A DNA stretch of 64,000 nucleotides from Paragordius varius (Eukaryota > Animalia > Nematomorpha), in NCBI GenBank assembly GCA_964247055.1, contig OZ176054.1, positions 4,154,001 to 4,218,000 of the forward strand, written 5' to 3'. The position numbers and the translations under genes were made by a program. Below the pieces are notes generated by a model, which saw nothing but the letters and a program-made list of their open reading frames with translations, was not told the origin of the DNA and made no database searches. Below, in pieces: positions 1 through 64,000 of this stretch (positions are counted from its first letter, which is position 1; every line of letters starts with the position of its first letter).

Positions 1-340
1 CCGCTATCTGCAAGCAAAGATGCATTAGCTTTAAAGTTTTTAGTAAATTTTCCAAGAATACTGCGTCTGTATACTCGGCTGTCATTCCGAGAGAATTTAT
101 ATCTAAGCTAGTGATATATTCATTTGCATCGCAGGTTACCTGTACATTGATAGAATACCTTTGTTTCCTATTTATGTACTCTTCACTATATTTCCTTTTG
201 GTTTGTTAATATAAAAGTGGGTGCAGTCTATGCCCACTATACCAGGCATCTTGTATAAATTTGCTTATATATAGAATCAATTTTATCGCCATTCTCGCAG
301 CTATCAAGAATAGCTGCTGGTATTCAGTATACCTCTACAT
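1..340 (-). mobile_element. PIF/Harbinger transposase pseudogene fragment, copy 1 (truncated by window edge)
   Basis: Bases 1-250 closely match 1203-1460 (CCGCTATCTGCAAGCAAAGAT...). The minus-strand translation gives DDE_Tnp_4-like pieces (TCDANEYIT, LADSG) interrupted by stops and frameshifts. Boundaries approximate. Confidence 0.75.
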
Positions 341-859
341 TGTCAGATTTAGAGGTGCGATTTGGATGATAGTGCTATTATATAAAATGAAGATGATCAA
401 GATATTAATCCCAAGTACCAGTCAGACATAAAAGAAACACGAAGTCAATTTACGGATGGTATATTGAAATTAAATTTAAGATAATTGCAAAGGAATCAAG
501 TCAAAACGCAAAAACATCCTTAGACATATGAGGATGAATCAACGATTTTTCGATCTAATGAAAATTGTAAAAAATGCTTACGTTGAGAGATTTTATTATC
601 TTAACTATCCAATATATTAAATTTAAATAATAAATAGCTTAATATTTAATTTATGCATTTTGTCTGATTATAAATTAATAGTTGATTATATATATAAAAA
701 TCTTTATTTAAAATTTTTGTGGCTTGCATAAGATAAGAAATGTCAATTGTTTAAAAATTAAATATATACAAGTTTCCAAATGGCCTTATACATCATAAAA
801 AAATGTAAAAATTGTTGTAATAGTTTTAAGAGGTCATTATCAATCATCGTGCGTAAGAT

Positions 860-1560
860 TTTATTTGGCCCTTTTTATTCCTATTCTTTTAGATCTTAAA
901 TGCTCTTCTCCATTAGACAAACACTAATCTTCATCTCATGAACCGGTCTTAAGATCAGATTCATATATTTCTATTTTATCATTTCAATGCTTTGATATGT
1001 TGTATAAAATAGCACAAGATAATATCACTTTGGTTAATTTTGAAAGAGAAAGAATTTTATTACCAAGTATGGGAAATCTTTTCTCAATTTGGCCGAATAT
1101 GCGTTCAATCTACTTTTTGAGTGAATTATATTAAACTTCTTATTTTCACATACACCAGTGGGAATTCTAAATGGTGTTAAAAGCCAGGGGGATATTGCAT
1201 AGCCGCTATCTGCAAGCAAAGATACATTAACTTTAAAGTTTTTGGTTAGCTTTCCAAGCTACTCCATCTAAATATCCTGCTGTCATGCATACCGCACGAT
1301 TTTATATCCAGGCAAGTTATATATTCATTGGCATCGCAGGTCTAGACGTTTATAGAGAATACCTTTGTTTTCTTTTTATATACTCCTCACCAAATTGTCC
1401 TTTTGGTTTGTTTATATAAAAGTAAGTGCAGTTAATGGCTTCAACTATTTCAGGCATTTATATCTCTTTTGCCATATGCTTTTTGCTTGATAAATTTCTT
1501 GCATATTGCTAGGAAATTTGATCCATTCATGTGGGCTTTTGTCACAATTATATTGGATAC
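860..1560 (-). mobile_element. PIF/Harbinger transposase pseudogene fragment, copy 2
   Basis: ORF 1034-1219 MLADSGYAISPWLLTPFR...FNIIHSKSR is the typical Harbinger catalytic C-terminal region. Upstream pieces resemble the GAIDCTHI..KP..EY.NRK motif and a downstream piece reads SCAILYNI. Multiple stops and frameshifts. Confidence 0.8.
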
Positions 1561-4500
1561 TTCATCAATAATTTTGCAAACAGTTGTACGGTGCACCCCA
1601 AAAACTAGCCCAATAGTAATTTGATACCATGGATCTGCGAATTTTAAAAAAAATTCTAATTTTTGTCGCGGACTCAGGGCTCCCCCTTTTCTAATCAGGG
1701 AAAAGGTATTTTGTCAAATTTATTTTTTGATTATTAAATCGTCGAATTTGTTTCATTTCAGATATATTAATTCTTTGCGTGTTTTATATTTTTTGTTTCT
1801 AATCAAAGTTCGTGGCGATTCGAACATTTAAAGAATTTCTAAATTTCCACACTGCAGTCCAAATATGCTAGAAAAATCTAAAATATCAGACATAAAAATT
1901 ACTATAACTTTTGCGAGTAAAAAAATTTAAAACTTGAATTTTTATAGTCTATTGAATCTAATAAAAATATTATGATTTCAAAACCGTATTAGCTCTAACT
2001 GCCTTGTTTGATCCTCTACATTCAAATATGTAGGGTTTCCTTAAATAAATTTTTTATTCACTTGATAACAAGTGTTTCCTAAAAAAACTAATATTAATTT
2101 TTTAGGGTTTCCTTAGTTTTTTTCACTCCAAATTAAGGAATCCCTTAAAAAAAGCTCAGGAAACAGTGTTTCCTAATTTTTATTCACTCCATCCTATGTT
2201 AACTCTCCTAGACCATACAACTTAACCAAAGGGAACAATTGGGCAAAAAAATTATACAAAGCCCGTAGGATAATATTTTATGCTTAAGATGTTAGCATCT
2301 GAAAAGTTTTTTATAAAAAAGGTGATAAGAAATTGTCAGGACTCTTTTCTTTCCCTCAACATCCCATAGAACCAAGTGGTTTTTGATCCTTTTAACAGTG
2401 TTAAGACTGTTTACAGGCTTGGTGGGCTAGGGAAAGGGGAAAAATATTTAAATATTTTTTAACCTGTTAAATTCCCACTGAGTGACCAATATGTACTCGA
2501 TTTAAAAACAGTCAATTTAACTGAATAAAATTTGGTTTTTGTTATATTTTTAAGGGGCAATAAGCCTAGGTCGATTAACATTGGTAATAACCAAATATAA
2601 TTTCGGCTATTAATATTAATCTTCGGTTAATAAACATCTTTGTATGCAAAAGCGAACTATAACAGTAAAACATTCCATAACTTTTGGAGTTAAATATTGG
2701 GAAGAGTACATTTATTGGTCTTCAGATTAGAAAATTTTTCTATGATGAACTATTTAGGTTTATAAATGATGCGAAATATTTTATGGGTTTGGCAAGACAT
2801 TTTCCCTCAATACCCGTTTGTAGAAAAATATGGCTCGATTTCCGCATCCTAAATTTCATTTAATATATAGTTATAATAATATTAAATAGATTCTCTAAAT
2901 ATATCTTTAATGATGAAATCTTATTTTTTAATTTTATTTTTGGATCATTTTGAGATTAAAATAGCCTAATAAATTTAGTGAAAACGATTATTAAAAAGGG
3001 ATACTTATTTTAAAATCAAATAGGTGCAAGAAGATTAATATGAGCTTTTTAGTTATTAAAACCTATTATAAGAGCAGTTCTCTGTCTAATACCTGTCGTA
3101 GGATTACTAAAATGGTTTTATATGGAGTTCGCATGATTAACGTCCTATCATTCAGATTACTTACAAAATATCTTATTATCATAGCGATGAACAAAGAGTT
3201 ATTCGAATGGAGATTGCTTACTTTGGAATTTTGGACATGGGAATCAATGTTGGACAATTAGATAAAACCATATTTAGCACTCGATTAATGGTATCCCCCA
3301 TCAACCATAAGAAAAGACTGATGATTCTCTGCACCACAAACATTTTTTGTTAATTAGTTTAATTTTTAAAATTAACATTATATTTTATATAGCTCATTTT
3401 ATAAATATTGTCTATCATATATTGAATATAAATTAAGTATAAATGATTTATACAATTTTGTTGTGGTAATTCAATTTTCGGATTTTTTTAGGAGGTAATT
3501 ATATGGTTATGGTTTGATACAATCCGTCACATTGTATCTTCAGAATTAATGGATTTAAACGATCATTTTCCAGAAGTTGAATATTAAATAAAATATTTAT
3601 CGGACTAATAAGAATAAATGATCCCATACATTTAAATAACAGGTTGCGACATACTAATTTATTAATTATCGTCGACTATTTATGAATTATCTGAGAGCCC
3701 CACTGTATTTAAAAGTACCGATATAACATAGGGTGTAACCTTAACCATCGGTTAATTTAAAAATTGGGCTATGATTTTTGCTTTATGGATAAATTCGAAA
3801 CCACTAATTACTCTATAAGGACACATAACTTGGGCTAAAACTAACTTTAAAGCCTTGTTTTATTTATATGATAGCATTTTTTAGAAAGTGGGGGTTTCTA
3901 ACTACTCAATTATTAAGCGCTGGGCTAAATTATTGTTATATTGGGAATATTTATAACAACTATTGTTTTGGTATAATCCCATAACTTGAGTGTGTGTTGC
4001 ATGAAAAAAATTGATTACAAAATATGTCATTTTCCGCGGGGAGCGGCTAAATATCAAGCTTAGAGTGGATTGCGCCATGTTAAGCTAATATACAAAACAT
4101 TGAATATAAATGGATCCACATGTTTTCCGGAAAATTGTCTGAAAAACGCGATTTTTAAAGACCTTTTTATATTTTAAAGATATTTCCACACGGGAAGGGG
4201 CTTAGGGGGGTTTAAAAACAGTGCTTAAGTCAGCGCATTTAGAATTGATTCATATCAGATGTAAATTGACCCATGCGGTTTCCAGATCTCAAAGCCAAAT
4301 ATTCTACATTTAATGCTAGCTGTTTGCTGTTTCGCCGCTGTAACATAATCGAAATGATATATATTGATAAGTAATAAAATGCTGGCTAGAAATTGGGCCC
4401 AATAAATGATTATGTGACAGATGAGAATAAAAATGTTTTATCATCACTCTGCCTATTTTTCGTTCGTCCAAATAATTTAGTACCATTATACTAATACGTT

Positions 4501-4739
4501 TACTATTAAATCTAATGTTACGTATGCCACATGTTTCATTTAACATACGATTTAAAAACGACTATATTCGACGCATTTATGAATATAAATTTCTTGATGA
4601 ATGGGCTCACCTATGAGTTTAGGAACGTAAAAGTGCATTTAGCATTGCCTTCATAGGGGAGATACCAAAAACCATTTTTTATAAAGATTCATAACTTGGT
4701 CGAAAAAGAGCTTCAAGTCCACTTATTTTTACATGTTGG

Positions 4740-4900
4740 CGTATTATAGAGAAGGTGCAGCCCTACCGTGTTGCTTAGACAAAAGCGCTAATATAAAATT
4801 ATTTTATATTGCAAATAACTGAAACCGTTATTATCTATATGGTCTCATAGGTTTTTTGAAAAATGGGTTCAAAGCCTTGTTATTTTTATTTGGTGGCGTT
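4740..4900. repeat. Dispersed repeat (degenerate DNA-transposon/MITE fragment), similar to 50745-50910
   Basis: Shares the motifs ...CTACCG..GC..A...AAAAGCGCTAA, ATATGGTCTCA, TTCAAAGCC and TGGTGGCGTT in the same order as 50745-50910. Confidence 0.55.
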
Positions 4901-5962
4901 AGCACAGAGGGTGGATCTCTAATCGGTGATATAGAAAGCGCTGAACTGATATATTTGCCTTTATTCAAAAAGCACTAAAGCTATATGATTTACACAAACA
5001 TATATATCCGAAAAGTTAAAATCACATTATTTTTATATTGCGCATTTAATATATACCGGTACTCAGTCCACGAGTTGAGTTAATTTAATATGCTTAATAG
5101 ATAAAACATGATTCTTTTCATATGGTGTCGTAGCTCAATTGAAAATTAGCTTCACAGCAACCCTTCTTTAGGATGCCGTATTTAATCTGGAGCCTCATCC
5201 AACGGGTACTAAAAAAGCCCGGGTTAAATTTATTGCCTTGTTTTTAAAAATCGCGTTGATATATATTTTGTTTGTCTCCTGTTTTAAAATGGGCCTACGC
5301 GTTTCCGAAAGTTGTTTCAAAGCCAACTGTTTTATATAGATAATTTTAATGACAATATTGTTGTGCTTTTAACAACCAAAATATTATTAAAATAAATATT
5401 AGGCTTAATATCAAATAAAATCGTTGTTATTTTGTTTCATTATTATTATAATTAAAATTCGAATTTATAAAATTAAGCAATTGTTCAATTTATTTAAAGC
5501 ATAAATTTTCGATTGATACAAGTAATCTTTGTCGAATGTAAAAATTAAAATGTAACAATATTTTAAATTACAAATAAAACTAGTACCATTTATTGGTTGG
5601 AAAAATTCAATGAGTGTGAAGAGCCGTTTTTATAACACATGACAGTTTGTCTATAACATAATGTCTTATGCACAATTTAAAAAATATTAAGTTAAAAATG
5701 TTTCAAAAATTAAGATAAATACAAAAATGATAATTGTATTTGAGTTAAGGTGCCAATAGCAGTTTAAATAGCTTATAAAACTGGGCTTCTAAGATATTAT
5801 ACATAGAATTCCCTATATATCGTCAAAATTGATTCATAAGAATTTAATTAATAAATGATCCTTTCTTCTAATCATAGCGACTCATGAAGTTAATTATTTA
5901 CCCGAAAAAAGAAGGATACGAACATTGTATATTAATTAAAAAATATTTTCAATGCTCTAAAA

Positions 5963-8483
5963 CAGGGGTGTCCAACAACCTTTTCGACCTCAAACAAAGA
6001 TCCACTTTTTATTTATATATATCAAGACATTGGTAACAATAAATTTATTATATTAACATATAGATGTGCTAATTTTCATATCAAAAAGAAAATAAACAGT
6101 ATTAATATAATAATGCTTTGCTAATTAAATAATATCAATGTGTAAAAAAAGATAAAAATACATGGATATGGTAAACTTATTGCAATTCGATAGTATGATT
6201 AGAGTAGACTGTGGCGAATTTAATCGCCAAAATGTAACCTTTTTTTATCTAATAAAAATAAAAGAAATAAATATTTTTCATTGCATAATTAAATTTTTAC
6301 TGGGATATTTGTTTTGTAATTTTTTTGCTTAATTTATTCAGATCTATATCAATATTTGATACAGCCCATCTCAATTCATTTTCCAACTTTTCATCTGTTA
6401 ATAAAGAACGTGAAAGAGATTTTGTGTATTTCATTTTAGAAAAAAAACTTTCACAAAGATAAGTGGACCAAAAGCACAAATTAATCTTTGTGCAATTAGG
6501 AAATTTATCAAACGTTACATATTTTTTATAAAATTCAATTTTATTTGTTTTCCCAAATAATAATTTTAATTCATTATTGGATTGCAATAGTAATTCCATT
6601 TGTAAAGGAGCGTTGATAGCTTCAACAATAAATCAAATATTTTTTCAAATTTTGTCATATCCCCGTATCGATTATTAAAAGCTTTTGATAATATGTTAAT
6701 TTGATCTGCATATTTAAAATCGTTAGTTATACCAGCTCTAAATCTATTCAATTCTGGAAAATGTTGAGCATTATTTTTTTTAAATGGCATTCAAATAACG
6801 TCAATTTTTGACAAAACGCTTTAATATGGTTATTCGCATCAACAATTAAATTATCTTGCTTTTGCAAGGATTCATTTTATTGATTTAGTTTTTCGGTAAT
6901 ATCTACGGAAAAGCATAAATCTGACAACCAATCATCATTGGTTAATTCCTCTACCAAATAATTATTCTACAATAGAAAAATATTTATTTCTTTTAATAAA
7001 TAATAAAACCTTTTTAGACATTTCCTTCTACTAAGCCACCTTACATTTGAAAAAAATATAAGATCTCCATATTCTGAATGAATTTCTTTTAATAACTCCT
7101 TAAACTCCCTATGCTTCAAAGCACGAGATTTTATAAAATTAACTACATTTATAACAACGGTCATAACATTGTCCATTGTCAGAGCATGTGCGCAATATTT
7201 TCACGGTGAATCATGCAATGTATAATATATATATGGTCAATATTAATACCATCGGATTCCATCTTATTTACAATAATTTCACGGTTCCCTTGTTTTTTTC
7301 CCATCATAGCTGGGGCACCATCTGTTGTCAAACAGATAGCGCCCTCATATTTAATTTATTGTCCCCAATACATTTCAAAATTGCATGGAACATATAATCT
7401 CCCTTAGTTCTATTTTTTATCGGAAGTAAGCCTAACATATCTTCTGTTATGTTAAAAAATTCATCTATCCTTCGAATAAAGACTACCAATTGTGATATGT
7501 TGCTTATATCTGTGCTTTCATCAAATGACAAGGAAAACGCCACAAAATTTTGAATTCTTTCTTTAAAGGAAAGTTGAATTTCTTCTGCAATGTCTGTAAT
7601 TCGTCGACACATAAATTTAACTTTATTAGGCAAAACACATTTTATAATTTCCAGTAGGCATTCCTTCACAAACTCACCATCAGAAAAATACTTAATTTTT
7701 TTGACGATTAAATTGGCAACAATATAACTTGCCTTTACTATCCGGATAAGGTTGCGTGAATGAAATTGTTGGTTGGAGATTATTAATATTTTTTAAAGAT
7801 TCTAATTTTATTATTTTCATTTCTGTAGTCATATTAATAAAATCCAAATGCATGGTATTGGCGTGTCTTTATAATTTATATTCGCGAAACCCGTTTGTCG
7901 TAAATTTTCAAATAAGGCACTCCGCTTTATTGAAAATTTGAGTAAACCCATATTTCAATTCCCAGTCGGGATTGTATTTTCTAGTTTTTTTAGATTTATG
8001 CATATTGAAAGCTAAATAAATTATTTAAATACCTATTTTTTTAGTAATTTAATGTTCAATGGACCCAAATTATAATTCTATTGGTATGAAAGCTAAATAA
8101 ATTATTTTAAATACCTACCTTTTGCAAGTATTTCAATGTTTCAATAGATCCCAAATTATAATTCCCAGTATTGGTATGAAAGCTAAATAAATTATTTTAA
8201 CTACCTATTTTTTTGCAAGTAATTTAATGTTTCAATTTAATGTGAAAGTTATCACTTGAAGTTGGAAATAACATGAAGGAAAAAATGTGTTTTATAAATG
8301 ATTAAATGAATGCGATGATAGATATAAATAATAAAGAATATTAAAAGTTTCTTAAAATAATTTAAAAGTCAAAATAAAAACGCATAATTTACATAAAATT
8401 TTTTAAAAAAATAGAAATTATTTTTTTTTCAAAATTTTCAATGAGCCACTAGTAGCTCGCGAGTACCTTGTTGGACACCCCTG
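5963..8483 (-). mobile_element. Full-span hAT (Buster/Charlie, GTF2IRD2-like) DNA transposon with a disrupted transposase
   Basis: Perfect 14-bp TIRs (CAGGGGTGTCCAAC at 5963; GTTGGACACCCCTG ending 8483) and a perfect 8-bp TSD CTCTAAAA on both sides. Minus-strand ORF pieces carry FSLSFDESTDISNISQL, VVNFIKSRALKHREF, VRWLSR and FWSTYLCESFFSKMK. Stops and frameshifts break the ORF. Confidence 0.95.
8006..8240. repeat. About 85-bp tandem repeat, three copies, in the subterminal region of the hAT element
   Basis: TGAAAGCTAAATAAATTATTT(T)AA.TACCTA...AGTA.TT.AATGTT(T)CAAT recurs three times between the transposase start region and the TIR. Confidence 0.85.
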
Positions 8484-8637
8484 CTCTAAAATGTAACCAA
8501 ATATTGCTGTCAAGCTTTTTTGTCATCTAAAAAAAGGTCAATTGTACCGTACTTTAAAATTTTTCAAATTACCTCAATTACTAAAAAGGGTAGACCCATA
8601 TTCTTTGGATAAAAAAAATCTAATATACAATCTAGAT

Positions 8638-8726
8638 CAGTGGTACTCAAACCGCGGCCCTAAAAGTGCCTTTTTTATGGCCCTAAATTTTTTTATAACT
8701 TTTTTTAAAAACTTATTTTGAGTGTA

Positions 8727-8763
<37 letters not shown>

Positions 8764-9547
8764 ACATAGATACATAGCTGTTGTCAGGGGTCCCTTGGCA
8801 TCCCGTCGTGACGGGGTTTAGGTGTTTGATCATTGCATTGAAAGATTTTTTGTTTAACCAGTCCCCAGCTTTTGTTTTTGGCCTGTAGGTCATAGGTAAT
8901 GTTTTTGTCCCATGTTATTGCTGTACGACCCACTCTGTTTTGTTTGTTTGGCTTAAAGTTTGTTATATTTTTTATCCAATTATCGTTGTCTAATCTTTGA
9001 ATGTGACCGTCGCAGCCGAGTCTAAGGATTCGGATATATTTTGAGATTGATAGGATTTGTTTATCATGAGAGATTGTTCGGTTAAATGTATTTATCATTC
9101 TTTGTTCCATATTATCCAGCATATTTTCCTGTGTTTTATTTATTTGCCATGTTTCGCAAGCATATGTTATAGTAGGCCTAACGCCAATCAGGTATATTTT
9201 GTTTTTGAAGATATATGTTTGTTGGTGATTATGTGTTTATATTGGTTGTATCTACCACAACCAATTCTTATGCGATTTTTAATGGCTTCAGATGAACCTC
9301 CTTAAGCGGAAATGATATCACCAAGGTAGGTAAACTTTTCTACTTTTTCAATGTAGCTGTCACCAATTTTAAGGTAGGATACAGCTTCTATGGGTGTAAT
9401 GTATTGTTTGGATACAGTACATAGGGGGCAAATGTAATGTGTATATATATATTTGGCAAACAGCTAGGAAATGTGTAATTTGGTTTAGGTTCCTTGAAAC
9501 AAATAAACATTTTTGTAGCCTATTATAATTTTTGTTGAGTATCACTG
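8638..9547. mobile_element. Non-autonomous hAT (Buster-type) element containing an RTE insertion
   Basis: Left end CAGTGGTACTCAAACCGCGGCCC at 8638, preceded by ATCTAGAT (nnnTAnnn). Right end TTGAGTATCACTG at 9547. The right flank ATCATATC only partly matches the left TSD. Confidence 0.65.
8725..9480 (-). mobile_element. 3' fragment of an RTE-clade non-LTR retrotransposon with a (TA)n tail
   Basis: Minus-strand translation: IEKVEKFTYLGDII..GGSSEAIKNRIRIG..RPTITYACETW..RLGCDGHIQRLD..RVGRTAITWDKNI. The stop codon is followed by a TA microsatellite at about 8725-8770. Confidence 0.85.
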
Positions 9548-9901
9548 ATCATATCGGTAATTTTATGATATATACAGTTACAGCTTTTTTGTTTTAAAGG
9601 GTAAGCACTGAAGTTGTATCAGAACTTGTGAAAGCCTTGTGACTCGCCTGCCTAGGGTTGACAGTGATGAAGGGAAAATTGCAGTTTCGGTTAAATTCTG
9701 CACATACACACACACACACACACGAATAATGTAAGGGTCGGCACCCTCTACTAGAACATAAGGCCTTCGGTGATATTATGAAAAAGACTCATTATATTTT
9801 AACCAGTTATTTATGTTAAGTGCCATATATATTGTTCAAAACCATAAATATTATCAAAATTTATTTTTTTTAAGAACAAATAACCCAAAGCTAATAAAAA
9901 C

Positions 9902-10483
9902 TTAATCTTTCCATCTTGAATTTTCATAATCCCATCTAGCGGCAGGTCCATTAAATGGATGTTGTCCTGATTCTATCATCTTTTTCAGAATCAGAGCCTG
10001 ATACTCTGGCGTATAAGTGGACGGAACTTCACTAAATACTATTAATTTATATTATAAAGTAAACCATATCGGCTTGTCCAAATAAATAACCAAGTGGACA
10101 CAACAACACCCAAAAGTGTTGTAGCCAAATAGTTTTTCCAATATGGTATATAGGCATTCATTTCACTATAAGTTTGTCGAAAACTGTGACGGTATACTAA
10201 AAAATAAATATATTATGATAACAAGTTCGTTTTTCTTCAAGCGAAAGATTTTTCCAACTACCAATTTCTTTTTCACGCAGTTTCATTATGTCAGGAGTAT
10301 TGGCACGAAATCTTACCCCAGGACAGGGTGTTAATGGTATATCTTGATAAATTATGAAAAAATACCGAAATATGATGGTTCCCCATTGATTCCAAAACCA
10401 ACTATGTCACGATTCTTTACTAAAGCATTGCCATACATATATGCATTAAAAATGCGGCTGGCAGAATGAGGTTTCAACATCAT
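9902..10483 (-). CDS. COX4: Cytochrome c oxidase subunit 4 (nuclear-encoded, protostome-type); 4 exons; absent from the ORF track as a coherent protein
   Basis: Spliced through GT-AG introns 10343-10365 (23 nt), 10197-10222 (26 nt) and 10039-10064 (26 nt): (M)MLKPHSASRIFNAYMYGNALVKNRDIVGFGINGEPSYFDIPLTPCPGVRFRANTPDIMKLREKEIGSWKNLSLEEKRTLYRHSFRQTYSEMNAYIPYWKNYLATTLLGVVVSTWLFIWTSRYVFSEVPSTYTPEYQALILKKMIESGQHPFNGPAARWDYENSRWKD*. It has the COX4 W..LS..EK..LYR.SF motif, one TM helix and the terminal WDY...W. Start at 10483 or 10480. Confidence 0.93.
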
Positions 10484-10495
10484 ATTGGAAAATGA

Positions 10496-11236
10496 ATGTG
10501 TAAAATGAGATCATTTATAAGACGGTTCTTCATACAATCTGTAGATACCCCAAATCCCAATAGTCTAAAATTTTTAACCGGGAAAAAGCTTAATATTGAA
10601 GGGATTCATGAATATAAATCTGAAAATTCTGCATCAAACGCACCATTAGCCAGGTACTAATTTAATTATTTAGAAAATTGTTGCAAATAAACGGTGTTAA
10701 AAGTGTTCTTATTAGTCCGGACTTTCTGACCGTAACAAAGGTATTTACGGAATTATTTTTTAGAGTGATGAAGAAAATGAATGGACAACGTTAAAACCCC
10801 TAATTATAGAAATCTTATCTAATTTTCTAAACACCGATCAACCTCTCATTATAGAAAATAAAGAAAAAAGCCCTGAACACAGTGATGACTCTGATACAGT
10901 TCAGATGATAAAAGAAATTCTTGATTCCAGGATTAGGCCCACGGTTCAAGAAGATGGGGGTGACATCACTTTTATAGTTTAATGTGCCCATATATAATGT
11001 TATAGTCTTACATAGATGGTATTGTTAAATTAAAAATGCAAGGTGCTTGCGATAATTGTCCCAGCTCCACTGTTACATTAAAACATGGGATAGAAAATAT
11101 GTTGAAATATTACATCCCCGAGATTAAAAGTGTTGAACAGGTTAAAAATATGTATTAAAATTGTTAGGCAGAAGATTATTTGGATATTATTAACAAGAAT
11201 GCAGTTGAGAAATTGGAAAAAAAGATAAATGATTGA
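10496..11236 (+). CDS. NFU1: Mitochondrial Fe-S scaffold NFU1; 5 exons
   Basis: N-terminal [15 protein letters not shown], central [20 protein letters not shown] and CxxC motif [23 protein letters not shown]. Introns of 20 (10654-10673), 23, 29 and 27 nt, all GT-AG. Start at ATG 10496 or 10505; TGA at 11234-11236. Confidence 0.95.
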
Positions 11237-11314
11237 TGGTGTGTTATAATAAATAGCACATTTATTTCTTTATTTGATAAATATACAAAAGCAACATTAA
11301 TAGCATAAATTTAT
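11237..11314. terminator. Shared 78-bp 3' interval with opposing polyadenylation signals of NFU1 and LIS1
   Basis: AATAAA at 11248-11253 on +. TTTATT (AATAAA on -) at 11261-11266, 11269-11274 and 11310-11315. Confidence 0.6.
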
Positions 11315-14300
11315 TTATCTGCACTCCCATATTTTAACTGATTGGTCCACGCTTCCTGTAACCACATATGGTGCACTGTGATGCATATCTAATCATTAAA
11401 ATATATTAATAAATATTAGAAATTCCGTAAAATAATGGTAAGTATTAACAGAAAATTAAACTAAAGTTATGTCTGTAAATATTCATCTATCTGTTAATTC
11501 TCGTTTAATTTATCATTATATCATGAAATTGTCATACAACATTGTCAACACATTATTAAAATATTTTATTTTAATATATAACATTACACTTCAAGCTTTT
11601 AATGCTTTAAGCTAGTTTTCCGATTACGTCACATTTGTAATTTAAATTCTAATGAGTTGTACCTTAAACTTATAAAAAAATCTGAGGAAATTTATTCACC
11701 AAAAAATATTTTATAATATGTAAGATGTCTCTAAATGTCATAGGTAAAGAGTTTCTTATACTATCTGGGGTATGCATAAAATTATCCAAAATATATTCTT
11801 AAAAAAGACTGAAAAATCAACCCATTAAATAACATCTACATCTAATTTTTTGCCAAATAGTTTATGATTGTAAAATGCTAATTTTTGTAACATTAGATGA
11901 TTTTCGTTGCTTTTAAGGAGCATTAAAAAGCTACTTATATCGGTCCTTATACAATAGAATAGATTTTTAAAAATTAATATCTTAATAATTATATATCATA
12001 TTATGGAAAGATAAATATATATAATAAAAGTCGATGTTTACAAAAATCTGTCATTCAAAAAGTAAAAAAATCTCAGCTCCATATTTCAAATCCCTGTATT
12101 TTTCAACAATGCCATAAAAACTTTTTTACCTTTTTATTAGCTTTAAAAATTAATATTTATTATTGGTTTACAGATAATTAAATTATAATGTGAATTTGTA
12201 CCATATATCTAAATTATAACTATTAATATAAATTAAAACCGTAATACCGATAGATGTGCAGAAATGTGAATGAGCCTGTATTGTTTTGATGCATCTTTTG
12301 TTCTCAAGATCCCAAACACGTATGCTTTTATCATCGGATGCGCTTAAGAAATATTTTTGATTTGGATGCATGACTAAATCTCGGACCCAATTATCGTGTC
12401 CAATCTATTTAAGAGGTTTTACTATTATAACTTGGAAAAAAAAACTTAACAATTATTAAAATTTAAAATCTATTTTATAATAAAATTAATGATATAATAG
12501 TAAATTTTACGGTACCCATTATTCTCCAAATTCAATAAGTTATAAATTATTGTTGGTATTTAAAAAATAATTCTGAAAAACAAAATAAAAATTGAGGACG
12601 AATTTGGCATTATAAAATTATAACGCGATGAGACTTTATTTGTTATTCCTTATTGATTATTTCCGACATTTTAAAATCGCAATTAGGGGGAAGATCTATA
12701 AGTTGTATTAGGAAAAAATAGTTAAGATCCTATATTTTAACTTTATAATTAACTTTATAACAAGACATACTAATTCAACATTATATATTTTTACCAAAGT
12801 AAAGAGACAATAAGCAGCCAAAATATCCCAAATTTTTATGGTTTTGTCCCGGGATCCGGATATGAGAATTTGTTTGGTATATTCTATTTCATTGATTAGT
12901 TCAGCAGTGGAATTTTGAATTTTTTCATTGACATTGTTTGAGTATAGATCAGGGGCCCACATAATGCACTCCACCACATGATCGTGGCCTCGTAAATCCT
13001 TTTTGCAATCATTCAATCCAAAATTCCAAATTTTAATGGTCTAAAAAGGTAAAAACGGGTACTAAATGAATAATGTTAAAACAATTTAAAATGGGAAAAT
13101 TAATTGAGAAATAAGAAGAATATAAACGAAAAAAGAAGATTTTTACGTATTAGTTTATAAGTTTAATATTTTTAAACAATTTAATTTTACTTTATTGGTT
13201 AATTGAACATTATGAAACGGTAATTTTCCATAGTTTATAACAGTGAATATATACAATGTGATATCATAAAGTGTGTCAAATAAAATTGGTAGATAATTAA
13301 AAGCAATTATAAATATTCAAAAAATCATCTACCAATCTATCATAAATTTAGGAAAATTTAAATATGTATAAAACTTGATCGTTTGAGCAACTTGCAAACA
13401 TTGTTCCATCCAAATTAACCCTGACGCATCTGACCCATTCTCGATGTCCATATATGGTTTTTATGCAGTATCTAAAAATTTAACGGGTCTATTAAGAAAA
13501 TACTTTTTTAAAAAAATAATGTTTCACGTGACATTGTCATCCTAATCAGAATCGATCGTAATTTTATAATATTGTACATGACGCTTTCGTGACTGCAAAT
13601 TCCGTTTCAATAAGTATTTATGAAAATTTCTAAATTATGATTTATGGACAAATATAATTATAATAAATCTTGGTTTAGAAAGAAAAAAATTAAACACAGC
13701 TTAGATTTTAAAAGTTATAATACTGATTGATGAATAGTTAAAATTGGGTTCGCCGCTATCACGGAAATAAAATTATTAATAATGCTTAAATTAAATTTAC
13801 AAAAATAATTTTGATAATTAAATTGTTTTTTTGAATATAATAAAATAATTGAAATATCAGTTTTATATCAAAAAGTAAATAATTAATTTTACATAACTAA
13901 TATGATATATCTAATGTAAATAAATAGGTAAACGATAAATATTATAAAAAAATATTTATATAAAAAATTCTGCTTATACCCTGTAGATACTTCCCATATT
14001 TTAATGGTTTTATCCCGAGATGCAGACAGAATATGTAAGGACTGAGGTGTGAACGTAACAGACGAAACATTGTGATCATGTCCTCTTAACGTTTTAAGGC
14101 AAGTCAGAGTATTTATATCCCAAAGTTTAATCGTTAAATCCGCAGAACAAGATGCTATAAAATGGGAATACCGTATTCAAACAATTTTATAAAAAAAGAT
14201 ATTTCGGCTTAACTAAACTGATTTATTGTATATTTAAAAAAATAGGTATGGTCCAAACATCTTATTTTAATAAATTATTCATTTACAACAAATTATTAAT

Positions 14301-14903
14301 CACTTTATCAATATATACTCGTCTTTAAATAGAAAATATAAGTCACCTAATAATTTTCCTGCATTGTCCATGGCTAATTCTTGAACCGAATCTGTGTGGC
14401 CTTTAAGGGTTTTTTCTAACTCGCCACTATCCATGTCCCATAGTTTTATAGTAGCATCCTCACTACTTGAAAAAACAATATTAAACAGTGGATGAAATAT
14501 GACCTAAATGTTTTATTTTTTTTAACTTTGGTTACAGGGGCTCTATGACTCAAAAGAGTATATTTCTCTGGAGGTCGCGGAATCCATTCCGTAGGTGATC
14601 GTTTGTCTGTACAAGGGGCTCCAGATAAAAACTCTTTTTCTGCTTCATTTATTTTAGTTTCTAAATCAATTATCTTTTTTTGTAATCTTATGACTGATGT
14701 CCATTTCTTTTCTAATATACCAGCATGTTTTTTATTTTCATAATCCAAAATCTATCGATAAAAAATATTTTACATTGGCTTCTTTGCAAAACTCACTCAA
14801 TGTATTACAAAATCCATTGGAGTTTAAATAATCAGCTATTGCAAAATGCCTTAAATATAATTAAAAAATACAATTCCTCCCTTTGTCTATGTGAAAGAAC
14901 CAT
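11315..14903 (-). CDS. PAFAH1B1: Lissencephaly-1 homolog (dynein regulator; LisH + coiled coil + WD40); 9 exons
   Basis: [11 protein letters not shown]|[80 protein letters not shown]. The first three introns are 22, 22 and 23 nt; the other five are about 0.2-0.9 kb; all GT-AG. Confidence 0.97.
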
Positions 14904-15839
14904 CACATCAAATGTGGGTTTCGCTTAAACATATGTCAAGTGAAAAAAAGTCGATGGATATAATCATATTTATGCTTAGCATCATTTAAAAGGCACTAGA
15001 TATATGCCTAAAAATGCCACAGGCACTATTAAATACGACCTATTTTATTGTAAATTGTTTTGCCGGTTCTGAATCCCAACATTTAGGCCTATTAAACACG
15101 AAGAATTTCGGTATCAACTTGACCACCGGTTAAGACTATATAATCTGTCTCTCAAAAAAATTAAAGACTAACAAAAATGCAAAATTTTTCAATTGAATTA
15201 TTTTTAGGAAACTTGTAGATGTATTCAAACGCTATAGTTTTTTTTATTTTTTTAAGAATGAACAGAACATAATCAAGCCACTTTTATCAATATAGCCCTA
15301 GTACTTAACCACTCTCCAAAAAAACGATATTTCAAATAAGTTAAAAAAAATTTCGAAATATTTCGCCCAATATATAAAATGAGTAGTGGGTTAAGCAATT
15401 CCAAAAGGTTAATAAATAGTTGAGCGGCTACTAAAACTATGTTTTGGGCTTTTCTCATATGTAAAAATAGCACTTTGCAAAAAAAATTTGACTTTTAGCA
15501 ATTTTTCGCCCAAGTTATGAGACAAAAAACCGGGTTGTAGTATGTAACGGCGCAGTTTACAAAAATCGAAGATTTAATAATATCTTGATCGATTAAAAAA
15601 CATTAGAATTTTTATGGTTCTTTTTGTTTTGATCCAGTGTGGTAAATTCCTTCTTATAAAATAGCAAAATTGGCGCACTTGTCAATTAAATTTTTTGCTA
15701 AAATGTATACCAAAATTTATCATCAATATATCTCATAAAATATAATTAATGACTACCTAATTTATAATATATCTTAAAATAAGATGTGGACTTCAAAAGT
15801 CCTAAATTTTTGGACCGCTGTAAAAGGTTAATTTTTTAA

Positions 15840-16390
15840 CACTCCATTTTTCAGGGTAGTTTCATTTCCCAGAGCGATTTGAAAATAAATATCTTAAAAA
15901 GTATTTAAGGTATTAAGCCGAATGTAAAAATGTGTTTTCTTTGGTTTCTTAGGCTCATTTTACACAAAATATTTTTTAAAAAATATTAATTGTGAAAAAA
16001 ATTCATCCAAACTTTTTGCCGCCATTTTTTTCTATAAATATTTTTACATCGCTAATGCAACAGGCAAATAAATATATTTTATGGTAGAAAATGTAAATAA
16101 CTAACTTTAAAAAGCTTTTAGGCTACATTTTACCACCAAAAACTTGATATATTTTGTTTTAGCTGTTTGTTTTAATCGTGTTTTGAAGCTTTCACAATTT
16201 TAGAATCTATAAGTCTCGAAACTCTAAAAAATGTATGTTTTTTTATTTAATAAATGAGAATAATATTTGATAATTAAATTTTAGCTAAAATAACTTTCAA
16301 CACTGTAGGTATTTACAAAAGTGAGTTCTTAGATACAAAACTATCCCAAAAGGTAAACTAAGACAAAAAAAGTGAAAAGGTAATGAAGTG
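15840..16390 (+). mobile_element. TTAA-associated (piggyBac-like) MITE, family A, copy 1
   Basis: Starts TTAA|CACTCC and ends AAAAGGTAATGAAGTG|TTAT. Body is colinear with 48781-49300 and 52409-52917. Confidence 0.75.
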
Positions 16391-16767
16391 TTATGATAAA
16401 CGTCCGAGATAGAGCGTATATAATGCTGGATTTGCATACTTTGCCTCGAAATTTATAGAATATAATGAAGCGTATTATATGGTATTTTATGGGATGATCG
16501 AAAGGGTATACAATTTAAAAATTATAAAAACACTTTTTCTATGTAATTACATGCTTCTGAAGATTTTTGTCGCCTAAAAAATATTCCCATTTTGAGAGTA
16601 AAGAAATTTTATAAATTATGATAGGATAGATATCTTGAGAAGCATCAAACTTTTCAAAGTGTTTCTATCCGTTTCTACCTGCCTAGATATACCATTAAAA
16701 AAGAGATCCAAAAATTTAAGAGGGATCCCATATCTAAAACTTTAAATTTATATGAAAAATAAATATA

Positions 16768-16798
<31 letters not shown>

Positions 16799-17117
16799 TA
16801 ATATGGAATGGCGCATTTAGCTTTCATTAGAATGTGCACTGATTTCGCAATTTTTTGATAGGGAACAATCACGAAATAAGTAGAATATTTCCTAATACTC
16901 ATACCCTCAAACCAAAAGCACGATTAACCCGATTACATTTTCATAATTATAATTCATTAGGATATTTTGCACTTTTATAACATTTGTTCGTCTCTAATGA
17001 AAGTATTTTGTGATTAACAAATTTTATAAACTATAAATAGAAAGATGAACGATTTTTTCAATTAACTGAGAAGGAAAAGTTGTTCAGTATCATCGAATTA
17101 TGTATAATATCCTAGGG

Positions 17118-17300
17118 CAGTGATACTCAAATCGCGGCCCATGCGCCGCATGCGGCTCTCTAAGTGTATTTATCGCCTTAAAGTATTTATTTTGATTAAT
17201 CTGAAAATGTGTCAAACAGCATTAAATCTTTATCGGTATTATGGCCCTTGGAAGCTATTTTTTGGAGAAACTTTTGATGTAGGGTGTTTTCCTACCGTTT
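17118..17300. mobile_element. Orphan hAT (Buster-type) terminus
   Basis: CAGTGATACTCAAATCGCGGCCC preceded by TCCTAGGG (nnnTAnnn); same end motif as 8638 and 54570. No matching second end found. Confidence 0.55.
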
Positions 17301-17699
17301 TAACCATACTAAAAAATACAAAAAAACACTGTTCTCAAAATTTGGCCAGAAATATTTTTTTAAAAAAGCATGCATTTAAACACTAATAATATCTGTTGGT
17401 AGGGTGACGACGAAGGGTTGTTAAAGATTGGTATTAACGTTGTGAATAATGAAGGAAATAAAAATAAATTTATTAAATACTCAAATTTTCGCCCAATGAT
17501 ATCATCAGGAGTTGTCAAAAAAACTTAAAATAAAGTACAACAAAGGAATAAATAAAATGAAATTAAATGTGTGACAAATCAATAATTATAAATTGATATA
17601 ATAGACAAAGGAAAGTAACATAAAAGAAACCGTTTTATAATCTTGTAAAGATGCCATAATCTACTATCTAATAAAAAATTTTATCGCGATATCTCAGCA

Positions 17700-17900
17700 T
17701 TTTAGCGTGTTTTCAAGAAAACTGGCCCCTTTTTTAGGGGGGCAAAAATTTGAAATATTCGTAACCCACATCTAAAAAAATTTTCTAAAAAATATTGTGC
17801 TTTTTAAATATAGTGTGTGATGTATTATTATTATTATGATATTTTTGGAATAAAGCATATAGCTTTGACCAAAATTTTTTTATTTAGTATACGTTTTAAA
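17700..17900. repeat. Partial arm of foldback family B
   Basis: CCCACATCTAAAA and TTTTTGGAATAAAGCAT.TAGCTTT match the arms at about 36520 and 50260 and the copy at about 58090. Confidence 0.6.
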
Positions 17901-17967
17901 ATTTAGCATGAAATATTACTCCACCTCGATTTTGTGCATTGTGTAAATAGATCTAAAAATATTAGAA

Positions 17968-19030
17968 TCTATATATTTATAAAAATGGAAAATGCTGGCT
18001 TTGTGATCTGGTACAGGAAAACCGGTAGACCCATTCAAATCCAAACATCGAAAAAATATAATCATTAATGAATGCCCCGACAATAGCTTCGCCCTTTTTT
18101 TGAAATAGGCCCCAACGGGTTTTTTTTTGAAAACAGAAGTCCACAAAAATCGTGTCTTTGAGACAATTTTCCGGAGAACGTGTTGGACCCTTCAATTTCA
18201 AATATGATTTTTATTTAGTTATTTTGGATTGCGCCAAACATAGTCGAGTCACTTATTTGATTTAGGCCCTCTTTTTACCCGCTCCCCCCGTAAAATGCCA
18301 CCTTTTTCAAAAAACAAAGACCACAAAAATATTTTTTTAAATTGATTTTTCGCCCTAGGTATGAGACTGTAAAAATTCAGTATGGATTCCACGTATTCCC
18401 TGTTAAAAGGCAAAAATTTTAGTCAGCGTTTCTTTGATGATAGCTGCTGGGTAAGGAGCTACCCGCTAAAAACTGATTCCTCATGTAACTTTGTGATCTG
18501 TTTCCGGAAAACCGTTGAACCCATTCAATCCAAATATCGAAAAAATATAATCATTAATGAATGCCCCGACAATAGCTTCGCCCTTTTTTGGAATTAGGTC
18601 CCCAGTTCGGGCCTACCCCGTGTGAAAAATGGGTTAAGTCAATTTTTTGGAGAACGTGTTGGACCATTCAATTTCAAATATGATTTTTGTTTACTTATTT
18701 TTGATCGCGCTGAACATAGTCGACTTACTTTTTTGATTTAGGCCCTCTTTTTACCCGCTCCCCCTGTAAAATGCCATTTTTTCAAAAATCAAAGTCCACA
18801 AAAATAATTTTAAATCTATTTTTCCCCCAAGTAACCAATAAATTAGTATGAATGCACCGTTTTAAGATTCCTATTAGATCATAGCTATTAAATAATGTTT
18901 CGAAATAATCCACATATGTAGATCATTTTATTGTCCCTTTTTTCAAATAAATTTCCCCACCCCCCCCCCCCCCCCCCCAGAAGTCCGAAGGACTTCCTCG
19001 GGCTGCGTAGCAGCACGAGATTTACGCTAG
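17968..19030 (+). mobile_element. Non-autonomous Helitron with an internal 490-bp tandem duplication and a C19 tract
   Basis: 5' end A|TCTATATATTTATAAAAATG. 3' hairpin CTCG-g-GCTGC-gta-GCAGC-a-CGAG followed 7 nt later by CTAG|T. Inserted between A and T with no TSD. Internal units at about 17999-18390 and 18489-18870 are offset by 490 bp. C run at 18960-18978. Confidence 0.8.
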
Positions 19031-19048
19031 TAATAAAATAAAAAATAT

Positions 19049-20185
19049 CAGGTTTAATTATAAGTCTTTAACGGCTTTTAGTAAAAAAGCACGTAATTTT
19101 GGAAAGATATCAATTTATTTTATCCAAAATATTGTATATCATCTACACATCGCCCCCATTAAATTTGATTGTCTTTTGTGGCAAACCATACGTGGTCATT
19201 TTCCAAGATCTTCGAAGTTATTAAGTGCTGCTCTGCGCGCGTACCTGTTGATGCAAAGAAATAGTCAGATGGCGGGTCAGGAGAATACAGCGGCGGAATA
19301 TTTTTCCATCGAAGAGATTTTAAGGTGTTTTTCGCTGGTTTTCCGTGAGACGGAACATTGTCTATAGTAAAAATGACTTGGTAATGCTTTCTGGCCCATT
19401 CCAGTCGTTTTTCGATCTTCAAATTTCTCCTTGGTGACAATATTATGTATTAACGGTTTCACAAGTTCTAAAAAGTTCATAATACACAATACCGCTTTTT
19501 TCCACCAGACGCAGAGCATGGTCTTGTCGAATCGAAATGGCCTTGGTGGTGATGGGTCGACTTGGTAAGGTAAAAGCCACGATTTTTTCCTCTTGGATTT
19601 ACAAACAACCCACCTCTCATCACCCTCACGATTCGATGCATAAATGCTCTCCTTTCTTGACGTTGAGGCAGTATTCCACAAGTCACTTTGTGATTTTCGA
19701 TTTAACGTTTATTCAAATTGGGGAAAACTATTGGTTTTTCCCATCGCTCGTAGATGCGTATTATTTTTTATGATGCATGAATGATTTCGCCAATTTCCGT
19801 TGAGTTTGAAAGTCTTCTACCATTAAATCTTTCACTTTATCGTCTTGGCAGCTGGGTGGTCTACCAGAGCCCCGACTCTCTTTCACATTGAAATCAAGAC
19901 TTTTAAATTTGCAAAACTGGTTTAATTTTAATCGATGGAATATGTTCTCCATAGGTTTCTACCAGCAGATGACTTTCAGCTGCCTTTTTCTTCCGGAATA
20001 GGAAAAGCAATGCGTGCCTCGTGCACAAAATTCCACATGATTAATGAATGATAAAGACTTGTCGGATTCAACTTTTGTCTGTTTGTCGTTTGATGTGAGA
20101 GGAACATAACGATGTATGTGTCAAATAATCGTCTGCATACAAACCGACCTTTACTAAACCGGTAATGACTCATGACTACACCTGA
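19049..20185 (-). mobile_element. Mariner transposon (Mos1/mauritiana-like ends), degenerate transposase
   Basis: TA-flanked imperfect TIRs (TA|TCAGGTTTAATTATAAGTC at the left; ACTCATGACTACACCTGA|TA at the right). Minus-strand pieces include GDERWV, KTMLCVWW and YSPDPPSDYFF (canonical YSPDLAPSDY). Frameshifted and shorter than the usual 1.3 kb. Confidence 0.9.
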
Positions 20186-20728
20186 TATATCAAATTTTTA
20201 TTTTCAATTTAATTTTAGTGTGCCAAAAAAGTAAGACATTGTATAAATCAAATTCAATAATATCTAATTTAAGCTTTTTTAAGAAGAAAGTAATGGGTAT
20301 CATAAAAATTAAAAGGAATCCATTTTGGGTGATTCTTCATTAATCAACATTTTCGAATTGAATAACCATATGACCAGCATTTTAGCAACCAGTGTTATGT
20401 CCAAGGCAAATAATCGCATCTAGGTATTATTAAAATATGTTATTTTGAGTTATGACGTTTGACACTCTTGATGTAGAGTCGCCTTATATAATATAATCAA
20501 TGTTAAAATATTGTAAATTTAATTGATAGTATATATTATCATTTGCAATTTAATTATAAAAGGACTAAAAATATAATTTTAGACGGAAAAAGCCATATAT
20601 CCTGTTTATGAAATGTGGAAATATAATGTGACATATATTAAAGATAATTACTTAATTATAATTTATAAGTTGTAATAGGAATGTTATAAATTAGATGATG
20701 CCTTAAGCAAACGATATTTAATGGTAAA

Positions 20729-23700
20729 ATGCATTTTATTATAGTAGGCTTCTATATTTTTTGCCATGTGTACCCTTTATATTCAAGTATCAACCACTTG
20801 TCGTTTAATTAATAGGTTGTGTGGCTACATTTTACCGTATTGGCAGCATTAATTCTGGTTATGATTTGGACATGTCAAGAAATGACAAAAACAAATTATT
20901 GAAATGCTTTGATACATGTAAAGAAAACAATAGTTGTATCGGATTTAACCATGATAAACAATGCAATTATTTTACCAATATTTCCGAATACGGGCACAAA
21001 ACTACTGATGATGGATACTTTAAAAAAATTTGCCTAAAGCCGCTAAGCAAGTTTAAAATTTTTTGACAATATAACCGTATGTCATGTTAATTTTAGTATG
21101 AAAAACACGTGTACATCCAAATGGGTTTTTCAATTATTTTTGCATGCTGATTTACCCCCTAATACGGCCAATAAAGTAATATGGAATGTGACCAAATTTG
21201 AATGCCTCGAACAGTGTTTTTCAAGCCCCGAGAAACAATGTTCCTCATTAGCATACAACTACTATGAGATGAAATGTTCGTTATCTTACTCCTACTTCTA
21301 TAATGGACCATATAGTCTGCTAACGAATTCGGACGCAGATTATTTTGAAAATACGTGTCATTTAGGTATGTGGTAAATTTTAATGAATTATTATCAAAAT
21401 TCAACATTGAAACTTAAATAAAATATAATAAAACAGTGGGATAAAGTATTCTGAAATATTTAAATTAATTATATAAATTTTATTTTACACTATATTGAAG
21501 GCGAGATATAGAGATAAATTTTATTAATATAAAGATATTTTAATGTAATAAAATGATACATATGGCGATATAACATATGTGTGACTGAAGTCAAATTGGT
21601 TTTTTCTTAAAAATGCTACCCTATACTTAAACATAGGGTTCGAAAACATAATTTAAAGGTTTGATATATATGCATAATTTTCAAATTATCAAAGTGTAGT
21701 AAAAGTATTTAGATATATATTTCTAGCAGTTCAAATTAACAACAAATATAATCAATTTTTCCTTAACCTAAAATATTCCTGAATAATTTACCATTTAGTC
21801 TTTTGCCTATTTTATATTTAAGTAAAATAACTTTAATCCCTTTTTATATATGGACGGGAGTCTGAGGCCAAAACGCCCAAAATTAATTAAAACAAAATTT
21901 GGACATCCCGTGATGTCAGTTTAAAAACGAAAATACGGCATGCCATTGCAAATATTTTCCCAACCTTTCTTTACGGGTGTGAAGGATGGGTCCTAAAAAA
22001 TCAAACGAACGGATAATAAATTCCTTGAAACGAAGGGTGTGGAAACTTCCAAATATGACAAAAAGAAAAACTAACAATATATAAAAATAAATTCGATCCT
22101 GATATGTCATAGCTTGGCATGTTCATCGGCATCAAACTGATCCTACTTTGCCACACTGTGAGATCTAACTCATTGGATAAGTCCTTGGTGTTTTAGTGGT
22201 CGTAAAAGGGGCCGAAGAAGAATAAGTTGGATGAACAATATTCCAAAATAAACAAATACGACCTTGGCGGAAGTCAACATTAAAACTAAAGATTACAATC
22301 TATGCAGAAGTTTTTTTTGCAATATTGCAAAATGTTGACTACGACTGTAGCGACACATCCCATTTTCCGTAATGAAACACAATGCACTGATGAGATTTAA
22401 CAAATTAAGGACGTGCAATCTTTTTCTATGGCTAATAGTAAATGCATTTGATATAAATTAGCAAGTGAACTTTTTATTCGCCAATGAAAAAACAAAAATG
22501 TATTAAAATCCGTGTGTCTCAAGTAAAATATTTAGCTATTTACTTAACGATCAACAGCAGACCGAGTATTTATTGCTTGATTTGGCGCCACCATTTTCCT
22601 ATAAAGAAATTTTATATAATCGGCGATCGTAAAACAAAATCGAAAGCAATAATCATCTACGCTCCTTTAAACAAGCCAAAATCAATTTATATCGCCCGTA
22701 GATATAGTTTCATGTAAAAATATGATGAAATTGATAAAATGATCTTGTTTATAATACAGCAAAATGATATAAAAAATGGTATTAATATTTTTATTTTCCT
22801 TAAAAATGGTTTTCAACCATTCAAAAATATCACTTTGCGGCTCTTAAGGGGGCATTTTCTAGGTTTTCTCGCGGTTTTCGCCTTGCTTGGATAACGGTTA
22901 AAAAGAAAAAAAGGCCTTAATAGATTTTCCTCTAATCTTATTGTACAATATATTATGACCAATAAATTTCATATATGTTTGCGCAGAGCGTAACGGAGCG
23001 GTTTTAAAATCCCACTTTAAGATTGGGAGGGAGGATTTTAGTGCCTAACCATTAAATTTCATTATAACCATCCTACTTTATTTATGTTTTCGGAGGCGTA
23101 ACAAAGTGTTTTAGAATATACCACTTAGGTTCAGCCCGAGAAGTGAACTGTCAAAAAGTGGATGCATTTCGAATCAAAACATACGTCTCTCTAGATATTA
23201 ATAATTTTTTATCATTTCGATTTTAAATTGCTTGGAAACAAGCCTAATTTTATTCTTCCCAAAAAACAAAACAACCAAATTTTGATCCTATTTTATTCAG
23301 TCATAGTGATGCGTAACACACAAAATATTTTAAAAATATTTTATCAAAGCAAAATTGATGATATTTGTTAGTGAGAGGATAAATTTTTAAAAAATGATAC
23401 AACATTAAGAGAAGTTTAACTACTTCTATATCTTCTTTAAACGGAAGCATGTTATCTCATATAGGTAAATATTTTTGCAAATATCACCAACAAAAACGCA
23501 ACTTTCGTTTGTCAAGAGTCAAAACGGGAAACATAAGTGAAGGTCATTGTAAAAATATATGTTCCAATTCTCATGCATGCATAGCTTACCAGTATACTGC
23601 CAACATGTGTCAAATAATACACAAAATGCACACCTCATTAACACTTAGTAAAACCGTCAATGTCAAGCACCATTGTTTAAACGGTAAATTGAATTTGCAT

Positions 23701-24990
23701 AAATTTTTTTCACGAATTATAATCTCATTATGTTTGTAGGCCATATATAATTTTAGACTAATGACACGCTATATATTTTTCTCCGGATTTTAAAATATAT
23801 AATTTTAAAAAATGTGAGGGGGGGAGGTTCAAAAAAGGGCCCTAAATTCTGGGGTGTGAACGCATAGTTTCGTTAATATATATGGGATTGAAAATATAAC
23901 CAGAGAAATCAAGCGCTTTTAAAGAAAAAACCATTTAATTATTAAATAGACATTAATGTTTCAAAGCTATTAGATTGATATATGATGGCTATCTGTGACA
24001 CAAGTCACTAAGTGCGTTGGTAATAATTAGTTGACTGTATTTATAATTAAAATTAATGACATGGCCATCAATAATATAAACTCGTTTTTAACCATCTATT
24101 AATAATTTGTCAAAAGAAAATTAGATAATATATTTTTATGTCCCTGAATATCAAACTCACAGAATAAGATGTAATCATCAAATATGACGCCTTATTGTTA
24201 AAAAATAATCAATAGTTTGGTGTTTTACTTAATTAAAGAGTGAGCCATAATAATTTAGATTTATCTTATCACTATTTATGTTTCGGACAAAGTTTTTTTT
24301 CTGATACTTACTTAATTTTACTGGCGCTGGACAAAAAATAGACTCTGGCTAAAGCTTTATGCAATTATAAAAAATTATTATTTTTCAAAAACTCCAACAA
24401 TGTTATTTTCCTTCAACCTTTGCCGTTTCACCTATTTTTACAAGAAATTTTGTAATTTAAATTTAGTTGCCCATTTGACCTTTTAAAAAAAGTTACGCAA
24501 AACTCAATGTTATATCTCGCTACTTTTGATATCTGTTAAGGTTTAGATTTTTAAAAAAATGTTTGTCTAAATTTTCCAATTTCATTTGCTAAAGAAATTG
24601 TAAAACAGGTATCACATCAATTCAACGACCTTTATATAAATTTTATAATATTGGTTGTAGTAAAAATGACATGCAAAAAAGCGGAAATAATCATAATATT
24701 TAAAACAAATACCAAATTCAATGGATTAATATATTCATATTTAAATCCAAAATGCCGAATCCAAATAAATCGAAAGTATAGTTTCAATTTTAACATTTCA
24801 CTAACTGAAAATATATTACATGATAATAATTGTAATTCCAGTATACAAGTAAATTTTGACCTAATGACAGACACTCTCCCCGAAAAAAGTATTGATCAAA
24901 AATATGCTCTATATTCAATTGAAATCAAACAAGAAAACCAATTTAGATTATTTACTACCTATTCAATGTATATATGAGATTAATAAATAA
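20729..24990 (+). CDS. Secreted protein: signal peptide + three PAN/apple domains + ZP-N domain only (NompA/NOAH/cuticlin-like); 6 exons predicted
   Basis: Signal peptide MHFIIVGFYIFCHVYPLYS, then three C-xxx-C apple repeats (CFDTC..CIGF; CLEQCF..CSS..Y..C; CKNICS..CIAY). The ZP-N-like part reads MTCKKAEIIIIFKTNTKFNGLIYS..C and, after removing a 22-nt intron (24849-24870), DYLLPIQCIYEINK*. Introns are 29 nt, 46 nt, about 2.1 kb, about 1 kb and 22 nt. Confidence 0.8.
21915..22350 (+). mobile_element. RTE-clade LINE 3' remnant inside intron 3 of the PAN-ZP gene
   Basis: Translation KIRHAIANIFPTFLYGCEGWVLK...NSLDKSL...GRKRGRRRISWMNNI matches the RTE C-terminal consensus; heavily disrupted. Confidence 0.7.
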
Positions 24991-25061
24991 TTATTTTTGA
25001 TTATATATATATATATATATATATATAATTATACTGCTGTTTATCAGTATATTAAATCAAA

Positions 25062-30047
<4,986 letters not shown>

Positions 30048-33000
30048 CACTTTTTATAAAGTGACACGTAATACTATATAATTCAAAAAAATTTAAATAA
30101 AAAAACCGAATATAATTTAATGTCCTTGAGCAATCTGTTAATGTAAATGAATTAATAAATGGGCGCATAGAGAGGAATATTTGCAATAAAAAAACGAATG
30201 ATATGCTAAATGACACTTTATTACCATTCTACTAATTAAAGATTTATTGGATAATAATTTAACGGGGGGTAAGTGATATATTGTATATGCTACAAACTTT
30301 GTCGCAGATTAATTTTATAAGTTGCATACTAATGATATTGAGCAAAAAATACTTTTAACGTGTAGCGGAAAAAATATATATATTTATATATGTGTATATA
30401 CTTTTTATTTTCGACAAAAATAAAAGCGTAACGTTTTAAACATATTAATAATAATAATATGTATATGTATGTAATGGTGCCTTAGGCAAGCATCATAATA
30501 TATTAATATATATTATTTTATACGATAAAAATACAAAAAAATCAAGGTAAAACTACTCTACGTTTAATTATTTCATTTTCACAAACAAACATGTAAAAAA
30601 TACACTATATACGCGTACAAAATAAATATTGATTAAATTTCTAAACGTAGAAAGAACATAGAGCTATTAATAACCAATTACGATATATGTGTAAATTAAT
30701 TTCCATTAATCCACATTTAAATTCATTACACTTAAACGTATATCGCTAGCGCCCAATTTTTGTTTAAAAGAAAAATATAAATTATTTTTTTGTCCTTTTA
30801 ATTATTTGATTACCAAAATTATATTAACCTTTTTTTGTTGCGAGAAATACTTTTGCCTCTGACAACAGTGCAAATCGATATAAAAGACAATTACCATTCA
30901 TAGGCATAAAAAATAGGGCATTTTTAATATGTTTATCCATTTAAATAATTCTTATCGGATGGGTCGTCCGGTTAGGCACAACTTATAATATGCGGCATAA
31001 TGCAGTGTATTTAGAAAAACCGATAAATTATTATCGATGATATCAGGACATGTAAAAAGCTTTAACATTCGTCTGCCCAAGGCTGACAGTGGTATTAAAT
31101 TCGGGGTTTAAACTTTGACATAGTCGCACGAAAAATTTGAATCATGGATTTAACCACAAAATAATCATGTTCTAATATATTTAGCCAGCTATGAACAATA
31201 GGTATTTATTTATAGGAAGATTATAAATATCAATGATTTATTGCAAAATCGTTATTTGATTAAATGTTGTAATTTCTGAAATATCGATGATTAGAAAAAG
31301 AAATTATTGGAAAAAATTATTTTAATTCTTAAGTATATAATTATTATTAATTTAATATTTTTGGGTGATATATGCTTCGAAAGCCCAGTAAAATTTATGG
31401 ACCATGATACAAATATCACCGTAATTAACTAAGATTGGTTATATATTTTTCTGTTTCCTCAAAGCATTAAATATATATATATATACTACGACTATATATT
31501 ATAAAATAAAAATATATTGGAGCTGAGAGGATTCAATGATATATTTATATACGTCTATATAACACTCGAAATTAAATGGAAATATTGTACCATTAACCAA
31601 TTAACCATGAGCTATATATTGGTGCTTATAATAAGTAGAAACACAAAAATCCCCTACCTTCTATTGAACACATAACTAAAATGCTATTTTCATGTAAATA
31701 TTCTCCAGTATATGGTTCTAAGTTAAAAATCTTAAATTTAATGCTATCGTTAATAAAAAGGTGTTTTAACTTACAAGGGCAAATAATTTAATATTGGTTG
31801 ATAAGTACCAAAAAATATGTAATTTTATTTTTTATTGAGAACGTACGTTTATGGTCAACAATAATAGTTTTGTTTAAGAGGGAATTTACGGATACACAAT
31901 TAATTTTAATAAGAGTAATTATACCAAAAAGTTAAGATCCTGTCTTAAATCCAGGCAGATGTTAAAAAAATAAAAAAAATCTCATCGGTGTTTACCATCT
32001 ATTTTTGTTAATGCAAATTTAAACCATTTCATCATGCGAAAGTATACATGATATATATATATATCTCTGGTAACAATAAAAAATTAAACTTTTAATTATT
32101 GTACCTAAATTTTTTCAAAAATAACTTATAGTTATTAATATTAATGCATGAGATTAAAAACCACATATTTTGTCCAAAAGCAAAGTTATACGATATAATC
32201 CCCTTCTATAAGTTTAAAACGTTTCAATAGGAAACCCTAGCCCTACTATTTCATTTAACCTAATTAACTATTATCAAAACAATATTTTTTACTTATATTT
32301 TTCAAAATATATTTATGCATTTTAGGTTAGAATTATAAAACCTCTAAACGTAAAAGCGTATTTATTTTGCCTTTTTGTGAGTTTTAAGGAATTGAAATGT
32401 AAAGTTTGAAATGATTTAGAAATGAAATTATTTAAACATACACAAAAGATTTGTCATAAAAATTTTTTGTACTATGCGGCTCTTTTTCTTTAATTTGAGG
32501 ATACGAGCAACTTATGCCTGATTTCGTCAATTGTCATAAAAAACATTTAAACTTATAAATTGTTATAAATAACAAAATCCATAAATTACATATTGAAAAA
32601 ATGAGGTTTTCAATTTTATTAGAATATTTTGTATCCTGCAAGTCTCAAAAACGAAAACCATGCGAATCCTGATATACAGTATTCCTTATAGTGGCCACTT
32701 TATTTTTAGACCCTCGGCAATACAGTAGCGCATAAGTAAAAAACCGTTTCAAATTAAACAATTCCCATCTTACAACATTGAATTTGTTTAATTAATTATG
32801 GACATACACCATATGCTATTGCATTGCTAATAGGCCAAAAATAAAATGAATTGAACATTGAGCATACTGTATTTTTTATGAATAATATATATATTCTAAA
32901 ATATTCTTTTTGTAAAATCTCTTATACAGTAAAAATAGCTATTATTTGCTGTTTCGGTTTTTAATTAGCTAAAAGGGGATTTAATGACTGTTTCTATGTA

Positions 33001-33499
33001 TGAGATTTTTCGTTTTATTAGTTAAGTATTTAATTGACCACAGCATTTTGTTCCCCAATTTTCAAACGTGTAACTAATAAAAACGAAAAATTTTATACAT
33101 GGCAACAGTTTAAATTTTAATCACTTTTAGCCAATATAAAATCAAAATGGCCAATAATAGCTCTCGATACTGTATTACTGAAAAGCAAAACAATAATGCT
33201 AATCGTAGATCCGTTAGCAAAATAGCTTCAATTCATAAAATTAAATCATTTTTTAATCATATTTAGTTATTTCATATTCACATTAATATATGAACGATTT
33301 TTATTATTCGAACGTTGTGATTTCCATATTTTAATTAATTTTAAATATTATGTTGTTAGACATAAAATAATGTTTAATCACAATTTATAACCCTTAATTT
33401 CTTTGGTTGACTACCTTATGCGATTTTTAGTTTATAATTCGAAAAGTATGGGGTTAAATTTAATTTATATATTATAATCGTGATCAGTAAGCCAATGTG

Positions 33500-33941
33500 T
33501 GGTTTTTAAAAATCCCTGAAAATCTAGTAATGTATAAATATTTATATTTGGAAAAAAGTTGTTTTAATCAAAATTTAGTATGAACTATTGTTTTCCTGTC
33601 TGATAAAAGCTTATATTAATTGGATTTTTAAACTTTTAGAGTTCAAAATTGGGACAGCTCCAAAACACGGTTAAACTTGCTGATTTTCAAACCCAAAAAT
33701 ATCAAGTGTTTGCTCGTAAATAAAGCTTTTTAATGTTAATTATCTGCATTTTTTAACCAATACATATCTTTATGTACCTTTGTATAGGCGTAACAAATAA
33801 TTTAAAGAAAAAAATGGCGGCTAAAAAGCTTGATATGAGAATTTTATGCGCCTAAAATGCTAAAAAGCATTGGCCTAGTAATTTAAATTTGAGATATTCA
33901 ATGAAATTGCTCTGGGATATACTACCAAAATTAATCAAGTG
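33500..33941 (-). mobile_element. Family A TTAA MITE, inverted and truncated copy
   Basis: Reverse complement of the family A body (e.g. AAATTGGGACAGCTCCAAAACACG; AAATGGCGGCTAAAAAGCTTGATATGAG). Ends CAAGTG|TTAA at 33941. Confidence 0.7.
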
Positions 33942-34383
33942 TTAAATGCGTTTTAAAAGTTTAAAAAAATAAAATTTTTTAAAATTTATCTTTTATACTG
34001 AAATGACAGGTAAATATACAGAGGATGTCCCCATATATTTGCATCATTTTTTTGGTATTAATAAAGAAATGATCATTTTTAGGCGTTGTGTTTCACACTT
34101 TCTTTCATCATTGTAATATCCAATTACAAAATGTTTTTATTTTATTAGTTCACATATATGGAATAATTGCATATTTTGCAAAGTAAATTGTTTTGTTTTT
34201 CGAAATAACTGGATATGCTTAAATGCTAATGTTAAAACGATGCATACTTTACAAATTTATGTTGTAAAATAAGCATATTTAATTATTTAATTTATATTAA
34301 AACATTAAAAAACAATAAAATCTTACCATGCCCTTCCAAAAAAAATTTAGCATGATTTTTTGACAAACAGCTGTTTTTAAAAA

Positions 34384-34466
34384 TGACCGTGGTCAAAAAA
34401 TAAATAGTCAGTCCTGGTCATGACCCGGTCAATTGACCTGGTCATGGCTTGGTCATCACAACCCTA
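34384..34466. repeat. Cluster of eight GGTCA/TGACC pentamers ending in CAACCCTA (probable hAT subterminal repeats and terminus)
   Basis: Pentamers at 34384, 34391, 34416, 34421, 34427, 34434, 34440 and 34451. CAACCCTA (reverse complement TAGGGTTG, a common hAT end) at 34459-34466. Confidence 0.55.
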
Positions 34467-34795
34467 ATTATGGCTATAACATATAGAGGAATAAGGAAAC
34501 ATGGTTAATACATATGTTTTATTTTAATACAAAACATAAGAAAACCAAAACAGTTTAAGCATATTCAAATATAGAAATTTTTTTAAACTGGTTTTTATAT
34601 ATTTTTGATTTTCATAAATTTAGTTTAAATTTCTAAAAATGCGTCAAAACTAATAATATTTAAGGGTATAAAATATACATGGAGTGTAATAATTGTGAAA
34701 AGCACTTATATAACATTGATGCACAGAAATATAGAAAAAGATCCATTCAAAAAAACTTAACATTACTTTTTTATGAATAAATCTTTAGGTAAAAA

Positions 34796-34832
34796 TTAGA
34801 TAACACACACATAACATGTGTGTGTTATCTAA
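34796..34832. repeat. Perfect 17-bp inverted repeat with a 3-nt loop
   Basis: TTAGATAACACACACAT-AAC-ATGTGTGTGTTATCTAA; the arms are exact reverse complements. Confidence 0.95.
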
Positions 34833-35789
34833 ATAATGAAAAATAAACCGCTTTTCTGTATATATCAAATTTAGATGTGATTTAATTAAATAATTTGCTT
34901 TAATTTTAGCGTTAGAATCAATTAAATCGATATTTTGCAAAAAGGTTGCAAACAAACATGGCATCGTAGTAGTTTGATATTGAACTTTATTTTACAACTA
35001 AATTTTATTTAGATATTTTGGCTTATATTTTCATTAGGATAGAAGCTTAAACTTAAACCGTTTACTTCATAGTTTTTAATGAGAAATATAGTCTGGGCAC
35101 TATATCCTAATTTGAATCGAATTGTTAATTTTATGGTAATTATTCAAACATCTTATATTTAGCACCCATTTTTTTAAATAATTTTTTGAAAGAATATTTG
35201 ATAATATATATTTTAGCACCTTGATTTAAATTTGGGTAACCGGATATTCCATGCCATTTTTTAATTAAAATCACTCAAAAACTGCCGAAGGTGGTCTAAA
35301 TTTCATGCTCCTATCTTGAAAATTTATATAGGCAAAAATATTTAAATAAATGAATGTTTTGAGAAAAAAGTTCCAAATCAAACTACTTCGGCGCCATTAT
35401 TATTAAATTTTGGAAGAAATCTTTTTGATTCCACGGCTAAAATAACACTGCGTCCAAAATCAGGGTGTATATAAAAAATCTGATCAAATATATATTCCGA
35501 TAGGAAAATCTTTCAAGTTTATAATAATGCTTTTGGTCATGGCGCTAAAGAGTGATCATGTTAAGCATGGTAAAAAAGTATAAAAAACACTTTTTATATT
35601 CAATGTTCTCAAGATTTCTAGCCCATCAGAATTTAAATAAAAATTTCGTCTGCTTTAAAATTAAGGGATATTTTTTAGGTGAATAAAATCTTAAGCATTA
35701 TGGAATTCAGAAATTTTTTTTATAAAAACAGTTTTAGCAAAAAAAAAACCTGATAAAATATATTTCCTATAGGAAAATGTATCCGATGC

Positions 35790-36840
35790 ATGGTTTTTAA
35801 TATTTTTTTACAAAGCTAAATGCCTATTCCAAAAAATGTCACTAAAATATATCATAAAAATATGAAAAGCAAAAAAATATTTTCAAAAATTTTAATTTTT
35901 AGATGTGGGTTCCTTATGTCCCAAATTTTTTCGCCCTTCCAAAATAGGATATCCTCTTAAAATAATTGTAAAAAAGCTGAGAACGCGCACTAAAAAATTT
36001 AAATATATACTAAATTTAATATTTTTTTATAAATAGCATAGCTTTTACTTAAATTTAATTTTTAGCAAAATTTTGTTAAAGCGATGTTCATAGTAATTTA
36101 GGAATAATGAATATAAACACACTTATATAATTTGATGATGCTGAACATTTCTATCACCTCAGAATTCTAATAAAAAGGTACGTTTGCTTTCTAATTTTTG
36201 GAAATTTTTGTACAAAATCCAATTTATATTTAAAAAAATTATAAAAACATTAATTATAATACTGAGGTGATAAAAATGTTCAGCATCCTCGAATTATATG
36301 CAGAGTTTTTATAATAATTAAAAGCGTGTTTAAAACGTTTTCTTGCCTAAAAAAGGATGAAGACGCTAATTAAATTTTGGAAAAATGTACATTTTGTAAA
36401 TATATTTTCAGATATCTTAGCATATATATAAAATTTATCGCGCGATCCCGGTATTTTGTGTTTGTTTCAAAAGAATCAACCCATTTTAGAAGACAAAAAT
36501 AATTTGGAACTTTCGGAGCCCACATCTAAAAATTTAATATAAAAAATATGTTTTACTTTTATATATAGTTTAATATAGTTAGTGTTTTGGAGTAAACCTT
36601 TAGTTTTATCCAAAACATAATTTATTCAATAAACTATGCACCAACTTCGCATTTTCTGATACAGAGCATTTACCACAAAAGTGTTAATAACTTTCTTAAA
36701 GCACGCGTAACCGCCTGAACCAAAAGCAATAATCTGATACATTTTTATATCAGAATATATATATACCTCAGGTTATATTTTTGTGGAAACTGTGTTATTT
36801 AATTTTGGCCGAGGTGTATTAACCTTATATGAATCGAAGA
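35790..36840. mobile_element. Foldback element (family B): long imperfect inverted arms around a ~100-bp spacer
   Basis: TTTAGATGTGGG (about 35900) vs CCCACATCTAAA (about 36520); GATGCTGAACATTTCTATCACCTCAG (about 36140) vs CTGAGGTGATAAAAATGTTCAGCATC (about 36262). Outer boundaries approximate. Confidence 0.85.
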
Positions 36841-36861
36841 GAACATATCCATATGTTTTAA

Positions 36862-37100
36862 CACTTCGATTCGAATTAGTGTATCCAAATACCCCTACTA
36901 AATTTATGTTGGGATTTTTGGAGAACTGCTGAAGGAAACGGTCCCAATTTATATTTATGCTTTTATCCTAATAAAAATTATACAAATATGCCAAAGTATC
37001 TAAATATTTGTTTTAAAAAAAGTTTCGTGTCAAACCGCTTCGACGCCATTTTTATTTACAAAATTTTTGCAAAATATCGTCTTCATTTAATTTTAAGGGT
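36862..37100 (+). mobile_element. TTAA-flanked terminus of a family B-related element upstream of PRPF8
   Basis: TTAA|CACTTCGATTC is identical to the terminus at 57398-57412, and both continue ...AAATACCC...ACTGCTGAAGGA/ACTACTGAAGGA. Confidence 0.6.
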
Positions 37101-37476
37101 AAAATCAAAGTTAATTTTTTATTTAAATTACATCTAACATTGATAGAAATAAAAAAGCAGTTTATTTCGTATTCTTTTTTAATTTTACCATTTCACCTAT
37201 GTCTCATTGACTTAATTTTTACCTCTCGGTTTTAACTTCAAATGATATCAAGTATTTTTAAATTAATTTATATTTCGGTTTATTAATGTTATATAAGTGC
37301 AAAATTTTGCCATGGTTTTGATTTCCATATTTTTTAAGAATTTAAAATTTAACAGGACTTGGGTATCCAACTGCCCCAATTTGAATCGAAGGACTAAAAT
37401 GAATGTGTTGTATCCAAGTGTTAATTTATCCATGTTTATAGTTACTCTTACAATTGATCCATCTGCATAATTTTAT

Positions 37477-47710
<10,234 letters not shown>

Positions 47711-47852
47711 ATATTTTAATTGAAATAAATATATTCAATAATTCTATTGCCGTTTTATTTTTTGTAATTAAAAATGTACCCCTCAGTAAATTAAGTTAAT
47801 CGATACAAATATTTAATTTATAAAATATGGTTATTAATAAACGTCTATTATA

Positions 47853-48362
47853 CCATTTTCACTTCAAGAGTGTCCTTGAACACTTCAACTTGGTCCTTCA
47901 AAATTTTTAAATTTTAATTTAAGCATAATTTTTGCAGGTATTTTTTATTTCCTCGTTTTCTTCATTTATTATATATTTATCCATTTAGAAATAATTTTTG
48001 TTCAATACTTTTTTGTTTCAAACTAATTTTTTTCCAATTTAACAAAATTATTAACTTTTAAATATTTTCAATGAAAAATTATAAATAGTAACCCAGAAAA
48101 CTTATAAATTTTCTGATTACATTTTAAATCTTTAAGTATACAAAATAATTATAAGAAATTAATAAACATATACGGTTTCTTAATGATTAAGATATTGAGT
48201 TAGAATTTATTGTAAATAATAAAAAATAGGTTAAAAACGATAAAGTCGATGAATGATTTACGATCTGATTGATAAAAGTTAAATACAAAAAAGTCAAGGG
48301 ACCAACTAGAAATGTTCAAGTACCAACTTGAAGTGTTCAAGGACCATCATGAGTGCAAATGG
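47853..48362. mobile_element. TA-flanked MITE (Tc1/mariner-type target) with repeated subterminal motifs
   Basis: TA|CCATTTTCACT...AGTGCAAATGG|TA. The motif CCTTGAACACTTCAACTTGGT at the left has inverted counterparts repeated at the right end. Confidence 0.75.
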
Positions 48363-48780
48363 TATATTTAGGATAGTTAGTTCATGACTCTTATATAACA
48401 TGCATTAAGTGTCTCGTTCCATCGCGCCTTTTTACGCTCATAAAAACATATAGGATTCTATTACATTTTTTAATTATATTTTAAAAATTTTATTAATTTT
48501 CGCAGTTTAAAAAAAAAATTAAAAACACCCAAGCAGAGTCACAACATTAACATTTTTTTCTTTTTTTGCATAAGGATTTATATTTCTACCCATTTCATAT
48601 ATACCCTATGTTTTATTTTAGACATTTTAAAATATATTTAATTTCCATTCGAGTTTTTTGCGGTCGAATGTCAGAATTGCAGAAATATAATGGGAAGACA
48701 CATATTGCTGTGTGTTGTAAATAGTGAATCAAATCATTGTAATTTTTAAACTAGAGTTATGAAAGTGAGATTAATATATT

Positions 48781-49300
48781 ATCTCCACTACCTTTTGGGG
48801 TAGTTTTATATCCTAGAGCGATTTGAAATTTCTTTATCCTAAAAAGTATATAGGCTAATTAAAAAATATAATTTCTTTAGCCTTTTAGGCGCACTGTACA
48901 AAAAATTTTTAAAAAAAGTAAAATACAAAAATCGTTATCTCAAACTCTTTTGTCGCCATTTTTTTCTATAATTTTTTTTAAATCGCTAATGGAACATCAA
49001 ATAAATTATCATGGTTAGAAAATGTATGTAATTATTTTTGAAAAGCTTTCGAGCTACATTTCATCAGCAAAAACTTGATAATAATATCAGCTGTTCGTTT
49101 CAACCGTGTTTTGGAGCTGTGCCAGACTCTAGAAGTGACAAAATTATAAAAAATATAAGCTTTATCTTATACATGAGAACAATGTTTGATAATTAAATTT
49201 TAAATAAAATACTTTTAAATTTAGTTTATTTACCAAATTGAGCTCTGAGATATAATAGTATTCCAATATGTAAAATAGGACATGAAAAGGTAATGTAGTG
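48781..49300 (+). mobile_element. Family A TTAA MITE, copy 2
   Basis: Starts CTCCACTACCTTTTGG and ends AAAAGGTAATGTAGTG|TTAA; body colinear with the other family A copies. Confidence 0.75.
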
Positions 49301-49559
49301 TTAAATAAAACTTTTGATTTCAAAAACATAAAAGTCTTATGGTTCCTTTAACTTCTCAAATATAAATAATATTTCATCTACATTACGTCATTTAATGTAT
49401 CCACGAAATTCGTTAGTCAACCAAAAAAGGACCTTTGTATTAATGAATGCAATTAATAATTTTGTATCTCAATTAAAATACTTACGAGTTAGAATTTACA
49501 CTTTTGTGCTAAGTATTCCATATCGAAAAATGTCAAAATTTGCGTACATATTTATAAAT

Positions 49560-50480
49560 AATATTTTTTTAGTGAAAGCTAAATGCTTAATTTCACAAAA
49601 AATATCCAAAATATATTATATTTGTAATATTTTTTAAAATATTTTTTGATGTGGGCTTCGAAAGTCTCAATTTTTTACGCTCTTCTAAATGGGCTAGTTT
49701 TCTTAAACGGAAAAATACCTAAATTGCGCGAAATTTTTTTTTAATATATGCCAACTTTTGTAATGAAAAAATATTTTTTAAAAAATCCATAATAATTCAA
49801 AAATTCAATTTTAACAAAATTTTGTTAAAGCGTACGTCATACTATTAGGAACACTTTTTCTGCAAAATTCGACGATGCTAATCATTTCCATCACCTCAGA
49901 GGTTTGAATCGTTCGTCTTTAAATGTATGTTATATATAAATTGTTTTTACCAAAATTTGAAAGCAAACGAATTTTCTAATTAAAATTTAAAGGTGAAAGC
50001 AATGTACAGCATTATCAAATTATACAGAAAAAGTGTTTTTATAATATCCTTAAGTGATTTTTTCAGCTGTTTCCACGATGCCTCAAAATAGTATGAAATA
50101 CGCTTCATTTGCTAAAAATTAAATTTTTCAAAAAAGTATGCTTTTTTTAAAATATATTTTTTATGTCAAAATTTAGTATATATTTAATATTTTCTCGCGT
50201 AATCTCGGCATTTTTGCGATTAGCAGCCCATTTTAGAAGGCGAAAAATTCCGAATTTCGGAACCCACATCTAAAATTCTAATTTTTAAAATTATTTTGCT
50301 TTCATATAATTTTTAGTCATTTTTTGGAAAAGCATTTCGCTAACAACAAAATTTATTTAAAAAAATTCATTTGCCATTATTTTATATGGAGCATTTACCA
50401 AAAAATGTTAATAACTTTAAGTCACTCGTAAGGACCAAATTCAAAAGCACCATGCTGATACATATTTCTATCAAAATCTA
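49560..50480. mobile_element. Foldback element (family B), second copy, spacer inverted relative to the 36-kb copy
   Basis: GATGTGGGCTTCGAAAG (about 49650) vs TTTCGGAACCCACATCTAAAA (about 50260). Spacer CAAAATTTGAAAGCAAACG is the reverse complement of CGTTTGCTTTCTAATTTTTG at about 36181. Confidence 0.8.
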
Positions 50481-50744
50481 ATATTTCATCGGGATACTTT
50501 ATATATACCCGGATTTTGAATTTACGTAGTAGTTTTACCGTAATTAATACTGGCTCTGTAATTTCGGAAACTCTGAACCAATAAACGAATCAAAACAAAA
50601 AATTATCATATTTATTATTATAAAATGATATGCCAACTGTGTCGCATCGCTGTAACATTGTTCATAGTGAATGGATAATATTTTTACTTAAATAAACATA
50701 AGATCTATAGTTGTAAACATGATTTTTTTATCCATTGCCTATTT

Positions 50745-50910
50745 TATAAAGGGTAGGGCGCTACCGAGCGGCTAATAAAAAAGCGCTAAACTATTTTTTT
50801 TACTGAAAACAGATGAAATCTTTATTGAATCGATATGGTCTCAAAAGTTTTACAAAAATATGCTTCAAAGCCACATTATTTTGTATGGTGGCGTTTTTAA
50901 CAAAAACGGG
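50745..50910. repeat. Dispersed repeat similar to 4740-4900
   Basis: Same ordered motifs as the 4740-4900 copy. Confidence 0.55.
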
Positions 50911-50989
50911 GTTTCCCAGATTTTAATTTAAAAAATGGTGAAAAAATTTACCTTACGACTGAAATTCAAAATCATTAATGATTTTACAT

Positions 50990-51287
50990 TGTCTCATAGC
51001 GTCGACGATGAATGAAATTAGCGATTCGGGGGAGAGGCAAAATACAAAAGCTAATTCAAAAAAAATGGCAAAAATTCTATTGGATCGGATAGCGCCTTCA
51101 CATCTTTCAAAAAATTGTCTAAAAACCCTTATTTCAACACGAAATGTGGCTTAACTAGGGGGCTAATTTAAAAAGTAACCCGATTATGTTCTCACGTTTA
51201 TAAATGAATGGATATTTTATTTACGATATGAATGGACCCAAAATTTTTAGGTAATTTGTCAAGCCACCTATCTAGGTAATATATAGA
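50990..51287 (-). mobile_element. Probable 5' portion of a Helitron related to 17968-19030
   Basis: On the minus strand it begins A|TCTATATATT at 51287 and contains segments resembling the Helitron internal unit (TTTTAGACAATTTTTTGAAAGATGTG vs TTTGAGACAATTTTCCGGAGAACGTG). No 3' hairpin-CTAG located. Confidence 0.45.
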
Positions 51288-52408
51288 TTTCAATTTATTT
51301 GCCCTTTTGCTTGTTTTTAATTACTAATCAACTTATTTTTTTGCAAATCTGCATATTATAATTGTGTACATATTTGACCTTATATTTTATTCTTTTTACC
51401 GCAATTTCTTTATTGTTTAAAATCATAAAAATTTATTTTGCTGTTTATTATTTAATATATATAAATTACTAGTATTTTATACTGGTAATTATCTATAGGT
51501 TGATTATTATGAGGCATGTGAAGAGGGGTTATTTTTTACACATAATTTTATATTAAATATTTAATATGGGTATTATTAAATAAACTCTTGAGAATAATAT
51601 GCCAAACTAATTAAATGAAATTTGAAATTCCCAATTTTAAAATTTGTTAAACCATATTAGTTTGATATTCATTTTATATCAGGGTATATATTACTTGCAA
51701 CTAATTCGTCAAATGATATTTGATATTGAATAATTTTTAACATTATTATATATTATGAAATAAAGTAATAAAATATTCTATAATTAATAAATTTATCATA
51801 GTTATCTTAACACTATCTTTTTATTTTTTGCAGACGATTATTGTGGTAGGTTTATATCTTAGAGATTAAACTTAAAAATAACCTAATGTTTTGGTTATTT
51901 TTGTTAAATTTAATTGACAGAGATAAAAAGCTTTTTACAATGTGTTATTAGAGTGTATAATTTGAATAACTATATAACCCAATTAAAACAAACAGCTGAT
52001 TTTAAAATCAATAAATATTAAAAATTTGGTGGTAAAATTTAACATGAAAGCTTTTTAAAGTTAATTATAATCTATTTCTGGGTAACTACCCCAAAAGTTT
52101 TAAAATGTATATAATTTTAGTGTAACCCTTTAGTAATGCTCTCCAAATTTTTATATTCTTCAATTAAGAATTCCGTAAACCTAGCATCAATATTAGTTTC
52201 AATTTTTAAAATTGTATTTTATAAAAGCATTTATTATTCTATCAAAACTATATGTGCTGGAGCTTATAAGGATGTTGGACAGATAACGTGAAGAACATTA
52301 TTAACATGTCATACCATTAAACCAACCCAGAGTGTTCCTATTTTAAATATTTTTGGGCCAAATATAATGATATGTTTACCATTCTGTGGCTATTTAAGAG
52401 TATGTTAA

Positions 52409-52917
52409 CACTCCATTACCTTTTGGAGTATTTTACAGCGATTTGAAATTTGAATAGCTTAAAAAGTATTTGAGGTATTAAGCAGAATTTAAAAATATGC
52501 TTTCTTTAGCCTTTAGGTGCATTATACAATGTTTTTTAAATGTAAAATTGTAAAAAATCCTCATCTCAAGCTTTTTTGCCACCATTTTTTTAATTTTTTT
52601 TAAATCGCTAACAAATATATATTATGGTTTGAAAATGTAAATAATTAACTTTACTTTCTGGCTACAGTTTACCATCAAAAACTTGATATAATTTTAAATA
52701 TTGTTCGTTTCGATCGTGTTTTGGACCTGTCCCAATTTTAGCCTCTAGAAGTCACAAAACTATAAAAAATATAAGCCTCTTTATCTAATACATGACAATG
52801 TCTGAAAAGTAAAGTTTAACTAAAATTTTAAAACAGTAGTGTATTTATATTGAGCTCTGGCATAAAAAACTGCCCTAATGTGTCAACTAGGACAAAAAAT
52901 AAAAAGGTCATGAAGTG
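52409..52917 (+). mobile_element. Family A TTAA MITE, best-preserved copy
   Basis: TTAA on both sides. TIRs CACTCCATTACCTTTT and AAAAGGTCATGAAGTG match at 14/16. Confidence 0.85.
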
Positions 52918-53339
52918 TTAAACAAATTCAAAAAAATATAAATATTTTAGACTCTTTTTTAAATTTTTTGCCTTTAAATTTTTAAGCTTTTAAAATGTCC
53001 TATTACATTGGCAAATAATTATTATATAAATATATTAACTCTGACAATTATAATATAAACATTCACAAAATATTATTAGTTTCTGGATTTACAAACCTAA
53101 AAGGTTCTATGTTTATGTTGGCTCTGAATTAATTTTCCGGAAAACATATACCACCAGATAATCTTTGGTATTAACCCTTTTGTATATTTTTTACCGAATG
53201 TATATGTGCTTTCACCCAAAGATCGTAAATATAGAATGTTTCGGAAAACGTGTACCCAATTTAAATATAATTGTGACCATTTTCAATTCCCTTATGCATG
53301 CGTCGATCACAATTAGGTATCTGTTTTAACAACCTGATT

Positions 53340-54500
53340 CAACAAGACATAGTTATATTTTAGAAAGATATAATCATTATATTTTTATTTTAAAAGTTGA
53401 GTACTTGGGGAAAAGCCATGCTCCAAATCCTCTCAATAATAACATCAAAAAAATATAAAAATAATAAGTTTAGAACTTAAAAGAATTATAAAACAAACAG
53501 AATTTAGGACATCGATTCAAATTGCACGCATGAATTATTCATCGGACAAAAATCTAGAATTGCTCAAACTAGATTGCAAAAGAGCCATGTAATCTTAATA
53601 TTACACCTTTGATTATAGGAAATGACACTAGAGTTCCGAAAGCCATAAAGAGCTTTCGTAAAATATCAAGTAACGAAATGTCCTTAAATTTTATGAATGA
53701 GCACATTCTTAAATAGCAATAAACGAACTCCAAATAATACACCTACGTTAAACCGTAATTTTGGACGAGATACAATGTTAGACAATATCACAACCAAAGG
53801 AATCTTTTAGAAGGCATTGAAATAACCATAGATTATAAATTACAGCATTCTAACAAGCGTGAACAGATGTTGAATTAATGACAAGCAAATAACCAACAAA
53901 CAACTTACAGTCAAAACCAATTCACTAATAAATCCCAAAATCCAAAAAAGCACAGTTATATACCATTTGAACAGCACAGAAACTTTAATAAAACAACAAA
54001 TGCCAGGATACAATTAATCATAAATTAAGGTTAATAAAAAACAACAAAATATCAATCAACATCGGAAAGGCAACAAAAAAACATTTACAACATTGGCTGA
54101 AATGGGGTAATAGAATTGTCGAAAAAACAAAGTATTAATGGGTTATTTAATCCATAAAGAATCGGCAACTGAAGGGTTAATAAAAGAACGACGCTTTCAA
54201 AGTATGGAAGAGAATGATAATCTAAAAAACTAAGTCAGACATAATAAAACTTCGAAAAGCTTTTTGATGAAAAATCTACCAAACTTTCTGAGGAGGAGAT
54301 TAGTTTATAAATAAAATGTTTAACAAAGCAAAACTAGATGGAATAACTTAAGACAATCCAATCAAGAAACTCTACCTATATTATAAAACCAAACATTATA
54401 ATCCCTTTAACACTTGAAAACAAACTCGTTCCTAAATTGCAAAAAGCTAATGTAGAAATATGAAACTCAATCACTAGACATGAGTGAGCTCCTAATTTTA
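53340..54500 (+). other. A-rich, strand-biased, coding-like decayed segment, possibly an ancient retroelement ORF
   Basis: Marked A over T skew on + and short readable peptide stretches between many stops. No motif confidently identified. Confidence 0.25.
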
Positions 54501-54569
54501 ACTTGTACCATCCTTAATTCATATCTATATTAAATTTACACGCGTTTACACCATCGGAATAGTCTAAAC

Positions 54570-56226
54570 CAGTGGTATTCAAAGCGCGGCCCTAAGAGTG
54601 CTTAAAAATGCCCTATCACCATATTGATACTTAAATTATTGATGAATTTTTAAAATACACATAGAATTTTCGTTTATCTTAATATTAATTTATTTTCTTT
54701 AGATTTAATTTGGTAATTTTTATTATTAACCAATTTTAAAACTAGAAAAAATCCCTACATTAAAATGATTTCAAATTTTTGGCACACGTTGTATTTGTTT
54801 CTGTATTCTATTTTCTTTTCTAATTTGAAATTTTTATTGCATTCCTTTTTTGTATCTAAGCAAGCTTTTCACCCAAACTTGCATATACATATTCTTTTCA
54901 TTGCTCTCCTGCATCATTTTAACTCATTTCCATAAATTTTTCAAATCAACATAATTAAATTTTGACCTTTTAGCATAATTCAAATTATATTCCTATTTTT
55001 TTGAAAAAATTTACATAATATTTTTGAACATAAATTCAAAGTATGACATCTAATGCTAAAAAACGTAAATTATCCGATGATAATCGCTCCTTTAAAAAAG
55101 AATGGGAAGAAAAATTCTTTGTCGTTTTAAATTGTTACCTGCCTTATATTTAAGGACAACACAATAAAAAAATACAATATTGAAAGACATCTCAATGTGC
55201 GCTCTTCGTGAGATTTTACAACGACAATATATCCAACGAGAAATAAATGTTTACCAATGAATAATACCACGAAAGAAGTGTTCTCGAAATAATTAGCACT
55301 TTTTTGGATACTAATGGTATATCTATGAAAAAATTGGTTTCGATCTGCACAGATGGCTGTCCCTCTATGAAACAAATATAATTTGCAAAATATTTTATCC
55401 TTTCACTGTATTGATCAGCAAAAATTGGTTTCACGTGTAAAAGATGAATCACTCAATTCAGTAATTAAAATGGTTGTGGATATAGTTGATCACATCCGTG
55501 GCAGAGAATTCAATCGCCGTAAATTGAAAAACGTTCTGAAGATCTCCACAGTGGGTTTGATGATATTCTTTTGTACACCGCTGCGAGATGGCTAAGCCTT
55601 AGCAAAGTTTAAATAATTTTTTTAAGACATGAAATTCTATTATTTATGAGAGAAGTTTGACGAGGAAATTAATATAACCTTTACAACTTACTTATAAACT
55701 TGTTATTTTTGATACAAGTCTTCAAAGGAGCAAAATAACCTATCTAATTAAATATTTGCTTTTGAAGCGTAGATTTTAAAAATGATTCCAATACGGTGGC
55801 TATATTCAAGGAGAATCGTAGAGAAGAAAGATATGTAGAGTTTTGGCATAAAAAATTTGCTCAAGTTATCTTAACTGTTTTTCCCTCCACTTACAAGTGT
55901 GTGAAGGCATATTCAAAAATGAAGTGTCAAGAATACATAGAGAAATCGCTTAACCGATGATCATATGGACGACGTATTAAGATTGTGTCATGTGGTGAAA
56001 CCAAATTTGTCAAAAATTATTGGTTAATATCAAAATATTTTAATTTTTCAAACTAAATGGTGACAAGTTTTTAGCTGGATTTACATGCGATCCGCAAAAA
56101 ATTCATAGTGCTGATTTAGAGTATAAATATGTGCATATGTGTCAAACGCTATGGAATATTTGCCATTATAAGCCTCGAAAAAAAATATTTTATTTGGCCC
56201 GTCAAATTTTTTTGTCAGTTCCACTG
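54570..56226 (+). mobile_element. Internally deleted hAT (Buster/GTF2IRD2-like) element
   Basis: Perfect 8-bp TSD GTCTAAAC on both sides; ends CAGTGG...CCACTG. Plus-strand remnants include MTSNAKKRKLSDDNRSFKKEWEEKFF, ICTDGCPSM, HCIDQQKL..VIKMVVDIVDHIR and FPSTYKC. Confidence 0.9.
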
Positions 56227-56694
56227 GTCTAAACCCATAAAAATTTTATCCAACCATAAAAAATAACAGATTAGACAACTTGTGGGATATAAACAATACT
56301 GCTACTCATCAAAAATACACTAAAAGACAAAAATTTTGAATTAAAATTAAAACACACTTTTCTACTTTGGCCGTGCTTTTTACAATAACAGCAAAATATA
56401 AGTAGTATCTATTTTATATGATTTGCTAAAAGTGTGGACACATAATTGGAAAAGACGATAAAATTAGGAAAAAATATTAGACTCGTAAATATTCAAGCAT
56501 AATTAACATAAGTACATAACACCTCGCTTCCAATACCCTAGTCACATTTGCGAGAATAAACTTCGATAAAATGCAATGCGTCAACCGTCAAATTAATATA
56601 CCAAATATATATATTATTGTACGTTAGATACAGAAAATTAAATATTATAATACTAATTCTATTTATTATCTACATGCTAAAATTCTGTAAAAAT

Positions 56695-57176
56695 TTATTG
56701 AACTTTTTGTATTCCCTTTTTGCCAATTAAAGATTTATGGATATGAGGGATAACACCTAAAGATTTAAAAATAATTAAACCTCCGCCAGCAATAGTGGCT
56801 CTTATTAATGAATCAAGCTCCTCATCACCTCTAATAGCCAATTGTAAATGTCTGGGAGTAATTCTTTTGACTTTAAGATCCTTACTAGCGTTTCCTGCTA
56901 ATTCTAAAACCTAATAATTATTATTTTATAAATACTTCAGCAGTCAAATATTCCAAAATAGCCGCACTGTAAACTGCAGCAGTTGCACCTACTCTTCCAT
57001 GACTTGTCGTACGTGTTTTCAAATGTCTATGGATCCTGCCAACGGGAAACTAGACATAATTACGAATCTATACTTGTAGTCCGGCCCTAGCAGATCTAGT
57101 AGTTGCTTTAGACTTAACTTTTCCTGAATCTTTTCCAGCTTTACCACCAGCCTAAATTTTAAATCAAGTTTACCAT
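56695..57176 (-). CDS. H2AZ: Histone H2A.Z (H2A.V); 5 exons, the first being ATG only
   Basis: M|[26 protein letters not shown]|[38 protein letters not shown]|[43 protein letters not shown]|[20 protein letters not shown]. Introns of 22, 24, 25 and 24 nt; AATAAA about 30 nt after the stop. Confidence 0.99.
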
Positions 57177-57401
57177 TTAATATAAGCGGGAAAATAAAAA
57201 ATAACGATTAAAAATCATATGATCTATTTTTTACGCTCCTAGGAAAACAAACACAGGTGAAAAAATATTTTTAACTAATAAAATAAAAAACCTATATTGG
57301 ACAATATACATATATTATTTTTCTTAAAAGAAATTATTATTTTATTCGTAATTTAAAACACAAACGCAAATGGACACACTGAACACAAAAACATTGGTTA
57401 A

Positions 57402-58240
57402 CACTTCGATTCAATTTGGGTCTAAATACCCCAGACACAGATTTTTAAAAAACTACTGAAGGACACAGTGTATACAAAAAAATAAGATGAAATATACATT
57501 TCCGTTTAAAAAATCTGGGACCTCATGGTGCTTTTGAAATTTGTGCTTACAAGTGATAAAAGGTAAATAAGACTTTTGGAATTATTTATATCAAGAAATG
57601 GCAAAATTCGCTCATGCTTATTAAATATTATTTTGGTGAATAGAGGCCTCATTCCAAAAATATCGCTAAAATATATCATAAACTACGCAAAAAACAAAAC
57701 ATATTTTCAAAAAAATTTAATTTTTGGACGTGGTATCTGAAAGTCCCAAACTTTGTTGATTCTCTACAATGGGTTAGACTTTTTAAAATAAACGAAAAAT
57801 TGCCTTAACTGCACGATAAACAATGCTCAATTTTGATATCAATTAAGAATATTTTCAAAAAATGCATATTTTTTAAAAAAATTAAATTTTCAGCAAAATT
57901 TTGTTTAATTCAATCTATTTTAGTGAAACGGTATAAACGGTATAAGACATTATAATAACACTCTCGCTATAATTTTATGGTGCTAAAGATTTTTATCACC
58001 TCAGAATTTTAATTAAAATATCTTTCATCTTCAAATTTATGTTATGTAAATTGTGTTATTTTACGAAAATTTGCCAATAGTGATTATTTTTGGAATAAAG
58101 CATTTAGCTTTCACCAAAAAATTGTTTAAAGATGTGCTTAATGATATAAGAAACTTTTTTAGACTTTTGTTGTAACTGGTGCGTGTCAAAAAATGGCAAA
58201 ATTTACTAAATTTAAAAGCACCATTCCTAATACATTTTTT
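57402..58240. mobile_element. Family B element, mainly one arm, starting at a TTAA terminus
   Basis: TTAA|CACTTCGATTC at 57398-57412. The body matches the family B arm through TTTTTATCACCTCAGAATT (about 58000), followed by a short inverted piece at about 58090. Confidence 0.7.
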
Positions 58241-58351
58241 CATTTGTTTTATCAAATTTTTTTAAAACTATTTTAAATAATTCGATGCTACGGAAGGTTT
58301 ATGTTAAAAGATTCGCTTGCTTTTAACTTATGGGTAATTAAAAGTACAATG

Positions 58352-58430
58352 CAGTGGCGAAACTACAGAGAGCAAGGGGAAGCAATGCTGGGAGCCACAA
58401 GGCAAAACCCGGGCCCTTTTTTACTTTTAT
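58352..58430. mobile_element. Orphan hAT-like terminus
   Basis: GC-rich CAGTGGCGAAACTACAG...CCCGGGCCC in an AT-rich background resembles hAT (Tip100-like) ends; no partner end found. Confidence 0.35.
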
Positions 58431-58792
58431 TAAATTTTACTTTTACCAATAAAATATATTTTAGGAACCAATACAACATTAACGAGCAACGAAGAAAAAT
58501 GAGCGCAAAGGAGCTTCTATGTTAATAAAAATAAATATATTAAATTTAATTTCTTTGCACATATTTATATAATATATATTAGATGAAATGCATAAAGATT
58601 GTTCTTCATAACAATTAAATGCTATTATTGATTTTAAAAATGCAAAACAGAGCTCGAAAATTTAATAATCTTATTTAAATTTAGACTATACAACTGCAAA
58701 AAAGATGCCATGGGAATGGCAATTAAATGGGGGAACCTGTTTTTAGTGATAGATATAAAACCATATTGATGAACATGCCGATGACCATATAC

Positions 58793-58930
58793 CAGGGCTT
58801 GGATCTGGAACCGGGTGGGTTTCTGAATAAGTGGAACCGCAATCGCGATGGTTGCACCCAATGGAACGGGTTCTGGTTAAGATCCCAGAAGCCGGGTTCC
58901 GGTTCCATGCGGTTTCGGTTCCAAGCCCTG
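58793..58930. mobile_element. 138-bp miniature hAT-like element
   Basis: Perfect 11-bp TIRs CAGGGCTTGGA / TCCAAGCCCTG, internal GGAAC(C)/GGTTC(C) repeats pointing inward from each end, and flanks CCATATAC / CCATACAT (imperfect 8-bp TSD). Confidence 0.75.
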
Positions 58931-59354
58931 CCATACATTTTCCATTACATCAATCCTAAATTTATATATTTATGTCTCAAAAAATATATATGCAAATATA
59001 TGTTTTATGCAAGCGCGATCTTTTAGCGTTGATAAGCGGACAAGAGGAATTTCTACCAATTTTCAAGGAAAAATAAAACATATATGTCTAAAAAATGGTA
59101 GTTTGAATATATATAATAAAATTTAAAGGCTACGAAATAATGGAAAAGTAAATGTATCATTTTAGATTAGTCGCCCTACAATAAATTTTGCTAGATTTCC
59201 CCTCTAATATGATAAAAAAGAAGAATCGCAGAACCATCATTATTCTTCCAAGATATGATTTTGTAAAATGATTTAAAACTTCACTCTACATATACGCAAT
59301 ATCATATATAGGCGGTGTAAAAATTTATTAATTAGAAACACAAAAGCTAAATAT

Positions 59355-62300
59355 CTAATCAATATAAAAAGCGACACTTTTATAATAAAAATCTTCGGGT
59401 TCCGCATAATCTGTTGTTTGAAACACGTTAAGTAACAAATCCTTTCTATCAGCATTCCTATATAGCGGCAATTCTATGGCCCTAAAATAAATATTATCAC
59501 TGCAGAAAATACCGTTTAGTTTCAGTATCCGGTGTCTTCCACGAAAACTTTACCAATGGTAAAGACATATCTAAATTTTCATAAGGAACAATTTTGTTGT
59601 CCACATATTTGGCTTCCTGTAATTTTATGTCTGAAAATTAAATCATTATAGACCAGTTAAATAAAAATGCGTATCATCATTGGAATAATTTTCACAAATC
59701 TCCATGCTCGGTATTAGGTCCTCAAAGTTCAATTTATTGTTTCTGGCAATATATTGCCTAAAATGTAAATTTAGCTATAAAACTTAGTTCTGGTAAAAAA
59801 GGCATCTGGGTGAAACAATCCACCAACCCACAAAGATAAATTATTATCATTATTGGTTAAATGAGTAATTAATTGATTTATTCGTAGGAAAAGATTTTGA
59901 ATCCAATCATTAAATTGCAAAATAGTGTCCTTATTGTGATATTTTATCCAAGCTTTTGGGGTTATTCCTATAAAAGAAAATGTTAACTAAATAGTTTTTA
60001 CCTATCACAATATCTCGGTACGCTGCGGATTGGTAAGGTATTTTATTACATTTGAGTTGGTTAATTATATACTCAATTTCCACATGTACATTATCTAATA
60101 TATTGGACCCAAATTGTAACTAATTAAATATTTTTATTGTAATATTACTTCTTCATTCAGAAAATCTTTGATAAAACCTTCAGGTTTTCTCAACTCATTT
60201 ACTTTTTGCTATAAAATTATAAAAATAATAACCTGGATACTAATTGATTGTTTGAAAATCTCTTCAAGTTTGAAACGAATGTTTAAGTCTTCTATGGTAC
60301 AATATATATTAAATTTTACATAATAATTATGAGTATTTAAAACACATTATGATAAAAAGATAGGCCATTCGAAATTAACTTACAACAAGGTAAACTTAGG
60401 TTCGAATTATCAACCCAATAACAAGCTGCTAACGAGTTTGAGAAAGGTTTTAAAGATAATGCGGGGACTGTGCATATAGGGCGCAAAGCAAATATAAAAA
60501 AATAATTGACAACAAAACGCTTATTTTTAAAAGTAAAAGTACCAAAACTCCAAAATTTTATGTGTTAAGATCAAAATATATAAGATGGTTTTCATTATAA
60601 AATCTCGAAACTTATATAAATAACGCATTGTTATATATGGTCATTTAGTCGCGATAAATTGTAAATAATGCAAGAGTTAAGTTGGATAGTTCGATTAATC
60701 AAAATAATTTATGCCAGATTAATTAATTTTTAATCAATAATAACAGAGAATAAGGGCTAACCTGGATTAATATTTCTTTCAGCCAGATGACTATAAATAT
60801 AAATGTCAAACATACCTATCAACCAAATCTAAATTGTTGTTTAATTTAAATAGGTTTGTGTACAGTAACTGACTTCTCTTTTTCAATACTATAAACTCCG
60901 AATTTTCAAACATTCCCAACATAGTGGGATTCAAATTTTCAGGTATTTTAGTTTCTTTTGCTAGCCAATTAATATATTCTTCACGAGATGTAAATTTTGG
61001 TACATTAATATCAAAAGAAAATAAATTCATATTTCCATTAAGATTTTTGGGATCAAAGAGGTCGCTTAGAATGCAAGCCAGAAGTTTCTTAAATACATTA
61101 ACAACATTAAACTTGATCATATTTATTTTCGATTTTCGAACCATAGTCAGAATACAAGAGCATGTGTTGGATCGGTTTCCATGGAAACTTGGGCTGAATA
61201 AAATGATCACCTAAAAATATGAAAAAAAAAACAAATACCATCTTGATAAAAGTTTAACCAAATATTAAGCGTTTGGTAGGCATATCTAGCATCATCATTG
61301 AATTCATAATATTTTGTCCATCCCAATGGGGTGTAACTCAATCGTTCAGTTATTATGGCATGTGCACTGTTAATATTAAATATGAAAATTAAACCAAGAA
61401 AGAAGAAATTCAAAACGATTCCTTTCAAAAGAGGGATTAGAGTTTGTGGTGAACACATTTTGATAAGTTCGCAATATATTTGATTTTATACCCGGTGCTG
61501 CTTCCAGTGTTATAACAGAGCATTGAGAAAAAAGATCTTGTGGAATCTAGAAAATAGTGTTTGAAAAAATATTTAAAAGGGTAAACCATTTAACCATGTA
61601 TATACCTTTTTATTTATTTCGGTCGTCATAATCAATCTAAAATTGGTATTTGTGAAAACAATGGATTTCTTAACAAATAAATTTAGCCAATTGTAATCGA
61701 GATGTATGTTTTTAAGCAGAATCCAATTTCCACTTTTTTGCGCAATATTTATCAATTTGTCGGCAGATTCAGAACTTTCATGGGACCCTATATGATTTAT
61801 TATAATATATATTTTTTGGAGATCAATAGGTGTTGAGAGTGGGTGGTCTAACAGTCGCAAATTTTATATACTAATATATGCTAGTTAGCATCAGAAACCA
61901 TAAAAAACCCAAATTGTTGACAGTGTTGGCCAATAGGATATCGTAATATATCTTATCTGCAACTGTTAGGTTAACCCCTCTCAATTCATATTGATTTCTA
62001 ACTTAAATTTTTAGAAGCAAGCGCTTTTCCGCCAAAAATTAATGATTTCCTATTATTTATGTTACTAATTTATTCATTATAATAGCAAATAAAAAATACT
62101 GTATAATTATAAATATGACTAGTTTCAATCCACAAATGGGGAATGGTTATGAAGTAATAATATATATTTGTATTAAACATATAAACTTCAAGTCTGATAA
62201 ATTGAAAAGAAATATTTTTTAAAAAAAGTTACCCATAGCTATAGAAGTTATGATTTTGCCACAAGTGATGGCTATATCATTAACCAATGTCCCTGCATCA

Positions 62301-64000
62301 TATCCCGGCAATGAACATATAATTAAGGGTGAATTACAATCAATCTATTATTAAATGTGTGTACATACTTCATTTTCAATAATGTTCTTTAGATTTAGGA
62401 CATTATCGGGTAATTGATTCAAAAAATCACAGTTAAACACACTGTTTATAAACATCCTTCCGTATTCAATAAATCGATCTGGTTGTAACAATTTCATAAC
62501 AATTAATTTATGTAGAGCTTGTTCTTGGGCATCATTTTTATCCATTGAAACTGTCGTAAATAGGTGTTGCAAAAAGATATCCATATTCTCACTTTCATTG
62601 TATTTGATAAACAAATTTTTGATATCGCTCGGATTCTGTAATTATATATATAAAAATCGATTTTACAGTGAAATATGGTTTGATTTTGGGCAACGATATA
62701 ACATCCAATAAATTCTGTTTCATATCAGATGAAACATCTACGGGCAATTCTATTTCAGGGGTCGATAGAAAATTGTTGGATAGTAAATATGAAATTACTT
62801 GTTCCGAACAACTATGATATTATAGTTATAAAACAATACTTGGGTTTATAAAATTTTAAATACATCAAAGCGTTATTCAAGGCATATAAAAGTTTGTCAT
62901 CGTTCAAGAGACATTTACCAAAACTGACAAATAAATTTTTTATCAGCTGCAAAAGGAATTGAGTCAAATCCTCGCTAATTAACAGTTCCTTGAAAGTAAC
63001 CAATGTTTGTTGAAATATTTTTAGGAATTGACATAATGAAAACATATACATGTCATTTATCTAAAAGATATAGTTAACATCATAAACATACCTTTTGAAA
63101 GTTTTTTGTAGCAAAATAAAGATCGGCTATATTAGCTGTTAATAATTCATATTTTTCAAACATATATTTAATTTCATTCATTAATTTAACATTTTCATTC
63201 AATTTTTCCGATATGGATTTAGCCTCTGAATTTATATTCTCAATTGTGTTTATCAGCGTGTCATCGTCAATCAAATTTTTTGCTTTACATTGATTCAAAA
63301 TTTCTAACAAATCTTTCTCCAAATTATGCAATTTCGTTTTATAAACATCTAACATATATAATAAAGATTAACTTTCCAAAGCATTTAATTCCGTACGCCT
63401 TGTTTCCAGATCTGGATTAATAAAGGACAATAGACTTGTCATACATTGAGATTGTAGGCCGGATTTAGTTAAATTAAAATTGATATAAACTACACGAGAA
63501 CAAATCTCAGGCGAAAATATGTGCTAAAGATTATTAATAAATTAATTCCTACGTTTGCACTTTTGGTCGATAAATACAAAACGAACGACGGTGATAAATC
63601 GATTTCAAGATCACCCAAAGACACTAATAAGCGTCCAGCAGTTTTTCTGATTTCTTTGTTTAAAATGGAATATATAATAGGATCAATATTTTCTGCGTCC
63701 TGTATGAGCAACGGATTCCCAAATCTCAAACAACTTTCCAAATTTTTTTGAAACACATTATCCAAAAAACTAGAATTTATAATGTCAAAATAACCTTGTG
63801 ATGATTAATTTTTTATTTTGAGTTTTGTAATAATCTATGAGAAAATCGGTTGCTTTATTGTTCGGATCAATGATTAACGGATTGCGTAAATTTAACCCAT
63901 TCAGTTTTTGAGAATACCATTTTATCATTAAAACATTTTCCAGAAACAGGGGATCGGTCTCTTGCTTCCTACTTATTAAATAATATATAATAAATTTAAA
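59355..64000 (-). CDS. DYNC1H1: Cytoplasmic dynein-1 heavy chain, 3' part (AAA5 to C-terminus), strongly diverged; gene continues beyond the window
   Basis: [75 protein letters not shown]; [22 protein letters not shown]; [12 protein letters not shown]; ELPLYRN...KSVAFYID* (TAG at 59355-59357). These match dynein-1 better than dynein-2. Most introns are about 23-35 nt. The small exon near 60400-60470 is ambiguous. Confidence 0.88.

Follow-up and report, generated by a model that had tools for sequence, protein, structure and literature searches.

To our knowledge, introns shorter than about 30 nt were until recently believed to be absent from animals. The introns of Stentor coeruleus measure 15 to 16 nt, with a putative branch adenosine at +10 or +11 and a lariat loop of 10 to 11 nt, and they are spliced with conserved U2/U6 elements and a conserved Prp8 cavity (PMC9505925). 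Nucleomorph introns are mostly 18 to 20 nt long, those of Paramecium and Nyctotherus about 25 bp (PMC5014332), and the type B introns of Trichomonas vaginalis have 23 to 25 nt and a branch motif at -8 to -12 (PMC12316389). Among animals, introns are mostly shorter than 30 bp in the myxobolid myxozoans (median, 22 to 27 bp) and in Dicyema japonicum, where classes of 20 to 27 bp have been analyzed (PMC13644364, Mol Biol Evol 2026); the same 2026 study of myxobolid cnidarians and dicyemids predicts that further lineages with such introns exist. Parasitic flatworms have bimodal introns, with modes at about 32 and 58 bp in Gyrodactylus salaris (PMC4040987). Our literature search found no report of tiny introns in horsehair worms (Nematomorpha), and the main text describing the Gordionus genome (26.9% GC, 64% repeats) does not contain the word "intron" (10.1101/2023.06.26.546503).

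Here, we describe the 20 bases GTACTAATTTAATTATTTAG, located at 10654-10673 on the plus strand of a 64-kb stretch of Paragordius DNA (the window), within a five-exon NFU1-like gene. Taken as a whole, the data make it quite probable that this segment is a genuine 20-nt intron, that it arose by shrinkage of an old intron, that its branch adenosine is the A at +12, and that it is handled by an essentially conventional spliceosome. That the 20 nt are excised in the RNA is something we infer from the genomic sequence.

The NFU1 gene and its first intron

Judged by its predicted domains, the gene is NFU1, coding for an Nfu-type iron-sulfur scaffold in which an Nfu_N domain precedes a NifU domain that has a CxxC motif. 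Profile and structure searches were run one exon at a time; they placed Nfu_N (PF08712) on exons 1 and 2 and NifU (PF01106) on exons 3 and 4, and the human NFU1 N-domain (2LTM) was the sole or best PDB match of exons 1 and 2. The four introns have, in order, 20, 23, 29, and 27 nt, and all four run from GT to AG. The features of the gene are as follows.

10505-10653, plus strand: exon 1, which carries the ATG, a short N-terminus rich in Arg, and the initial half of Nfu_N; its terminal AG is part of a split Arg codon (basis: Pfam Nfu_N profile 1-41, E 1.9e-07; 2LTM residues 10-51; synonymous variants at 10565 and 10651)
10654-10673, plus strand: intron 1, 20 nt, GT..AG, phase 2
10674-10740, plus strand: exon 2 (Pfam Nfu_N profile 43-64; 2LTM residues 55-75)
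10741-10763, plus strand: intron 2, 23 nt, phase 0, not present in the related scaffolds L001 and L002
10764-10976, plus strand: exon 3, linker and start of NifU (Pfam NifU profile 1-23), with four synonymous variants
10977-11005, plus strand: intron 3, 29 nt, phase 0, at a position common to L001 (60 nt) and L002 (67 nt)
11006-11140, plus strand: exon 4, NifU domain with CxxC (CDNC) (Pfam NifU profile 27-67, E 2.3e-17)
11141-11167, plus strand: intron 4, 27 nt, phase 0, without a counterpart in L001 and L002
11168-11236, plus strand: exon 5, with a TGA stop at its end

Upstream of the 20-nt segment, the coding sequence ends in APLA plus the AG of the split codon, and downstream of it the frame resumes with A. 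If the segment is kept, the frame reads AGG TAC TAA, with a stop at the third codon. The immediate TAA on retention that the initial annotation had described is thus present, and an unspliced RNA, with the TAA two codons on, would give a 51-residue fragment only. Across the join, the Nfu_N profile stops at position 41 in exon 1 and begins again at 43 in exon 2, with the split codon in between. The structural alignment runs equally smoothly: residues 7-48 of exon 1 correspond to 10-51 of 2LTM and residues 2-22 of exon 2 to 55-75, and counting over the join gives Ala49 = 52, the split Arg = 53, and Lys1 of exon 2 = 54, with no residue gained or lost.

In-frame, stop-free GT..AG pairs around intron 1 were enumerated exhaustively. 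The sole usable donor was the one at 10654, and the acceptors available to it were 10673 (20 nt), 10703 (50 nt), 10715 (62 nt), and 10763, the last of which skips exon 2. Use of 10703 or 10715 costs 10 or 14 residues, respectively, that match the Nfu_N profile, 2LTM, and the two related scaffolds; the 10 residues retained by the 20-nt choice and lost with the 50-nt choice align with HLFRIEGIKG and QLFRVEGIKG in the relatives and with LFRIEGVKSV in the human protein. Because the 50- and 62-nt choices delete conserved residues, the 20-nt excision is the sole domain-preserving choice, and an intact NFU1 domain would require exactly this excision. Both the earlier claim that the segment must be excised and the earlier estimate that the next downstream AG would remove about 10 conserved residues are therefore borne out, the former by the seamless join on Pfam and 2LTM and the single usable donor, and the latter by the 10 residues lost with acceptor 10703.

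The intron starts with GTACTA and ends with TTTAG, an acceptor that resembles those of the other tiny introns of the window. U12-type introns have the 5' splice site /RTATCCTT and the branch site TCCTTAAC. The 5' end found here is GTACTAAT, as opposed to the former, and the latter motif is absent from the 20 nt. We conclude that 10654-10673 is almost certainly, as far as sequence can tell, a genuine 20-nt spliceosomal intron of the U2 type, with GT-AG ends and in phase 2, that interrupts an Arg codon in a functional NFU1 gene.

The closest relatives, P0001 and P0002, were found by a word search with exon 3 and are 47-49% identical to it across the entire exon; the same kind of search with exon 1 returned no candidate relative. 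Their genes lie on ENA metagenome scaffolds (L001 and L002; also L003 and L004), and the L001 and L002 contigs are AT-rich eukaryote DNA with 29-30% GC. A counterpart of intron 1 is present in the relatives in the same Arg codon after PLA and in the same phase 2, with a length of 59 nt in L001 and of 64 nt in L002 and L003. This homologous intron position indicates that the 20-nt segment is a shrunken ordinary short intron. The position of intron 3 is shared as well (60 nt in L001 and 67 nt in L002), and introns 2 and 4, which have no counterpart in L001 or L002, were either gained in the Paragordius lineage or lost in the relatives. Elsewhere on L001 (1-8365) and L002 (1-7161), for example in the adjoining strumpellin gene, introns have about 40-67 nt, and none shorter than 30 nt was seen there. 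As a separate observation, the octamer AATTATTT is common to introns 1 and 2 of the Paragordius gene, at +11 to +18.

Four public runs, which come from two studies, also have the 20 bases in their contigs. These contigs keep all NFU1 introns and also span intergenic DNA, and hence are DNA-like, and they show no joint at intron 1; that of run X5 is gap-free over 10509-10778. Among the best-supported differences listed, NFU1 has six exonic variants, two of them in exon 1 and the other four in exon 3, and in the modelled frames every one of the six is synonymous. This speaks for a functional gene read in precisely these frames: selection acts on the modelled NFU1 frames. The intronic variants among the same best-supported differences are at 10663 (+10 of intron 1) and at 11143 (+3 of intron 4), the latter a T>A change that turns the start of intron 4 from GTT into GTA. 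In two runs (X1 and X2), the contigs exceed the window by one letter at some point within 10484-10728. The extra letter lies either between the start codons of COX4 and NFU1 or inside intron 1, and in the second case the intron has 21 nt in those strains. The start codons of COX4 (minus strand) and NFU1 (plus strand) diverge with 21 bases between them (10483-10505), a gap that would be an extremely compact divergent promoter.

Tiny introns in the window

Gene models were made with a simple dynamic program and curated by hand. The resulting set comprises 31 introns with lengths of 20-35 nt, spread over six genes, namely, NFU1, COX4, H2A.Z, PRP8, cGMP-dependent kinase, and dynein heavy chain. 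NFU1 intron 1 is the shortest and the sole 20-nt case among the 31, followed by a model-based 22-nt intron of H2A.Z. The interior of these introns is 87% A+T, 30 of the 31 start with GTA or GTT and thus have A or T at +3, and T stands at -3 in 26 of 31. In Paramecium, introns that are free of stops and have a length divisible by three are depleted, in connection with translational control. Four of the 31 have a length that is a multiple of three, a count to be read with the bias of detection against such introns; a stop-free 24-nt candidate in H2A.Z was missed by the gene model. In sum, the window holds a class of tiny, AT-rich introns of 20-35 nt whose signals are reduced to a 5' GTW and a 3' TAG. 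According to the gene models, introns of 100-2000 nt occur in the same genes as the tiny ones.

This class rests on homology and not on statistics. A statistical scan of the window for GT..AG between coding-like frames gave no separation from control dinucleotide pairs (43 for GT-AG versus 29-44 for the controls without a GC filter; 34 versus 9-23 with the filter); codon usage in this genome is not biased strongly enough. In PRP8, four consecutive segments align to the human protein.

44191-44325, plus strand: human PRP8 1402-1446, no gaps
44349-44519, plus strand: human PRP8 1447-1503, no gaps, alignment identical
44546-44674, plus strand: human PRP8 1504-1546, no gaps
44702-44848, plus strand: human PRP8 1547-1595, no gaps

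With the human numbering running gap-free from 1402 to 1595, the lengths of the intervening introns are fixed at 23, 26, and 27 nt. The gene model had proposed a second 20-nt intron at 44525-44544 in this region; by the human PRP8 alignment, the true intron has 26 nt (44519-44544), and the candidate was rejected. From this error it follows that in-frame alternatives are not to be trusted without homology. A further boundary error of the model, at 44675, gave 45 instead of 27 nt. Over its whole length (37477-47710, plus strand), PRP8 has about 33 introns in the approximate model, around half of them of 23-35 nt and the others of 42-380 nt.

In the H2A.Z-like gene (56695-57176, minus strand), the first exon is apparently the ATG alone, followed by the 22-nt intron at 57152-57173 and later by introns of 24 and 25 nt. 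An extra stop-free, in-frame GT..AG segment of 24 nt (56757-56780) lies between AGGG and VIPHIH and adds eight residues if retained.

The genome has about 29% GC and contains retroelement debris. Its genes are of animal type (LIS1, cGMP-dependent kinase, and dynein), and TAA is used as a stop codon, with H2A.Z and COX4 ending at TAA at their expected C-termini. A ciliate such as Paramecium, which a GC content of 28% and introns of 20-29 nt would suggest, was rejected as the source on account of these TAA stops, the animal-type genes, and the introns of 100-2000 nt. An Rfam search of the 64-kb window gave no match. Between 8000 and 9400, contig depth exceeds that of the flanks 10- to 100-fold in all four runs, with many rearranged joints; this region is a high-copy repeat with a reverse-transcriptase-like open frame at 8787-9236 on the minus strand.

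Branch site and mode of removal

Two motifs of intron 1 come into question as the branch site, and both are present at the positions (+7 and +12) given by the initial annotation.

10662-10666, plus strand: TTAAT, preferred candidate for the branch site; the A is at +12 (10665), equal to -9 from the 3' end
10657-10661, plus strand: CTAAT, alternative candidate for the branch site; the A is at +7 (10660)

Within the tiny introns, A is commonest at -9 (19 of 31 versus a background of 36%), a weak enrichment (p ~0.003 before correction for ~14 positions) in sequence so rich in A+T that it also yields such motifs by chance. The verified 26-nt intron of PRP8 has a TAAT whose A is likewise at -9. The most likely branch adenosine is, on these grounds, A+12 in TTAAT. 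The A+7 in CTAAT is an unlikely branch because CTAAT overlaps positions +4 to +6 of the 5' splice site. In our model, an old intron, of 59-64 nt in the relatives, would have shrunk to 20 nt; branching at A+12 would form a lariat loop of 12 nt and leave 8 nt between the branch and the splice junction, and the whole intron may be recognized as a single unit by an essentially conventional spliceosome.

According to the initial annotation, an intron of 20 nt comes close to the physical limit for lariat splicing, and this size implies an altered mechanics of the spliceosome. The first of these claims is overstated in view of published introns that are shorter still (15-16 nt in Stentor and 18-20 nt in nucleomorphs). 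The second is not supported as stated, given the conserved U2/U6 elements that accompany the shorter introns of Stentor and the four PRP8 segments that align to the human protein without gaps. Of the proposed loop of 7-12 nt, the upper value is what a branch at +12 gives, and 12 nt is within the published range. Since shorter introns are published, altered mechanics are not needed for 20 nt. By analogy with these systems, then, a 20-nt intron falls short of the physical limit and represents the lower extreme of a known kind, not a new splicing mechanism.

It has nevertheless to be considered that the 20-nt intron is spliced only through an altered geometry of the spliceosome, in which the pairing of U6 and that of U2 could not both fit and the loop would be confined to 7-12 nt. 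Indeed, with the branch at +12, the sequence leaves no spacer between the U2-pairing region and the 5' splice-site positions, which it abuts, and for Stentor it has been proposed that non-conserved regions of Cwc25 and Isy1 avoid steric clashes (PMC9505925). However, PRP8 is gap-free relative to human residues 1402-1595 in all four segments and identical over 1447-1503, the ordinary introns of 100-2000 nt in the gene models reside in the very genes that carry the tiny ones, and shorter introns elsewhere are spliced with conserved U2/U6 elements (PMC9505925, PMC13644364); we therefore regard an altered geometry as unlikely, although it deserves to be kept in mind. A longer real intron, extending from 10654 to 10703 (50 nt) or 10715 (62 nt), with the 20-nt form minor or absent, would have the conventional size seen in L001 and L002, and both choices are in frame and free of stops. 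The 10 or 14 residues that it would remove, however, match Nfu_N from position 43 onward and 2LTM from residue 55 onward and are conserved in L001 and L002, and the 10673 acceptor, TTTAG, is like that of other tiny introns, so that a longer intron is distinctly improbable.

Still less credit can be given to the view that nothing is spliced at all and that the gene is an NFU1 pseudogene, the 20 bases an insertion, or the segment an assembly error. The GT..AG ends, the intron in the same codon of the relatives, the six synonymous variants out of six in the exons, and the recovery of the segment in four runs of two studies all speak against it, as do the three other tiny introns of NFU1, which restore the frame in the same manner. 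Removal by a route other than the spliceosome, be it cytoplasmic splicing of the IRE1 type, programmed elimination of DNA, or bypass during translation, would be suggested by the size of the segment, which resembles that of the 23-26-nt xbp-1 intron and of the sequences eliminated in ciliates. GT..AG ends are, however, common to some 30 segments of this kind from unrelated housekeeping genes, the segment is missing from none of the DNA contigs, and its position is homologous to that of ordinary introns in the relatives, and we consider this kind of removal so improbable as to be practically negligible.

Significance and comparison with other short-intron systems

At 20 nt, NFU1 intron 1 marks the lower bound of a class of tiny introns in yet another animal genome, one that is AT-rich and also retains long introns. 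In practical terms, gene finders that impose a minimum intron length will break such genes. The intron further bears on the minimal sequence that one spliceosome needs to recognize an intron, and by itself it does not show a new mechanism. A broader proposal, which we put forward tentatively and to which we give somewhat less than an even chance, is that a bilaterian with a large, repeat-rich genome splices introns from 20 nt to kilobases in length with a core spliceosome close to that of humans. If this is true, the class would bottom out at 20 nt, the branch would lie at -9 and the lariat would measure 12 nt, the lineage would be additional to the two groups described in PMC13644364, and a system would be at hand in which one spliceosome handles both extremes of intron length.

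The introns of Stentor are like NFU1 intron 1 in their GT-AG ends, their AU-richness, and a putative branch adenosine at a fixed short distance from the ends, resulting in a very small lariat loop. They differ in their length, which is uniform and 5 nt shorter, and in their branch A, which lies at +10 and only 5 nt from the 3' end, whereas the lengths in Paragordius are spread and the branch is likely at -9. The loop proposed for Stentor (10 nt) is smaller than the 12-nt loop proposed for NFU1 intron 1. Paramecium and Nyctotherus share with Paragordius the size range, the AT-richness, and the GTA..TAG ends of their introns. In Paramecium, introns reportedly reach a minimum near 20 nt, as described by Russell et al. 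in 1994. Both genera, however, have a reassigned code and short introns only, in contrast to Paragordius, which uses TAA as a stop and has genes of animal type. In Trichomonas, as in Paragordius, there are two length classes per genome and the branch motif (in Paragordius, the candidate one) adjoins the 3' splice site, and the spacing proposed for NFU1 intron 1 (-9) is close to that of type B introns; Trichomonas has about 60 introns and a strongly conserved CTAA, whereas Paragordius has numerous introns and a weak motif.

Among animals, the flatworms differ in that their short mode lies at about 32-37 bp, whereas the Paragordius class reaches 20-26 nt. The myxobolids and Dicyema are animals with signals reduced to GTa and AG, with weak upstream A residues taken as the branch, and with intron positions conserved with longer introns of other animals, all of which resembles the situation in Paragordius. 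Their genomes are compact and nearly all of their introns are short, whereas the Paragordius genome is repeat-rich and its introns extend up to thousands of bases.
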